Shown here: in pieces, positions 1 through 64,000 of the stretch
Layout: each line of letters starts with the position of its first letter
Numbering within the stretch: the first letter of the stretch is position 1
Assembly: GCA_900088475.1 (NCBI GenBank)
Contig: FLMG01004035.1
Coordinates: 11,660 to 75,659 of the forward strand
DNA: 64,000 nucleotides
Direction of reading: 5' to 3'
Source: Hyphochytrium catenoides
Lineage: Eukaryota; Protista; Hyphochytriomycota
Notes under the pieces: model-generated
What the model saw: the letters and a program-made list of their open reading frames with translations, nothing else
What the model was told of the DNA's origin: nothing
Database searches by the model: none
Translations under genes and position numbers: made by a program

Positions 1-76
1 AAAGAAAGCCGATAATCAGGCAGTAGCTCAGTTCCCGCGAATGTATCCCTTTCATCTTGAGGAGGCCCGAGCTTCG

Positions 77-455
77 TTAATATAATAATTCAACAGCTAT
101 CGAGCATTCTCCGCGGCACGGCAATAGAGAGATACTAAAAAGGACAAGTGACGGAGCTGCTGAAGCCTTTGTCGCGATGTTCTCGAGCGCTAACCTGCGT
201 CCTCTGGCTTCAGAAGTCGTCCAAGCGACAATCCCAATCCACAGACCGTCTACCTCTTGAGCCCAGGAAAGTGACAGGGCAGCAGGCGGCACGGTTGTCT
301 CTGTCACGGACTTGGCAATGAGAAGGCTGGCAGTGGCGCCACCATCAGAAGGAGAAAAGTGTAGGTAACACTGACGGTTTCTGGGCCCTCCTTTGATCCT
401 TGGCGCCTCCCATAGCTTATCTTCCTGGTCCATGACGACTGGCTCTAGATCTCTC
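77..455 (-). CDS. Hypothetical protein (probable terminal exon)
   Basis: 118-aa ORF (77..433) whose frame stays open upstream to a TACAG acceptor-like site near 456. No recognisable domain. Confidence 0.3.
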
Positions 456-954
456 TGTAACCAACAGAAAGCTTCAACGTAGCGTTAACGGCTATCCGAC
501 AGAAACATTGCACAAAGGAAACATACAACTCCCCGCGAAATACCCATAAGTGATACAGGGGAAACTTCTACTAGTAGAAGCTTTCCATAGTTTCAGCGGG
601 CCAAGACTTTTTCCCAAAATTTCCCAAGGTTGTCCGTTACACTTTTGTATCTAAAAAAAGATCTTTTCCTTTCATTGCCTGATGTTCGTATGGGTGAAGC
701 CTGTCTAACATTGGCTGAGCTTGGCACAGGCCAGGAACTATTCTCTCACTAGCGCGCAGTAGTGATTGGCTGCCATGGCGATGAAAGAGAGGTCAACACT
801 CCTTCAATTGCCACTCTACCAGCCGAAGATTCGAGACTACTTCCCCTGCCACTGGCCCCTTCATTGATAGGAGAGTGGGGTGACCAGTTCGAATCAGCGC
901 TATATTCCAACATAGTAGCGTGGCAGCGGGAAATGTACTCCCCCTAAACGGTGT

Positions 955-3900
955 CTAGATGTCTAGAAGACAACCATGCCGGTCTATAGAGGCGAGATAG
1001 CTGCGTAGCTCCATCTCAGAGACCTTCAACAGTAATTGAGGATAATGTTAGTGACGCGAAAAATCCAGCCGAGGAGAGATCCTACCCTGTTGCATCGTCG
1101 GAGCCCTAAATATTGAAGCAACGGGCACTGGTCCAGGAGCGCGTAGATCGCCCTTGTTGTGACCTTACCAAAGTACATTGTGAAGTCCCTAAGCTGTTGA
1201 CAGTGGCTTGATATGTAGATTAAGCCATCATCACAAATAAACTGCCCGTACAACGGAGTTAGAAGCGCACATCTAAAGCGTCTCCCTTTCTCTTTGCGGA
1301 CGCTGAGCAGATGACACTTTTAAGATAATGGATTTCTGGTGTCGCCTTCCTATGTTGACTTTGGTCTTGTCCCAACCAACCCCACCGCTTACAGTCCTTT
1401 CTCATTCACATCTTTTCCTTCTTCTTCTTTTGGTCTCGCTGTCCTTCTGCTCTCTCTCTCTCTCTCTGTTTCTCTCTGTTTCTCTCTCTCTCTCTACGTC
1501 CCTCTCGCTCTCTCTCCTTCCTCTGCGTACTGTCCTGCCAGCGCTTACCTCTTGACGGCTAAGATCCAAAACCTGAAGGCTGTTCAACTGGGCAACAAAC
1601 AACTCTATATGAGGATCGCTTATGGGCCGCTTTCTGTCGCGTTTCATTTTCAACCTCACTTTGGATAGTGTAGCAAAGTAACCTCTCTGATGACTTACCG
1701 ATGATTGGTCACAAAACCAAGCTTCAAGGAGACCAATGAAGAACTCCAACTGCTACTACCTTCCTCCGTCTGCTGTTCCTCTAGCTTCAGTCGCGCGAGT
1801 GTGAATGCTTCATCTTGAATGCGGCAGTGAGTGAGGTCAAGATCTTCGAGAAGCCGGCATTCTGAGGCAAGCACTTGCTACGAGAGCGAGCAAAAAGTTA
1901 GAAGAATCCTTGTGACGGAATGATGGTGAAAAGGGCACTTAGCTCAGAGAGAAGGGGTACGGAGACGACAGAGAAACTTTTGGTAGAGAAGAGAAAAGCC
2001 GGAGAAGAAGATGCTGCAGAAGGGACACTAACAAAATGGCTCCAGAAAATAAGCGCTGGCGTGCACCATTGCAAGTACCCTCGGATCAAGGCCGGGATGA
2101 ACCTATGATGTTTGTCGAAACCCACCAGAGCTTGCTTGAGCGGTTCCAAGGTTCGAAGAGTGAGCCGTCTAAGGTAGCGACAGCCCCGTGCAAGGCACTT
2201 TATGCTGTACTCTTGCAGGGTCACAAGGTGCAGTTAATTACTAGCATGCCAACATTTCTCGAACTCTGTAAGACCTCACCTGAAGTGAAGAAACTAGTGC
2301 AAGCCTGCAAAAAAAAGAGTTAGAACATGAGAAGATCCTGAAGACGATCCATACCAAACCAGAAGGAGGAGAAGAATATACCTCGTAGTAAAGAGACTTC
2401 AAGTCAGGACAGCTTTCTCCAATTGCGATCAAAGTGTCTTGAGATAGCTGAAGGCTAATTGGGAGGTGAAGAAGATAAATGTGGTCAGTACGTACATAAC
2501 ATATCATCCCCTTGCAATTCTTACCCTCGTAGATCTAGAGAAATCAATCTCGCACCTCGACTGCGCACCAAGGTGACCACGGAGTACTCATGAACCAGGA
2601 CACTGAGCAAGAAACAGACTCTAATCGGTAAGCAAGAACAATAACACAATAGCAGCATGTCAAGGTGAGTGGTCATGAACGATGCCGCCCAAGCGAAAGG
2701 AGTTGAAGCCCAATATGTACGTCCAAGAGATGCAGTGCTGGAAAGAACGAGAATCGCAAGAAGAGTCTTACCATTTCCTAAGATCTAAGGTGTGCAAGCT
2801 CTGGCAGTTCTCGGCGATGAAGAGCACCTCTGAGTCCGTGATCTTCATGCAGCCATCTAGGCATAAGACCTCTAGGGAAAGCCGGGACGTATTGACAATG
2901 GCTCTAAGAGCTTCTGGGCGCAAAAGGCGGCATTGGCTGAAGCTGAGATGCTTTATGCTATCGCAGTAGAGGGATATAGGTCCAGCTGCACTACGGATAC
3001 CAGCAGAATCATTGGATTGCATACGGACCGGCAGCTTATTAAGAAAGGAAAGCAACAGGAAAGTAAGGAAGAGAGGAGTGACAACGATTACCATAAGAGC
3101 GGCAGAGAGAGGATCAAGGAAACCAATATGAACGAGCGCGACGGATGAGTAAGAGGCAAACCAGAAGAGACAGGATGGCTTGCAACATCCAATGAAATTG
3201 TAAGGAAAGCAGAGAGAAAGCAGTAGCTTCAGAGCACACATGCTCTAGTTGAGTAGTGCAAGCTGGGCAAGTTACGCGGGCATCCCCTCTCTTGTTGCTT
3301 ACGCACCGGTTGACCATCCTCGTTAGCAGCGAAAGATCTATATCCTGCAGTTGTCGAAGGAACTCCGTGCAAAGTCCCTTCCATTGTTTAGAGATGGAAA
3401 GGAGGAGAAATATCTCCTCGATTCGCAGGAAGGGAAGGACAGAGAGCACGAAGACGGAGTGATGGAGAAGCTGTTTGATGGCAGACGTTGCGTCCAAAGA
3501 GTGAGGGGAGAAAGCTTCCTTCGTCGGGTCGGAGGATACTTCGCCCTTCTTTTGTCGACTGCCATGTTCCAGTTGCCTACGTTTTTTTGAATGCAGTGGC
3601 TGCTGACTAGCCTGGCTATCGGGCTTACTCCTCTTGCTTGTGACCCTCTTCTTACCATTCGCTGCATCTCTCCGGGCTGCATTGGGTCGCACAGCTACTG
3701 CTTGTTTTGCTTTGGACTTGCTCTGTGCTACCGGCTTGGTCTTGCTCTGCGGGAGTTTTCTCTGCATCTGACCATGTTTCCCTTCTTGGACCCTCTCTCC
3801 CTCTGGTGAGAAGACCGTAACCCGTGCCTTTGCTTTGCTCTTACTTCGAGGCCGTCCAGGTGGCATCCCATCCCGTGTTTTTGGCGTTGCTTTAGCTCTT

Positions 3901-4267
3901 GCTGAAGCCTTTGATTTGACCGCTGCACGTCTCTTGGCTGCTCCTTTCTGTGCTTTGGCCATTGAGGACACTCGGGTAGTGCCCTGCTCACTAGAGACGT
4001 TTGAGGCTACCTTTTTACGACTCTGTACCTTACTAGAGCTGCCGTGGGGTAGAGACTTTCCTTTTTGTTTGGCACGAGCTGTGAGGCGAACCTTCCCCGC
4101 TCGTTTCACATCTTTTGCTGCTGGTTGACTCTGACCAGCAGGAGGTTGCCATGATGCACGGCCAATGCTAGAAGCTTCCGTGTCCTTCAGTCCTTTGATC
4201 TCTCCTCTGTCAATAGTTGAACGTGCGGGCCGCGGCAGGTCCGTAAGTCTACGGAGACGTTGCTTTG
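955..4267 (-). CDS. F-box/leucine-rich-repeat (FBXL-like) protein with long Lys/Arg-rich N-terminus, multi-exon; 5' end runs into N-gap
   Basis: F-box-like VLSVLPFLRIEEIFLLLSISKQWKGLC in ORF 3114..4109. Cys-containing LRRs on successive exons: LEVLCLDGCMKITDSEVLFIAENCQSLHTLDL, TLIAIGESCPDLKSL, IKCLARGCRYLRRL, ICDDGLIYISSHCQQL, LLDQCPLLQYLGLRRC. Last exon VSEMELRSYLASIDRHGCLLDI* ends at 955. Frame is open from 4109 up to the gap at 4268. Confidence 0.85.
1450..1516. repeat. Imperfect (TC)n microsatellite in an intron of the F-box/LRR gene
   Basis: Directly visible TC dinucleotide tract downstream of a GTAAGC donor on the minus strand. Confidence 0.9.
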
Positions 4268-4323
4268 NNNNNNNNNNNNNNNNNNNNNNNNNNNNNNNNN
4301 NNNNNNNNNNNNNNNNNNNNNNN
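4268..4323. other. Assembly gap (N run)
   Basis: Run of n. Confidence 1.
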
Positions 4324-4939
4324 AAGGGACGATGGCTACACTATATGATCCGAGCTTCTAATGCGGTCAAGGGACGAGACAGCACATGAAACACTAGAGA
4401 TGACAGGACACGCTCAGAGCTAACTCAAACCGATGAGGCCTTGGTGCTAGACAATCAGTGGAACGTACATCCTCCCGCAATATCCTCAGTAGCAGCTGCT
4501 CTATACCGCATTCTTCTACCTCAAGAGCGTCATGACCACGTCCTTGGGCTCCAACAGTGAGGACTCAACCTCTTGACTGACCTTCATTGACCTTGACCAT
4601 CTGCGGACCTTGGCGCCCACCTCCCCTATCTGACCGTCCGTTTGCTGCTGACAGCGGATCCATCAAGGAACCGCATTTTAGCCTGTCAGAGGATACCAGT
4701 AACGGCCGCTTTAGCCGCTTTAGAGGAGGAAGTTTTCTGTTCAAGGTTTTGTTGTGGCTCCTCCACTTCTTGTTGATTATTGGGCGCCTTCTTTCTTCTT
4801 CTTGTTTGCTGTTGATGATCATGATGAGCGCGGATGAGGACGGCAACGGCGCGCCTGCTGGAGGCAGCTCATCTCTCTATTATGAGCGCCGTCTATCATC
4901 CACACCAGCTGAAGTCATGATAGATGGCTGACAATAATG

Positions 4940-6650
4940 GCAATAAGAAGAGTCCTTCTTCATACATAAGAAGAGAGTCCTTCATTCTCCCTTCTTCCCT
5001 CGCCTTTCCTGCTGCCACGTATCGGTAGCTTCTGATCGCTTTGCGCATCTACAAGGACATTTGGTCTTCTTCTTCAGCCGGCCAGGTCTTCTTTCCGTTT
5101 GCTGTACAATCAGTTGCATTCGTGCCTTGACATTGAGGAGGTAATCAAGACACATTGGAGCAAGATCTTACTCCGACCACTTCTCCAAACATAACGCCGG
5201 CATGCTTGTCCGGCCAAGCTCGCTTCTCCCTGTTGGAAGTCATTACCAGGATCTGACATTATGAGTTGTCGGGGTCACAGGCTGATGACTAGCAGCAGGA
5301 AGCAAAGAGGAGACGAGACCTCCTTCAGCAGGTACGATGGCGGTCAGCGTTGTTGGTCCCCGCCTCTTCTCATCAACTGTTCGGAAGCCTCGGTAACCTT
5401 GCCTCAGCCTGCTGTACCCTTCTACTAGAGATAGTGGCCGTGATGAGCCAACCATGAAAATCGAGTCAGTCACTCACCATGGAAGGAAGGATATAGGTAC
5501 ATCTTTATAATCCATACAACTACCTAACACCTGTGAAGAAGACCATACCGGTAAGGATGGGGAGGGAGAAGGAAACTACTAGGGAGTTGGCTGCAATCGT
5601 CATTTCTCTGACACCCACGAAGTCCGCCTACTACGCGATATGACAAGAGAGCTTAGAGAAGAATAGCCTCTGCATGATCAATAAAGCCGAGCAAAGCACA
5701 CAGGAGGCTCCCGATTCCCCCAACAGCCACACCAAGAACAGTCTGTTGGTCAAATACTGAAAAGGCATCTTCCAGCCAAGAACAGGTGTGTGAGGCTCCG
5801 GATCCTCAGTTGCCCCTCAAGGCACCTGTCTTTTCATTCATCGCCGCTGTTTCTTCTTTCTCCCGCTATGAATGCCCTGACGTCGTGTTCTACGGCATTT
5901 ATCTCTCTTTTTTGCGTAAGCTGGTGGTTGTCAACAAAGTAGTAGCGGTAAGAGTTCTGCCATAACCCGCAGATTGATTGACAAGTCTCCTGCTCCTCCA
6001 CATTCAAGTGGGTCGCTTTATAGTATCTTCTTCCTCCATCTTCTTGTCATCATGGGCAATGATACCAACTACTGAAGACATTTTTGGAGCTGGCTGGCAG
6101 CAGCCCTTCAAAATTACCTTAGAAATGCTGCCTGCTTTGAACAGAATGCGCGTGAAAACAACGAAGCAGCACCGTCTCAAGTGCTTTCCACACAGTTGCG
6201 ACTGCATGGCGACCCCCAATCATACTTCTCTTATCCTTCCTCCCATCATGCATGCCAACCCGACGAAGAGTCCGTCCGGCACTTATGGACATCCGTTTCA
6301 GAGCTCCAGACCTTCTGAAAATTTTGACACTTTTCCCTTCAGCGTGCATGATCAAGGAGGCGCGAACACTGATCTAATAACCTTCCTAGCCCGTGGCCTC
6401 ATCAACAACCATGAGCGTCAGCGACGTAACGACCCGGACGAAACTATGTGGCTTTCTATGGCTTTTATAATAAGCCAGAGCGGATCCTTCCGCCATCATC
6501 GTCATCGTCACCCACAAAGCCAGCGTTTACAAAGGCTGGAAGCTGTAAACTAAAGGAGGAGGAGGAAGGAGAAACGCGTTTGTCTGTCATCAATAATGGA
6601 TCCCTATCATCACGGTGGCAGGCAGCAAGGGCCTCCGCTAGTAATGGCAC
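4940..6650 (-). pseudogene. Possible decayed, frameshifted remnant of the C-terminal half of a SNF2-family (ERCC6L/PICH-like) helicase with HMG-box-like and TPR-like segments
   Basis: Collinear peptide fragments in shifting frames: MTMMAEGSALA (cf. motif V LTTxxGGxGLT), ADAH/VVDEA (cf. DAQAVDRA), CTLKGKV..FSEGL (cf. GTVEEKIY..QIFKEGL), VVGIIAHDD (cf. GIAGISDHD), REKRAWPDKHAGVMFGEVVG, AREEGRMKDSLLMYEEGL. Many stops and indels. Recognised by eye only. Confidence 0.3.
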
Positions 6651-6869
6651 ACGGCCTGTATTTGCCAGTCTATTACCTACGGTTAAGAAATAGCGAATAT
6701 AGTATGCAGATTCTGAAGTATTGAACAGCTAGAACATACAGGGGCAACTCCGTACAAGGAGAGCTCTCGTCCAAGCGTTTCTTATATAATATTAGACCTA
6801 AATTATCTTGACCCTTAACGCGAATACCTTAGGTTTAGCCATCCTAAATACTTTGACAAGGAATTTTGG

Positions 6870-6920
6870 CCAATGGGAGAGCAGCAACGACCGATATTAG
6901 CCAATCATGGAGAAGGGCGG
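6870..6920 (+). promoter_or_regulatory. Tandem CCAAT boxes (31 bp apart) followed by a GGGCGG box
   Basis: GGCCAATGGG at 6868, AGCCAATCA at 6899 and GGGCGG at 6915, just downstream of an AT-rich stretch (6781-6860). Confidence 0.35.
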
Positions 6921-7651
6921 TTTTGGAACAATCTCTCAACGACACTTACACACCTCTAGGCGGCTTAGGATGAGGTCACGCTTGAAAGAGTAACACCACC
7001 TGTGTTAGCGATAGAGGATAATCCTTGAGTGATAGACAGAGGGATATGTTTGATCTTTCTGGTTGTGGGCTCTGGGTGAGGGCACTTCCGCTCGACCCTT
7101 TTGTGAGACCAAAAAACAATGTAAGGGCGGCACTTCTTTGGATCTGGGATATGGGCTAGTAAGGACAATAAGCAGACCGGCGGCATATTCTCAGGTTAGG
7201 ATGGTTTGCCAGATGAACATTGGGCGAAAAGACCCAGAAGACCAAAAATCCTGAAAATGAGGTTGTCGAGAAAGATCAGAAGACAGAGTCTGTAAAGAGG
7301 TTTTAGACCCAGGCACAACAACTAGGAATGAGCGTTTCCTGGACAGAGACAGAGTAAAGAAGAGATACCACTAGAGATAAGCTCCCGTGTCGTTCTCAGA
7401 CCCATCTGAGACAGAAAGACCAAGGGGCAGGCAGGTCTGGTGCAAATCCTGCACAGTAATATACAGACATACAGATATCCATACATAATATCAAGGGCAG
7501 CGCCCACAATCAGCAACCGTCAAACGCGTTCTTTTTACCAGCGCATCACTGGCCTCTTCCCTTCCCTTTTGTACCAAGAACCAAGAGCCACGGAGAGTCA
7601 ACATCAACATCTACCACCCTACTCTCTGATCTCTTCTTCTCCTCACGCAGT

Positions 7652-7652
<1 letters not shown>

Positions 7653-7697
<45 letters not shown>

Positions 7698-7726
7698 TCT
7701 CTCTTTCTCTCTCTCTCTCTCTCTCT
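7653..7726. repeat. (TC)n microsatellite in pyrimidine-rich region upstream of PLAC8 gene
   Basis: About 21 perfect CT units followed by an imperfect continuation. Confidence 0.95.
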
Positions 7727-8388
7727 GTCTTGCTCCCTTGCTCTCTTGCTCTTTCTCTCTCTCATGTCTTCCTTTCTCAGACTTTCGTAGCTTTCTCCCT
7801 CTTTCTCTCATTTGCGGCGCTCTTTATACTCTGCTTATCTCTTTCTCTCTTTCTTGACTACTCTCCCTCTCCCTCTCCTTCTGCCTCAGTTCCTCTGCAT
7901 AGCACACCGTCATCCTCTGCGCTCCAGACCCTCCCCTACCCTGTCGTTGTCCTCTCTTCCGTGTGAAGAGTCAGCGTCGAGGATGGACTGATGGATCTTC
8001 CTCTTGCTCCTCCTTCATTCACTGGGCATATTCGAGTCCTCACGTTCTCTTGGAACGGTGGTTTCTCTCTTCCTGGTTGGTCTCTTACACAGCCAGGCCC
8101 TTTCTCTCCGTCTTGGTCCTCCTTGGAAGAGTAGTCATGGAGAAAGGCGCCTATCTCCCCGTGCTTCCTGCACAGAATACCTTCACCTGACGATCCGAAG
8201 CTCTTGCTTACATCACTTGACGTCTTGACGTTGCCATCCTCCTCACAAAACATTCTTCAATTCACCGATAACAGAACACATCGACTCAAACCTGCCAGAT
8301 CCTATTGACGGCTTCCACCCGCAAGCTCTTTCCACTTTCAATCTCTGTCATAACCTCTTCAGAAAGAAGAGAATCAGTCTAGAGCATC

Positions 8389-9192
8389 ATGGTCGCCGCA
8401 GCCTGCTTCCAGTGCGGAACTCCGTTCACCAACCCGGCAGAGAACTTCTGCCCCAAGTGCGGCACGCAGAAAGCCGGTGTCCCTACAGCTCCAGTTGTAG
8501 GTGCAGCTCCTCAGACGACCTTCGTCGTTCACGTGACGAATGGCCCCGTCCAGCAGGCAGGCACTGACGCTTATGGCTACTTCAACCCGCAGAGCAGCTC
8601 CTGGAGATCTGGCATCTGCGACTGCTTCCAGTTCCCAGTGCCAAACTGCTTAATGACCTACTTCCTGCCCTGCATTACCTTCTCCCAGATCAACGCCAGA
8701 CTAGGCCTAAGGACCTACCAGCAGTCGTTGTTGATCTCTTTTGGTGCGTGGGTCGGCCTGATCATCGGCGCAGGCATGTGGGGAGCTAGAAGCTGCGACT
8801 ACGAAGTACGGACAAGCATCGTAAGTGGAGGTACAGTTTATAGATCATACGGCAACTGTGACTATAATGTCGTCAACTTTATTGGTCTCGCTCTCTACTG
8901 GTTGGGCCTCATAGCGGTTCTTGTTGTCCTGACTCTACAAAGAGGAGCAGTGCGCACGGTTCTGGGGCTTCCAGGAAGCTCTTTTGAAGATTGCCTCTAT
9001 TCTTGGTGCTGCGGATGCTGCTCGCTCAGTCAGCTGGCTACCCAGGCTGGATCTTTCAAGCCAGGCTCATGTGAGTTCAACTCTCCGCCTGCATCAGGCA
9101 GCGTCGTTGGTGCCTCCCAGCCAGCATACACCGCAGCTGCTAGCCCAACCCCAGTAGCTCCTAGTGCTCCAACTGTGAGCAGCCAAGTTTAG
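8389..9192 (+). CDS. PLAC8-family (Cys-rich) membrane protein with N-terminal zinc ribbon; intronless
   Basis: 267-aa ORF. N-terminal CFQC..CPKCG. PLAC8 hallmarks WRSGICDCF, CLMTYFLPCITFSQI, RGAVR..LPGSSFEDCLYSWCCGCCSLSQLA. Two hydrophobic helices. Confidence 0.92.
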   Translation: MVAAACFQCGTPFTNPAENFCPKCGTQKAGVPTAPVVGAAPQTTFVVHVTNGPVQQAGTDAYGYFNPQSSSWRSGICDCFQFPVPNCLMTYFLPCITFSQINARLGLRTYQQSLLISFGAWVGLIIGAGMWGARSCDYEVRTSIVSGGTVYRSYGNCDYNVVNFIGLALYWLGLIAVLVVLTLQRGAVRTVLGLPGSSFEDCLYSWCCGCCSLSQLATQAGSFKPGSCEFNSPPASGSVVGASQPAYTAAASPTPVAPSAPTVSSQV

Positions 9193-9319
9193 GTCTTCCT
9201 TCCCATTCACAGACCGACGAAGCTGCGGTCTCCTTTTTCACCCTTTTTTTATGAAAGTCTGCAGAGCCAGTGATAGTCATTGATGATGGAGCGTAGCTCT
9301 GCTTGTGTCTATTAATGCA

Positions 9320-12300
9320 TTTTACCGTCACTGCTTCTTGTGCCTCTTTAGCGCCAGCCTTAACATCCCACGACAGTTCATACAATGATAGAGGGCGGAG
9401 CACCTTGCTGCGACCTGTGACGTTTTAAGTCCACGGTGGTTGACAAGAAGCCATGTTGGCCCAAATACTTCGGCGTTCTAGCCTTAGAGGCCGCCCAGGC
9501 AACAATAAGGATGTAACGACAAAGCACTGGAGAACGTAAATTATCACTGGAGGGAGGGTAGTGCTTCCTCGCGTATAGGCTTGACCTTGGCTCTTAGGCT
9601 TGCCTTCTTCAGCTCCAAAGACCGATTGTGCTTGCTTGTGGAGGAAGTATCATTGTCTTACTGGAACTTCGTTATTCTTGTGCTGCCTTTTCAGTGCATG
9701 ACGAGTCTGTACAGGGGCCCTAGGTACGGTCAGAAGGGCAATTTGGGCTGGGCGAGGTCATTACTTTCTCTCTGCACCTGCCCGTTCATAAAAACACCTC
9801 TACAGCTGTCTTTCTGTATAGAAAAGCCCATAATTCCACCCTCTGTCCTCTGACAGCAGGAGCACTGTTCTGTTAGGAGAGTCCAAATGCAAGCCAAACT
9901 GTACGATAAGTCTCATCACCTCCATGGCCCCTTCCCTTCAGCAACAGTGAAGACTGCATTTTTCTGATTAATAGTTAGAGGAAGAGGCGGCAGTGGGGTG
10001 GTGGTCCTCACTGCATTAGATGAGTAGTGAAGCTACAGGCAATGTACAGAAACAGAGACGCTAATCAGAGGACGCTCGGTCCGTAGCAGCAGCAGCAGGG
10101 GGGGAGGTTGCTTCTCCCGAGCTGTTGATGCTGGAGACAGGAAGGACAGTTCCCTCGTCGTTCCCTCTACTAGGAGAACGCGTAGGAGAGGAGGAAGACC
10201 ACAGTATCTGTTGCATACGGCGCCGGCCACCACTAGATACGGGCGAGCCCTGCGGTGAACCTTGACTCTCGGCGGAAGGCAGGTCAACCATCCGCTCATC
10301 CTCTTCTGCTTCCGGTCTGACTTCCGTCGCTGCAGGCTCTTGGGTGGATTGCATACTTGGGGCGCTAGGCGTACTGGAAAAGTCATCTGTGCTCCTTCTC
10401 GGCTGTGCAGAGTTCTCCTTCCTTTCGAGAGACTCCCGTCCTGATTCCTCCATATCTGCTGCCTCTGAGCCCGGAACGGCGATGTCTTCTCCCCGCTCTT
10501 GCATCACCTCTTCATAACCTGGAAAGTTCAACCTCAACTTAGGGCACAGTCATAAAGTACTAGCAATAATAGACAAACAACAGTAGCATCGATCCCTTGG
10601 ACGAGAGAGACAGAGACAGAGTATCTTAGACTCCTATGCTCAGCGCAAACGGTGGCGACCATGGACTCAGAGCACTCACTGGCACTATTTCTGGGACTGC
10701 TACTGCTGCCGGCTCGATGCCTTCGAGGACTTGTGGCTGGAGAAAAACGACTCTCACTCGCATTAGGGCTCGTGCTGCGTGCTTCCTGCCTTTGAGAACT
10801 TCCACTGGGAGATGAAGGGCCGCGACTAGGACTTTTGCTCGTAGGAGAGCTTCCACTCCAGGGCCGTTCTCCTTCCTTGCCTACCTCTTCTCCCTCTCTT
10901 TCTTTATGCTCCTCCTGCGAAGGGCTACCTGTCCTCTCTCTATGTCGAAGGGGGCTACTACTGTTTGCGCTCGACTTACTGGAGGAGAAAGCCACGCTGA
11001 GTTGTTCTCGCTTCTCTTCTGTTGCAATGTGCGGTGAAGGTGATGCTGCACAGGAACACAGCGTGAGGTTTCACTTTCCGAAACGAAGGGCTCATCTCTT
11101 ACCTGGAAGTCTCGGCGGGCTTGTACTGCCAGAGCGCGACCGTCGAGGACTATCGCGTTTAGGACTATTCTCAGGTCTCTGTGGGGAGGTCATGTTGGCC
11201 AAGTCTTCCCTTGCCTCCCCATCCTTTTCTCCTTCAAATCTTCCTCCTCCATCAGATGCATTTTCTGGTGTTGTCACCATGGGCGGGACACTACGATGCT
11301 CCTCACTGTTGCTCGTGCTCTGGGGGGACCCTGTAAGGCTTTCCTTCTGCTCTTCTTCTTGGTGCTTTGCCTCTTCTTGCTCCTGTGGCTGCTCATCAGG
11401 CGACCCAGGAGGGGACATGTACTCCATAATAGCTCTCACAGAAAGTCTCTGCTGGGAGGAGGTACTATCCCTATGGGCAGCTTCAATCTCCTCCAGCCGC
11501 TTCCCCTCGCTCTCGACAGCAGAAGGCCCTTCATTACTAACTTGATTTACCGGGACTGTGGTTTCTTCCTTCTCCTCTCCTTCCTCCTCATCTTGCTCCA
11601 ATTCCATAGTATCAAGTTGCTCTCCTGGTCCAAATGGCCACTCCTCTTCGTCATCCTCTTCTTGAGCTCTCTCCTTGCTGCTATCTACCTGTGTCTCGGC
11701 TATGCTAGAAAGAGGAGGGACCAACTCAGAGTTCTTCGTCTCCTCCCGGTTGCCAGTAGGCAACCTCGCCTCCTCTAAGTGTTGAGCCTTCTGAACGCCT
11801 TGCAGTCCAGTAGCGCTCTCTGCTTTCGGGCTTGCGGCTTCTGCATCCTATGGGACAGGTTGTTAACGAGCGATATGGAAAGTCATTGTTTCCTTAACCT
11901 AAGCCCTCATAGTCCCGTCTACATTTCCTTCCCCGATCATCATTCGTGCTACGCCTCTTCTCTGCTTTGAAGCCTAGCCATCTTTCTATGCTGACCTTGT
12001 ACTCCCCAAGATTCCGCGACCCTGACTCTTCATCTTCGTCATCGGAATCATCCGTGTCATCGTCATCCTCATCGTCCTCTCCGTCATCTGAGAGGAGAAA
12101 CAACAGAGGATTGAGGGTTACGAGTTCATTGCGAAGAAGGACTGTGCCAGAGACAGGTAGGGAGATAGACAAACAGATCACGTTTAGTAAGTAAGCTTCA
12201 AATAGTGCAATGGAACGCTTTTGGTCATGCCGCGAAGTTTGGTGTAGAGTACGTTCTGATTTGAAGATCTTTGCGGCACTGCGGACAAGAAGAAAGAGGA

Positions 12301-14752
12301 GGCAGGAGATAGCTCTTACCGCCTTCGAGGGGAAGGCTTTTGACCTCCCGATCCTCGGGAAGGGAAGGAACTTCCTCTTTCATGCAGAGGAAAAGTGTCA
12401 AATAGTCCTCAGAACCTCCCAATGCCCTAACAGATCTTTGCATCGCCTCTGCGAGCCTTTTCTCCATTGTATCGACTTGCCGGTTCAATACCGCTGCGCG
12501 CTTGTCGAAAGCTGTGAGGGTGAAAGGTCAATGTTAATGGAGAACAAGTAACAACGGTCTCAGGAGCCAAGGCGCGGACAGCCTTTATACAGGCCTTGCG
12601 GTGAAGATGACGTAGTCTGAGGGCTAAAGAGCCTAAGCTGAGCACCGAGGAGCAACTGATCTTGACAAAACTAGACTGAGGGGTTGGTCAACAAGCTACC
12701 TTCTCCAGCGGCTTTGTCTGCCCCAGGCCCCATCTCCACGACATGGTAAGCAGAAAGACGCTTCCAGATGTCTCTAAGAGAGCCAAAAGGCGTCGCAAAG
12801 TTTGGTCTAAAGCTTCTTACAAGGTCCGTCCGATATGCTTGATGTAGTCTGCTGAAGATGGTTAGAGAAATATTTGGCTCGAAAGACCAGGTGAGCTAAG
12901 ATGAGGGATTTAAATAGAAGAGAGACGGTGGGAGGGTGCTGGGGCAGCCAAAGAGGAGAAGGAAAGACAGTAAAGCAGTCAGAAATGTTCTCTCATGTAG
13001 GGAGAGAAGTGCTGACCTCTTTCGTCTCTTTAACCGCTCCTCAGGGTCTTCATCAGCTATTTTTGGCGTAACCCTTCCACTGGCTGGTCCTCTCTTCCCT
13101 CCTAATGAACGACCAGGCGAGCCAACTGAGCCCCTTCCTCCTTGGATCTTCGGTGATTTAACTGTCTTACTTCCTGATGTGTTGTTGGGGCTCTGTTTAG
13201 TCTTGCCCGGTAGCGAAACCGTGCGAGATACCACTGCCTTCGCGCCCTTAACTTTTCTATTCACCTTCATGATGGGCTTCTTGGTGCTATTCGCACCACC
13301 GACAGCCCCTGTCATTGGAGTCTTCTTGCCTGGCCCTTTCTTTCCTTCTCCTTTAGACTTCTTAGTGTTTGACTTTTCCTCGACGCTGCTCGCCTTCCCC
13401 ACAGCAAGGGGGAGATCCGTGAAAGGCTTAGGGCTAGTTGACTTAGGTGTTGCCACGCGAGAGACGCCCTTTTTTACCCCGGTGCCACCTTTCTGGGCGG
13501 CGACCTTTGCAGACTTCTTTGTTGGTGCTGACTTTGAAGGCTGCTTACTCACCAGGGGTGGGAAAGATGGCCCAGACGAAATTGGTGAAGCTGCGGGTGA
13601 CTTATGCTGTGAAGGACCGCTCACGGCGGTCACACCCAGTTCTGATGGGCCTGGCTCTGACTCCCGGGGCGACGGCTCATCATCATGGATGATGGAGTCA
13701 AAAATAGTCATCATCTGACCTCCCCCTCCCCCTCCCCCTCCCTAGAGATAATCAAAAGGAAAGAGAAAGAGCCGAGTGAAGAGGGCAAATGAGAGACGAC
13801 CCAGAAGTGGCATGTAGCAGCAACAGACCCGTATCACACATTCTGACCGAGAGAATTGCTGGATAGGGCTACTAAGAAGTGAGAAGAATATGGAACGAAG
13901 ACAAAAGGTATGGTTCTCAGTAAAGTGATTGGACTGAGAGGTAGGGTTATATGCGCACACTCGCAGAGGTGGCATGTAGTGCCTTCAGTTGTTCAGAACC
14001 AGTCAGCCGGTGGGCTTTTGGGCTTTCATATATGACCTCCCTCCAACTTACCGAAAAGCCAGAGCTCATGCCGTTGCGTCCAGGTAGGGAGAAGGTGTGA
14101 GAAGGCGAAAAGATGTTCCCACCGCTTGACTCCTGGCTAGACAGCGCCACTATGAGAGAAAGGCAGAAACATAGCTATTAGTTCAGAAAATAGCAAAGAC
14201 ACGCTAGAGAACGACTCTTACTTCGGTCCTGTGAGCCCAGCATGGGAGAAGAAACTCCCACACCTGTTGAGTGTCCGAAGCCGCCATGGAGGCTCATGGG
14301 CATGGGAATAGGAGCGGCAATTGGATCCAGGCCAAAGCTGTTCCTCGCGTCTAGGTGGCCCTCATCACCGCTATCCATGGTACTTCCACCCCTCTGAGCT
14401 TTCCCTTCACACCTTACGGCAGCTTAAGCAATCAGAATGTTGCTCTCCTGTCCCTAGACTAAAAGCTATTGTGCAAGATAGCGCGGGGTATGCACACCCC
14501 TTGTTGGCCTGTGAGTCAGAAAGGAGGAGGACGCCGCCCATAACCATCTCGTGCTAACGTCATGTCCAGGCAACCAAAACCCTTTCGCCAGAGATGGACA
14601 CACCCACTTATAAGCTGTCTGCCGGGCTCCTTTTGTCGCCAACGGCTCTCAGGGTTGGAAGAGGCTCTGTGAGGCCCGGACTCGGGGAGTCTGCAGCCAT
14701 CATTTGTCCCAAGAATCTCCCCCAAAACTCTTTCTGCAGACAAAAGCTTCAT
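9320..14752 (-). CDS. Large multi-exon low-complexity protein (Ser/Pro/Lys-rich, acidic and coiled-coil segments), function unknown; both ends uncertain
   Basis: Successive long minus-strand ORFs 13947..14150, 12896..13714, 12225..12488, 11894..12181, 11092..11763, 10534..10995 and 10061..10537, bounded by GT/AG sites. A phase-consistent splice gives RLHQAYRTDLRHLEASFCLPC...FDKRAAVLNRQVDTMEKRLAEAMQR. Confidence 0.6.
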
Positions 14753-15247
14753 CGCATGAAGGCCGTTAGCGGTAGTTTGAAATCAAAAACCGGTATGATG
14801 TTCAGTACGTGCTATTAAGAGTAGCTACCTACGCCTAGCCTCTAAAGGCAGATATTACTACGTTTGCAATTTGAAAAGATCAGTCCGATCTCTAATTCTT
14901 TGATGGTATAAAAGGAATTGGAACGCTTGTTTGCAAAGATCAGAAACGAGTCCAAGATGCTGATTTAGATTTGATACAGTAACTGTCAAAAGGAATCTTT
15001 CGTTTAATTCATCTCTGATCTCTCTACTTGATCTGGTGGTGGATGGAGACAACAGAACGGAGACCCAGGCTGCAGACTGAAGATGCAGACGAAGATTGCA
15101 GATGATGAAGCTTCAGACGTACGAGCATCGCTTCCTTTGAAGATACAGAAATCTTGAAAACTAAGTCCAGGTCTGAGTCGTTGGATTCCAGATCAGCCAG
15201 GGCACGGTGTACACTACACAGTCTTAGGATTCTATCGGCTACAAATT

Positions 15248-15723
15248 ATGGCTCTTAGGTGAGAAAGTTGCTTGCTGAGATCTGAAGACTGCCCTCTCGC
15301 CTCCCACTAAAGCCACTCCTCTCTCTCATAGCTTTGTAAGGTCCCTCTTCAGTCCAATTTCAACCGTCCTTCCTTCCAGTCTCACACCAGCGCCAGCATG
15401 TTTTCAGGTCCCTGCCTTAGGGGTAAGTTTAGTTTATTGATTTGCTGCTGCTGCAGTGGTAGCTGACTGCCTTAACTTTTTTATAGCCAGGAGGGTTACT
15501 AGGATCTGTCCGTTCAATGGGCAAGTATAAGCTCAAGACTCATCAGTCCGTGAAGAAGAAGTTCTGGCGCACCGGCTCTGGGGCGCTGGTTAGAGCTCAA
15601 TCTAACCGGAATCACAAGCTGTCGAAGAAGAACAGGCATCGCCTCAGCCGGTTAGGCAACACAGTCACAGTGATCGGACAACATCGGAAGAATATCCTTA
15701 GACTGATGCCTTACAGCAAATAG
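15248..15723 (+). CDS. MRPL35: Nucleus-encoded mitochondrial ribosomal protein bL35m with presequence; exons 15248-15258, 15332-15422, 15487-15723
   Basis: KLKTHQSVKKKFWRTGSG...RAQSNRNHKLSKK...RLSRL...ILRLMPY is a bL35 signature. Two canonical introns (GTGAGA..TAG, GTAAGT..TAG) add an N-terminal Ser/Arg-rich leader with no acidic residues (MALSFVRSLFSPIS...GSVRSM). Confidence 0.93.
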
Positions 15724-16153
15724 TTAGATTCAATAACACATATTTAAGCCCCGCTTTGGACTGTCTGACCAGTTGAAGGGCTCCGGCTGTTTGACCATAT
15801 CAGATGCGAAGGAGAGCTCTAGCCTTCGGTCGTGGCGCGCCCCACATTCTTTTTCAAGAGGAAAGCCGGGAGCGCTTGATAATCCTGACGGCGCTAGCAG
15901 TAGAACAAAGGTGCTTCAATTGAGACTCTACAGTCTCTTACCTGCTCTTGCAGAGAGAGGACGAGAGAGGGTCCCTTGATTCATGATGGCATGGTTAGAT
16001 TCACACCCTTTGTCAGAAGGAATTCGGAAGCGCTTCATAGGCCCTTCCTCACTAGCCGTAGAACCGAGGTGCCTTGATTGGAGATTCTAGAGTCTCATAC
16101 CTTCTCGTGTAAAGCGAGGACAAGAGAGGAGTGCTGGACCCTTGACGGCATGG

Positions 16154-19100
16154 TTAGCTCTTGATGTCATCAAGGTACTCCTTGACGCCAGCGACAATGC
16201 TCTTCCACTCCGCAACCATCGCTTTTTCCTCCTTCATCATCTTCCTCTTGTACTGCAACTCAAAATTGCTCTGATACTCCTTCTGAAAGTCTTTCCATTT
16301 CTTGATGTGCTTCTTTGCTCTCTTCACCGTGGCAGGCAGCACCTCCCCATAGTCTAGGAGCTCCTTTTCCATCAGAGAGATCACCTGCGCACTTTCCTCC
16401 CTTAATTTCAAGGCTTCAGAAGGTTCAGCGGTGACCTTTCTCTTGGGCACTTTTCTCTTCACGTAAGTGATCTTGCCATCCTCTGCAACAACCTCCTGTT
16501 CCTCGATGACGTAGTCTTCTCCCTCGACACCGTCAAGATCTCCGTCTTCTGGTGGAAGGACTAACCTGTCCTCCTGCTTTGGGTCTGTCTCAAGCTTGGC
16601 TTCGGCTATCTTGATACCTTCACCTCCATCAGGTAACTCTTTTGAAGTCTCATGTCCCTCTTTCTCTTCGCCTATCTCCTGTTCCGTCTTCCCCTCCTTT
16701 TCCTTCTCATTCGAGGACTCATTCGGTAAAGGTTCTGAGCCAGTGAGTTGGGCCGAGGGCTCTGGCAGCTGCTCTTGCCCGTCTAAGTGGGTTCCTGTCA
16801 AGATGGTGAAAGATAGTATGCATTAGAGCGGCACTGCGTACAGAGCAATCAAGATAATCCTGAGAATGTCAAGGGAAGAGAAAAATGAGAAAGGGATAGA
16901 GCGCTAGGCAAACATCGGCATGCGGCTGGAGGATTAGATACCTTTTCCGCCGTCAGGTGGTTCTTTATCCACGCCTACATTGACTTCTGGAACGCCCGCT
17001 GCCGTGCAAGATTGCTTCTTAGCAGCATCGGCAGGTAGCGGGGTTTCTCTCAAGCGGAGCAGCAGTTTGTCTCCCGTCTGTCCCTTAATAATATTCTTCA
17101 CCTCCTCCAAGGTCTGGAAGTTTGTCACGTTTTTGCCATTTGCTTCCACCAGCTGCTGTCCAGGCTTTATCGTAGAGCGAAGCGAAGGATATGGACAAGA
17201 AGTCTCCAAGGATGCAACGATAATATGAAGCCTATTCTCAGACTTCTGCTCTTCTAAGTGCAGCCAATTGAGAAGCAAGGTGCCGCTGATTCCCCGAAGC
17301 TCCAGAGCTAGTTCATCCTTCTCGAGTCTGGCTACGAAGACAGAGGCTTCTACCGTGCCTATAGGATAGCAGTGAGTCAGGAGACCCCTTCAGATTGAAC
17401 ACGATGAGCTGGGAACTTAAGATTGGCAATCTGAGTAGGGATAGACCTTGCCGCATGGAAGAGAAAGACGGAGACAGATCACATAGATACAAAGCCAGAC
17501 AGAGATAGGGAGATATCAAGAGAGCGAAGCGAGCTAACACATAACAGAGAAGTTAATCCACTACACCCGCAAGGGAGAATCGTGACTGCAAAAAGGTATC
17601 CATCAGCAGCGTCAAACCCAAACTCAAAGACGTACTCTGCTCTTTCTCTATAACATCCAGACTCGTTCGATAGAACCCTAGCAGCGCCCTGGACTTCAAG
17701 CGAGAGAGGATACTCACGACTTCTTCCAGAGTCTCACCATCCACAATCCTCCCATTAATCCGCACAAGCTGGTCGCCGGGTCTCACCACCGAAGAGATGG
17801 CAGGAGGACAGTGTGCATTTATCTTAGAGACAACCACGGCAGAGCAAGACGCAGACGATATAGGAGTCTCCGGTGCATTTTGTTCCCCTTCAATCTTCTT
17901 CTCCTTATCAACTATGCCCCTCTCCACTTTGAAGCCCAACCCAAGACGAGGAAATAGACGTGGGTCCCAATAAACTGCCAAAGGAGGAGGTGCTGCCCTT
18001 CCCGTCGGGCCCTTTGCATCTCTGAAGTATTTTCTCCCTCTTAGAAAGGCGGAGCAAGCTAGAGCTCGGATGAGAAACTGCTTTTTGAAGGGCAGGAATA
18101 GGGCCTGCAAGTTCAGAGGTGGCGAAGAGGGATACCGCTAGCGGTCAATCGTAGCAGTCGAAGGAGAGTCTCAAAGATTTAGAGTCACATTAGATAAAGT
18201 CAGAGAAGTAGATGACAGAACAAACTTCAATAGCAATGCCGAGAGGGAGAGGACAGCATCATCAGGGAAGAGCACGGCGTTCTGAAGGGCGTATTTACGT
18301 TGTTAGTTGTTCCTTCTTACCCTCTGATAATCATGTCTTTCTACTTCCTCTTTGAGCTGTGGCAGATCTCTTTGCAGGAGAGGATGCGGCCGGTAGGAAC
18401 GTGGAGCCACCAGCTGGTATGCGGCAGAGACTTCTGATGCCGCACTGCGCAGAGAGGCCTAATCGATTGGATATTAGTAAAGTGGCGAAGTTAGGCAGCC
18501 CTTGCGATGGAGCGAAGATGTTTTTCAGCTATAGGAAGTATCGCAAAGAGGAAAAAAAAAGAGACAGACCTGTATAAAGCAGTCCGTTGTAGACGCAGTA
18601 GCCAACTCCGCTCGCAGTGAAGCATAGATAGGAGGCAGAAGGTCCACAGGAGCGATACTTTGAGTGGACGAGTAAACCTAGGCAGGTAAACAGTCAAGGA
18701 GTCTGATGGGGGCCACGATCAGAGGCATAGGAGAAAGAGAGCAAAATGGTCTACTTAGGGTGGAAGAGTAAAACAGGAGAAGATAGAGGCAGAGAACCCT
18801 TATCAAAGACCAGGATAAGGTAGAGCTAGGCAGGTGGGTAAGCCAGGCAAAAGAGAGCCAAAGTGCAGAGACATGGCGGACTCAATGGAGCGATCTCAAA
18901 AGAAGGGAAAGATCATGTACCAGCTGTACGGTCCTTCGGGCCTCCTCAATAAGCACGAGAGCCTTTCGAACTAGGCTCTGGTGAGCTATCACAGAAGGAT
19001 GCACTCTACAGACCGGCCATAGGTGGAGCTGCCAGGCCAAGGAAAGGGGAGACAGGAAAGTCAGGGACCAAGGATCGGGAAGAAGACGTTAAAAAACGGC

Positions 19101-22100
19101 TCCAGAAGAGAGAAAGAAAGAGAGAGACAGAGGGACAGAGAGTGACACCGAGAGAGAGAGACCCACACAAAGAGAGGAGATCTCACCCCTCTCCGTGACA
19201 ACTCTTTTTTTTCTTGTGTGGACCCTCTGGAAAAAGCTTTCCAGAGCTTGTACTCCGACCAGAAGAAGAGACAGAGGCGTCCCAGCGTGAGCCCATTTAT
19301 CAATATAAGTACTATATTTTGAGAGTACGCCACTGTGAAGACGCTTTTCCAGCCGCTGGCGATCAAAACACCTAGCAGAAGGGGAAGTTGATAGATAGGA
19401 AGTAGCAAGGATATGGTCAGCAAACCCACCACTAGATGAACCAGGCACAAGTGTGAAAGAATTGGGAGGTTGATGGCTTCATAAAGACAGAGTAAAGTAG
19501 AGTGAGAGAAGCCAGAAGACCTATGTAATACACCGAAAATGGATAAAGGAAGAGATAGGCGTCAGAGACCGTGAAGTTTGCTTGTAACGGTATCTCTATT
19601 CTTAGGTTACCTGTAGCTGCATTCAGCACCAGCGCTGTGTCCAGCAGGTGACAGAGCTCGTTGGAAGAGCGCAGACGGAAGGGAGATTGGTAACCCCTGT
19701 ACACTGCATAACAGAGAAGTACCAGAAAGGTACCCACACTTTGCGGGAATGAAGAGGAAAAGATCGGTCCGACAGTCATCGCCGCAATAATACCCTTGAG
19801 AAGAGAGAAGGGAGTGAGTGATAGGGACTGAGATCAGAATAGCAGTAACACCAAGAAGTCACTGAGTAAAGACTGACCGCTCTATATAAGAACTTTTAAA
19901 GGCGTACGTAGAAGCTAGTCAAACTCTCAAAGAGTAGAGAGGATATAGACGAAGGTTTGATAGGCTTTCTCCTACCAGGCGTAAGCAGAGGCTAAACACA
20001 GGCATCCAGATGCCTGAGCGGGTGAGAGAGGACACGAGGTAAAAACCTTCAGTGTAGTAGTCGGAGCTAAGGCCAAAGAGAAGCTCGTACTCCTTGAGCT
20101 CCAATAGAGCCAAATGAGACTCTGCAGTACCAGTGAATGAGTATATTAGCAAGAGAGTGAGGAGTGAGAGAGAGAGAAGAGAGAGATGGAAGAGCGAGGG
20201 CGAGAGAGAGAGAGGGAGAGAGACTCCCGGAGGACGACAACCCAACACTGGAAGATATATTACCCTCCCGTAGGTCATAACGTGTCGTCTAGGTCCTCAC
20301 CTTGTCCATCTAGGATCACCGTCGCTTTCACCAGCCCTACAACGTGTGACAAGCTCCAGATGGCAATGGCCAGTAATACCAACAAACAAGTTGCAGCGAT
20401 GGCGCTGTAACGAGAGAGTGAGACGTTAGGCAGATACCCCTCGGCGAGTAATTGCAGTGAAATTAAGAGGATATATCTTTGCAGGCGATGGTTACGGCCG
20501 GGTAGGAGTTAATTATATAAGAAAGCCACCAATCAATAAAAGGCTGAAGAATCAGTTGACCAAGAATAGGCGACGCTTGAGACATAGGGGAGAGAACAGA
20601 TAACGATGGAAGGTAAATGAAGATGCGAATGAGAGAGAAGAAGAGAATTAAAGAAAGAACGAGAGGCGGAGCGAGAAAGAGAGAGCTAGAGGGAAAAAAA
20701 GAGAAAATGAGAGACAGAGACAGAGTGAGTAAGAGAGAGAGAGGCGCAGAGGAAAAGAGCAGAAAGAGTAATATGTCTAGCAATAATACGTACAGGTTAT
20801 TCGAAGTGATGCATCTCTCAGTGGGGTCAAGGGCGAACTTTCCCTCGAATGTGCAAACAAGCGGTCTACTGAGCGTGAGCAGAACTACGGAAGTGCGTTA
20901 GAAGAAAAGGGGAAACGGGGGGAAAAACGAAGAGTTACGGGCAGAACGCTCCCGCATCATCCCTGTTTAAAGTTCTTTTTCCTTCTTGTTCTCACCAGGG
21001 ACAAACACCAGTTGGCCGATGTAGAGAGCGTATGCCTTAAGTCTTGCTTCAACTTCAAGAGAACTGCCTCTGAAGTATAACTGCAGCCATTGCCTCTGAC
21101 GGGAGGTCCAGAGGAGGAGGAGACAATAAATGGACAAAGGCACCAGGAGCCAGAGTCCAGCATAGATCACGTACAGCTCGTAGCTGGTCCTAGATAGAAA
21201 GCAGGCGCAACTGACGGTGAGAGGGAGCTAAGCCTTGGAGAGCTGTACGGTAACGGAAGGAAGACGCAGAGACGAGAAGAAAGAGAAGTGAAAGAACTGG
21301 AGGATGCGTGAGGAAGAGGGCAAGAGCTACAGGCAATGACAGAGGGAGGCGCATGAAATGGAAAGCCTACAGGTAGAGAGAGAGAGAGAGGCAGAGAGAG
21401 AGAGAGGGAAAGAGAGAGCCAGAGAGAGACAGAGAGAGGGAAAGAGAGGGAAAAGTAAGTGAGAGGGAGAGACAAACAGAGAGAGACAGAGAGAAAGACG
21501 GCGCAAGGTACGAGGAGGACGATAAGATAAAGTCCCAGTTCGATAGCAGGAACGATGTATGCCTTTCAGACTTGATTCGTTTGTCTAGTTCCGAAATGCA
21601 CATGAATAGATAAAGCTTCTGAGCCCTCACCAAGAGTTGCCTGATCCGGCTCTAAAGGCTCCAGGCGCTAAGCTGTACCAGTCACAGATAAAGACAAGGA
21701 CCCACTGGGTCCAAGCCGTCCACTGCTGGGACCAGGGCCAAGCTCTCGAGGCGTTCCATAGGAGACCGTAGAGCTGAAGAAACTCTAGGATAAGAAGCGC
21801 TTTCTCTGCCCAGAACCTGGAGAGTTGGGAGCTGATGAAAGGATAAGAACCAGGTGAAGATGATAGTTAACAAGAGTAAAAGAGCCTATTTTATACCACA
21901 GACAAGCTGATGATAGGGAGACGTAGAGTAGGAGAACTACGGAGAACATGCCTTCATAAGTATGGAGCTAAGCTGCAAGGAGCAAGGGAGTGAGCCAACA
22001 GCTACTGGTATGGACGTACTCTTCCGTAAGGTTCGGGTTCTGGCGCTTCAGCTCTTGAAAATAAGCATCAATATCCTCTTTCTCCGCCGGCTGAACGACC

Positions 22101-22198
22101 TCCACTAAAGATCCCGGAGCTCGGACCTCACCCAACAGCTTACTCCCAGGAGGCAAGGGTGTGATATTCGTGCTTCTGCGGCGTAACAGAGACATCAT
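16154..22198 (-). CDS. Multi-pass membrane protein (TRP-like/flavin-carrier-type TM region) fused to two PDZ domains and an acidic/coiled-coil tail
   Basis: Many hydrophobic exons (21682-21873, 20957-21170, about 20280-20410, 19432-19779, 19185-19400) with motifs LFGLSSDYYTEGFYL and YQSPFRLRSSNEL. Phase-0 exons at about 19028-18921, 18677-18570 and 18458-18321 link them in frame to PDZ1 (LGLGF..VVVSKI..VRPGDQLVRINGRIVDGETLEEVVSIL). PDZ2 follows (IKPGQQLVEANGKNVTNFQTLEEVKNII). Confidence 0.75.
21375..21497. repeat. Imperfect (GA)n tract (TC-rich on the sense strand) in an intron
   Basis: Directly visible. Similar tracts at 19105-19160, 20160-20224 and 20630-20760. Confidence 0.9.
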
Positions 22199-23608
22199 TC
22201 GAGCCGCCACTTAAGTTTTAACGGAATCAGAGCAGGTTACCCCATAGGGGCGTGTCCGGAGCTTTATCACCCATTCAGAGCCAAAGATGGCTCACGCCAA
22301 AAGTCAGTCGAATATGCGGCCTGATGGGAGATCATCCTACCGAGCCATCACTCATCAGCTTTGACTTAGCCATCCGCTCTCATCCTTGCTTCGTCCCCGT
22401 CCGCCTGACTTCTATATATATATAGCTACGACATGACTACGCGGCGACAGGCGCAGCATGGACAACAGCCAAGAAGCAGTGAGTTGGCTGGCAGGTTCGA
22501 TGAGCCTGCTGATCGAAAGGAGAGACAGGACTCCGCGGAAGGGGAAGAAGACCTTGACCATCCTGTCAGCAAAGAAAGAAGCACTTCTTGTCTTGGTCTG
22601 CGAAGATAAGGATGTCCGTTTCAGGCTAAAGGTTTCGTTTCGCTGTTAGAATTTTAAAGTTGGAAACCTTGCCAGCAATAAATACAGCGAATAAAGGAGG
22701 CGAAAACTTGATACTGAAGCTTTCGCACAACCAAGAATAAGTTTCCTTTCTGAAAAACTATCTTCAATAAGCTGGTGATTGACGCTGCGAAAGCGGTGCG
22801 TCTTCCCTTCTACACCTTCTCGTCTCCATCACCAACGAGAAGCTGGATGGATCGGCAAGAAGAAAGGAAGCGCATGCTCAGTGACAGAGTGTGTCATTCT
22901 TTCTTTTGACAGAGTGAACGTGGGCTTGCTTGGGTGGCTATCGCTGGTCTCTGCCAATTTTCGGATGTGTATTGTCTGGTCCAATGTATTGGACCTTAAG
23001 AAACGGTTGGGTCGAGATAGAAGAAAGAAGACCGCAGATTGGCAACATGGTGACGCTGAAACGTCTTCCTTGTACTATCACTTAATTGAGCTGGGTCTCC
23101 TTGCCTTTCCCTTTCGTGTGGTCTCTGAGCTGTTGCCTGGCTCACAATATTAGAACCTTGACCCTGAGGATCAAAGGCAATTGCTAAAGGGTAGTAGACA
23201 TAGATTGTGAAGGTTACCTTAGGGCGTACATTGAAACTTCAATAAGGACATGAAGAGAAGGCAGGCCAGATGTCAATAGTGCTGTGGGGAGGCCAAGCAA
23301 TCTGGCTCTTGGCCAGTATTTACCGGGTGAACCATGCGCCTAATAACACTTTTTTAAAAAGTTGATGAGCTTCGAAAAGTATCACCCTGTTACTGGCTTC
23401 CTTTCTCCTTCACTGCTTATCGAGCTTCCATGTTCTGTAAGAGGTGATATACAGCAAGCCCTCATTATCTACCACCACAATAGCTTCAACGACGATCCTA
23501 TCTTCAGCTCTGTAAGACACTGTCAGAAGCATCTTCCAACGGAGCTTATTACTTTGTCACTCCTTCCTAGCATAGATATGGCCTCGTAGCGTGAGACTGT
23601 ACACCGGA

Positions 23609-23638
23609 NNNNNNNNNNNNNNNNNNNNNNNNNNNNNN
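23609..23638. other. Assembly gap (N run)
   Basis: Run of n. Confidence 1.
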
Positions 23639-23799
23639 TGTTGCAGGGAAGCTGGCCTAGTAAGACCGTGACAAATGGACAGCTAACCAAAAAGAGCAGA
23701 GTAATAAGATTTATGAATAATACTCCGTTGTTTCTTTGCTTTATAGCGTACTAAAAGGACTTATAGCCGCCGCAAGGGAAGCCGGTAGACGGAAGGAAG

Positions 23800-24803
23800 T
23801 TACATCAAAGAGTATACAGCGAACGCTACAACCGTAGAAACGACGCTGAGGCAGACTGAAGCAGCATCGCTCTTCTTTGCAGGCTGCACGTTGTTCTTGG
23901 TGGTCGTCTGAGTTGCTGCCTTTGCAGTAGAAGGAGCGGGCTCTGCCTTTTTGGTGGTAGGAGCAGGAGTCGGAGCAGGAGCAGGTGCTCTCTCAGTAGG
24001 AGCAACGGTAGGAGCCACAACTGGTACCGTGGTGGTAGGAACCACAGGGGCGTGGGTTGGTGCCAGAGTGGGTTGTGTTGGGACCACAGGTGGGCGAGTG
24101 GTGGGAACGTGTGGCTGGTAGTAGATCTTGTCAGTCTTATCAAAGTCGTAGTGCTTGGTCTTCTTCGCTCTCTGCCACTGGGTGTGCACGTTCTTTCCGT
24201 GGTACTTGAAGAGATCATCTACGCCGTAGATCTTAGGCTTGTAAGGCTCCTCATCATCCTTTTGATAGTGACGTCCATACTCATCAGGATAGTAATCCTC
24301 GTCGTAGTATTCGTCCTCTTCCTCAGGGTAGTACTCGTCCTCCTCTCCGTAGTAATCCTCCTCTGGATAGTACTCTTTCTCATGGCCATACTTGTCCTTG
24401 CCGTACTGCTCCTCGGGGTAATACTCCTCTTCATGGCCATACTCGTCCTTGCCATAGTACTCGTCTCCGTGATACTTATCAGGATAGTACTCGTCCTCTT
24501 CGCCATAGTATTCATCCTCTTCAGGATAGTACTCATCATCCTCCTCGTAGTAGTCGTCTCTGGGCTGAGAGTAGTGGTTGCTGTAAGTGCCAATACCTAC
24601 CGACTTCTGCATGACCTGACCTCTTCGACTGCACGTTTATAGGACGAGAGAAGTCAAGAGGGGAATATTAGACTTTTCTGCGTGTGCTGTTCTACGATAA
24701 CATAGACTTACACTGAAGGGCGGAACTGCCTGTGCTGGCGGACATCAGCAGAAGCACAGGCAGCAATGGCCGCAAGGGTGATGAGCTGGGTAGCGATCTT
24801 CAT
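23800..24803 (-). CDS. Secreted, probably GPI-anchored Tyr/Glu/Asp-repeat cell-surface or wall protein (306 aa); exons 24803-24712, 24628-23800
   Basis: Signal peptide MKIATQLITLAAIAACASA. GTAAGT..GCAG phase-2 intron joins in frame. EEDEYY(P/G) repeats, then a Pro/Thr stalk and C-terminal KKSDAASVCLSVVSTVVAFAVYSLM (small-residue omega site plus hydrophobic tail). Confidence 0.9.
24280..24560 (-). repeat. Coding tandem repeat, about 21-nt units encoding EEDEYY(P/G), with GKD(E/K)YGH variants
   Basis: Recurring plus-strand motif (g)tagtactcgtcctc(t/c)tc and its translation. Confidence 0.9.
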
Positions 24804-26290
24804 CTTTCTAGAGATGCAAAGGCCGGTGGAGACACGACAGTATCGACACTAGGCGGGAGAAAAGAGTTATGAGCTAGCTATCCAAAGCGGCAGTGACGCT
24901 GGTCGAAGTGTCGTCTGGGCCCTAGTACGTCTTTTCAAAGAGAGAAGAAAGAAAGAGAAAGAGAAGTTCATGAAGAGAGATAAACGTGCCAGAAGGAGAG
25001 AGAAAGATCGATGGCACACATACATAGAGAGAGAGAGAGAGCACCTGCTTGGAGCTGGCACGGGCGTGTCGGCATCGGAAGGCCGGCAAGGAAGGGTCCA
25101 TGAGGAGGCAATCCGGCCGTTGGTCGCTCAGGAGACGGAGTCGAGATCCTCGAAGTGACCACTGTGACTCACGCTTCTCTTCAAACACATCTATATCTCA
25201 AGCTCAGTGCTCTTAGTCCCCTCAGAAACCTAGTGTTCACTATGAGGGACAAGTTCAAACACAACGATATTGGACAGACACACGTTGAAGACGAAAGGGA
25301 GCGAAAGACTGACAACCTTTCGCTCTCCTGGGAGAGCCCACCCACCCTGCCTCTGAAGACAGCACAGCTAGGTATAAACGATGGAGATTGAAAGGTCGAA
25401 AACGGGTGGGACGGCGTAATGCTGGTAAATGTATGGATGTGTCTACCCCTTTCCGGTCAGCTGGGGCCATGACCTTCACAACAGACAAAAACGTCAAAAG
25501 AGGGTCTACGTCAAAAAAGCAAAGAGAAAGCTTTCTCTATGTCTCTATACCCATTTCCCATAGCTGGCTAGAAGAGTCTTTATACCCCGTTTCGCTTCAA
25601 TATCTCCAACAGGACGTGAACAGTCGCAAGAAGGGGCGATAACTCCTTCCCCCTCCTCCTCCTTTCTGCAAACTGACAAACCCTAACATTTACTATGGCC
25701 TCCAGAAACCCTAACAATCTAGTTCACTCGATATGGTCTCTTCGTCTAACGTCTGGCGCCACCCCCATCAGGGCCGGAAACCCCATGTTGCTGTCTAAAT
25801 ACTTAGAGGGAGTGCCTACTATGCCGGGGTTGTTGGAAGCTATCACCAGAAACTGCTATGTTGGTGTCTAAGGTGGAAGAAAGAGGAAAATCAAGGGCGG
25901 CAGACAGGCAGGCGGCCCCCAGGCACATAGTCAGTCTCCTTGCCTCTACTTGATGGCCATGGCTCCTTGCTCTTCACCTCTCTGCCCCTGTTACGAGTAG
26001 AAAGTACAAAGGACCAAAGGAGAAAAAGAGAGAGGGAGAAAGAGAGAGAGGAGAGGAGAGAGCGAGAAAGAGGAAAGGAAGGAGAGAGGGGAAGACAGGA
26101 GAAAGGGTAGACTCTCATTCAGAGCCATGGAGAGGTGCAAGGAGGACATGCATAGCGAAGAGAGGATGACAAGACGACGCCAAGAAGGAGAGTTCAAGGG
26201 TTACAGAGGAAGAGAAAGGGAGAACGATGAGAGGAAAAGAGAGAAATGTCGACACAAGGCAGGAGGAGGCTCCTCTGAAGGATTAAATAT

Positions 26291-28550
26291 TTAGCGTTTG
26301 GGGCTCTTAGCTGCCTCCAATCGATCATCCAAGCGAACAGTGAGAACTTGCAGGTCAAAGAGATAGTCGAGAGACCAAGGCTTCCGAAGAAGCAGGGACA
26401 TAGTCACGAAAGGAGTTCCCATCCTACTCGTACTCTCCTTGCCGTCGTGGTTCAGGATGTTTCCTGCTAATAATAAGTCCTTCACCTACATCCCTCATCT
26501 TCACTCCGTTCACCCTGGCAGTCCACCTCGTCTTCTCGAAAGCTGATGATGCATATCACTTTCTAAATGACAGGTAGACGAAAGCTATACTTATCCTTGC
26601 TCCATTAGTAATAGTTGATGTAACCACGAGGGAAGGGCATAGTCTCTTGTTCCTATAAGATTGACCTGACCCAGCTTCCATGTCCTCCTTTCTACTCGTA
26701 CTCTCACGGCCGAATGTGGTTGGATGAGAACGCTATTCAGAAGAGTTCGCAGCGTTAACTTCCAGGGCAAGTTGGCGCGTGGAGCTCATAAGGTGTTCTG
26801 TTGACCTGGCAAATAGCCCTGCACCTCACAACGGCCAACGCAACGTCTAATAAGCTGTCATCCTCTCTTCCCTTGCGCCCCACAGTGAGTGCAGATGCGA
26901 CTGGTGATATGACAACATTTGGGTCACACAGCTTTATCCGCTCTCACATCACAAAGTAGTATTGAGAAGAAGAAACGAAGGCAGGACGCCGCAGCACACC
27001 GTAGATAGAAAGTCACCGCAATTGTTAAGGACGTGGGCCTCATCATTTCGCCTTTGTCCTCACGTATACTAAGTTCTTTAGAACGTAGAAGCTCACGAGG
27101 ATAGTAGCAGAGCTTGTCAAACTTATTGTGGGTTTGTCGGCAGAATGTCAGTTTTATATGTTCCTGCTGCCTTCCACTACCCTCTACGCGATGCACAGGG
27201 TAACCCTGCTTCCCTGGAGGTTGCGTCCATTGGCTTCAATCCGCGTCAACGATTGCTAAAGGCAGGATATGATAAGAGACAGCTTTACATATGGAGAGCT
27301 TCGAGCTACCCATAATAAGGGCTTTTATGGAAACTTGGTACCCAGGTCACCTAGGCTAGTCACGGAGAGAACTGCGCCGTGGGAGGCCTTCGACTCCGCT
27401 ACTGAGGTCCACGAAGGAGTACAGAACGGCACCAGGTGACGGTCGAGTAAGACTATCTTCTAGGAGATAAATAAAGGAAAAACACTTTATTGCTTTTCTA
27501 GAGCTCATCATGGGGCGCACAAGTTAACTAGAAACTCTCTGAGCCGCCTCCTATCTGTTCCTGCCCCAGTACAATTGCAAAGTTTAGCTTAGGCAATGAT
27601 AATATTGGCCTTCTTTCTATGTTCAGTTCTACTATCCACCACCTCCACGGATAGTAACTTGGACATCTAACAAGCGTTCGGGACGCTTTCGGACGGTTTT
27701 AGACGGAGGATGCTTGGGACTTTGGTTCCGTCATCGTAGGATCCCATTGACAGGCTGGGATAGAGACTCGTCTCTACAGCACCGGTACTTACAATGCTGC
27801 TCTACGAAACTCAATAGCCCTTATTCAGTTGGTCATCAAGCCTCGTTCCTCCTCGTAGTCATCAGATCTTCTGTCCTGTCTCCCGGCATAGAGCGCAGCT
27901 CGCCCTCCCACATCCAAACCAAGGCTCCATACTTTGAGTCCATCAGATAGAGCTCGCCTTACTTCTCATCAGGGCTTCGGATGCATGCAAAGAGACAATA
28001 AGAGACGAAGACTGCACGATAAGAACCTCAACAAAAATATTACTACACCCGTAAGATAATGGAGGATTCACCAAGAGCCTGAGCCTATTATTACACCGAG
28101 GACTGCCAGATTGAGAGTTGGAGACTCATGTGAACAGTTTCCAAGCTTCTCGAAGGGGAAGAGTTATGTCTGACCTTGAGACTCGTCATAGAGGTTGCAG
28201 CCGAGGCGAGCTTCATCCACAGCGCGTGCTTTGCCCAGCAGATGGTAAGGGCACGAGCCATTGAGCAGGACAAGGTTAGGCGTTAAGGGTCCCAGAATAG
28301 CTATTGAGGGTGGAGGGGCTTCTGGAAGGGCGGTGCTTCTGTTCGCCCACGGTTTCAGTACGCCAAAGGTTCTTCGGATAACCCAGTTCTAGGTATATCC
28401 TCAAAAGGTAGACCTGCAGGTGGAGCCTCTGAGGTGTTCACCCGCTCCGGTCCGGAGCGACCTCCTTGCTTAATGCCGCCTATCCTGTCGGCAGCTCCTC
28501 TGTCTACCTCTTTGCTCCGCAGCCTGATGCCGGGAGAGAACTCATATACC
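26291..28550 (-). CDS. Hypothetical multi-exon protein
   Basis: Exon-like minus-strand frames with splice sites: VYLLRIYLELGYPKNLW, ILGPLTPNLVLLNGSCPYHLLGKARAVDEARLGCNLYDESQ, GELYLMDSKYGALVWMWEGE, and terminal ORF 26291..26485. No full model could be assembled. Confidence 0.3.
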
Positions 28551-28727
28551 GACGAGCCCCCTCAAAATGCCAGCACCGCGCAGTATCGCAAAGGTAAGGA
28601 CATTTGCGTCGTGCCAGTGCGAAGGTCTTCTGTCTGTTGTGTCCTGAGGACGGCCTCTCCGCAATCACCGGCCTGCCACGGTCTTTGGTGAGGTGTCAAG
28701 GAGCTGTGCTAAGGTCCTCCTTCCTCT

Positions 28728-29819
28728 ATGCATTGTGTGGCTATCTCCTGTCTTTTTGGTATTATCTTTTCGACCTTCTATCCCCCGGGGGTTCCTGACT
28801 TCTTGTCGTACGGACGTTCAGGCGTGTGGCTGAGCAAAGAAGAGAGAGGATCAATCTTGTCGTGTCTCTTCTGCCGTATAGCGCATGGTTTAGAGGGAAG
28901 CAGAAAGGAAGGTCTCCTCTACGAGGATGAGCACATTGCAGTCTTTCGCCCGCTCAGGATAGCAGGCGCAGAGCACTGTCTGGTACGCCTAATCTTCTGT
29001 CTTCACTGTTGCGGGGTTAGGGCCCTTGCAGTCTCTGTCTAGCCACCCTCTTAATCTATCCTACGCTTGCCCTAGCTTCGTCCAGTCTCTTCCAAATATC
29101 TCAGTACTCTCAAGCCCAATTTTTGCCTGGCAGGTGCCTGGCAGTCTGTCTCCCTATTTCTTTCTATCTCTTCCCTCAACTTACGGTTAGCTGATCTCAT
29201 CGTCTCTTTTGCCTAGACATACCTTCGTGCTTATCAGAATGCCTTACTTCTCTATCACTATCATTCTCAGGTTGTTCCCAAGAGTCATATCGGCACCACC
29301 AGGGAGCTGAAGAGCCATCATCTGGAACTTTTGAGACACATGGCTGACACGGGGTTGAATACGATTAGGGCCTCTGAGAACTTGAGGCTAGAGGAAATAG
29401 GAGACAGAAGACGGACCCAAGCCGTGGTGCAAGTATTTCACGTAAGCGCGTGGATGTACGCGTATCCTCGCCACCATGGCCTATAACAATCTTGCTTGCC
29501 TACCTTCTATTCTCTCCTTTTCATCGCCTCTCCCCGCCATCTGTCAGTTGCGGATTTCATTGGTTACTGTCTCTCCCTTCCTTAGTTTCCTCATAGCGTC
29601 TCACACTCTCCTCTCTCTCCGTTTTCTCACTTGCTTCCTGTCGTTGTTGTCTTGGTCCTGTGCACGTAGGTCCCACCTTTTAACAGCATCGACCACTTGC
29701 ACCTTCACTGCATCGTACGACCCTTTCGGTCACTCTTCATGCGAGTCAAGTACTTGCCGGGTATGCCATGGTGCAAATCGTTTGGCAAAGTGTATGAAGA
29801 ATTGGGGGGAAAGACGTAA
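28728..29819 (+). CDS. HINT3: HIT-family nucleoside phosphoramidase, HINT3-like; exons 28728-28982, 29271-29441, 29670-29819
   Basis: CLFCRI..LLYEDEHIAVFRPL..AGAEHCL|VVPKSHI..LLRHM..FH|VPPFNSIDHLHLHC..RVKYLP..W. The histidine triad HLHLH is preceded by the HINT3-type FHxPPFxS motif. Canonical phase-0 introns. Confidence 0.9.
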
Positions 29820-29849
29820 AGCAGCCCGCAACGAAAGATAGAGTGGATG

Positions 29850-32800
29850 TTCTAAATAGCTAGGCTAAGTAAGGCTTCGGCCCCTTTCTCATGTTGGGTC
29901 GAGCCAGACTTGGAAGAAATGAGATAGATAAGGGGACGTGATAGAGAAGTTTCTCCTAGAGGAGCGAGACAAGGCGATAGAGCTTTTCGTGAACTCCTTA
30001 GAACCCCTAGGCGACTGCAGCTTTCAAGCTTCAACGAAAGGAGTCTATCCGAAGAAGACTAAAAGCTCAGGTCTACCTCCAAGCTATCTCCAGATGTCAG
30101 TAAGGAATGACAAACGTGCCCAAGGACAATGGCAGACAAGCGTGCGGAACAAGGAAACGGCCATGGTCAGCTGAGGCGCCAAAGGAGCCGTTTCTCTTCA
30201 TTCTGCAGTATGAATGCGACAGAAAATAGAGTCGGAGTACTGCAGGGGAGTGGGAGCCTGGGCTTGATCGATGGGAAAAAATGTCCAGGTCTAGTTCCCT
30301 TTGTCTACTCTGGCTCACTCTTGGCCCCTCCAGTATTGCAGGTCGGCGAAGATGAGGCTTCTACAAAATCAAACTGCTGACTATCCGGCAGCACTATCCC
30401 ATGCTTCGTCACACACACGCTAAGATGTCTCCGGGCCGTCCTCGGAAAGATGGCACTGAGGTCCATCCCACCACCATTTTATTTAAATGTGAGCGATAAG
30501 GTGGACCTTTGTCTGGTGATGCCAGTGAGCCTCATGCACTAGTTAAAGGATAAAGACTCCTTGCTGAGAGCTTGCAAATGCCAAGATATAGCCAGCACTG
30601 AGAGGGATAGCCAGTTGTTGGCACGAAAAGGCGCAAGTTGCCACAAATAGGCTCAAACGTTAGACTCTCGATAAAGGTAGAAAGTACAGAGAGAGGGTAC
30701 ATCCTTTCACGCTTGTGTCGCGCCATTAGCGGTCATCATATCGGTCATTACTTCTACGCTTGCCCTCAAATCTCTAAGAGCCCATATCTCGTTCATAGAG
30801 ACCCCTGCCCACCAGACCACCGCCCGCAAAAACTGCCATGATCTAGGCGCCTCTAGTCGCGCTTCTAGGTCGGAGTACTGGGATAGATACGATAGGAGAT
30901 TGAATGCACTTTTAAAAACATCCAGTAGCGGGATTGGAGGTAGCTGCCGAGAAGAGGATGAAGGGAGTTGTCTCGTATCCAAGGCTTGAGAAAGCATATT
31001 GTCTTCCTTCAACCGGTGCATCTTCCAGAAAAGGAGCTCTACTACAATGGCCTCAAGACGGACATGTTGGTCCTCTGCCGCAGAGCCAGAAGTCGCTAGT
31101 GATTGGGAAAGGTCGCCCAGTAAACACTCCAGGCCTATAGGTTCGGGTGAGATCGTAAAGAGAGGTGGATAACCACGTACAAAGATGACAGAGGTTCATG
31201 AGCAGTATTCTTCTTCTCGACCTCAATGCAACAGAAGACAGACAAGGAGGTCTATTTCAAGAGCAACCTCCAGAGGAAGATTTCAGCACTTTTCCACGAT
31301 CCGGACGCCAGGTACTCTATAAGTTTCATCCTTACCGGTATTCGGATAGGAGATGAGCACGAAGAAAAGATTGCGCAAAACTAAGGACTGCAGCCGTAGG
31401 ATATCCGGTTCATGTTCCCTCTCTCCTTTGATGAGCAAGAGCCTCACCAACGAGAAGAATGAGGAGCCTTTTCCACCATCCTTAGTCTTCATAAGGCCAA
31501 AGAGTTTAGGGGACTGCACTAGCTGCCCAAAGAGCTGCACGCTTCGTATTTTATCGTGCAGAGAGGTGTCCTTGTCGTTATCTAGGATCTGCAGAATGTT
31601 GACTCAGTTTTCAAGGCATTAGTTTTACAGAGACAGGCCTCAAGGGCCTCTGCAGACAGGGTCAGAAGTACAGATAGTTAACATGGCAGTGCTTGACATA
31701 TGTCCTAGAGTCAGGCGCTTTGCGTCATATAGAAGAAGGTTTCTTCAGAGAGCACCTTGATGACGCTTGTCTAAGCGACAAGAGGACATTCAATGAGGCA
31801 GAAGACTTTACTTCCGCCGAAGCGAAGGTAGAGGGCCACAATAGCTCGCGGAAACAGAGGGACGTAAGTTCTAGGGTGGAAGGAAACGAGGACAATGAAG
31901 CTAGTACAGCACAAAGTAGTAGGAGAAAGCCTTCGTCTCCAAGTACGTACTCTCTCAAAGAATGGCTTCTCTATAAGAGCTCTAAAGTCGTCTAACTCCT
32001 TCGGAAGCCCTGCTAATGCACCCAAGATATCTAGATATCGGCCGATAAGGGACGGAAGAGGATTTCTTCCGGATATCCTAACTGCCGCATCGCAAACACT
32101 TCGAATCAACTCTGAGGTCTCGTCCCAAGCTCTATCAACACGCTATAGGGATGGAGAATGAGACATGTTAGAGTTATACCAAGCTAACAAGAACAGGTAG
32201 GCGCCTGCACCTCGATATTGCGGTTCTGTAATTTATGTAAAGTCTTCGTCGAGATATTGATACCATGGACCCTCGACCTCTGCCAGACGCACGGCCGGTC
32301 AGGCCACCGCCAGGCAACGTCGTTCAATAGTGAGGAAAGTGACTGTTAGCACTTGAATTAAAGAGGAGGCATCCTGCCATAACTCCAAGTTACCTACCAC
32401 GGTATCTCCTAACTCTGTATGGTTCAAGGAGAAGCCTCGATAAGGCATGGAAGAAGTGGTTATGAGGCAGAGCAAGATATTGAGTACGTAGCTCTGGATA
32501 GTGACATCCTATCGACGAGTTACATTGAGCAGATGAAGAGAGAGAGAGACAGAGGAGACCCTTGTCAAGACGTTGCATTTCTCTTGGGCACGAGAGGATC
32601 GAGGCAGCTTGAGAACAGGCCTTACCACACCGGAGAGCTGAAAGAACGCTGTGAATGGGGGTAGGATGGCGGTCAGTGAGTATGCGGGTATCCGTTGGAC
32701 AGCTATACTAATGTCGTGCAATACCCTTCTTTCTTCTGGCGTGAGACCTAGAGCGCAGGCTTAACAAGAGGAAGCATGAAGTGATCTTGAAGGGGCGCCA

Positions 32801-35800
32801 CACTGACCGGCACTAGTAGGAGGGTTGATAAGCTGTGCCAGATCGTCACCACAGTCCGCTAGTAGTCTACTGAGTGTATGAGATACTTCCTGCGGTGGGC
32901 GAGAAGATATATAGAGATAACGTTAGTTTTCCCTCCACACTCTGCCCCCATCGGTGTTGATTTTAGCTCCAACAGCTCATCGAGCTCCCCAGACCTGTGT
33001 CTCTATAGCGACGATATCTCCGAAGTAAGGTGATGCACGGTTAGGTCTTGCAGCTTGGGTCTGTGCGTCTCTTAGTTCTACAGTCCGTTTGCTGCATTGA
33101 AGGCAAAGAGGAAGCTGTGGTTAAAATAAGGTGCCATGCAAACTCGGACTACGGGTAGGAAGGATACAAGAAAAGCACCACAGGGCAGACAGCATGCTGC
33201 CTTCCGAGAAGTGTTTTAGGCCTTAGGTATTGTACATACGAGATGCCAGCAGCGAAGAACATGAGAGCACGAAGAGACATTAGGTTACTGATCTTGACCA
33301 GGGAAGGCTGTAGTAAACGAGAAACGGTGCAAGCATTGAAGGAAGGAGCCAACGCGCACCTGCGTCTAGGGGTGGTCGCGTGTGGGAGTCCCGGGCCAGT
33401 ACCAAAGGAATGAGAAGGGGAGAGTTCTGCACTTGAAGACGAGACGTCACGTCTCAGCTTCACGGTCTGAAGGTCCCGCTGATGGTTTCGTTGAGCCGAT
33501 TTTAGCTCCTCCTCCTTTAACAAGTAATAAATTGAGTTATGGTGGCAAAGATTCCAAAGGTGTTGGCTCAGCACCTTCTTGGGCCGCCTTAGCTGTGCTT
33601 GTACCCCTTCCCCCATGTTCATTACAAGGCCACTATGGAACCTCTCTCCACAGCCATCCCAAGACTCATGACGGCCCCTTTCCCTAATCTTCCTTATAGA
33701 CCATTTCCTCTCTCCACCAAGAGACCGTAGCCCATCCAACTGCCAAGAGCACATCAACTTTCTTTTCTGACCTTGAATGCCAGCTGGGCTTGAAGGTTCT
33801 CAAGTTCTTTTTTGGCATTGGCTTCATGCTGCCGCACTTTGTAGTTTGCTTCAGCCTCAATAGTCATCAGCTGTGCTCGCAACTCAAAGATATCCTCCTC
33901 TGCCTACCATGAACGTACGTCAGGCGTGTGACACGCGGAATAGTAAAGGCACGATGATAACCTTCAGGAGATTAGCCCTAAGCTCCCCAATCAAGGCAGC
34001 TGACTTGGCACTCTCTGCTTGGGCGTCCGTCTGGGAGGGCATAGTTGAAGACTTTAGGGCGGATTAGGCCACTGCATGGGCAATGGCTTGACATAGTAGG
34101 TGCAAACCCAGAAACAGAGTAGTAAATAAGACTTACACCTGATGTTTGAACTACGGGTTCGGACTGGCCTGCGGGGAGGATGTCGGGTTAGGGGTGCACT
34201 TGAGAGTTATGCAAAAAGTCCTACCACGGTTTGAGAGCAGCTGGCTATTAGTATGGGGACCTTCGGGCTCTCTGGACGGATGGCGATAGGAGGGCATCTC
34301 TAGATTGAAAGATGCGTCCAGATGAACGCTTCGGCTACTACGAATGCCCACAAGTTCTTTTGGAGCAATGGTTATACATGGTTTTGGGGGTTGAACAACT
34401 GTCATATGACATCTGGTGAGTTAGGTTGTCGCTTCTTGTGGCAGTGGAAATGTGAAGGCATTGCAACGCGGCAATTGGAGGTGGAACCTACCCAACGTGA
34501 GATCCGAAATTCTTTATGGCCGCGGGCTTTCACGAAGCGTGGTGCAGGGTCCAACCTATTCGTCATCCTGGCTTATTATAAGCAGGGCACTATTCGGACG
34601 CTATTGTGAGTCGTCTAGGTCAGGAAGCGGATGTAGCGTAGGAATAGCTCTATAGCTGTGTCGCTTGGCATCGACAAGCAAAGCGCTCCCCAAAGAGCAG
34701 GATTTTAGACCAGGAGCATGAACATACCCGTCTACAGCTCATCCTCTTCCCGTCTGCACCAGCTCCTGTTTGTACCTTCTATCGCACACTGTCTCGCAAG
34801 TCTGGCATCATGCAACAACCATCATAGGGGCTCTCTATAAAGAAGCTTGTAGAGGCAGCGTCCGCCTTGCCGGAACTGTCCCTATAAACCCCTAAAAATC
34901 TGCGGTCAGCTCCGGAAGCACCAAGGCCCCACCTATCTGTCACGCACTTTCTGCTCTGACATTTGCGGTCTCTGCCTCCCTGGCCACGCAGGCTGCTCCT
35001 GGCCATCTTCTGGCTCTCTCGATGCGAAGCTCTTCTGCTGCTTCGCGGGCTGTCTTCGGAAAGATGAAGCTAAGACCTCCCCCAGGACTGCAAGGTAAGT
35101 TCCGATGCTCCTAACTTTGACGCATTTACTCCCCCTCTATAGTTACCTATTAACAGAAATAGGTAGATATTATTGCTGTTTACCATCAAGAGCAATGGAC
35201 CAATGTATATACGATCAAACCTTGTACCATGGAAGCGCGATATAGTCGTATATCAGAAGAGGAGACAGCGGATGAAGCTTTTTATTGAGTTTTGATGGAT
35301 CTTTGTAAGCCTACCAGATCTTGCTCATTCAACGAGCGAAGAGTTTGGAGGCGAGTGCTTACAGAGAGACAGACAGATGACTGCAGTGATCCTCTAGGTA
35401 GTGGCAATAGACCAGCTTCGACCTTTTCCCTCAGAATCCTTTCGGTGCACTAAGCGGTCTACCTGGCACGAGACTAAGTAATGGAGTTCGCAGTACTTCT
35501 GTGCCCTCAAAGGAGAGGTACGGAGGTGGCGGGCTCCAGCTGGACTTCCAGAAGTCCACGTACCCTCGAGGTACACACCCGACGCGCCGTGGTGATTTAG
35601 AAGGAAGTCCAGACTCTGGTAAACAGCATTCAGTACTGGCGACTGATCAATTTTGTTTATGCAAACAGATCCATCTTGGGGCCAATGCTGAAAACAGTCT
35701 ACCTCAGCCTCTAGGAGCTGCCCCTTACTATTCTCTTGTCAAAGTCAAAATACCCTGCAAGCCGAGACAACCTGCTGAGGGCTTATGATTTGAACGCAAA

Positions 35801-36067
35801 ATTAGAACAGCTTTTCCGTGTGACCATTTATTCGTTAGTACCCGCAGCACAGTTGTAAGACGGGCTAGATGGGATCTGTCCCGTTCTGCAAAAGTTATAT
35901 CAGCTCCAGGTTTGGTATAGGATCAACTTCAGCAGTACTACGTATCACTTTACAGCATGTGATGGCTCAAGCTTCTATGAGTAAAAGCTAGAGATATCAC
36001 CGGACATTGCTTTTTCCAATACGTTAGGAGGATCGCTGTGTTCGTCAACAAGCGGCGTGCCACTCAT
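29850..36067 (-). CDS. Large multi-exon protein: disordered N-terminus, coiled coil and helical-repeat C-terminus; ATRIP/Rad26-like; ends approximate
   Basis: Spliced coiled coil ALIGELRANLLK ... LMTIEAEANYKVRQHEANAKKELENLQAQLAFK|EEELKSAQRNHQRDL (about 34000-33470) resembles the ATRIP coiled coil (L.SL.SEL.FK..E). Downstream Leu-rich helical exons at 31771-32109, 31283-31540 and 30707-31021. Confidence 0.45.
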
Positions 36068-36797
36068 TTTGACGCAACTTCTACCCTTATCCTATCGTTC
36101 ATCGTTCTTTTCAGCAGCGCCTTCTAGAGCACATAAGATCGCTCTCTTCCTATCCATTACCCGGTAGGCACAGTGAACAATCCTGCCGATGAGTAGGGTC
36201 TTCTTCCCGCAAGTCGGCAGCCAGGACACCTAGATGCTGCACCTTGCGTTTCCTAGCTCGAAGCCCTAGCGTAACGGACCGAGATTTCTCTCGAGTTCTT
36301 CCCCACCGTCCCTCTTTCTCCATCTCTTTGTCTCCTCAAGTGTGTTTTCTCTCTCTACGTGACACCTCCGAGTCAGCGCTGGCGCAACAGTGCTTTCTCT
36401 GTGCCGAGCACGCTTCCTTCCCAACCACTGCCTATGAAGGCTTCTCAAGGCTCTATTGACACACATGACTAAACACAAACTAGGAGCAAACTCACGCTCC
36501 CTAATACGGGGGGCAAGAGTGAGGTTACTAGTGGTATCAAAGCACAAACCCAGTTGAGGAGGTCCACGGATGCGCTGTGTTTGGTCGTTAAGTGCGAGTG
36601 CGAGTGAGTGGTGTTTATTGCCGTAAAGGGTGCGATGGGCGTTACACATGGGGCGTAGTAATGACAAGGTCGTACTGTTAGACCCTTCAAAGCCCAATGA
36701 CTGTTTAGTAGTACGTTTCTGTACCAACTGAGTGAAGACATCATCCATCGACAAGCCCAAACAGTTAGAAACCCAGAGAGAAGAGAAGCGCGTGCGC

Positions 36798-36798
<1 letters not shown>

Positions 36799-36832
<34 letters not shown>

Positions 36833-36870
36833 NNNNNNNNNNNNNNNNNNNNNNNNNNNNNNNNNNNNNN
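36799..36870. repeat. (GA)n microsatellite running into assembly gap (36833-36870)
   Basis: GA repeat directly abutting the N run. Confidence 0.95.
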
Positions 36871-37189
36871 AGTCACAAACCTGGAAGTGGATTAAGTACG
36901 CGAAGATAGAAGAAGCTTGATGAACAGGCTTAGCTGAACGAGGCCCCAGGTCACACCGCGCACGCTGGCGCTCCTGCCCGATCGTATGAGCTGCCCGTCG
37001 TGCGGCACAGGGCAGTAGGAGCACAACATTAGCGAGCGCGTAGTGGTCTATAGACACTATAATGGACCTGAGCCCATCGGGCTCTCACTGGTCTCGGAAG
37101 GAGTAAGGTCCGGGATAAGAGGACGAGCCAAGATTGAGGAAAGATAGGCGCAGATCGGGCTCAGGTGGCGCCAAGAGTTATTCTGCTGT

Positions 37190-37236
37190 NNNNNNNNNNN
37201 NNNNNNNNNNNNNNNNNNNNNNNNNNNNNNNNNNNN
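37190..37236. other. Assembly gap (N run)
   Basis: Run of n. Confidence 1.
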
Positions 37237-37380
37237 TTTCCATGAAAGAAAGATACTTTACAGGCAACCTGGCGCCATGGTTGGGGAGAAAGTCTACCCT
37301 TAGGGTGGGCCGGCGGAAATATCGCAGCTCGGCTCAGGGATAGCAGAGCAGAGGCTAAAAAGGACTCCTGACAAGTTATA

Positions 37381-40300
37381 ATGCCAGGCGTTCAGGTCCG
37401 TCCGGCTGATGATTCGCAGCCTCCTGGTGTGGCAAGAGGGAGCGTCTTTGGACCGTCTTTCCCTGGCGGCGGTCACAATGATAGACATGAACCACCCCCC
37501 AGCACCTCGATCGGCCCCCTTGCGAGCCTGCAGGGCGCGGGTAGCCAAGAGGCTGCCACCGGGTCCTTACCAGGGCAACGAGGTTCCGTCCATATCGCCG
37601 GCTATGCTAGGTTTGCGAATATCGCTGACGTGATGTTGAAGAAGGCCAAGGACAAGACGCGCTCTAATAAAGAGCAGTTGGTGAATTTCCAGAAATCTAA
37701 TAGGAAAGTGCTCGTGAAGGACAAAAAGTCATTGCAGAAGCTGTTGTTGAAGATCTGGAGGAGCCCCTTGGTAAAGCGCGCAATCATGGTCCTAAACGTT
37801 GCAATAATCTTCGGCTCTAACCTCATCATGGTTTTGGAGACATGTGATGGACCGAACTACTATGATGAGGCAAATAGGTCGCTCTCTGACTATCCGGAAC
37901 TGTTCACTTCAGAGCAGTACGATCAGCTAGAGATCTTCTTCACCGTTGTCTTCACAACGGAGGTCCTCTTTCGACTGGCGCGCTTCCGTTCATTCAACGC
38001 CTACATCAGCAACTTTCATAACGTGGTGGACTGGATCTCCATTCTTCCTCTATATTTGCAGCTCATCTTCAAGGCGTCTGGGAGCTATGGGGAAGATCCT
38101 ACGAATGAGAATACCTTGATGAGGAACACAGTCACACTTCTAAGAATATTCCGTGTCCTGAAAGTGGGTCGGCACTTCGCGGACATGGAGGTGCTAGTGG
38201 ATGCGCTGTTCCTGTCTTTCAAGCCTCTTATTATTCCGATGGTCTTCTTCGCTGTGGTCGCTCTTATTTTTTCAGTAGCGCTCTTCATGCTGAACCCTTG
38301 TATGGATAAGGACGAGTGCAGTCACTCGTTCACGGACGTCTTCAACGCGTTGTACTTCGTGATCGTCACTATGCTTACGGTCGGCTATGGAGACATCGTC
38401 CCAGGAGCGGAGAATTTCCTAGCGCGCTTTGTGGCCGGCGTAGCAATGGTCTTCGGCTCGTTATACCTTGCCATGCCTCTCGCTGTCATCGGTAACAACT
38501 TCGAGGCGGCGTGGAAGAAGCATATACGCAAGCTTCAAAGACAGAGAGTGAAGGCCGTATCAGAGCGGCTAGTAGCGGGTACTGCAGATATCTCAGAGTT
38601 GAAACTCGAGGAGGATGTGATCATCCGCATAGGGAACAATAGGCTGCTCGAGACATACTTTGACCTCTCATACTACCTTGGAAGATTAGAGGAAACGATT
38701 CGCACTGTCCCAGAGAAGAAGATTGTAAGTAGAAATGAGACTGTCCGTCGACGAGTCCTTTGTAGGCCTTGACTGGTATTCGAATGTCTGCTGATTCATT
38801 GTCTCACTGTTCACCACCTTGTGGATATGGTCGTACGCCGCCGCCTACTTACCACGCCTTCCGTATCTTCCCTGTGCAGGATTCAAACCAGTCCTCAGCC
38901 ATGATGCAGGACATTAAGGCTGCCATCAACAAGGAACTGTCCACCTGCATCAGCTCGCATGAAGCTCTTATGAGAGACGCTAAGATAACATTAGGACCTC
39001 TGCCTGAAGATATCTTCTGCAACCTGGTCCGCTTGATGAGGTTCGCAAAGATCTCCACTAGCAAGTATAAAATTATCCTCGAACGACGAAAAGCGGCCGC
39101 TAACCAGTCAAAGAAGAAGAAGAAGCTGAGGCGGAGCAGTACGGTTCTGGTCATGAAAATGAATGAGAAGCAACAGAAAAGGTGATCGAGACTTTCGCTA
39201 ACTGTTCCATCTTTGAATTTCCATGTGCAATTACTTGCCCATTCCCTGCCATGGGCAAAGTCTATCCTGGATCTGTCCTGTTCGGCTCACACATTTGCGT
39301 GTAGACTGGATAACTCACGCTTGCTATTCTTTCCCTTAACTGTCGTCAACTCCTGCCCATCGTCCCCAGGCTACCGGAGAAGATTTACCTTGCATTGGAG
39401 CTACCACAGTCTTCTCCTTTTGCTATGATGCTCAGTCGTGTTCTCTTATTTGTCAATATCATGAGCGTCATTGTATTCTTCGCCCAGACGATGCCTGAGC
39501 TTCAGAAGTTAGGACCCCAGTCGCCCTTATGTAAGGAGGTTGTTCAGTCTTATTGTCAAGAGCAGACTCGTGCAGACCGTGGTTGTTATACGGTGAGCCT
39601 TGTAACCTTACTATATTCGAATGAGGGCCGCGCGAACTAACAACCCTTGCCTGCTTGGTCCACCATCTCTCCGTCTGTGCTCCCTTGCTTGACTGATCAG
39701 ACGGACAACCAACCTCTCAAGTTTGCTTGTTCTCTCAAAGAAATAACTCCCGACTGTTACGAGGGCGAATCTAACTTTGGCACGAGAATCACAGAGCTCA
39801 GGCCTGACTGTGAGAAGATGTTCCACACCCCTTCTGGGAGATACATATGTGACAGACCCCAGTGCAACTATAAGCATGAGGTAAGTGGCGACGGTGTAGG
39901 GAACATTAGAGGTAACGATGTCTTCCTATCCAGGCTGTCAGGGTAGATGGTGTTTATGCTTGTTTCAAATTTGCCCCCTCACCCTCTCTCCTTCCCCTCC
40001 TTGGCGCTCTCCTGATCCCTCTTCCTTCCTTTGTCTCTTTGATCCTCTGTCTGACCCTTCTGTGCAGCCCATGTATGACGCCTCAGGCTACTGGCAGCCT
40101 CTAGAAATATTCTTTACTACGATCTTCACGCTGGAGCTGATACTTCGGGCGTACGGCTCTCCGACTTGGAAAAACTTCTTTCATGTCTATAACTGCGTGG
40201 ATCTCTTGTCTCTTTCGCCCTCGTACTACCAGTTCATAGCCAGCGCTATCACAGGTAGACGAAAATGACCGACAACTCTTCTATCAGCCTACTAGTACTC

Positions 40301-42497
40301 CTTATATCCCAGTCGATGAGTTTGACGCTCTTAGCGCCGCACTTGCTCCTGCAGTCAGCCGTTCACCGACAGGATCGGCCACAATTCTTTTGCCTTTTAT
40401 TGAACCATTGCTCTGTCCCCCTACGATGGTGTCTGGATTGTTAAGGCAACCGGCCCTTCCGTGCTATAACTCACCTGCTACCAATAGGGGTCCCTATTAT
40501 CTATGAAATATCTAGCTCAGGACTCAGTTGGAATGCCGGTATGAAGCTGCTCAAGTTCTCTCGAGTGGTTCGTCTGCTGAGGGTAAGTACAAAGAGTATG
40601 AGCATCATGTTGAGAACTCGAAGCTGAACCTTGACTGTTTCGTATCTCAGCGGTTTTCAGACTGGGAAATTCTCAGCCGAACCTTTTCAGTGATCTCGGG
40701 CAGGCTCTTTATCCCGGTGAGTTAGTGCCAGAGCTCTAATAAGACGACGGCTCTATGCTTATCTCGCTGTTGGTTTCTTGCTCTGTGATCCTCCGCTGTT
40801 TTGCAGGTCACCTTTCTCTCCATCTTTATCTTTATTGGTGGCTATGTGGAGTTCCAGTTAGAACAGGGTCATGACTGCTTCTACTATGCTGAGAACCCGC
40901 TGTGCTTTGACAGAGCTACGAACCTTACGGTAAGTAGAGAAACAGATAGAGAAGAGGCATTCAGACGCTGTGACAGATTAGCTTAACGGCTTGATCCCTG
41001 AGCCTTATGTGGACCCAATAAGCTGTCCGCGACGCATCTGGATCCTCCACCCCATCTTCGTCTCTCGATTGGCAAACTAATCTTAGCTGCTTGTAGCTAA
41101 CTCCCTGCTAACGCACTCGTAGGCTAACCTCACAGCCCTACTGACGGCTGCCGGGGTCGAGATGGTGGAAGGGCGGCGCTATCTTATTAATATGTTTGGG
41201 AATCCTTCTCTTATTAAGGATGTAGCCATAGGAAGTTGGTTCAGTGCATTCACGTAAGTGGAGAGCAGAGGAGAGAATTGCATGAAAGGGACGGACGGGG
41301 CGACGGGGCTCTTACCCTTCGGAACGAACTCTAGTTTCCCGCATCGAGAGAACGTCTGCTGCTGGTTGTCCTCTGGTACCATTTTTTGCTCCAGCACCCA
41401 GCTCCCCTTTTCCTCGAAGGAGAACTGGCACTTTTCTGTTTTTCATTGTGCAGCTTCTCACATCTCCCCTCTTATTTACATTCTCAGTATGACCACTACT
41501 GGCTATGGCGATGTTTATCCTGTGACTCGGTTTGGTCGATTATTTGCGGTCATCATGATGATTGGAGGCTCAGCGTGGAACTCAATGCCTCTCTCGCTCG
41601 TGGGCGGCGAGTTCTACTCCATCTACTCTGAAAAGGAAAGCCAAAGACGACTGCAGGTAAGTCGGAAGCCCTCTTCTCACTCTTGGTCACCTTTCCGCAG
41701 CCCTTCTAGCCCTGTGAAGCGCTGCGTCAACGTTTGAGGTAACGCTCAGCATTGACTCCTCTGTTGCCCCCATCTCTCTTCTGGCTCCGGTCAAACAGGA
41801 GATGCGCAAAAATAGAAAGAGCCTTTGGTTAGACAACAAGAACACTCGACTGTGGAACCAGTACGCGGAAACGCTAACGCTGCTGCAAACCATGGTCGCA
41901 TTAGTAGAAGGTCTGCCCTCTTCCTCTCTCTCTGACGCAATGGTGTCACCTAGGTCAATGTCCTTCAATACATCGTCATCTACCCTTACCTTTGAGGGTT
42001 CTTGTCTGCCTCAACCGTTATAGCCTATCGATGGCCTTGATAGCTTATTAGCGCTGATCCTATATGTCATGACATTCTGACTTGCTCTGTCCTTTCTTGC
42101 AGAGATCCCGGATCAGAACAAGGCAAAAGGAGGAGGCCCTAAAAAGAAAGCGACAAAAGTGGAGCCCGAGGAGTTGAATGATCCGGACACTGTCTTTTTG
42201 AAGGAGGAGATCCTGAAAAAGCTTCATCATGTACAGGTAGGCAAAAGCAGAGAGAGGAAGGGAACAGACGGCCTAGCGGGAAAGAGGCAAGTTCACACCT
42301 TCAGGGGATAAGGGTGTTCAACATAGTGAACAATATGAGTGAAGAGCGACCGAAGTGAAACGAGTCTGTAAGGGGTCATCATGGCCTCTTTGATTCCTGA
42401 CGTTACCCTCTGTTTGGCCTCTCTTCAGCTCTTGCACATGAAGATTATAAAGATTATGGCCATCGCCAAGCAGGAGGGTATCGTCTCAGACCTTTAA
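37381..42497 (+). CDS. Two-repeat (2x6TM) voltage-gated potassium channel with two GYG selectivity filters
   Basis: Repeat 1: S2 FTTEVLFR, S3 NVVDWISILP, S4 RNTVTLLRIFRVLKVGRH, pore TMLTVGYGD (38377-38394), LAMPLAVIG. Exons 37381-38724, 38880-39181 and 39370 onward join in frame to repeat 2: FTLELILR, NCVDLLSLSP, S4 KLLKFSRVVRLLR, pore MTTTGYGD (41489-41512), NSMPLSLVG. Stop at 42495-42497. Confidence 0.92.
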
Positions 42498-43027
42498 GAC
42501 CCAGCTAGAGCAAAAAAACTGGCGATAGAGAAGGCCAAGGACTGCTCAACCAACGGGACGGCAGGGGCAAGGATAGAGGAGGGATGTCCTCACGTGCTCA
42601 TATCATCATAGAGAAGGAACCAAGGGTGGTGTCCAGTAATGGTTTCTAATAAAGTAATGGAGGTCTTGTGCCATATGTGGCAGTATCAAAGTAGTCCCTC
42701 TCTATCCTATTCCTTCTCTCACAATCTCCTTCTCTCCCTCTCCCATTTCTTACAGATTAAGCTCCTTCTCCCCCTTCTCTCGAGCATCAATAGTGCTGAC
42801 CTAGATCCACTTTCTTTGCCTGAATCCAGGGGACTTTTCTCCGCCATATCCTACTTCTTCGTGGCTCGTTTCTCTTCTACATATCCATTACTAGCTTTGG
42901 CTCTCTTCTTATCGCCAGTGTTCCTATTTATGTATAAAGAGTACAATGTAAGAGATGAGGATCCTCGTGGACGCCATTTTCTATATACATCGGCTTTCTG
43001 AGGCCTACTTCCTTTAGTGGCTAGGAA

Positions 43028-46000
43028 TCACCCCATCTCGTTAAGGTGCAGAAGGACGTCCACTCTATCTGCCAGTTCGCTACATCCTTGGCGTTTACAG
43101 CGCTGCGCAGTAAGTAGCAGGCGCTGTCTCTTTTCCGCCGTAGCGAACTCCTCGGAGCCAAGAGTGAGCTCCATCTCTGTCAAGGCTGCCTCGATGATAA
43201 GACCCCCGGCCTTACTGCTTGCCAGCCCTTTCCTCCACTTCCGTAGTGCCCTTGACTTTCTTCCTGAGAAACATAGAAACAAGAAGCTCAGCACCACGAT
43301 CTCCCACCGTCGCGCCTACATATTCGTCACCTCATTTTGACAATTCTTCACCCTCATCAAAGAATTATTACCTTTTACCATATGGTAGATACCCTTCAGA
43401 CGCTCATAGCAGCCGATGAAGTAAGGATAAACCTTGCAGTATGCACGGAAAAGTGACAGGAACTATACAGATGAAGGCAGAAAGGTCGTCAGGCATCCAT
43501 ACAAGGAACGCTCCGATCACAGATGCGCGGGTAATTAGCAGATGCAGCTTTAGGAGACGATGCAACCCTTGCCAGGAGTGAATGTAAACTTTATCAGATG
43601 GGCTCTGATCTCCAACCACTTCATCTTTCACTTTACCTCCTTGATCCAGTTAATAGCTTCCTTGAGATCCATTTCTTGATCCGAGTCAAGTGCAGGTTCT
43701 ATTACGTCCTGAGGGGAATGACGCCGATACCCTGAAAGCCAACTTGCGCTCTGTGGGGATTCGATTGGTGTAGTCAGGTTTGGCCATATTAGAGAATCAG
43801 TACTTCTGCGCCCGGCATAATCGATCGCTCTCCGCGAAGCTGCCTGTTCCCGTCCACAACCCGCTTCCTTTGCAAGCCAAGGATACCCTAATTTTTGTCT
43901 CAGACTCGGTCTAAGGGTCACTTCCTACCGTTAGCAGGGTTTCCAAAATGTGGATGAAGCCAAAAACAAGAGACAGCGAATAGAGTGAGGGAGGACACAG
44001 AAGTTCCTTCAAAATCCTACGAACTGAGTCATAGCGGGATAGACGTGGGAAGCGAAGGGAAAGCGCGAGCGTTCCCCAGCGGACCTCAGGAATAACCTCT
44101 ACCATCCTGTCAGCAATCTAGACATCAAAGGATTAGGTCAGCATTGATTTCAGCACCGGAAGGAGAAATAAGCCAAGTGTACCAGCTGCAGGCATGTCAT
44201 CTCTGCCGCCGCAGCCTCTCCGATGTCCTTGTAGTATGTTGCGTTCGCCAATCCCAGCTGTCCAATTCCCAGGACTACGATGCAACATCAAAACAGGCTA
44301 AGAGGAGTGACGGGAAAAGCTACATAAACTAAATAAGTCGTAGGAAGCAAGGGTTTAGGGATGATGAGCTACAATCGTGCAGGCAGGCAATGAGTGTAAG
44401 GCTGAAGAGAGGCCGAAAGGCAAAATTAGACAAACCAGTCGCATCATTTCTGATGGAGGCGGAGATAATGGCCTCAAGGTAGCAGGTCCTGCTCTTCTCA
44501 GGGAAGCCCTTCATGCAATTAGCGAGCGAGAGTCACGTTGAGCCCTGACCAAGCCCATCACCCTACTCTTTTGGTGTTGCCCTCCCCATTGCTCTCACCG
44601 TATCTTTTGGTGCTCTCATTCTTTCCATATGTCATCGACATCCCCTCCAACATACCTGTAGCAAGTAAAGACAGCCCAGTTGAAGCTTCATTCTCTCGAC
44701 GTTTTGCAGTTTTCCTTGCGCCTCGTATAGGCTGGTCATACTCAATGCCTCATCAATCAAATCTGTGAAGAGCGCGAGTTATCTTGGGCATTCTCATACC
44801 AATGGAAGTACCTATCGGTTCTGAGCCCAATGGTCTGCCCACATTGACCTGTGTTAGGTTTCCTCCTTATTTGCTCCTCTTCTTTTCACGCTGTCTAGCC
44901 CATGTTAGCATGTACGCTATATTTGGAAACTTACATTGTAGCCCTGAAGTTTCTCCGTCACTCGGGCCTATAAGGAAGTGCTGTTGAAGCTGACACTCGG
45001 CTATATCTATTGGGAGATGCCCGCTTGTTGTTTGGTTCTGTACTCCTTCCTTGGTCGACCCATGGTCGTCTTTGTGTGGCGTCGGTACGTCTGGCACATC
45101 GTTCAAATCGGCATATGATGGAGGAAAATATAAAGCTCGTAGCTTGCGGGCAGTGTCAATGCTCTTTTCTGCGGACTTGTAATCTTTTAGAATGATCGTG
45201 GAAAAGAAGGAGAGAAGAACGTAGCCCTCAGAAAGAACATTGGGGAGGATTAAACCCCTTCCATCTCCTCCTGAAGTATGCTTGACTCGGCCAAGTGCAA
45301 AGACTGTGGCCTGCAGGCCAGCCCTAAACTGTATGTGGACAAACAAGCAAGTGCTTTGATCAGTGGAAGCTATCTTCTTCCATCAGATCGCGTGTGACAA
45401 GGACAAACAACGAGGGTCCTTGGTCAAGAAAATGTAAAAGCAAATTTGTTACCTCTCTCTGCAGACAGAAGATTCTGGCAAGTCCAACAGCACTCTCAAC
45501 GACCAGGGGCTGTGCCCATGACGAAAGGAACGGTTCAGAATAGGAGGGTCTCCGAGCGCAGTAGCTGGGAAAATGTCGAGCCAATTTGGACACCTGTTGT
45601 GGTTAAGATATAAAACTTAAGGGTCAGAAGCCTAGATCGCCAGAAGCGTGCCCAGTACCGAGTGAGCCAATTTGGTGGTGTGCAGGAAACTGGGCTTGTC
45701 TGAAGGAAACACCCCATGGAGACTCCTCTCTACCTCTTCCAGGGTGACAATGGTACCTATGTCTGGAAGTTACTGTGAGTAGATGCTCAAAGGATCGTGT
45801 GCTAAGCAGGGTCAGATTATGGGATGGGTTCTATCTATCTTCTTCTATCTTCGCCCAGACTTATTAGCTCTCACTGTCGTCACCTGCTTCGCATGCATCC
45901 CGCTGCAGGCATCTCTCAGACAAGATCAGCACCCTTACGAAACACACGAAAGCCATATACATCCGGCTCGTTTCGAGGCATGCTCTGCCTTGCCTTAGAG

Positions 46001-49000
46001 ACAGTTCAGCAATCCAGCGATATTTGGAAAGGGACATGATGGACTGCAATGTACGAGAGGGGAACAAGGTTGAGCTCAGGACCTAGTAGCCGTAGGTCAA
46101 GGATTAGGTTACATGACAATGAGGAACAACCGAAACAAGCGGATTAAGAGATCGAAAAGAGAGTTTGCTAGAACAGGAACTACGAACTAAAGAACGCCGG
46201 GAGAAAAATAAGACTCACCTGCGTCGCATGGGAATGTTCCGGCAAGCCTCCCTAGTGATTAGAAGGTGTCGGAGAGAAAGGAAATGAAATGAGACGTCAA
46301 GTGGGGAAAGCATATGTACACATAGAGAATTGCTGCAATATTATAGATTCAGCGAAGGACACTCCTCAGTATGGGCCTTAGCGGCGGAGGAAGAGGTGGA
46401 TGTGACACTTGCCTGTGGTTTTAGGAAAACGGGCTCTCTTGCCAGTGAGGGACAAGCCGATAAAAATAGGCTGCTCTGGCACAAATGATAGTCTACTTGG
46501 GATATTAGCTGCATAGCGCCTGTCCACCCGCTCAGCGTCAGAATTAACCACGTGGACAGAGAGGATAATCAAAGATGACATCACAACGAAGTTTCAGCAG
46601 AAGACAAGAACGACACGCATGTATTGTTACTGTCCAAAGGGGGTTCAGTGAGTAGGGAGAAAGTTGACTTACTTCTATCGCAACATAGGGCCTTCTCTAG
46701 AAAGCGCATAACTTCTGAGGGGAGAGATTTGGACTCGCAAAGCCCAGCCGCTTCTTCGTATGTTTCTCCGGCCAGGTGTTCGACTTTTGCAGCTTTCAAA
46801 TGGAGTCCCACCTTCTCATACAGATCGAGCACTTTGGATAATCGTTCAGTGTTCCCATCTTTGTGCGTGCTTCCCACACCGTCGTCCTTATCGTTCTCTT
46901 GCTGGATGATATTTTTAAGGTACTTTCCCGCCTCGGCATGCCCTTCCTCCCGGATCTGGTGCAGGAGCATGGAGTAGGCGGCCTCTCTTACAAGCTGGTT
47001 TCTAAAGGAAAAGGTTTGGTCTGAACCTAGTGACAAATTTTTATAAAGGGACGACCGGTGTAAGTGGGTGACAAGATAAGAAAGTGTACGAGGTAAGGAA
47101 TCCAGCCACATACCATCCTCATGTTGCAACAGAAAGCCTTTCTCAACTAAAGCAATTAGGTCCAAGTCCAAACTGGCAACAGAAGGGGTATTCCTTTCTG
47201 CGTCCCGCGATTCGGTGTCTGCTTGACAATGACGTTGCCCAGTAAGGCGCAGGAGTAGGTACCTGGCATAACGATATAGAAACTGAATAAGGGGTTCCAG
47301 ATATGTGTCTAATATACAGCAAGTCCTACCTGAGCATGTCTCTCTTGATCTCTGAGACACCTATTATACTGGCTATCTGCCGATCGCAACTTAGTAAGCA
47401 AGCAGCACTCGTTTTCATAGGAACAATCTTTGTTAGAAAGAAAACAGATCTACGCGAACAGTAAGATAGGCAAAGAATAAAAACAAACGCTGAGAGCAAA
47501 GGTTCCTAGGGACCAATACAAAAGCTAGCTGCGCCTCTACCTTCAAGAGGTCCTGTTCGCTGTGCACTAATCGATCTATTCGACTGGCAAGGATGCCTTG
47601 AATACTATCTGGCAGAGGTAGCGACGAGAGGTTTTCTTTCAAGTCGACCTGGAGATCCTCGCCTTCATACACAAGGGGTTCATCGTCCACTGAGCATTCC
47701 ATTCCTCTTTTAGCCCTTCTAGAGACAGAGAGAACATTCGAGTCCTGCAGTGCTCTTAGGAGTTCTTCTACGTACTGGGGGTTGCCCTCCGTTCTGCTGA
47801 ATATAAGCTCCTGAAGAGGCGCGGGGATAGCTGTGGGCACCAACAGAACGACAGATTAAGCGCAGATCAAAGGACGCAGAGCATATATATCTGGAGGATG
47901 ATAGCGCTTATCACAAAAAGGACTAAGATAGAGTTTGCAAGAAAGTTGTGGGACAGACGAGGTGTAAAGGGCGATTGTAACGTAACGAGAGAACTCCTGA
48001 GGGCGTTAGTCTGTCAAGTTGTCGCGCACCATCTGCTGTGACGTTCAGTAAGTTTGCAATGAGCTCGGTTGTCTCTTCCAAGTTTAGAGCCTTGAGCTCC
48101 AGGTGTAATAACGGTTGGGACGCATGCAGCTTCGCCAGCTCTGGCTCAAAAACCAGTTTCCTGTGAGCATTAAGGAACATCAAGGGGGAGAGTGCACGAA
48201 GATATCAAAGGGATATCCCACGACTGATGCTAAATAGTACCAGATAGAGACAAAGACCACAGGAGAGGTTCAGATAATATGGGGCCTATGGAGTAAGCTC
48301 TTGTTACCTGAATGGAGACTGATCTGATGCCTCCAAGGGCCGGCTGGATAGCAGGAGTAGAAGTTGCCCGCTGCCCACTTGGACCCAGCGGGTTATTTGC
48401 TGCGGTCAGGCCGTACTAGATTCAGACGACCTCATCTTCTCTGAATGGGTGCCGTGTTTTTCTCTATATCGTTAGATCTCCTTTCTGGTGTTACCCCATT
48501 CTTTACAGGCCTGTTGCTGCCCACCTGTGCATAACCCACGCCAAATTTCTATACTTTACGACTGTCTGACCTGTACTAGACTCCAAGACTCATGGTCCAT
48601 CCACTGCAAATCTTCTATGACAAGCAGCATCCCTTGCTCCTCTTTGCTCAACGTCTGCATGAGATTCAGCACCAAATCGCGGAGAAGTCTAGCTAGGGCA
48701 GCCTTCCTATCAGTAGAGATGGTGGTCAAGCGATAGCCGGTCCTGCCTCTTTTCACAGTTCAATTTTGTTGCCAGTGTCGTTCTGCCTCGGAAATTGGCA
48801 TGCTAGTCCTCCTACATAGCTCTCCCCTCATTAACACCACAAAAGCACCTCACCGCTCCTATATGCCTATTGATGCTTACCTGGCCTCTCCAAAGAAGTT
48901 GCATTCCACAACATCTATGCCTGCTGCCTGTAGACACCCTGCACCGTGCATGAATGATATCAGGGTAGTTATTCCACCAGACCTAAATCCTGTCAACCCC

Positions 49001-52000
49001 CGGTGATTGGAGCCTTGAGGTTAGACTCATATCTTTACCTGGGAGAACATCTTCAAGCAATGGGAGAAGCTCCCTGGCACCCTGATGTTCCGTCACAAGA
49101 CACGTTGGGGGTAGCGAGGCAACCGTAGCCCTCCAACCGTCGGAGTTCCGCCTACCCAACTCCGGGCTATTGGCCCGGCTGACACCAATATCTTCTCCTT
49201 TCCAGTGTACTACGAGGTAATGGCAGAGCAGGCTTCAGAACGTTGCTAGAGGGTTATGAGCAGCCGCAATCAGTGAAGGCCAGAAGGAATTACCTGGGTA
49301 GGATACAATCCGCCTGTGGGATGGCGCCGACTTTCTAAATGGCGAAAGGAAATATCAGGGGCTTGATACAGAGCGATGGGAAACGAATAAAGTGGTCGAG
49401 TTTGTTTTTAGTAAAAAGGTAGCTGGACGGAATTGCAGCACGACGACTTAGAGTCATAGCACTGACTCAGGAAAGTCACTAAGAAAGAGCTCCGTACAGC
49501 ATAAAGATGGCGGAGATCGAGAAGACCAGGATACCCATTCCAGACGGCAGTTAGCCTTGCTTCTGTTGAGGTCCTCCACCTCGAAGACACCCTCGCGTCC
49601 AAGCAAGTCAAGTAGGAGCTCCGGGCTAGTCGCCCTTATTAGCAGTGGGAGCAGAGCACGATATGGAGAGAACCGTATCGTGTATTCTGCTGCACAGACA
49701 CAGGGAGTTATTGTGCCAGGATATCTTTGAAGAGAGAGGGCATCAATTAGGTTGACAGTACGAGTGCATCTCAAACTCTCATTGAGCTTCTTCTATTGGA
49801 TGTTTGAAAGGCAAGATCTAAGAAGCAAAAACGAGACAACTCTCCGCTGCCATCTGAGAGATCAATAGCGGTCTAGGCACATTGATGACGGACCCTTGAA
49901 GTAGAAGAGATACTTCATACCTTTCCCCAGCAATTTTGACGACCTCTTGGAGGCATCTGCTCTTTCCCATCCCAAGAGATCCCGATAGCAAAACAACATT
50001 TCCTCTGTTCGCCTGGGACAGAGACTCTAGGCGGGTTTCGAGAGCTATGAGCACCTTTTGATGGCCAACCATATGGACTCCCCTTTTGAGAGGCGACGTC
50101 AGGATTGAGCTCCTCTTGCCCAAATGACCCTGAAACCAGACAGAAGTCAGATTACAGGTAGGAGTCTATTGCTGAGACTGGATAACAACCAGAGATGTGA
50201 AGATAAAAGGTGGACCACAAAGGGATTCTTGAGCTGCAAGGGCCATATAGAGCTTGATAAAATGATAAACCAAAAGGTATAAGAAATGAAGAAAGAAAAA
50301 CCAACGCAGATGAAGAGGGGAATGAGTCATCAAGGCGGTACTATGTGGCTGTTCGACATCTGACCGTCTTTCTCTCTTCTATAGGGGCAAAGACAAAGAC
50401 CTCTTCTGCCTTCCCTTTCAACCTATGTGATAGTATGAAAAGCAGAGTGTCGGTAGAGCAAGTGTAAATGAGACACTATAGAAGATGGATGCTCCTTATG
50501 TGAGTGCAGTATTCAACCCGACGTAGAAGATAAGGGGAGATAGGTCGGCGCGTCAAGAAGGCTAAGTGATACTGCCGGCAATTGGTAAAGAGGGACGAGT
50601 GGACTAACAAAAACGAAGGCAGGAGCTGCTAACTGGTTGAGGTCTTGGTCCTGCATAGACTTAACTGACGAATTCAAAACTGCAGTGGGGAAAATAGCTC
50701 CTTAGAGTCAACTGCTCTGGAGCACGCGAGACATAGTGACGAGTAGGACCGTACCTTGCCGCAGGCATACTTTAAACTTAATTTTGGCATGCGATTCTCT
50801 GTAGGTCTCTTTGTCCACGAGAATATGTATTCTCTGGGAACTAGCCACGTTCTGGTCGTTTTCAGCCAGGCTACGGTTGTTCTGTAATCTTCCCAGCTTA
50901 CATGCCTCTCCCATGAGTCTTGCCGCCAGGTTAACGCTATCTCCAATCACTGCGTACTCGCACCTCCGTCTGCTTCCTACTACTCCAGCGTACACTCTCC
51001 CGGTGGCAATTCCTACCTTGCAAGGGACTGAACGCAAGGATAGTTCGTGTACCAAGCGCATTGCACACCTGGGGATTGTGGGTGAGTGAGAAAAGATAGG
51101 CTGCAGGGAATAGCCGAAGCCATGGTCAAGCCTTGGAGGGAACCAGTAAGGCAGTCGATCAAAGAAAGAGCACATGCCAATGTAAGGTCCAAAGTACCCA
51201 TAGATGGAGGGGTCTGCCTTAAGTGACCGGGAATTGGCATAAATAGGCGCGAAAGGACCTTGTAGCCAGGACGGCATCGTTTTCGTGGGCCAATGGGTAA
51301 AGTCCAAACACTGCAATCATTACTGTTCCTTTATCATCCATAAGGAACTGACGCATAGAACCTTCATATAGGTAGAGGACTTCCTGCATGATCTGTAACG
51401 ATGTCTGCACCAGTTGGAGATCAAAGCATGGGAGCAAGAGGACAGGCCGTTAACAGGGAGATAAAGAGATCAGAGGAGCCTATGCTGTGTTGAAAATCGA
51501 GTACTAGCACCGCCGTGACAGAAGCAAGACAAGACTGCCTTTGACTAGTAATACCTGCAAAGTATGGAGTATCTCGTCATCTTTTCTTGAGTAGTCGACA
51601 TCTGAGAGGTTGATAAAGAGAATTGTGGTCCGTCGAAGCTCCCCCACGGTCCTTCTTTCCCACTCCTCTTCTCTAACCCCTTCACGTACCGAGCCAGGAA
51701 GATATCTGGGTACCCAGATAGAGTTGAAGTGGAAACACATTTGCAGTGAACAGAGTAGGGAGCCAAGGTATGGGGAACGGCGTTAAGGTGGAGTCGGGAA
51801 GCAAGGAATGAGAGATGGCCTTTTACCTGAGAAGCACTTGACAGACATCCATGCTGAAGAGACTTGTGCTGTTTCACAAACGAATCCGAATGCAGCAGAT
51901 TAGACGGCAGAGCTGCTCCAGAATATGAAAATCAAGGTCTAGGGGAGTGGCGTAGAACAAGTCGCGGGACCCGAGTTTAAATCGGGAAGGTCGCAAGGCT

Positions 52001-55000
52001 TAATGTTCTCACGGGCACTTGAGGATAACATGAACCGAATCGATGCTTTTTGAAATCATATTGATCGGAAGACATACCTAGTCTGCCTTTGGCTCTCTGC
52101 CCACCTGGCCCATCTCCATTGCGAAGGCAACAGCTGAAGCCGCTCTTTGAGCCCACATACTCGAACCACACCTCCGTATCGTCTAGGCATCTCGGCATGG
52201 CAGCGTGAGGAGATTAGAGCCCAGGTCTACATTCCATAAACAAGAGTCAAAATAACTGACAGTCAAAGCAGCCTTGTCGGTCAGAGTGAAGAGCGTGATC
52301 TGCATGCTCATAGGCCAATGTATATACGCTCCAGATAAGGCAGGTCTAAGTCTAGCTCAAAATTATATGGGCTTTGGGTTAAACAGATCCAAACAAGGAA
52401 ACCAGACCCGAAGCTGGCATGTAATGACCCTCCCAGAGATTGATGGTGGTTACGAGCCATTCGAAGGGTAGAAAGAACCCGAGTCCTCCGACAGGACGGG
52501 AACGTGTCAGGAGAACATTGTATTACCTCTGGACTGACGCAGATCTCTCCCTTTTGTGCTTGAACCTCAGCTTCACCCATCTGCACCAGGGCTCCTCCTG
52601 CCAGCAGGAACTCCCAGCGTGACATCACACCGCCTACGTTCAGGAATAAAACGTCCCCACTTCCTAGCCTGGAATGGAAGAATATACAAGATAGAGAACA
52701 GACTGACGTTGGCACGACATGGTGAGCAGCTCTAAGAAGAAGGCTCAAGCCTTGAGGGGCCCCAGGAAGGGGATACCCCCGCGCGGATCACCGCATTTCG
52801 AAGGATAAACAACGGAAGAGCAGCAAATGTGCGTGTGACGTTACCCGATATGAAGCCTTAGACCCTCCTGATGGTCCAACTCTTTAATGAGGTGTAGAGC
52901 ACAGTCGACAGCCCTTAGTGCGGACGATCGCAGCCCTGTTAGGGGCCAAAGCAAGCCTGTTTTCGAGCTCCCTTCATCGTAATCCTCTTCCATATCAAAA
53001 TAGGTACAAAAGCAGGTAGAACAGCACCAACACGGCTGCTGCTTGGACAAGTTGCAGGTGAGATACTTTAAAGGAAAATGTGGGCGATAGGAACATGTTT
53101 CTCAACGCTCTAATTGAAGAGATGGAAAGTGAGAAATGAACGTAGAGCCCGGGAGCAAGTAAGTACACCTCTTACTTTGGAGCCTTCCAATAAAACTTGT
53201 TGAAAGCAGCAAGATCGGCAGGAGAACTCCTCACAGCGGAAGCATCGTCGAAGGATTTTTGTGCCGGAGCTTCCAAACGTCCCTGCTTGGCATGCGAAAA
53301 GTATTGTTAAGGGAACAATGTACAGACACTTGAGCGCATGAAGTCCGACTTCACATGAGCTGGTATCAAGAACGGTGGAGCGGACGCGAAGTCAGCTGCA
53401 CTATGTTACCTTCCTGAGCGTTTTCTCTGCTACTTCTACTTGAGAAGGACGCGGTGGGCGACTGACCCATGGAAGCGCACCTGCTCAGGTAATCGGAGTG
53501 AACTTAGGTGCACTATGGATGGCGGTGTCGGCATTAGAGATTCTTAGTAGGCTAAGATACCCATGTCAAGTCATACCTAAAGCAAGGGACACCCGTCAGC
53601 GGGGGTGAAGGTGAGGAAAGACCAGAGTCCAGCGGTAATCGTTCCTTGTCTCTGCATACTGGTATCAGAACCTTTCCCGTCGTTCCTTCGTGGTGTACAG
53701 CGGTTGCAATAAAGGTCTCTCCTTCTTCCTTTCTGCGATGGTGATGAGGAAGGAGGCGGCAGCAGAGAGAGAGGAAGGGAGCTTTTCGCTATTCCCAAAG
53801 CGTTCGATATCCTCCTCCGTCAGTACCCTAGGGCTCCCGCTATAACAATCATCGCAGACCTGGTGGAACGATTAGAGCTGTAGAAGCAAGCCTAACATCC
53901 TGGTTCTCAACTGCACCTTCTCGTATCCATAATTATCTCCTATGACGCGTTCCCTTTCCCCCTAATAGCCAGCCTTCTTGAAAGGCCTGCTCCTCCGATG
54001 TTCTCTCTCTGTTGAAGTCTTCTTTGGTTCTCTCCTTCTCACCCGCATACATACACGTGTTCGTTGCACTCTATCTGCCATTCGTCGTGTGCACTTTGCC
54101 TCTAACCTGCACGATAATTCCTAGGTCAGCACTGATCACCCGGTTTTGAGTGCACTGCTTGCATGCGCTGGGTCCACAGACAGCGCAGCCGGAGGAAGAG
54201 TTTTCTACTAGCTCCCTTGACTCGGCTCCGCACAGGCGGCAAATAGTAGAAGGGGAAGTCGGGAGGGCATTGGGTTCCCCATCCGCCACCACAGGGAGCT
54301 TTTCTCTTTTCATAAGAGAGAGCCATGGTATCCTGCGGTTTTCCTCGTCCTTCATATCCTTCTTTTCCGCCGAGCTCTTGACGTTAGACGTAGGAGAGTG
54401 TGGACGATGCTCACTTTTATGACCTACGTAGCCTGATCCGGCTGCACGCCGGCGCTCGTTCTCTGATATATTTGCCGGCCCTTGAAGAAGTTACGGAGAG
54501 CGATAGTTGAGATATCAATACCCAAACTGGTAGCACTTTCTCCTACTTCTCGCCTACCGGAGCGCGCCTCCTCGTCCTCCTCCTCGGTACTATCACTAAG
54601 GAAGCCACGCGGAGAAGTGGGTTCTGCGATTTCCTCTTTCTGAGCTTGTGCCTGTGCTAATGATTCCTTGTTCTTGAACAACACGATGAGTGCATCACCG
54701 GCGAACTTTATCACGTCTCCACCATGCATATAGATGAGATCAATCATTTTCTCGAAGTAACGGTTTAGGATCTGGTAGTGCAAGAGGCTTTAGAGTTCAA
54801 GTTGGAGCAGAGCTGCTTAGGCAAGACGATAGGAACGCAGACTGACTAATGGCGTCTGGGGCATAGTCATTTGGCAAGAAGAGAACGTTGGATATTCAGC
54901 AGGGGTTTTAAATGCTAGGGTCGGAGTAATGAATCAAGCAAAGGAGTACGAGTAAAGCACCTGACGGACTAGTGAGAGACTTCTGAGTCATATAACAGAG

Positions 55001-55312
55001 AGCAACTCAAAAGAGGCAAGGTGAGAGAAGAAAGAGGTTCAGGCTCATCCACTGTTGAACAGTCTCGGCTGTAATTTTCTGCGTGTTTCTAACCGTCGAT
55101 AACTCTTCAACTCCTGCCCCACCAGGCTTCTCCAATGCCAGCCTTTCCGCCAGAGCAGTAAAGCCTGAGATATCCGCCAGCATCACGACGCACTCATAGG
55201 AATCCGCATAGGGTTCCGCCTCGGTCCTCCCAGATGCAATTCTCTCCATCAAGAGCTCCGGCACGAAGGACTCAAGAATCCGCACGTTGGACGATTCCCG
55301 AATGGCCACCAT
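43028..55312 (-). CDS. Soluble-type (ADCY10/sAC/sGC-like) class III nucleotide cyclase: C1+C2 catalytic domains, STAND P-loop NTPase, TPR-like C-terminus; may extend 5' to an ATG at 55722
   Basis: C1: MLADISGFTALAE, GGDVIKFAGDAL, LRLHIG, RWEFLLAG. C2: ELRRTTILFINL, YEGSMRQFLMDDKG..AVFGL, GIATGRVYAGVVGS..RCEYAVIGDSVNLAARLM. Walker A GSLGMGKS, Walker B LLVIEDLQWMD, TEGNPQY, LPDSIQGILASRIDRL, FSFRNQLVREAAY. Confidence 0.93.
53006..54241 (-). other. Two tandem FYVE-type Cys8 zinc fingers encoded inside cyclase domain C1
   Basis: Finger 1: CRLC..CAVCGPSACKQC..IVQ|VCDDCY. Finger 2: PCFR|C..RRCFRCEEFSCRSC..SK|QPCWCCSTCF. The intron phases splitting the fingers are mutually consistent. Confidence 0.8.
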
Positions 55313-56037
55313 GTTTTCTAACGTGCCGGGCTGGCTAACTCACCTCATTCAGCTCCTTACAGGTCTCCTAGCTTGGCAAACATGGTCAATGTCGCTATAG
55401 GCAGCACAGCAGCTCCTATCTGATTCTTCCATAGCTTCCCTTCGCCTGGCATACAACCAGTGAGATGTCCTAGGGAGTTGACTAGCTGACCCGCCTCAGC
55501 TCCTTTCCGCTTCCTAGTTACTCTTCCTCTCCCGGGGACAAGGACTGCATGAGTGACCAAGCCTAGAGAACCTATTACTGCTGCTGCCAGGCGTGCTGGC
55601 CCCGGGCTTGGGCTGGATGACGAGCTTGAACGGCGGCAACTCTAAAGTGAGGAACAGAAAGAGAAACCTTTCCTTACGCCGATTCGTAAGCCGCACGATA
55701 CGTACGGAATCAGTCGAGCCATGGCGGCTCGCATTTTTGGAGGTGTTGAAACAAAACAGAATTTGTATCTACCTTATTCAGTTTTAAAAATGTCTATTTA
55801 CTTCAACACGTCCTGATTCATGATCGAAGGGGCCAGAAGTGTGAATCAGCAGGATGGACACAACTTCACATCTTCATCTGGCCGCTGATTCGATCGGTCC
55901 CTCGATCACCCGCCAAAAGCACTTTGCCATCGGCTCCCACACAGCCAGGATAGGTGCCTCCTCGTTCATAGGCTGTCCCCGGCGCCAACGTTGGACGCGG
56001 AAATAGGACCATCTCTAGCTCACATCCGGATTGGACG

Positions 56038-57785
56038 ATGGACTGGGATGGATCTGAAGGAAGCCCAATGGCAGACGATGAGGCTGCTGCTGAAGTTGGA
56101 GACACCTTTGAAGATTTTGAGAGAAAGGTCATCAGTTGTCAAGTTCTCATCATTGATTCGTGGCAGTCCCCGTCCCCGCTCACAGAGCACTTGTTGTCCT
56201 GAACACTCACAGAGCGCTATCCGAGTGGCGAGGCTAGTAATAGAGGCAGAAGAAAAGGTAATTCCAATCGATGAAGTGGCTGGACTCCCCTATTCTGAGG
56301 CTAGTCCCATGTATCCTTAACAAAAGCTGTATGGGGATGGACCTAAAGAAGTAGCTGAAACATCAGCTCATAGGGCTGTTAGGTGAGCCTATAGTGATGT
56401 AGCTTCTTTCTAGGTCAAACTAACCGACAGGGTGAACAGAGGTCCGAAGCGTGATCGCTACAATGATTTCTACCTTCGCAGAGATGGAGTTGGCCTGCAG
56501 TCATCTCAGGAGGAAGTCTATGAGGAGTGGATGTCCAATTTCCCTTACATAAGGTTGTCACTTTCCTTCAGTGTCTTCTGGCTCTCTGTGCCTTTGTCAT
56601 ATGCTCTCTGACTCTTGGTGCTCTGTCATAGCTCTTACCCAGCTGTGCCCCTATGGCTCTTATGGGTTACGTCACAGGGTTCGCTTTCGCTGTCAGCTAA
56701 GCTTCTCTATCTCACTCATGATACTGCGCGACGCTACATCCTTCTTTCCCTTCACCTAGCCCTCCTTACACTCATCTAGGAATTAATCCTCTGGTCCTTC
56801 TTGGCTGAATGCTGACAAGCAGGGTGAAAGGTGAGGGCCTGTTAGTGCCAGCCGTCGCCAGACTTAGTAAAGAGCCACGGCCTCCCTCATGGCTCCCAGC
56901 TGCACGGGAGAACCTACAGAAACCGAGTAGACTGAAGGAGGATCCCACAGAGGATAAGAGAGACGACACGCTCCAAGTGCGAGGTAGGGCTGCTGCCTTA
57001 CATGTCTCGGAGGAGGGTGCAGGAGAGCTGTTGGCAGCGGATGGGGAGTATAGCGAATACTTATTGAAGAGCTTTGACGGCGATAAGCTGGAGGTAACTC
57101 AGTTCTGTTAAGCGCAGTATATTCTGTCAATCCGGTCTTACCTCAAGATGCGACGCCGTCAGCCCGCAACAGATGACCCAGAAGTCATAGATGAGGTCTA
57201 TGCCCAAGTGGAGGATCATCTGTTTTCGATTCTATGGCGTGAAGACGTTCTTCCTCAGGTTAGCTCCAAAAGCATGCCCTATGTGCCTCCTGAGCCATGC
57301 TCACCTCCAGGCTCTATCGTGCTAGCTTCAAACTTTAGCTGCCCAGATGATGAGCCTAGATAACAAAGACTCCAGCCGCCCTTCAGAGCAATCTCATCGA
57401 AGGGTGGTCACTAACGACACTCCGGCTAATCGCCATCGAGATGCAGAGTACTCGAGAAGAGACAATCTCAGGAGAAGTGGTACCCTTCTTCGAGCTGGCT
57501 CCGAGTTGTTGCACAGTCGTAGAGTCACTAAGCGCCACCACGCTTAAGCAAGGAAGCACAGATAGGACTTTGACGCGGCTTTTGCCGCTCAGAGCTTCAC
57601 TTGAAGTCGACCAGGGCCTACGATGGGGAGAAGGCCGCCAAGACGTCTATACTGTATCAAGCCGTTATAACCCCACTGGCGTCCTAGTGGCTGGCCGTGA
57701 GGTCTCTCCGGCCCCAAATGTGGAAGATTGGATGGCGCTGTTGCGCCAGCTCGCTTCTTCTGCGTATAGGAGCATACCTCAGTGA
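56038..57785 (+). CDS. FAM149: FAM149-family (DUF3719) protein, cilium-associated in animals
   Basis: Spliced EEVYEEWMSNFPYIR|VKG matches the DUF3719 motif EW...FPHLRxxG. Also GELLAADGEYSEYL (cf. EE.I..DG..EEY.A.D) and EVYAQVEDHLFSILWREDV (cf. V...VFD.VW..VV). Confidence 0.7.
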
Positions 57786-58056
57786 CCAGGACAGTTGTCC
57801 ACGACTTTACAATTGTGGGCTGGTCGTAACGAGTTTGGCTCTGGTCAGGGAGCCCTGTCAAGCTCAAGATCATGTACGGGTGCACTTAAATTGAAGGTAC
57901 GGCAGCCGAAGGTGCTGGAGGCCTTATCAAGAGTCAAATCCGAAGGAGGAAGAGATGCGGGTGAAGGGCGCGGCGCTTTGGGGGAACAATTAGCCAAAGG
58001 CGGTGAATGGCTCGAATCGAGGGTTTTCGATACTTTCCGAAGAAGCAATCCACGAC

Positions 58057-59384
58057 ATGATGGCGGATACCAAAGTGACTCGGCATCCAACTTCAGACGG
58101 CTTGTTATCCTTTTGATTAGGTGTCTCTCAGCTTGGGCCTGGAGACCGGACTTTACGGTTTGGCCTATCTTTCCCTTCGATCGTATTGGCAATACATTGA
58201 TCTTGCCCAGGATCAGTACTCAACTGTTGCTCACTCGTCCATTCATGAGCTTGGCTTTCGGTCATTCGAGGGTCTAGACATTCTCATTTCCGTGGGGTAC
58301 GGTCTCGAAGCTCTAAACGTACTTGATTCAGACTGGTGGAAGCTCCGCAACGCCTCCACATCTAGCAAGACAGGGGACTTTCATAGCGCATCTCGGTTTG
58401 AGACTTCCTGGCTCTTTGAGTGTTATTGTACTGCCTATGCCCTTAGGGAGCCGCTACTCATGGCGGAGGTGGATGACAGAAAGGCGGAGATAGCACTCGA
58501 ACTTGATACTAGCCTATCAATTAGTGCATGTAAGACATCCAATACAGCGAATGGTGCCGCTGCCTTTCGCTTGTCCTAACCTTAGAGCTAAGAAGCACCT
58601 GGGCATTAGTCGTAAACCTGCGATGAAGTCATCTTCGTCACTCGGGTGGTCAACTCTCACCAGCTCTTCGAGTCGGTACTACTTGAAGCCTATTTGTAGG
58701 ATTGGGCGACCTTCTTTGCCCGTTCCCCTCCCTATCTCTATGATCATGTTGAGATGCCTCTCATTCTAACCTTCTCTTTATCGGGCTCGCCCATTCCTAC
58801 CCGAGAGAGCAGAGCTTCAGTCAGCGGTCTCGCATCTCACGAACTGCGTGATCTAGATCGTACAAGGCTTTGAGACTCTTCACATCAGGCCGATGACCTG
58901 CGTGTGAGCCTTCTTAGACCCTGTGTCAACAAGAAAAAATGGGCCAGATTGTCCAGCCAGCCGATAATATTCTCTTTTACCATCGACTCTATGATGTATT
59001 TCTTACCCGAAAGCCATTACGTATATGCAAAGCTCTTAAAACCCTACCAAGCTCACTTCAAGGATCAGACAGTGTCCCTAGGATTGTCGCCATAGAAGCA
59101 TCTTCTCATCTTCTCTTCTTTGTAAAAGATCATAGTGACCTGTTCGCCATTCCTTTCCTTCGTCGTGTCCGTTGCGCTCTCCAAGCTTGGATTTCCCTTC
59201 TTGCGTCCTCGCTTTGTCTGGTCTCAGAGACTGCGCCGTCATAGGCTCAGGTGCACTTGCTACTGAGACTCTTTGCATTCTGCTCTGTCAGGTGCACTTG
59301 TGACTGATAACAGGTAGAATGGAGTCTTTGCAGAGGCTTATTGTAGAAGGGATAGCTGTTATAGCCAAGAAGCTCATGGGATAG
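58057..59384 (+). CDS. Hypothetical multi-exon protein
   Basis: ORF 58121..58579 follows a TAG acceptor. Further exon-like frames DSMMYFLPESHYVYAKLLKPYQAHFKDQT and MESLQRLIVEGIAVIAKKLMG*. No domain recognised. Confidence 0.4.
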
Positions 59385-59503
59385 CGAGGACAGACAGTTA
59401 AAATGCTTAGCACCAGACAAAGCCAAGAGAAGCAGTGGTGTTTCCCAGCTGCGAGAGCGGCAGCTATGCCGTGAGGGCAGTAAGCTTACCAGAAGTTACG
59501 AAC

Positions 59504-61387
59504 ATGGAATTCCCGAACGATTTGCTGGAGCGATTAGACCGTAGAAGAAGCTTCGGCAGCAGGCACTCTCCCACGGAGGCCAGTCCTCTGATAGCCTACA
59601 CCCCACCGCTTACCCCCGTGCAGCTTAGGTTGTGCCGTTTGGAGTCAGCAGGGGTGCCATCTCTAGTAGATGGCTTTGGGAGTGATGATGAGCAGCGACC
59701 ACGATTGTCTGTCGGTGCTTCAGCGGCGAATGACCAGCAAGGGACGTCCAGCTCTATTGCCGTCTTCATTGCACTACTAATGACGGTCATAGGCGCGGGA
59801 ATTTTAAGGTCTGCTTCGACCTGTGCTCCATACACTGTAGCCGACGTAGTAGCCTTGTTCTCTCCTTGCCATTGTTCTCTCAAACCCTACCGTTTGGCCC
59901 GTGATAGACTAATTTTTATATCTCTACCGTCATTTGTTTGGTGTCCCTTGTTCGCGTCGCTTATCAATTTGAGTCTCTACTCTCACTTCGTCCCCGTCTT
60001 CCCATTGCTCAGTCATGGATCCGCACCATTGTTTCTTTCACTGATATCTCTATTCTTTGTGATAGCATCCCGTACACTTTCGTGTTGGTCGGGCCCGACA
60101 ACGCACTAGTTGGGCTCGTCATCGTAGCTCTGGCCATGTGCTACACAGGAGAGCTACTCTTGGACGTTCATATTACGACCGGCATTAGCAGTTTGGAGGA
60201 GTGTGCGGTCAGCATCCTGGGTGGGAACTGGTCGTTGGTGGTGCCGGCAGTCACGTGTGTGGGTATTTTTGGAGCCTGTGTCTCATATGTCGCGATAGTG
60301 CGAGACCTTATCCCCAATCTTGAGGAGAAGCTTGGCTTCTGTAGGACTGTGGCCTCTGCTTCATCTGCGTGGTGTGCTCCATCTCTGTGGACCATGGCGA
60401 TCTTCGGAATCATTGTCTTTCCCTTTTGTGTGGTGCGTTCAATCGGGTCGTTGAGGTTCAGCAGCTTCGTGGGGCTCTTCTTCTCTCTATATGTAGTCTT
60501 GCAGATGATTATCGAGGGCTTGATAGCCTGGCGAGAAGGTAGATCAGCGTGGATCTCAAACACCAACCTACCCTCTGTGGAAGGAATGACGTCAATGATG
60601 AAGGCGATCTCCATCTTCAACTTTGCTTTCGTCTTTCACATCAACGTTATCCCCCTATATCGTACCCTGAACGCTAGGAGTCCCCATAAGATGAAGTGGA
60701 TCATTCGAGGGGCGGTCAGTCTCAGTACGGTTATCTACGCAATATTCGGCTACATGGGGAGCCATGTCTATGGCCTCCACACGCACTCTAATGTGCTGAT
60801 CAACTTCAACGGCAACCCTAGGATGCAGTTTGCTAAGGTTGCGGCTGTCTTTGTGATGATGTTTGCCTTTCCTCTCGCCTTCTTTCCCCTAAGGAACATC
60901 CTCCACACAGTGATTTTCACAAGTACGCCGTCTCGCTCTATGGTCGGCAGCGTACTCGAGGCGGCTTCCCTGCTTGGACTCATCATTTTCTGTGGACTCG
61001 TCGTCCCAGGTAAGCCAGCTACCATTGACTGCCCCCAGCACTGCCTCGGATGTAAATATCTTTCTTTTGTTCCTCTCGCTTCTTCGTTGTAATCTCTGGC
61101 TGTCTGTCATTGACATCGATTCTGTATCGCTTACTCAGTGAAGACGACATTGACTCTTTCTGCGCCCCTTGTACTGTCAACTAGGCATCAGCGTCGTTTT
61201 TGCGATCACAGGGGGCACCTCTGTGCTTGGCATCTGTTATTTATTCCCTGCGATGTTTCACATTCGGCTGGCAAATCGCACTCTTGTCAGGTTCCTGTTT
61301 ACCTGTGCCATCGTCTCCCTCGCTACTATCGCAGGGTCCTGGGCCACAATTGGCACTGTGGGTCATATAATCCTAGGCGAGTACTGA
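59504..61387 (+). CDS. Amino acid transporter, AAAP/Aa_trans (SLC38/AVT-like); exons 59504-59808, 60066-61009, 61185-61387
   Basis: LMTVIGAGILS|IPYTF, FGACVSYVAIVRD, IGSLRFSSFVG, IFNFAFVFHINV, YAIFGYMG, FPLAFFPLR, VPG|ISVVFAITG..YLFPAMF. About 11 TM helices. Confidence 0.93.
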
Positions 61388-61897
61388 GGTTTAATTATAT
61401 AAAAGCATAATGGGGAAAGCAGAGAGATCGCTCCAATAAGCAGATCTCTGCCCTGCTCTCGAGGATCTCGACACCTCAGCAGTCTTATCCATCCATAGAC
61501 CACAAGCGAGGCGGGCAACCATGGAGCTAGGGCCACACGCCATATGCAGCTGTCCAGACAGTACTTCTTTGACGCGGCCTCTGCCTGTTGCGCATGAGCT
61601 CGGCTTTCAACGGGCTCAAGCCCTGAAGCAGTCCAGGGCTGCCTCCTAGACAGTTGGCAAAGCCGCCTGCCATGCATCTGAAACAGTGCTCGGCGGATGT
61701 AACACACGCTTCTGACTTGCAATATTACCAGAAAGTACTGAAATAATTCAATCTTTGAACTTTTCTCAGGGTCTTGTTTCCCGCAGCGGCTCAGAAGTTT
61801 AAAGAGTTATGAAACCTTTCATTTAGGAAATTAACTGAAAGCAGAAATTGGCCCTGCCCAGGGCACCGAGGACACGACTCGCGCAACCATTTTCCTC

Positions 61898-62482
61898 ATG
61901 CGCTCGATCATCGGAGACCTTGATTGTGAGGACTGGGCAGAGACAGCTTGGGCTCGAGCAAGAATAGGTGACTCTTTGGTAGCGACAAAGCACGTTCAGG
62001 CGACGCTGCAGCAGTCCTTTCTCTTTGCTGCATGCGCCGGGCATAAGGAAGAGTTATCAGACAGTTTCTATTCCCGTTTAAGAGTGATTCTTAGGGATGG
62101 GGAAGTCGTGCGGAGAAGCCGCCCAAGCGTTGAAAGATTGTCTGCAGCAAACAGAGTGCTATCAAAGTGGCAAGACGCTGAAAGAATGCATGAAAGAGAC
62201 CGAAGACTGCATGGTGAGGCCTTGTTTCCCTGTCTGAAGGTTCTTAGCGCTAGAGCTCAACTGTACGGCCTCAGATCGCTCCGGGAGAGGGGGCGACGCG
62301 GCTGTCTTTCAGCCTTCTGTTACGTTGCTGTCTATCGTCTTGTCCCTTTTTGTCGATTCTGCTCGTCAATCACACTATGTTCTCCCTGACTAGGAGCTGC
62401 GCAGAGCTTACTTTGAATGTAAGCGTAGCTTGCTGGACATGAGAACCCGAATTAGAGGGCCTGCAGGCTATCGGACCAACTA
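61898..62482 (+). CDS. Hypothetical protein
   Basis: 163-aa ORF with helical composition and a possible terminal exon ELRRAYFECKRSLLDMRTRIRGPAGYRTN*. Splice phase is ambiguous. Confidence 0.35.
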
Positions 62483-62836
62483 GGATGTCGTCCTCTCGTC
62501 AGCTGACAGGAGTGCGACAGTTTTCTCAGAGTTGAAGCTTGAAATCGTACGCTTCAGAGCTGGACGTAAAGGAGTCAAGCACCCTACTTCTTATATGCAA
62601 CGAAGCGGAGGTTGGAAGAGTTCGGGAAGCGACCAAAAAGACTTTGTTTAGCAGAACGAGCGGATAACGTTGTGACAACTGAGGAACAGTAAACCGAAGG
62701 AATAACTGGTAGAGAGTCAGCACCCCAAAGCGGTACGAAAGAGCCATGGGGCCCAAGGCGGAGGCGATGAAACTTATCATTTGATGCCTGTCTGGACTGC
62801 GGGGGCAAGAAGGGTCATCTTTTTTTGAAGGTTTAT

Positions 62837-64000
62837 TTATTTCTTCTTCTTCCCACCCTTCTTGGTCGTGTCCTGGTGCCGATGCAGTGCATCAAAGAGC
62901 TGCTGGGGAAGGCACTCGTCTATGAGAAACATCAACAGAGTCTTATTACCCTCTACTGGATCAAAGGCAGGCAGCAGGGCCTCAGCGCCTTTAACTCCAA
63001 TTTCATTGAACATCAGGTCTAAAGACGAGAGAGTTGTATTGCGCTGGAGGGCAGAGCCCAGGGCGGCCATCGCCGATACGTCCTGAGAAGCGGGCAAAGG
63101 TGGTGTTCATATGGCCAAGAAGGCGCGCCGATAAAGAGAGTAGCGATAGACACATTTTTTTCAGTTGAAGTTACGAGTTGCAGCACGGCAGATGAGGAAA
63201 ACCACCAGCGAGACAGAGAAAGACCATAGGTAATGAAGCCAGAGTGGGAGGTTGAGGGAGCAGGCACTGTGTAAGAACTGATTTATCATGAGCAGTTAAA
63301 GTCCTGATCATTTTAGGAAGAGAGTTGCAACATAGATTCGGCCATGATGGCTTCTATGGCAAACAGAGACAACGCAGACGACACAGAACCGCAACAGGTG
63401 TAAAGAGAGAGCAGTTCATCGAAAGAAGAACCCTGGAAGCTTGACAATACCTCTGTCATCCCATTATCTGCGCAATTTAACTCTTGGAGCTTTCGATTTA
63501 TCTGCAGCCCGCGGCACATATCTCTAAAGCCTTGAGAGAGAAGTTTGTTGCCCTATGGTGTCGAAAGNNNNNNNNNNNNNNNNNNNNNNNNNNNNNNNNN
63601 NNNNNNNNNNNNNNNNNNNNNNNNNNNNNTTCCATACTCGTCCCACCACTCTTTGCCAGTCAGTTTCTACCTCTCTCTACCCGCCTATGATTGCCTGCAG
63701 CTGTACCTCCTGTCTATCAGGACTTGAGGAAAGAAGATGCTATTCTTAGGGAGGCAGCCGTCACACTCCTGCCCCAGCAGGCTGCAGCCAAACTAGCAAA
63801 CACCCTTCGCTTACAGAGAGACGATGGGAGACGAGAAGCCACAAGCAAGAGGCACGAGAGAGAGGTACAACCAAGCTGTACTGGGTTGTTCCCTCACCTG
63901 AAGGTTAAGCGTGAGCAGTTGCGAGTCCTTGAAGCCTAACACGTGCCCCAGGACTGTCCCCGCTGCCGGGCCAATGTTGCAATAAGAGAGACTTAGATGC
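62837..64000 (-). CDS. RNI-like leucine-rich-repeat protein with basic KKGGKKKK tail; 5' part outside window
   Basis: LRRs: VSYCNIGPAAGTVLGHVLGFKDSQLLTLNLQ, ICRGLQINRKLQELNCADNGM, ALGSALQRNTTLSSLDLMFNEIGVKGAEAL. Confidence 0.85.
63568..63629. other. Assembly gap (N run)
   Basis: Run of n. Confidence 1.

Follow-up and report, generated by a model that had tools for sequence, protein, structure and literature searches.

Soluble adenylyl cyclases are regarded as local signallers, and their positioning in the cell is poorly understood. An earlier note on DNA of Hyphochytrium catenoides had claimed that two tandem FYVE-type zinc fingers are inserted into the first catalytic domain (C1) of such an enzyme. 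This raises the question of whether the locus indeed encodes a cyclase with a finger module built into its catalytic domain, and what such a module could do there. The analysis covered a 64-kb stretch of contig FLMG01004035.1 (the window in the following), in which the gene is encoded on the minus strand.

The encoded protein is of the soluble-adenylyl-cyclase type, with C1, a second catalytic domain (C2) and, probably, a P-loop NTPase module and helical repeats. Presence of both catalytic domains in one chain was established by alignment of the C1 exons and by the Pfam score of the C2 open reading frame, which reached 29.4 bits for Guanylate_cyc (threshold 21.9 bits). Exon 1 is 41-44% identical to two relatives, the EukProt protein P0164 (g2189.t1) and the ENA metagenome protein P0004 (tblastn). 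The P-loop exon alone matched AAA_16 with an E value of 2.9e-4, which is under the Pfam threshold, and it aligns to the corresponding module of P0164 and P0004; in P0004, AAA_16 scored 36.4 bits. Translations and alignments show that the catalytic residues are intact, namely the two metal-binding Asp in C1 (ADISGFT, KFAGDAL) and Lys, Asn and Arg in C2 (DDKG, VNLAARLM). On the grounds of these motifs the protein is a class III cyclase of the soluble (ADCY10) type that is predicted to be catalytic. A HMMER comparison of the C2 reading frame with 1.84 billion representatives yielded at best a match of 68% identity across 59 residues. A short intron suspected in C2, where 19 extra residues are found, was ruled out, as there is no in-frame GT-AG solution.

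The insert comprises about 270-335 residues in 6-7 exons, which agrees with the roughly 300 residues in six or seven exons estimated before. In C1 it follows the KFAGDALIVLF strand and precedes the SALRAVDCALHLIKEL helix, and the sequence on either side is that of an ordinary C1 domain of a class III cyclase. The exon chain is listed in Table 1; the exon from 53038 to 52845 joins the 52668 exon (LGSGDVLFLNVGG) in frame.

Table 1. Features of the cyclase gene in the window (feature, position, strand, basis or remark).
Exon 1: start codon and beginning of C1 with the first metal-binding Asp (MLADISGFT)	55094..55312	-	ORF, motif-anchored boundaries
Exon 2: ILNRYF..GGDVIKFAGDALIVLF, second metal-binding Asp, then acidic low-complexity linker opening the insert	54428..54771	-	
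Finger-1 exon: CRLC (54241), CAVCGPSACKQC (54187), beta hairpin ending IIVQ	54107..54332	-	
VCDDCY exon: fourth Cys pair of finger 1	53827..53859	-	may extend to 53699 (model B)
Linker exon with ..LTGVPCFR at its end, which supplies the first Cys of finger 2 (phase 2)	53577..53728	-	
Exon finishing the CFRC knuckle of finger 2, then Ser-rich loop	53410..53480	-	
Finger-2 core exon: KILRRCFRCEEFSCRSCC..EGSK	53176..53282	-	
Exon with QPCWCCSTCF (last Cys pair of finger 2), acidic linker, C1 helix SALRAVDCALHLIKEL and GLRLHIG	52845..53038	-	
Exon with remainder of C1: LGSGDVLFLNVGG..WEFLLAGGALVQMGEAE	52527..52668	-	tblastn, 53-54% identity to P0164 and P0004
C2 exons: DDKG, GRVYAGVVG, EYAVIGDSVNLAARLM	50768..51707	-	Pfam Guanylate_cyc, tblastn
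P-loop of STAND-type NTPase module, GSLGMGKSR	49935..50072	-	Pfam AAA_16 (below threshold), alignment to relatives

The four junctions within the fingers are of the GT-AG type with acceptors ending in CAG, and the phases 2, 1 and 0 given in the earlier note were reproduced. Joining of 54107 to 53859 (phase 0, donor GTTAGA at 54106) places VCDDCY directly behind IIVQ and restores a 16-residue spacing that is found in all relatives; 53859 is the single acceptor available to the VCDDCY exon, likewise in phase 0. The junction 53577>53480 (phase 2, donor GTATGA) creates the CFRC knuckle of finger 2, which resembles the knuckles CMRC, CSQC and CMQC of relatives. It is followed by 53410>53282 (phase 1, donor GTAACA) and 53176>53038 (phase 0, donor GTAAGA), the latter with a tandem CAG/CAG acceptor (53038 or 53035).

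Two further junctions have several candidate splice sites, as had been anticipated. Between exon 2 (donor candidates 54557, 54494 and 54427) and the finger-1 exon (acceptor candidates from 54480 to 54298) 173 in-frame GT-AG pairs exist, the better-looking ones being 54427>54332, 54557>54441/54432 and 54494>54432. The VCDDCY exon can be joined to the PCFR exon either by 53826>53728/53716 (model A) or by a 47-nt intron, 53698>53651 (model B), and the start of the linker exon varies accordingly. A profile of the inter-finger linkers of relatives gave no significant match that would favour 53826 or 53698, and codon scores were split on this choice. None of these alternatives affects a Cys pair. 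Codon scores were negative in every frame for the proposed introns and positive in their own frame for the longer exons, including exon 2 in the proposed frame; for the two short finger-2 exons they gave no clear call. The splicing is thus predicted from sequence and homology.

After splicing, both fingers show the arrangement CxxC .. CxxC-x4-CxxC-x16-CxxC, with eight Cys residues in four CxxC pairs. Of the motif CxxC-x4-CxxC, the six frames of the window contain only two copies, which lie in the fingers, while 200 shuffles gave a mean of 0.075; this rules out that the fingers are chance reading frames. The 1750-nt bin from 52501 to 54250 contains 11 CxxC motifs on the minus strand, the average bin holding about 2.3. 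These counts also bear on the view that the gene model is an artefact, in which a separate nested gene or chance reading frames inside a long cyclase intron were mistaken for coding exons. The two ambiguous junctions would be compatible with such an error. The finger reading frames, however, lie on the same strand as the cyclase with all phases compatible, the final finger exon runs on without a break into the C1 helix (53038-52845), and three relatives have fingers at the corresponding position of one reading frame. An artefact is therefore extremely improbable, and the exon chain, the Cys framework and the normal C1 flanks together confirm two tandem fingers inside the first catalytic domain.

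The assignment of both fingers to the FYVE type held for finger 1, and for finger 2 only in part. The score of finger 1 for Pfam FYVE (PF01363, gathering threshold 27.8 bits) rose from 18.5 bits for the exon alone to 29.6 bits for the spliced sequence. In comparison to solved FYVE domains (phmmer), finger 1 matched Vps27 (E value 5.9e-4) and RUFY1 (0.005), and it also aligns to the FYVE domains of Hrs and EEA1. The core of finger 2 had no Pfam match at all, and the conserved Gly after its fourth Cys is replaced by Glu; it is FYVE-like by its Cys spacing and by a 13.2-bit match to a profile built from the fingers of relatives only. With this profile finger 1 scored 23.3 bits, and the finger reading frames were its two highest raw matches in the whole window, the finger-2 core being the top raw six-frame match. 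The five finger cores (both fingers of the window and of P0164, and the finger of P0004) align without gaps. The HMMER check proposed earlier gave scores above threshold for FYVE (finger 1) and Guanylate_cyc (C2), and below threshold for the rabphilin-type FYVE_2.

As a proxy for the fold we used a model, predicted with moderate confidence, of the corresponding finger 1 from the closest relative, the Tara Oceans scaffold L002 (mean pLDDT 69, core about 81-83). FYVE domains take the first ten places among its PDB matches, with TM scores of 0.53-0.66 by query; rabphilin-3A, RIM2 and CARP2 appear at ranks 11-14 and 36. Identity as RING or PHD finger was rejected, since for this model such folds were retrieved with low probability only and below the FYVE matches. 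Judged by sequence, finger 1 is FYVE-type and finger 2 is FYVE-like and divergent.

The motifs WxxD, R(R/K)HHCR and RVC, which are required for PI3P binding, are absent from both fingers, as stated in the earlier note for the first two of them. In the alignment of finger 1 to Vps27, NSSSGCAVCG stands against NRKHHCRSCG and VQVC against VRVC, and no W..D precedes the first Cys; finger 2 has KILRRCFRCEE and CWCC at the respective sites. Since all PI3P-binding motifs are missing, lipid binding is a conjecture. The fingers could instead be a protein-binding or autoregulatory module, which folds back to gate C1 or contacts a partner such as a small GTPase, and would not be a membrane anchor. Binding to Rab or Munc13 is known from FYVE-related fingers of the rabphilin and RIM type. 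Such a role would fit the loss of the PI3P motifs across the members (with WxxD kept in P0004), the acidic or polar stretch that replaces the FYVE membrane-insertion turret in finger 1, the ranks of the rabphilin and RIM fingers in the fold search, and the weak FYVE_2 matches of finger 1 (18.5 bits for the exon alone, 16.2 bits spliced). It would also fit the predicted structure of P0004, in which the last finger helix (H279-288) runs almost directly into the C1 helix (H291-322); in this model the insert has a pLDDT of 25-70, which gives low confidence for its placement against the catalytic core. On the other hand, the FYVE_2 scores are well under the gathering threshold of 27.2 bits (PF02318), true FYVE domains rank above rabphilin and RIM in the sequence search as well as in the fold search, and the DEP domain that sister cyclases carry in this loop (see below) points to a shared role in membrane docking. 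We therefore consider a purely protein-binding or autoregulatory module rather unlikely.

P0164 and L002 likewise carry two fingers at this point of C1. The L002 scaffold is eukaryotic, with introns elsewhere; a single frame of 535 codons without interruption covers its two fingers together with the C1 helix and GLRLHIG. In P0004, a reading frame of 2325 aa that lacks introns, one FYVE domain occupies this position; the domain scores 31.1 bits when residues 380-520 are tested alone and 20.0 bits in the whole protein, and it matches EEA1 with an E value of 7e-4. Full-length scores for FYVE are below the threshold of 27.8 bits in all three relatives (P0164 22.1, L002 21.5 and P0004 20.0 bits), so that threshold-based annotation omits the fingers there. 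P0164, L002 (with P0003) and P0004 belong to the same cyclase clade as the window gene and share its insertion point; their catalytic parts are 40-54% identical to it. In contrast to the 6-7 exons of the window gene, their fingers are encoded by one exon or by intronless reading frames, and the single finger of P0004 differs from those of the window in having kept WxxD.

In a tree from a quick search, the window gene groups with the pair of P0164 and L002 (support 84, under the 95 star level) within a clade of ten (support 100). This clade also includes a sister group of cyclases (P0146, P0160, P0161 and P0163) with an insert of 530-710 residues in the same C1 loop, which holds a DEP domain (Pfam score 44.6 bits in P0146), likewise a signalling domain associated with membranes, and not a zinc finger. 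These sequences are metagenomic and are labelled only as 'class 3 adenylate cyclase'. The gap between the C1 halves has a median of 33 residues in 228 sampled relatives; it exceeds 200 residues in 11 of them, two of which are Cys-rich. The two-finger insert of P0164, used as query, recovered P0164 alone, two metagenome scans (with the L002 and P0164 alignment, and with the last finger exon of the window) gave no match, and no fragment relatives of the exon-2 reading frame were found. From the ESM Atlas, the L002 reading frame retrieved nothing but clusters of generic cyclases and bacterial cyclases with zinc ribbons, all scoring <0.9. The earlier note knew of no described cyclase with this architecture. 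We also found no paper on this layout in the literature searched, but the layout is not unique, as the three relatives demonstrate. The layout is real and rare, it is common to a few marine relatives, and it is not described in the literature searched.

The comparison with relatives also allows an assessment of whether the finger exons are facultative or decaying, with the main transcript skipping some or all of them and encoding an ordinary C1 loop. Many in-frame routes with acceptable splice sites could skip the fingers (e.g., 54557>52935), the close relatives L003 and P0162 lack any insert, and finger 2 is divergent. Against this, all 16 Cys residues are retained with exact spacing over four introns, the finger junctions are all canonical and in phase, the codon scores separate the introns from the longer exons, and orthologues hold both fingers and C1 in one exon. 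Skipping as the main mode of expression is thus improbable.

Considering all these data, the likely explanation is an in-frame insertion of two tandem FYVE-like double-zinc fingers into C1, which was inherited and is a probable docking module. The fingers and their disordered linkers occupy the loop that connects the metal-binding GDAL strand to the following C1 helix, and the insert probably stems from a common ancestor with at least two marine protist relatives. This loop lies at the end of the strand that is distal to the active-site Asp, so that an inserted domain need not disturb catalysis. We infer that the insert could dock the enzyme on a membrane or partner, by which cyclic nucleotide would be made locally. 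As the canonical PI3P pocket is gone, docking would not use that pocket. The likelier route would be binding of anionic lipid by a basic cluster before the third Cys of finger 2, which reads KILRRC in the window and RPRPRRNC and RPPRPRVNC in relatives, while finger 1 may be a structural or protein-binding unit. The DEP domain in the same loop of the sister cyclases lends circumstantial support to a role in localisation; none of the findings speaks for gating.

A small clade of protist enzymes thus has domains of recognised docking types (FYVE-like fingers, or DEP in the sister genes) built into the catalytic domain and not placed at the protein end, and the insert is a natural test case for whether localisation or allosteric control can act through the C1 loop. 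At this loop, the class III cyclase fold accommodates insertions several hundred residues long, a property that is of use in engineering. A more speculative idea, which we put forward only tentatively, is that the strand-to-helix loop of C1 is a modular socket, in which swappable docking domains (two FYVE-like fingers, one FYVE, or DEP) couple membrane or ligand binding directly to catalysis. The site presumably adjoins the groove at which mammalian membrane cyclases are controlled by G-protein alpha subunits. If true, the socket would represent a second, independently evolved control of a class III cyclase at that surface.

A FYVE domain on a protist signalling protein is known from FYVE-Rheb of Euglenozoa, which was read as a changed mode of membrane attachment (PMC5869587). 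FYVE-Rheb is an N-terminal fusion to a GTPase and, according to its authors, the N-terminal module binds PI3P (PMC5869587); it is an analogy to the window gene and not a relative. Rabphilin-3A, RIM2 and CARP2 share with the window fingers a double-zinc fold without lipid-binding motifs. Their sequence and fold scores are under those of true FYVE domains, and the flanking Rab-binding helices of Rab effectors are not seen around the window fingers. Vps27, EEA1, Hrs and RUFY1 have in common with the fingers the eight Cys residues with the same spacing, the CxxCG turn and the closing VCxxC(Y/F). Unlike the window fingers, canonical FYVE domains keep WxxD, R(R/K)HHCR and RVC, and they lie between domains, whereas the window fingers sit inside another domain. 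Finger 2 and the fingers of relatives further differ from canonical FYVE domains by a loop of 36-130 residues between the first knuckle and the rest.

The closest known system for the host enzyme is human ADCY10 (4CLF, 4USU and others), which shares the tandem C1-C2 arrangement and probably the P-loop NTPase and the helical repeats with the window gene and has an identical KFAGD motif. The bicarbonate site of the human enzyme is formed by Lys95 and Arg176. The Lys of KFAGD is present in the window gene, and the position of Arg176 appears, as judged by eye against the sAC sequence, to be occupied by Gly. ADCY10 is the best sequence and fold match of P0004 on both sides of the insert, with a TM score of 0.75 by target for the modelled catalytic core. 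In the alignment of these two proteins, about 20 residues of sAC (110-129) stand against the insert of about 216 residues in P0004; at that point the window gene carries its two-finger insert of about 270-335 residues.

Translation of the minus strand and tblastn searches with relatives revealed a multi-exon gene with the layout of a soluble adenylyl cyclase (sAC).

Parts of the cyclase gene and the basis of their assignment
Feature	Position	Strand	Basis
C1 (first catalytic domain), start	ATG at 55312	minus	translation, tblastn
C2 (second catalytic domain)	about 51707-50768	minus	Pfam Guanylate_cyc, 29.4 bits
P-loop	50072-49935	minus	AAA_16, sub-threshold
Long helical-repeat ORFs	beyond the P-loop, to about 43 kb	minus	translation, tblastn

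The catalytic motifs of this cyclase are intact. C1 is interrupted: the conserved part of exon 2, which begins at 54771, stops at KFAGDALIVLF, and C1 resumes as SALRAVDCALHLIKEL..GLRLHIG in exon 53038-52845, which is joined in frame to 52668. With 54427>54332 as its first junction, the insert comprises 317 or 334 residues. In C2, 19 additional residues (GRLQNNRSLAENDQNVASS) follow ARLMGEACK at about 50830-50890 (minus strand) that are absent from the relatives P0164 and P0004; a short intron was ruled out as their cause, as there is no in-frame GT-AG solution.

Once spliced, the insert holds two fingers, CRLC-x14-CAVC-x4-CKQC-x16-CDDC (finger 1) and CFRC-x36-CFRC-x4-CRSC-x16-CSTC (finger 2). 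Across all six frames of the 64-kb window, the arrangement CxxC-x4-CxxC occurs only in the two fingers, once in each, compared to 0.075 occurrences per shuffled window, and the bin containing the fingers has 11 CxxC pairs versus a strand mean of about 2.3. The finger-1 exon by itself scored 18.5 bits for Pfam FYVE, and together with the spliced VCDDCY exon it reached 29.6 bits (threshold 27.8), the match spanning positions 5-63 of the 67 in the profile. Among solved FYVE domains, the 67 residues of finger 1 matched Vps27 (E 5.9e-4) and RUFY1 (E 0.005) and, more weakly, Hrs, FGD5 and EEA1. The earlier note had described both fingers as FYVE-type. This holds directly for finger 1, but the core of finger 2 had no match in Pfam, and its FYVE-likeness therefore rests on the relatives. 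The absence of PI3P-binding residues, also put forward there, was confirmed for finger 1, where NRKHHCRSCG of Vps27 aligns to NSSSGCAVCG and VRVC to VQVC.

Exon ends were set by sequence motif, and the exon chain was then rebuilt. The four junctions proposed previously (54107|53859, 53577|53480, 53410|53282 and 53176|53038) are all canonical GT-AG with compatible phases, and their donors (GTTAGA, GTATGA, GTAACA and GTAAGA) and CAG acceptors resemble those of the two flanking cyclase introns. Two full gene models, one linker junction apart, both read without a stop from exon 2 as far as the C1 end, over 423 and 440 residues. The caution that some junctions are ambiguous was justified: 173 in-frame options lead from exon 2 to finger 1, some of which would make the linker as much as about 45 residues shorter than 54427>54332 does, and five exist after VCDDCY, including a 47-nt intron as alternative to the 98-nt intron at 53729-53826. 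This 47-nt candidate (53652-53698, minus strand; GTACAC..CTGAT..TGCAG) lies among much longer introns (96-320 nt). A tandem CAG|CAG acceptor at 53035-53041 (minus strand) leaves 16 or 15 residues ahead of the last Cys pair of finger 2, and only the first site (16 residues) agrees with the relatives. The cysteine pairs are unaffected by any of these alternatives. Only with the proposed splices do the fingers regain the spacing of 16 ahead of the last pair, which independently supports the two junctions concerned (54107|53859 and 53176|53038). In a simple codon log-odds test trained on the long ORFs of the window, the proposed introns (5/5) were negative in every frame and the longer exons positive in the proposed frame, while the two short finger-2 exons gave no clear sign either way.

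A HMMER search with the C2 ORF against 1.84 billion representatives, and a second one with its closest match, yielded 284 cyclases. The spacing between the C1 halves had a median of 33 residues (n=228 cyclases with both halves) and exceeded 200 in 11/228, of which two, P0004 and P0164, are Cys-rich. P0164 (EukProt g2189.t1, 2585 aa) has two fingers. P0004, a 2325-aa intronless ORF on a metagenome contig, carries a single FYVE domain at exactly the insertion point of the window gene (31.1 bits for residues 380-520 alone, 20.0 in a whole-protein scan); EEA1 was matched by its finger (E 7e-4) and human sAC on either side. At its N-terminus (residues 65-98), P0004 has a GYF-like stretch of 24.8 bits (threshold 25.7). 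In L002, a scaffold from Tara Oceans, a single unbroken frame of 535 codons precedes the predicted product P0003 and encodes both fingers with the linker between them, followed by the C1 helix, GLRLHIG and what remains of C1, so no splicing is needed there to place the fingers in C1; short GT-AG introns come after it, in C2. A mere gene-model artefact, for which the many junction options in the window would leave room, is thus less likely. In-frame splice routes that skip the fingers are present in the window, and facultative finger exons are likewise conceivable, if less likely than an insert that is part of the enzyme. L002:3-1607 and L002:1751-6106 are one two-finger cyclase gene split into two products by automatic gene calling; the split falls at short GT-AG introns (RQFIM|GTAAGT..CAG|DDKGTT|GTGAGT), and the N-terminal product leaves the contig end.

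The five finger cores of the window, P0164 and P0004 aligned without gaps. A finger profile built from relatives only gave 23.3 bits for finger 1 and 13.2 bits for finger 2, and its top two raw ORF matches in the whole window were both finger ORFs. For all P0164 and L002 fingers (4/4), FYVE was the best Pfam family at sub-threshold scores (17.7-26.1 bits), which would account for its absence from the precomputed Pfam list of P0164. The AlphaFold model of L002 finger 1 had a mean pLDDT of 69 (core about 81-83), and its ten best PDB matches were FYVE domains, with rabphilin and RIM next; PHD or RING folds, matched only at low probability, are not favoured by the model. In a model of P0004 from C1 through C2, the catalytic domains exceeded pLDDT 90 and best matched human sAC (TM 0.75 by target), and the insert was poorly defined. 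The insert is FYVE-type and conserved in position, with its PI3P pocket lost.

A quick maximum likelihood tree, built from the catalytic parts after removal of the inserts, grouped the window gene with P0164 and L002 (support 84; 54% identity between window and L002), nested in a clade of ten (support 100). This clade also holds P0004 together with the insert-less L003, the insert-less P0162 and four DEP-insert clusters. In the latter (P0146, P0160, P0161 and P0163), DEP is part of an insert of 530-710 residues at the C1 loop that holds the fingers in the window gene; the domain of P0146 scored 44.6 bits in Pfam. Sources label these cyclases merely 'class 3 adenylate cyclase', and we saw no description of their layout. 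Within this clade, the C1 loop thus holds a pair of fingers in some members, a single finger or DEP in others, and no insert in the remainder. Two other relatives, P0018 and P0077, have a low-complexity insert of about 280 residues after the C1 helix, not before it, and without cysteine pairs.

FYVE and DEP are membrane-associated docking domains, and placing the cyclase at a membrane or partner is therefore the most economical shared role. The insert would bring an otherwise soluble cyclase there. Finger 2 has a basic cluster ahead of its third Cys (KILRRC in the window, RPRPRRNC and RPPRPRVNC in relatives), which is the sole conserved candidate for a lipid-binding feature. The main rival is that the fingers form a protein-binding or gating module; recruitment to a membrane or partner is preferred. 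Going by class III cyclase structures, the insertion point would fall at the far end of the strand bearing the metal-binding Asp, next to the helices lining the G-alpha groove of membrane cyclases.

Full-text literature searches for FYVE in connection with adenylyl (adenylate) or guanylate cyclases and with stramenopiles, oomycetes or labyrinthulomycetes found no description of such an enzyme. The earlier remark that no described cyclase of this architecture was known to its author stands for the literature covered by these searches, but the layout itself also exists in P0164, L002 and, with one finger, P0004. As far as these sequences tell, FYVE within C1 is a real but rare layout, common to a few unnamed sequences. 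A separate case of zinc fingers with class III cyclases is seen in bacterial clusters of the ESM Atlas that pair Guanylate_cyc with zinc-ribbon or DZR domains. The FYVE-Rheb proteins of Euglenozoa (PMC5869587) resemble the window cyclase by analogy only.
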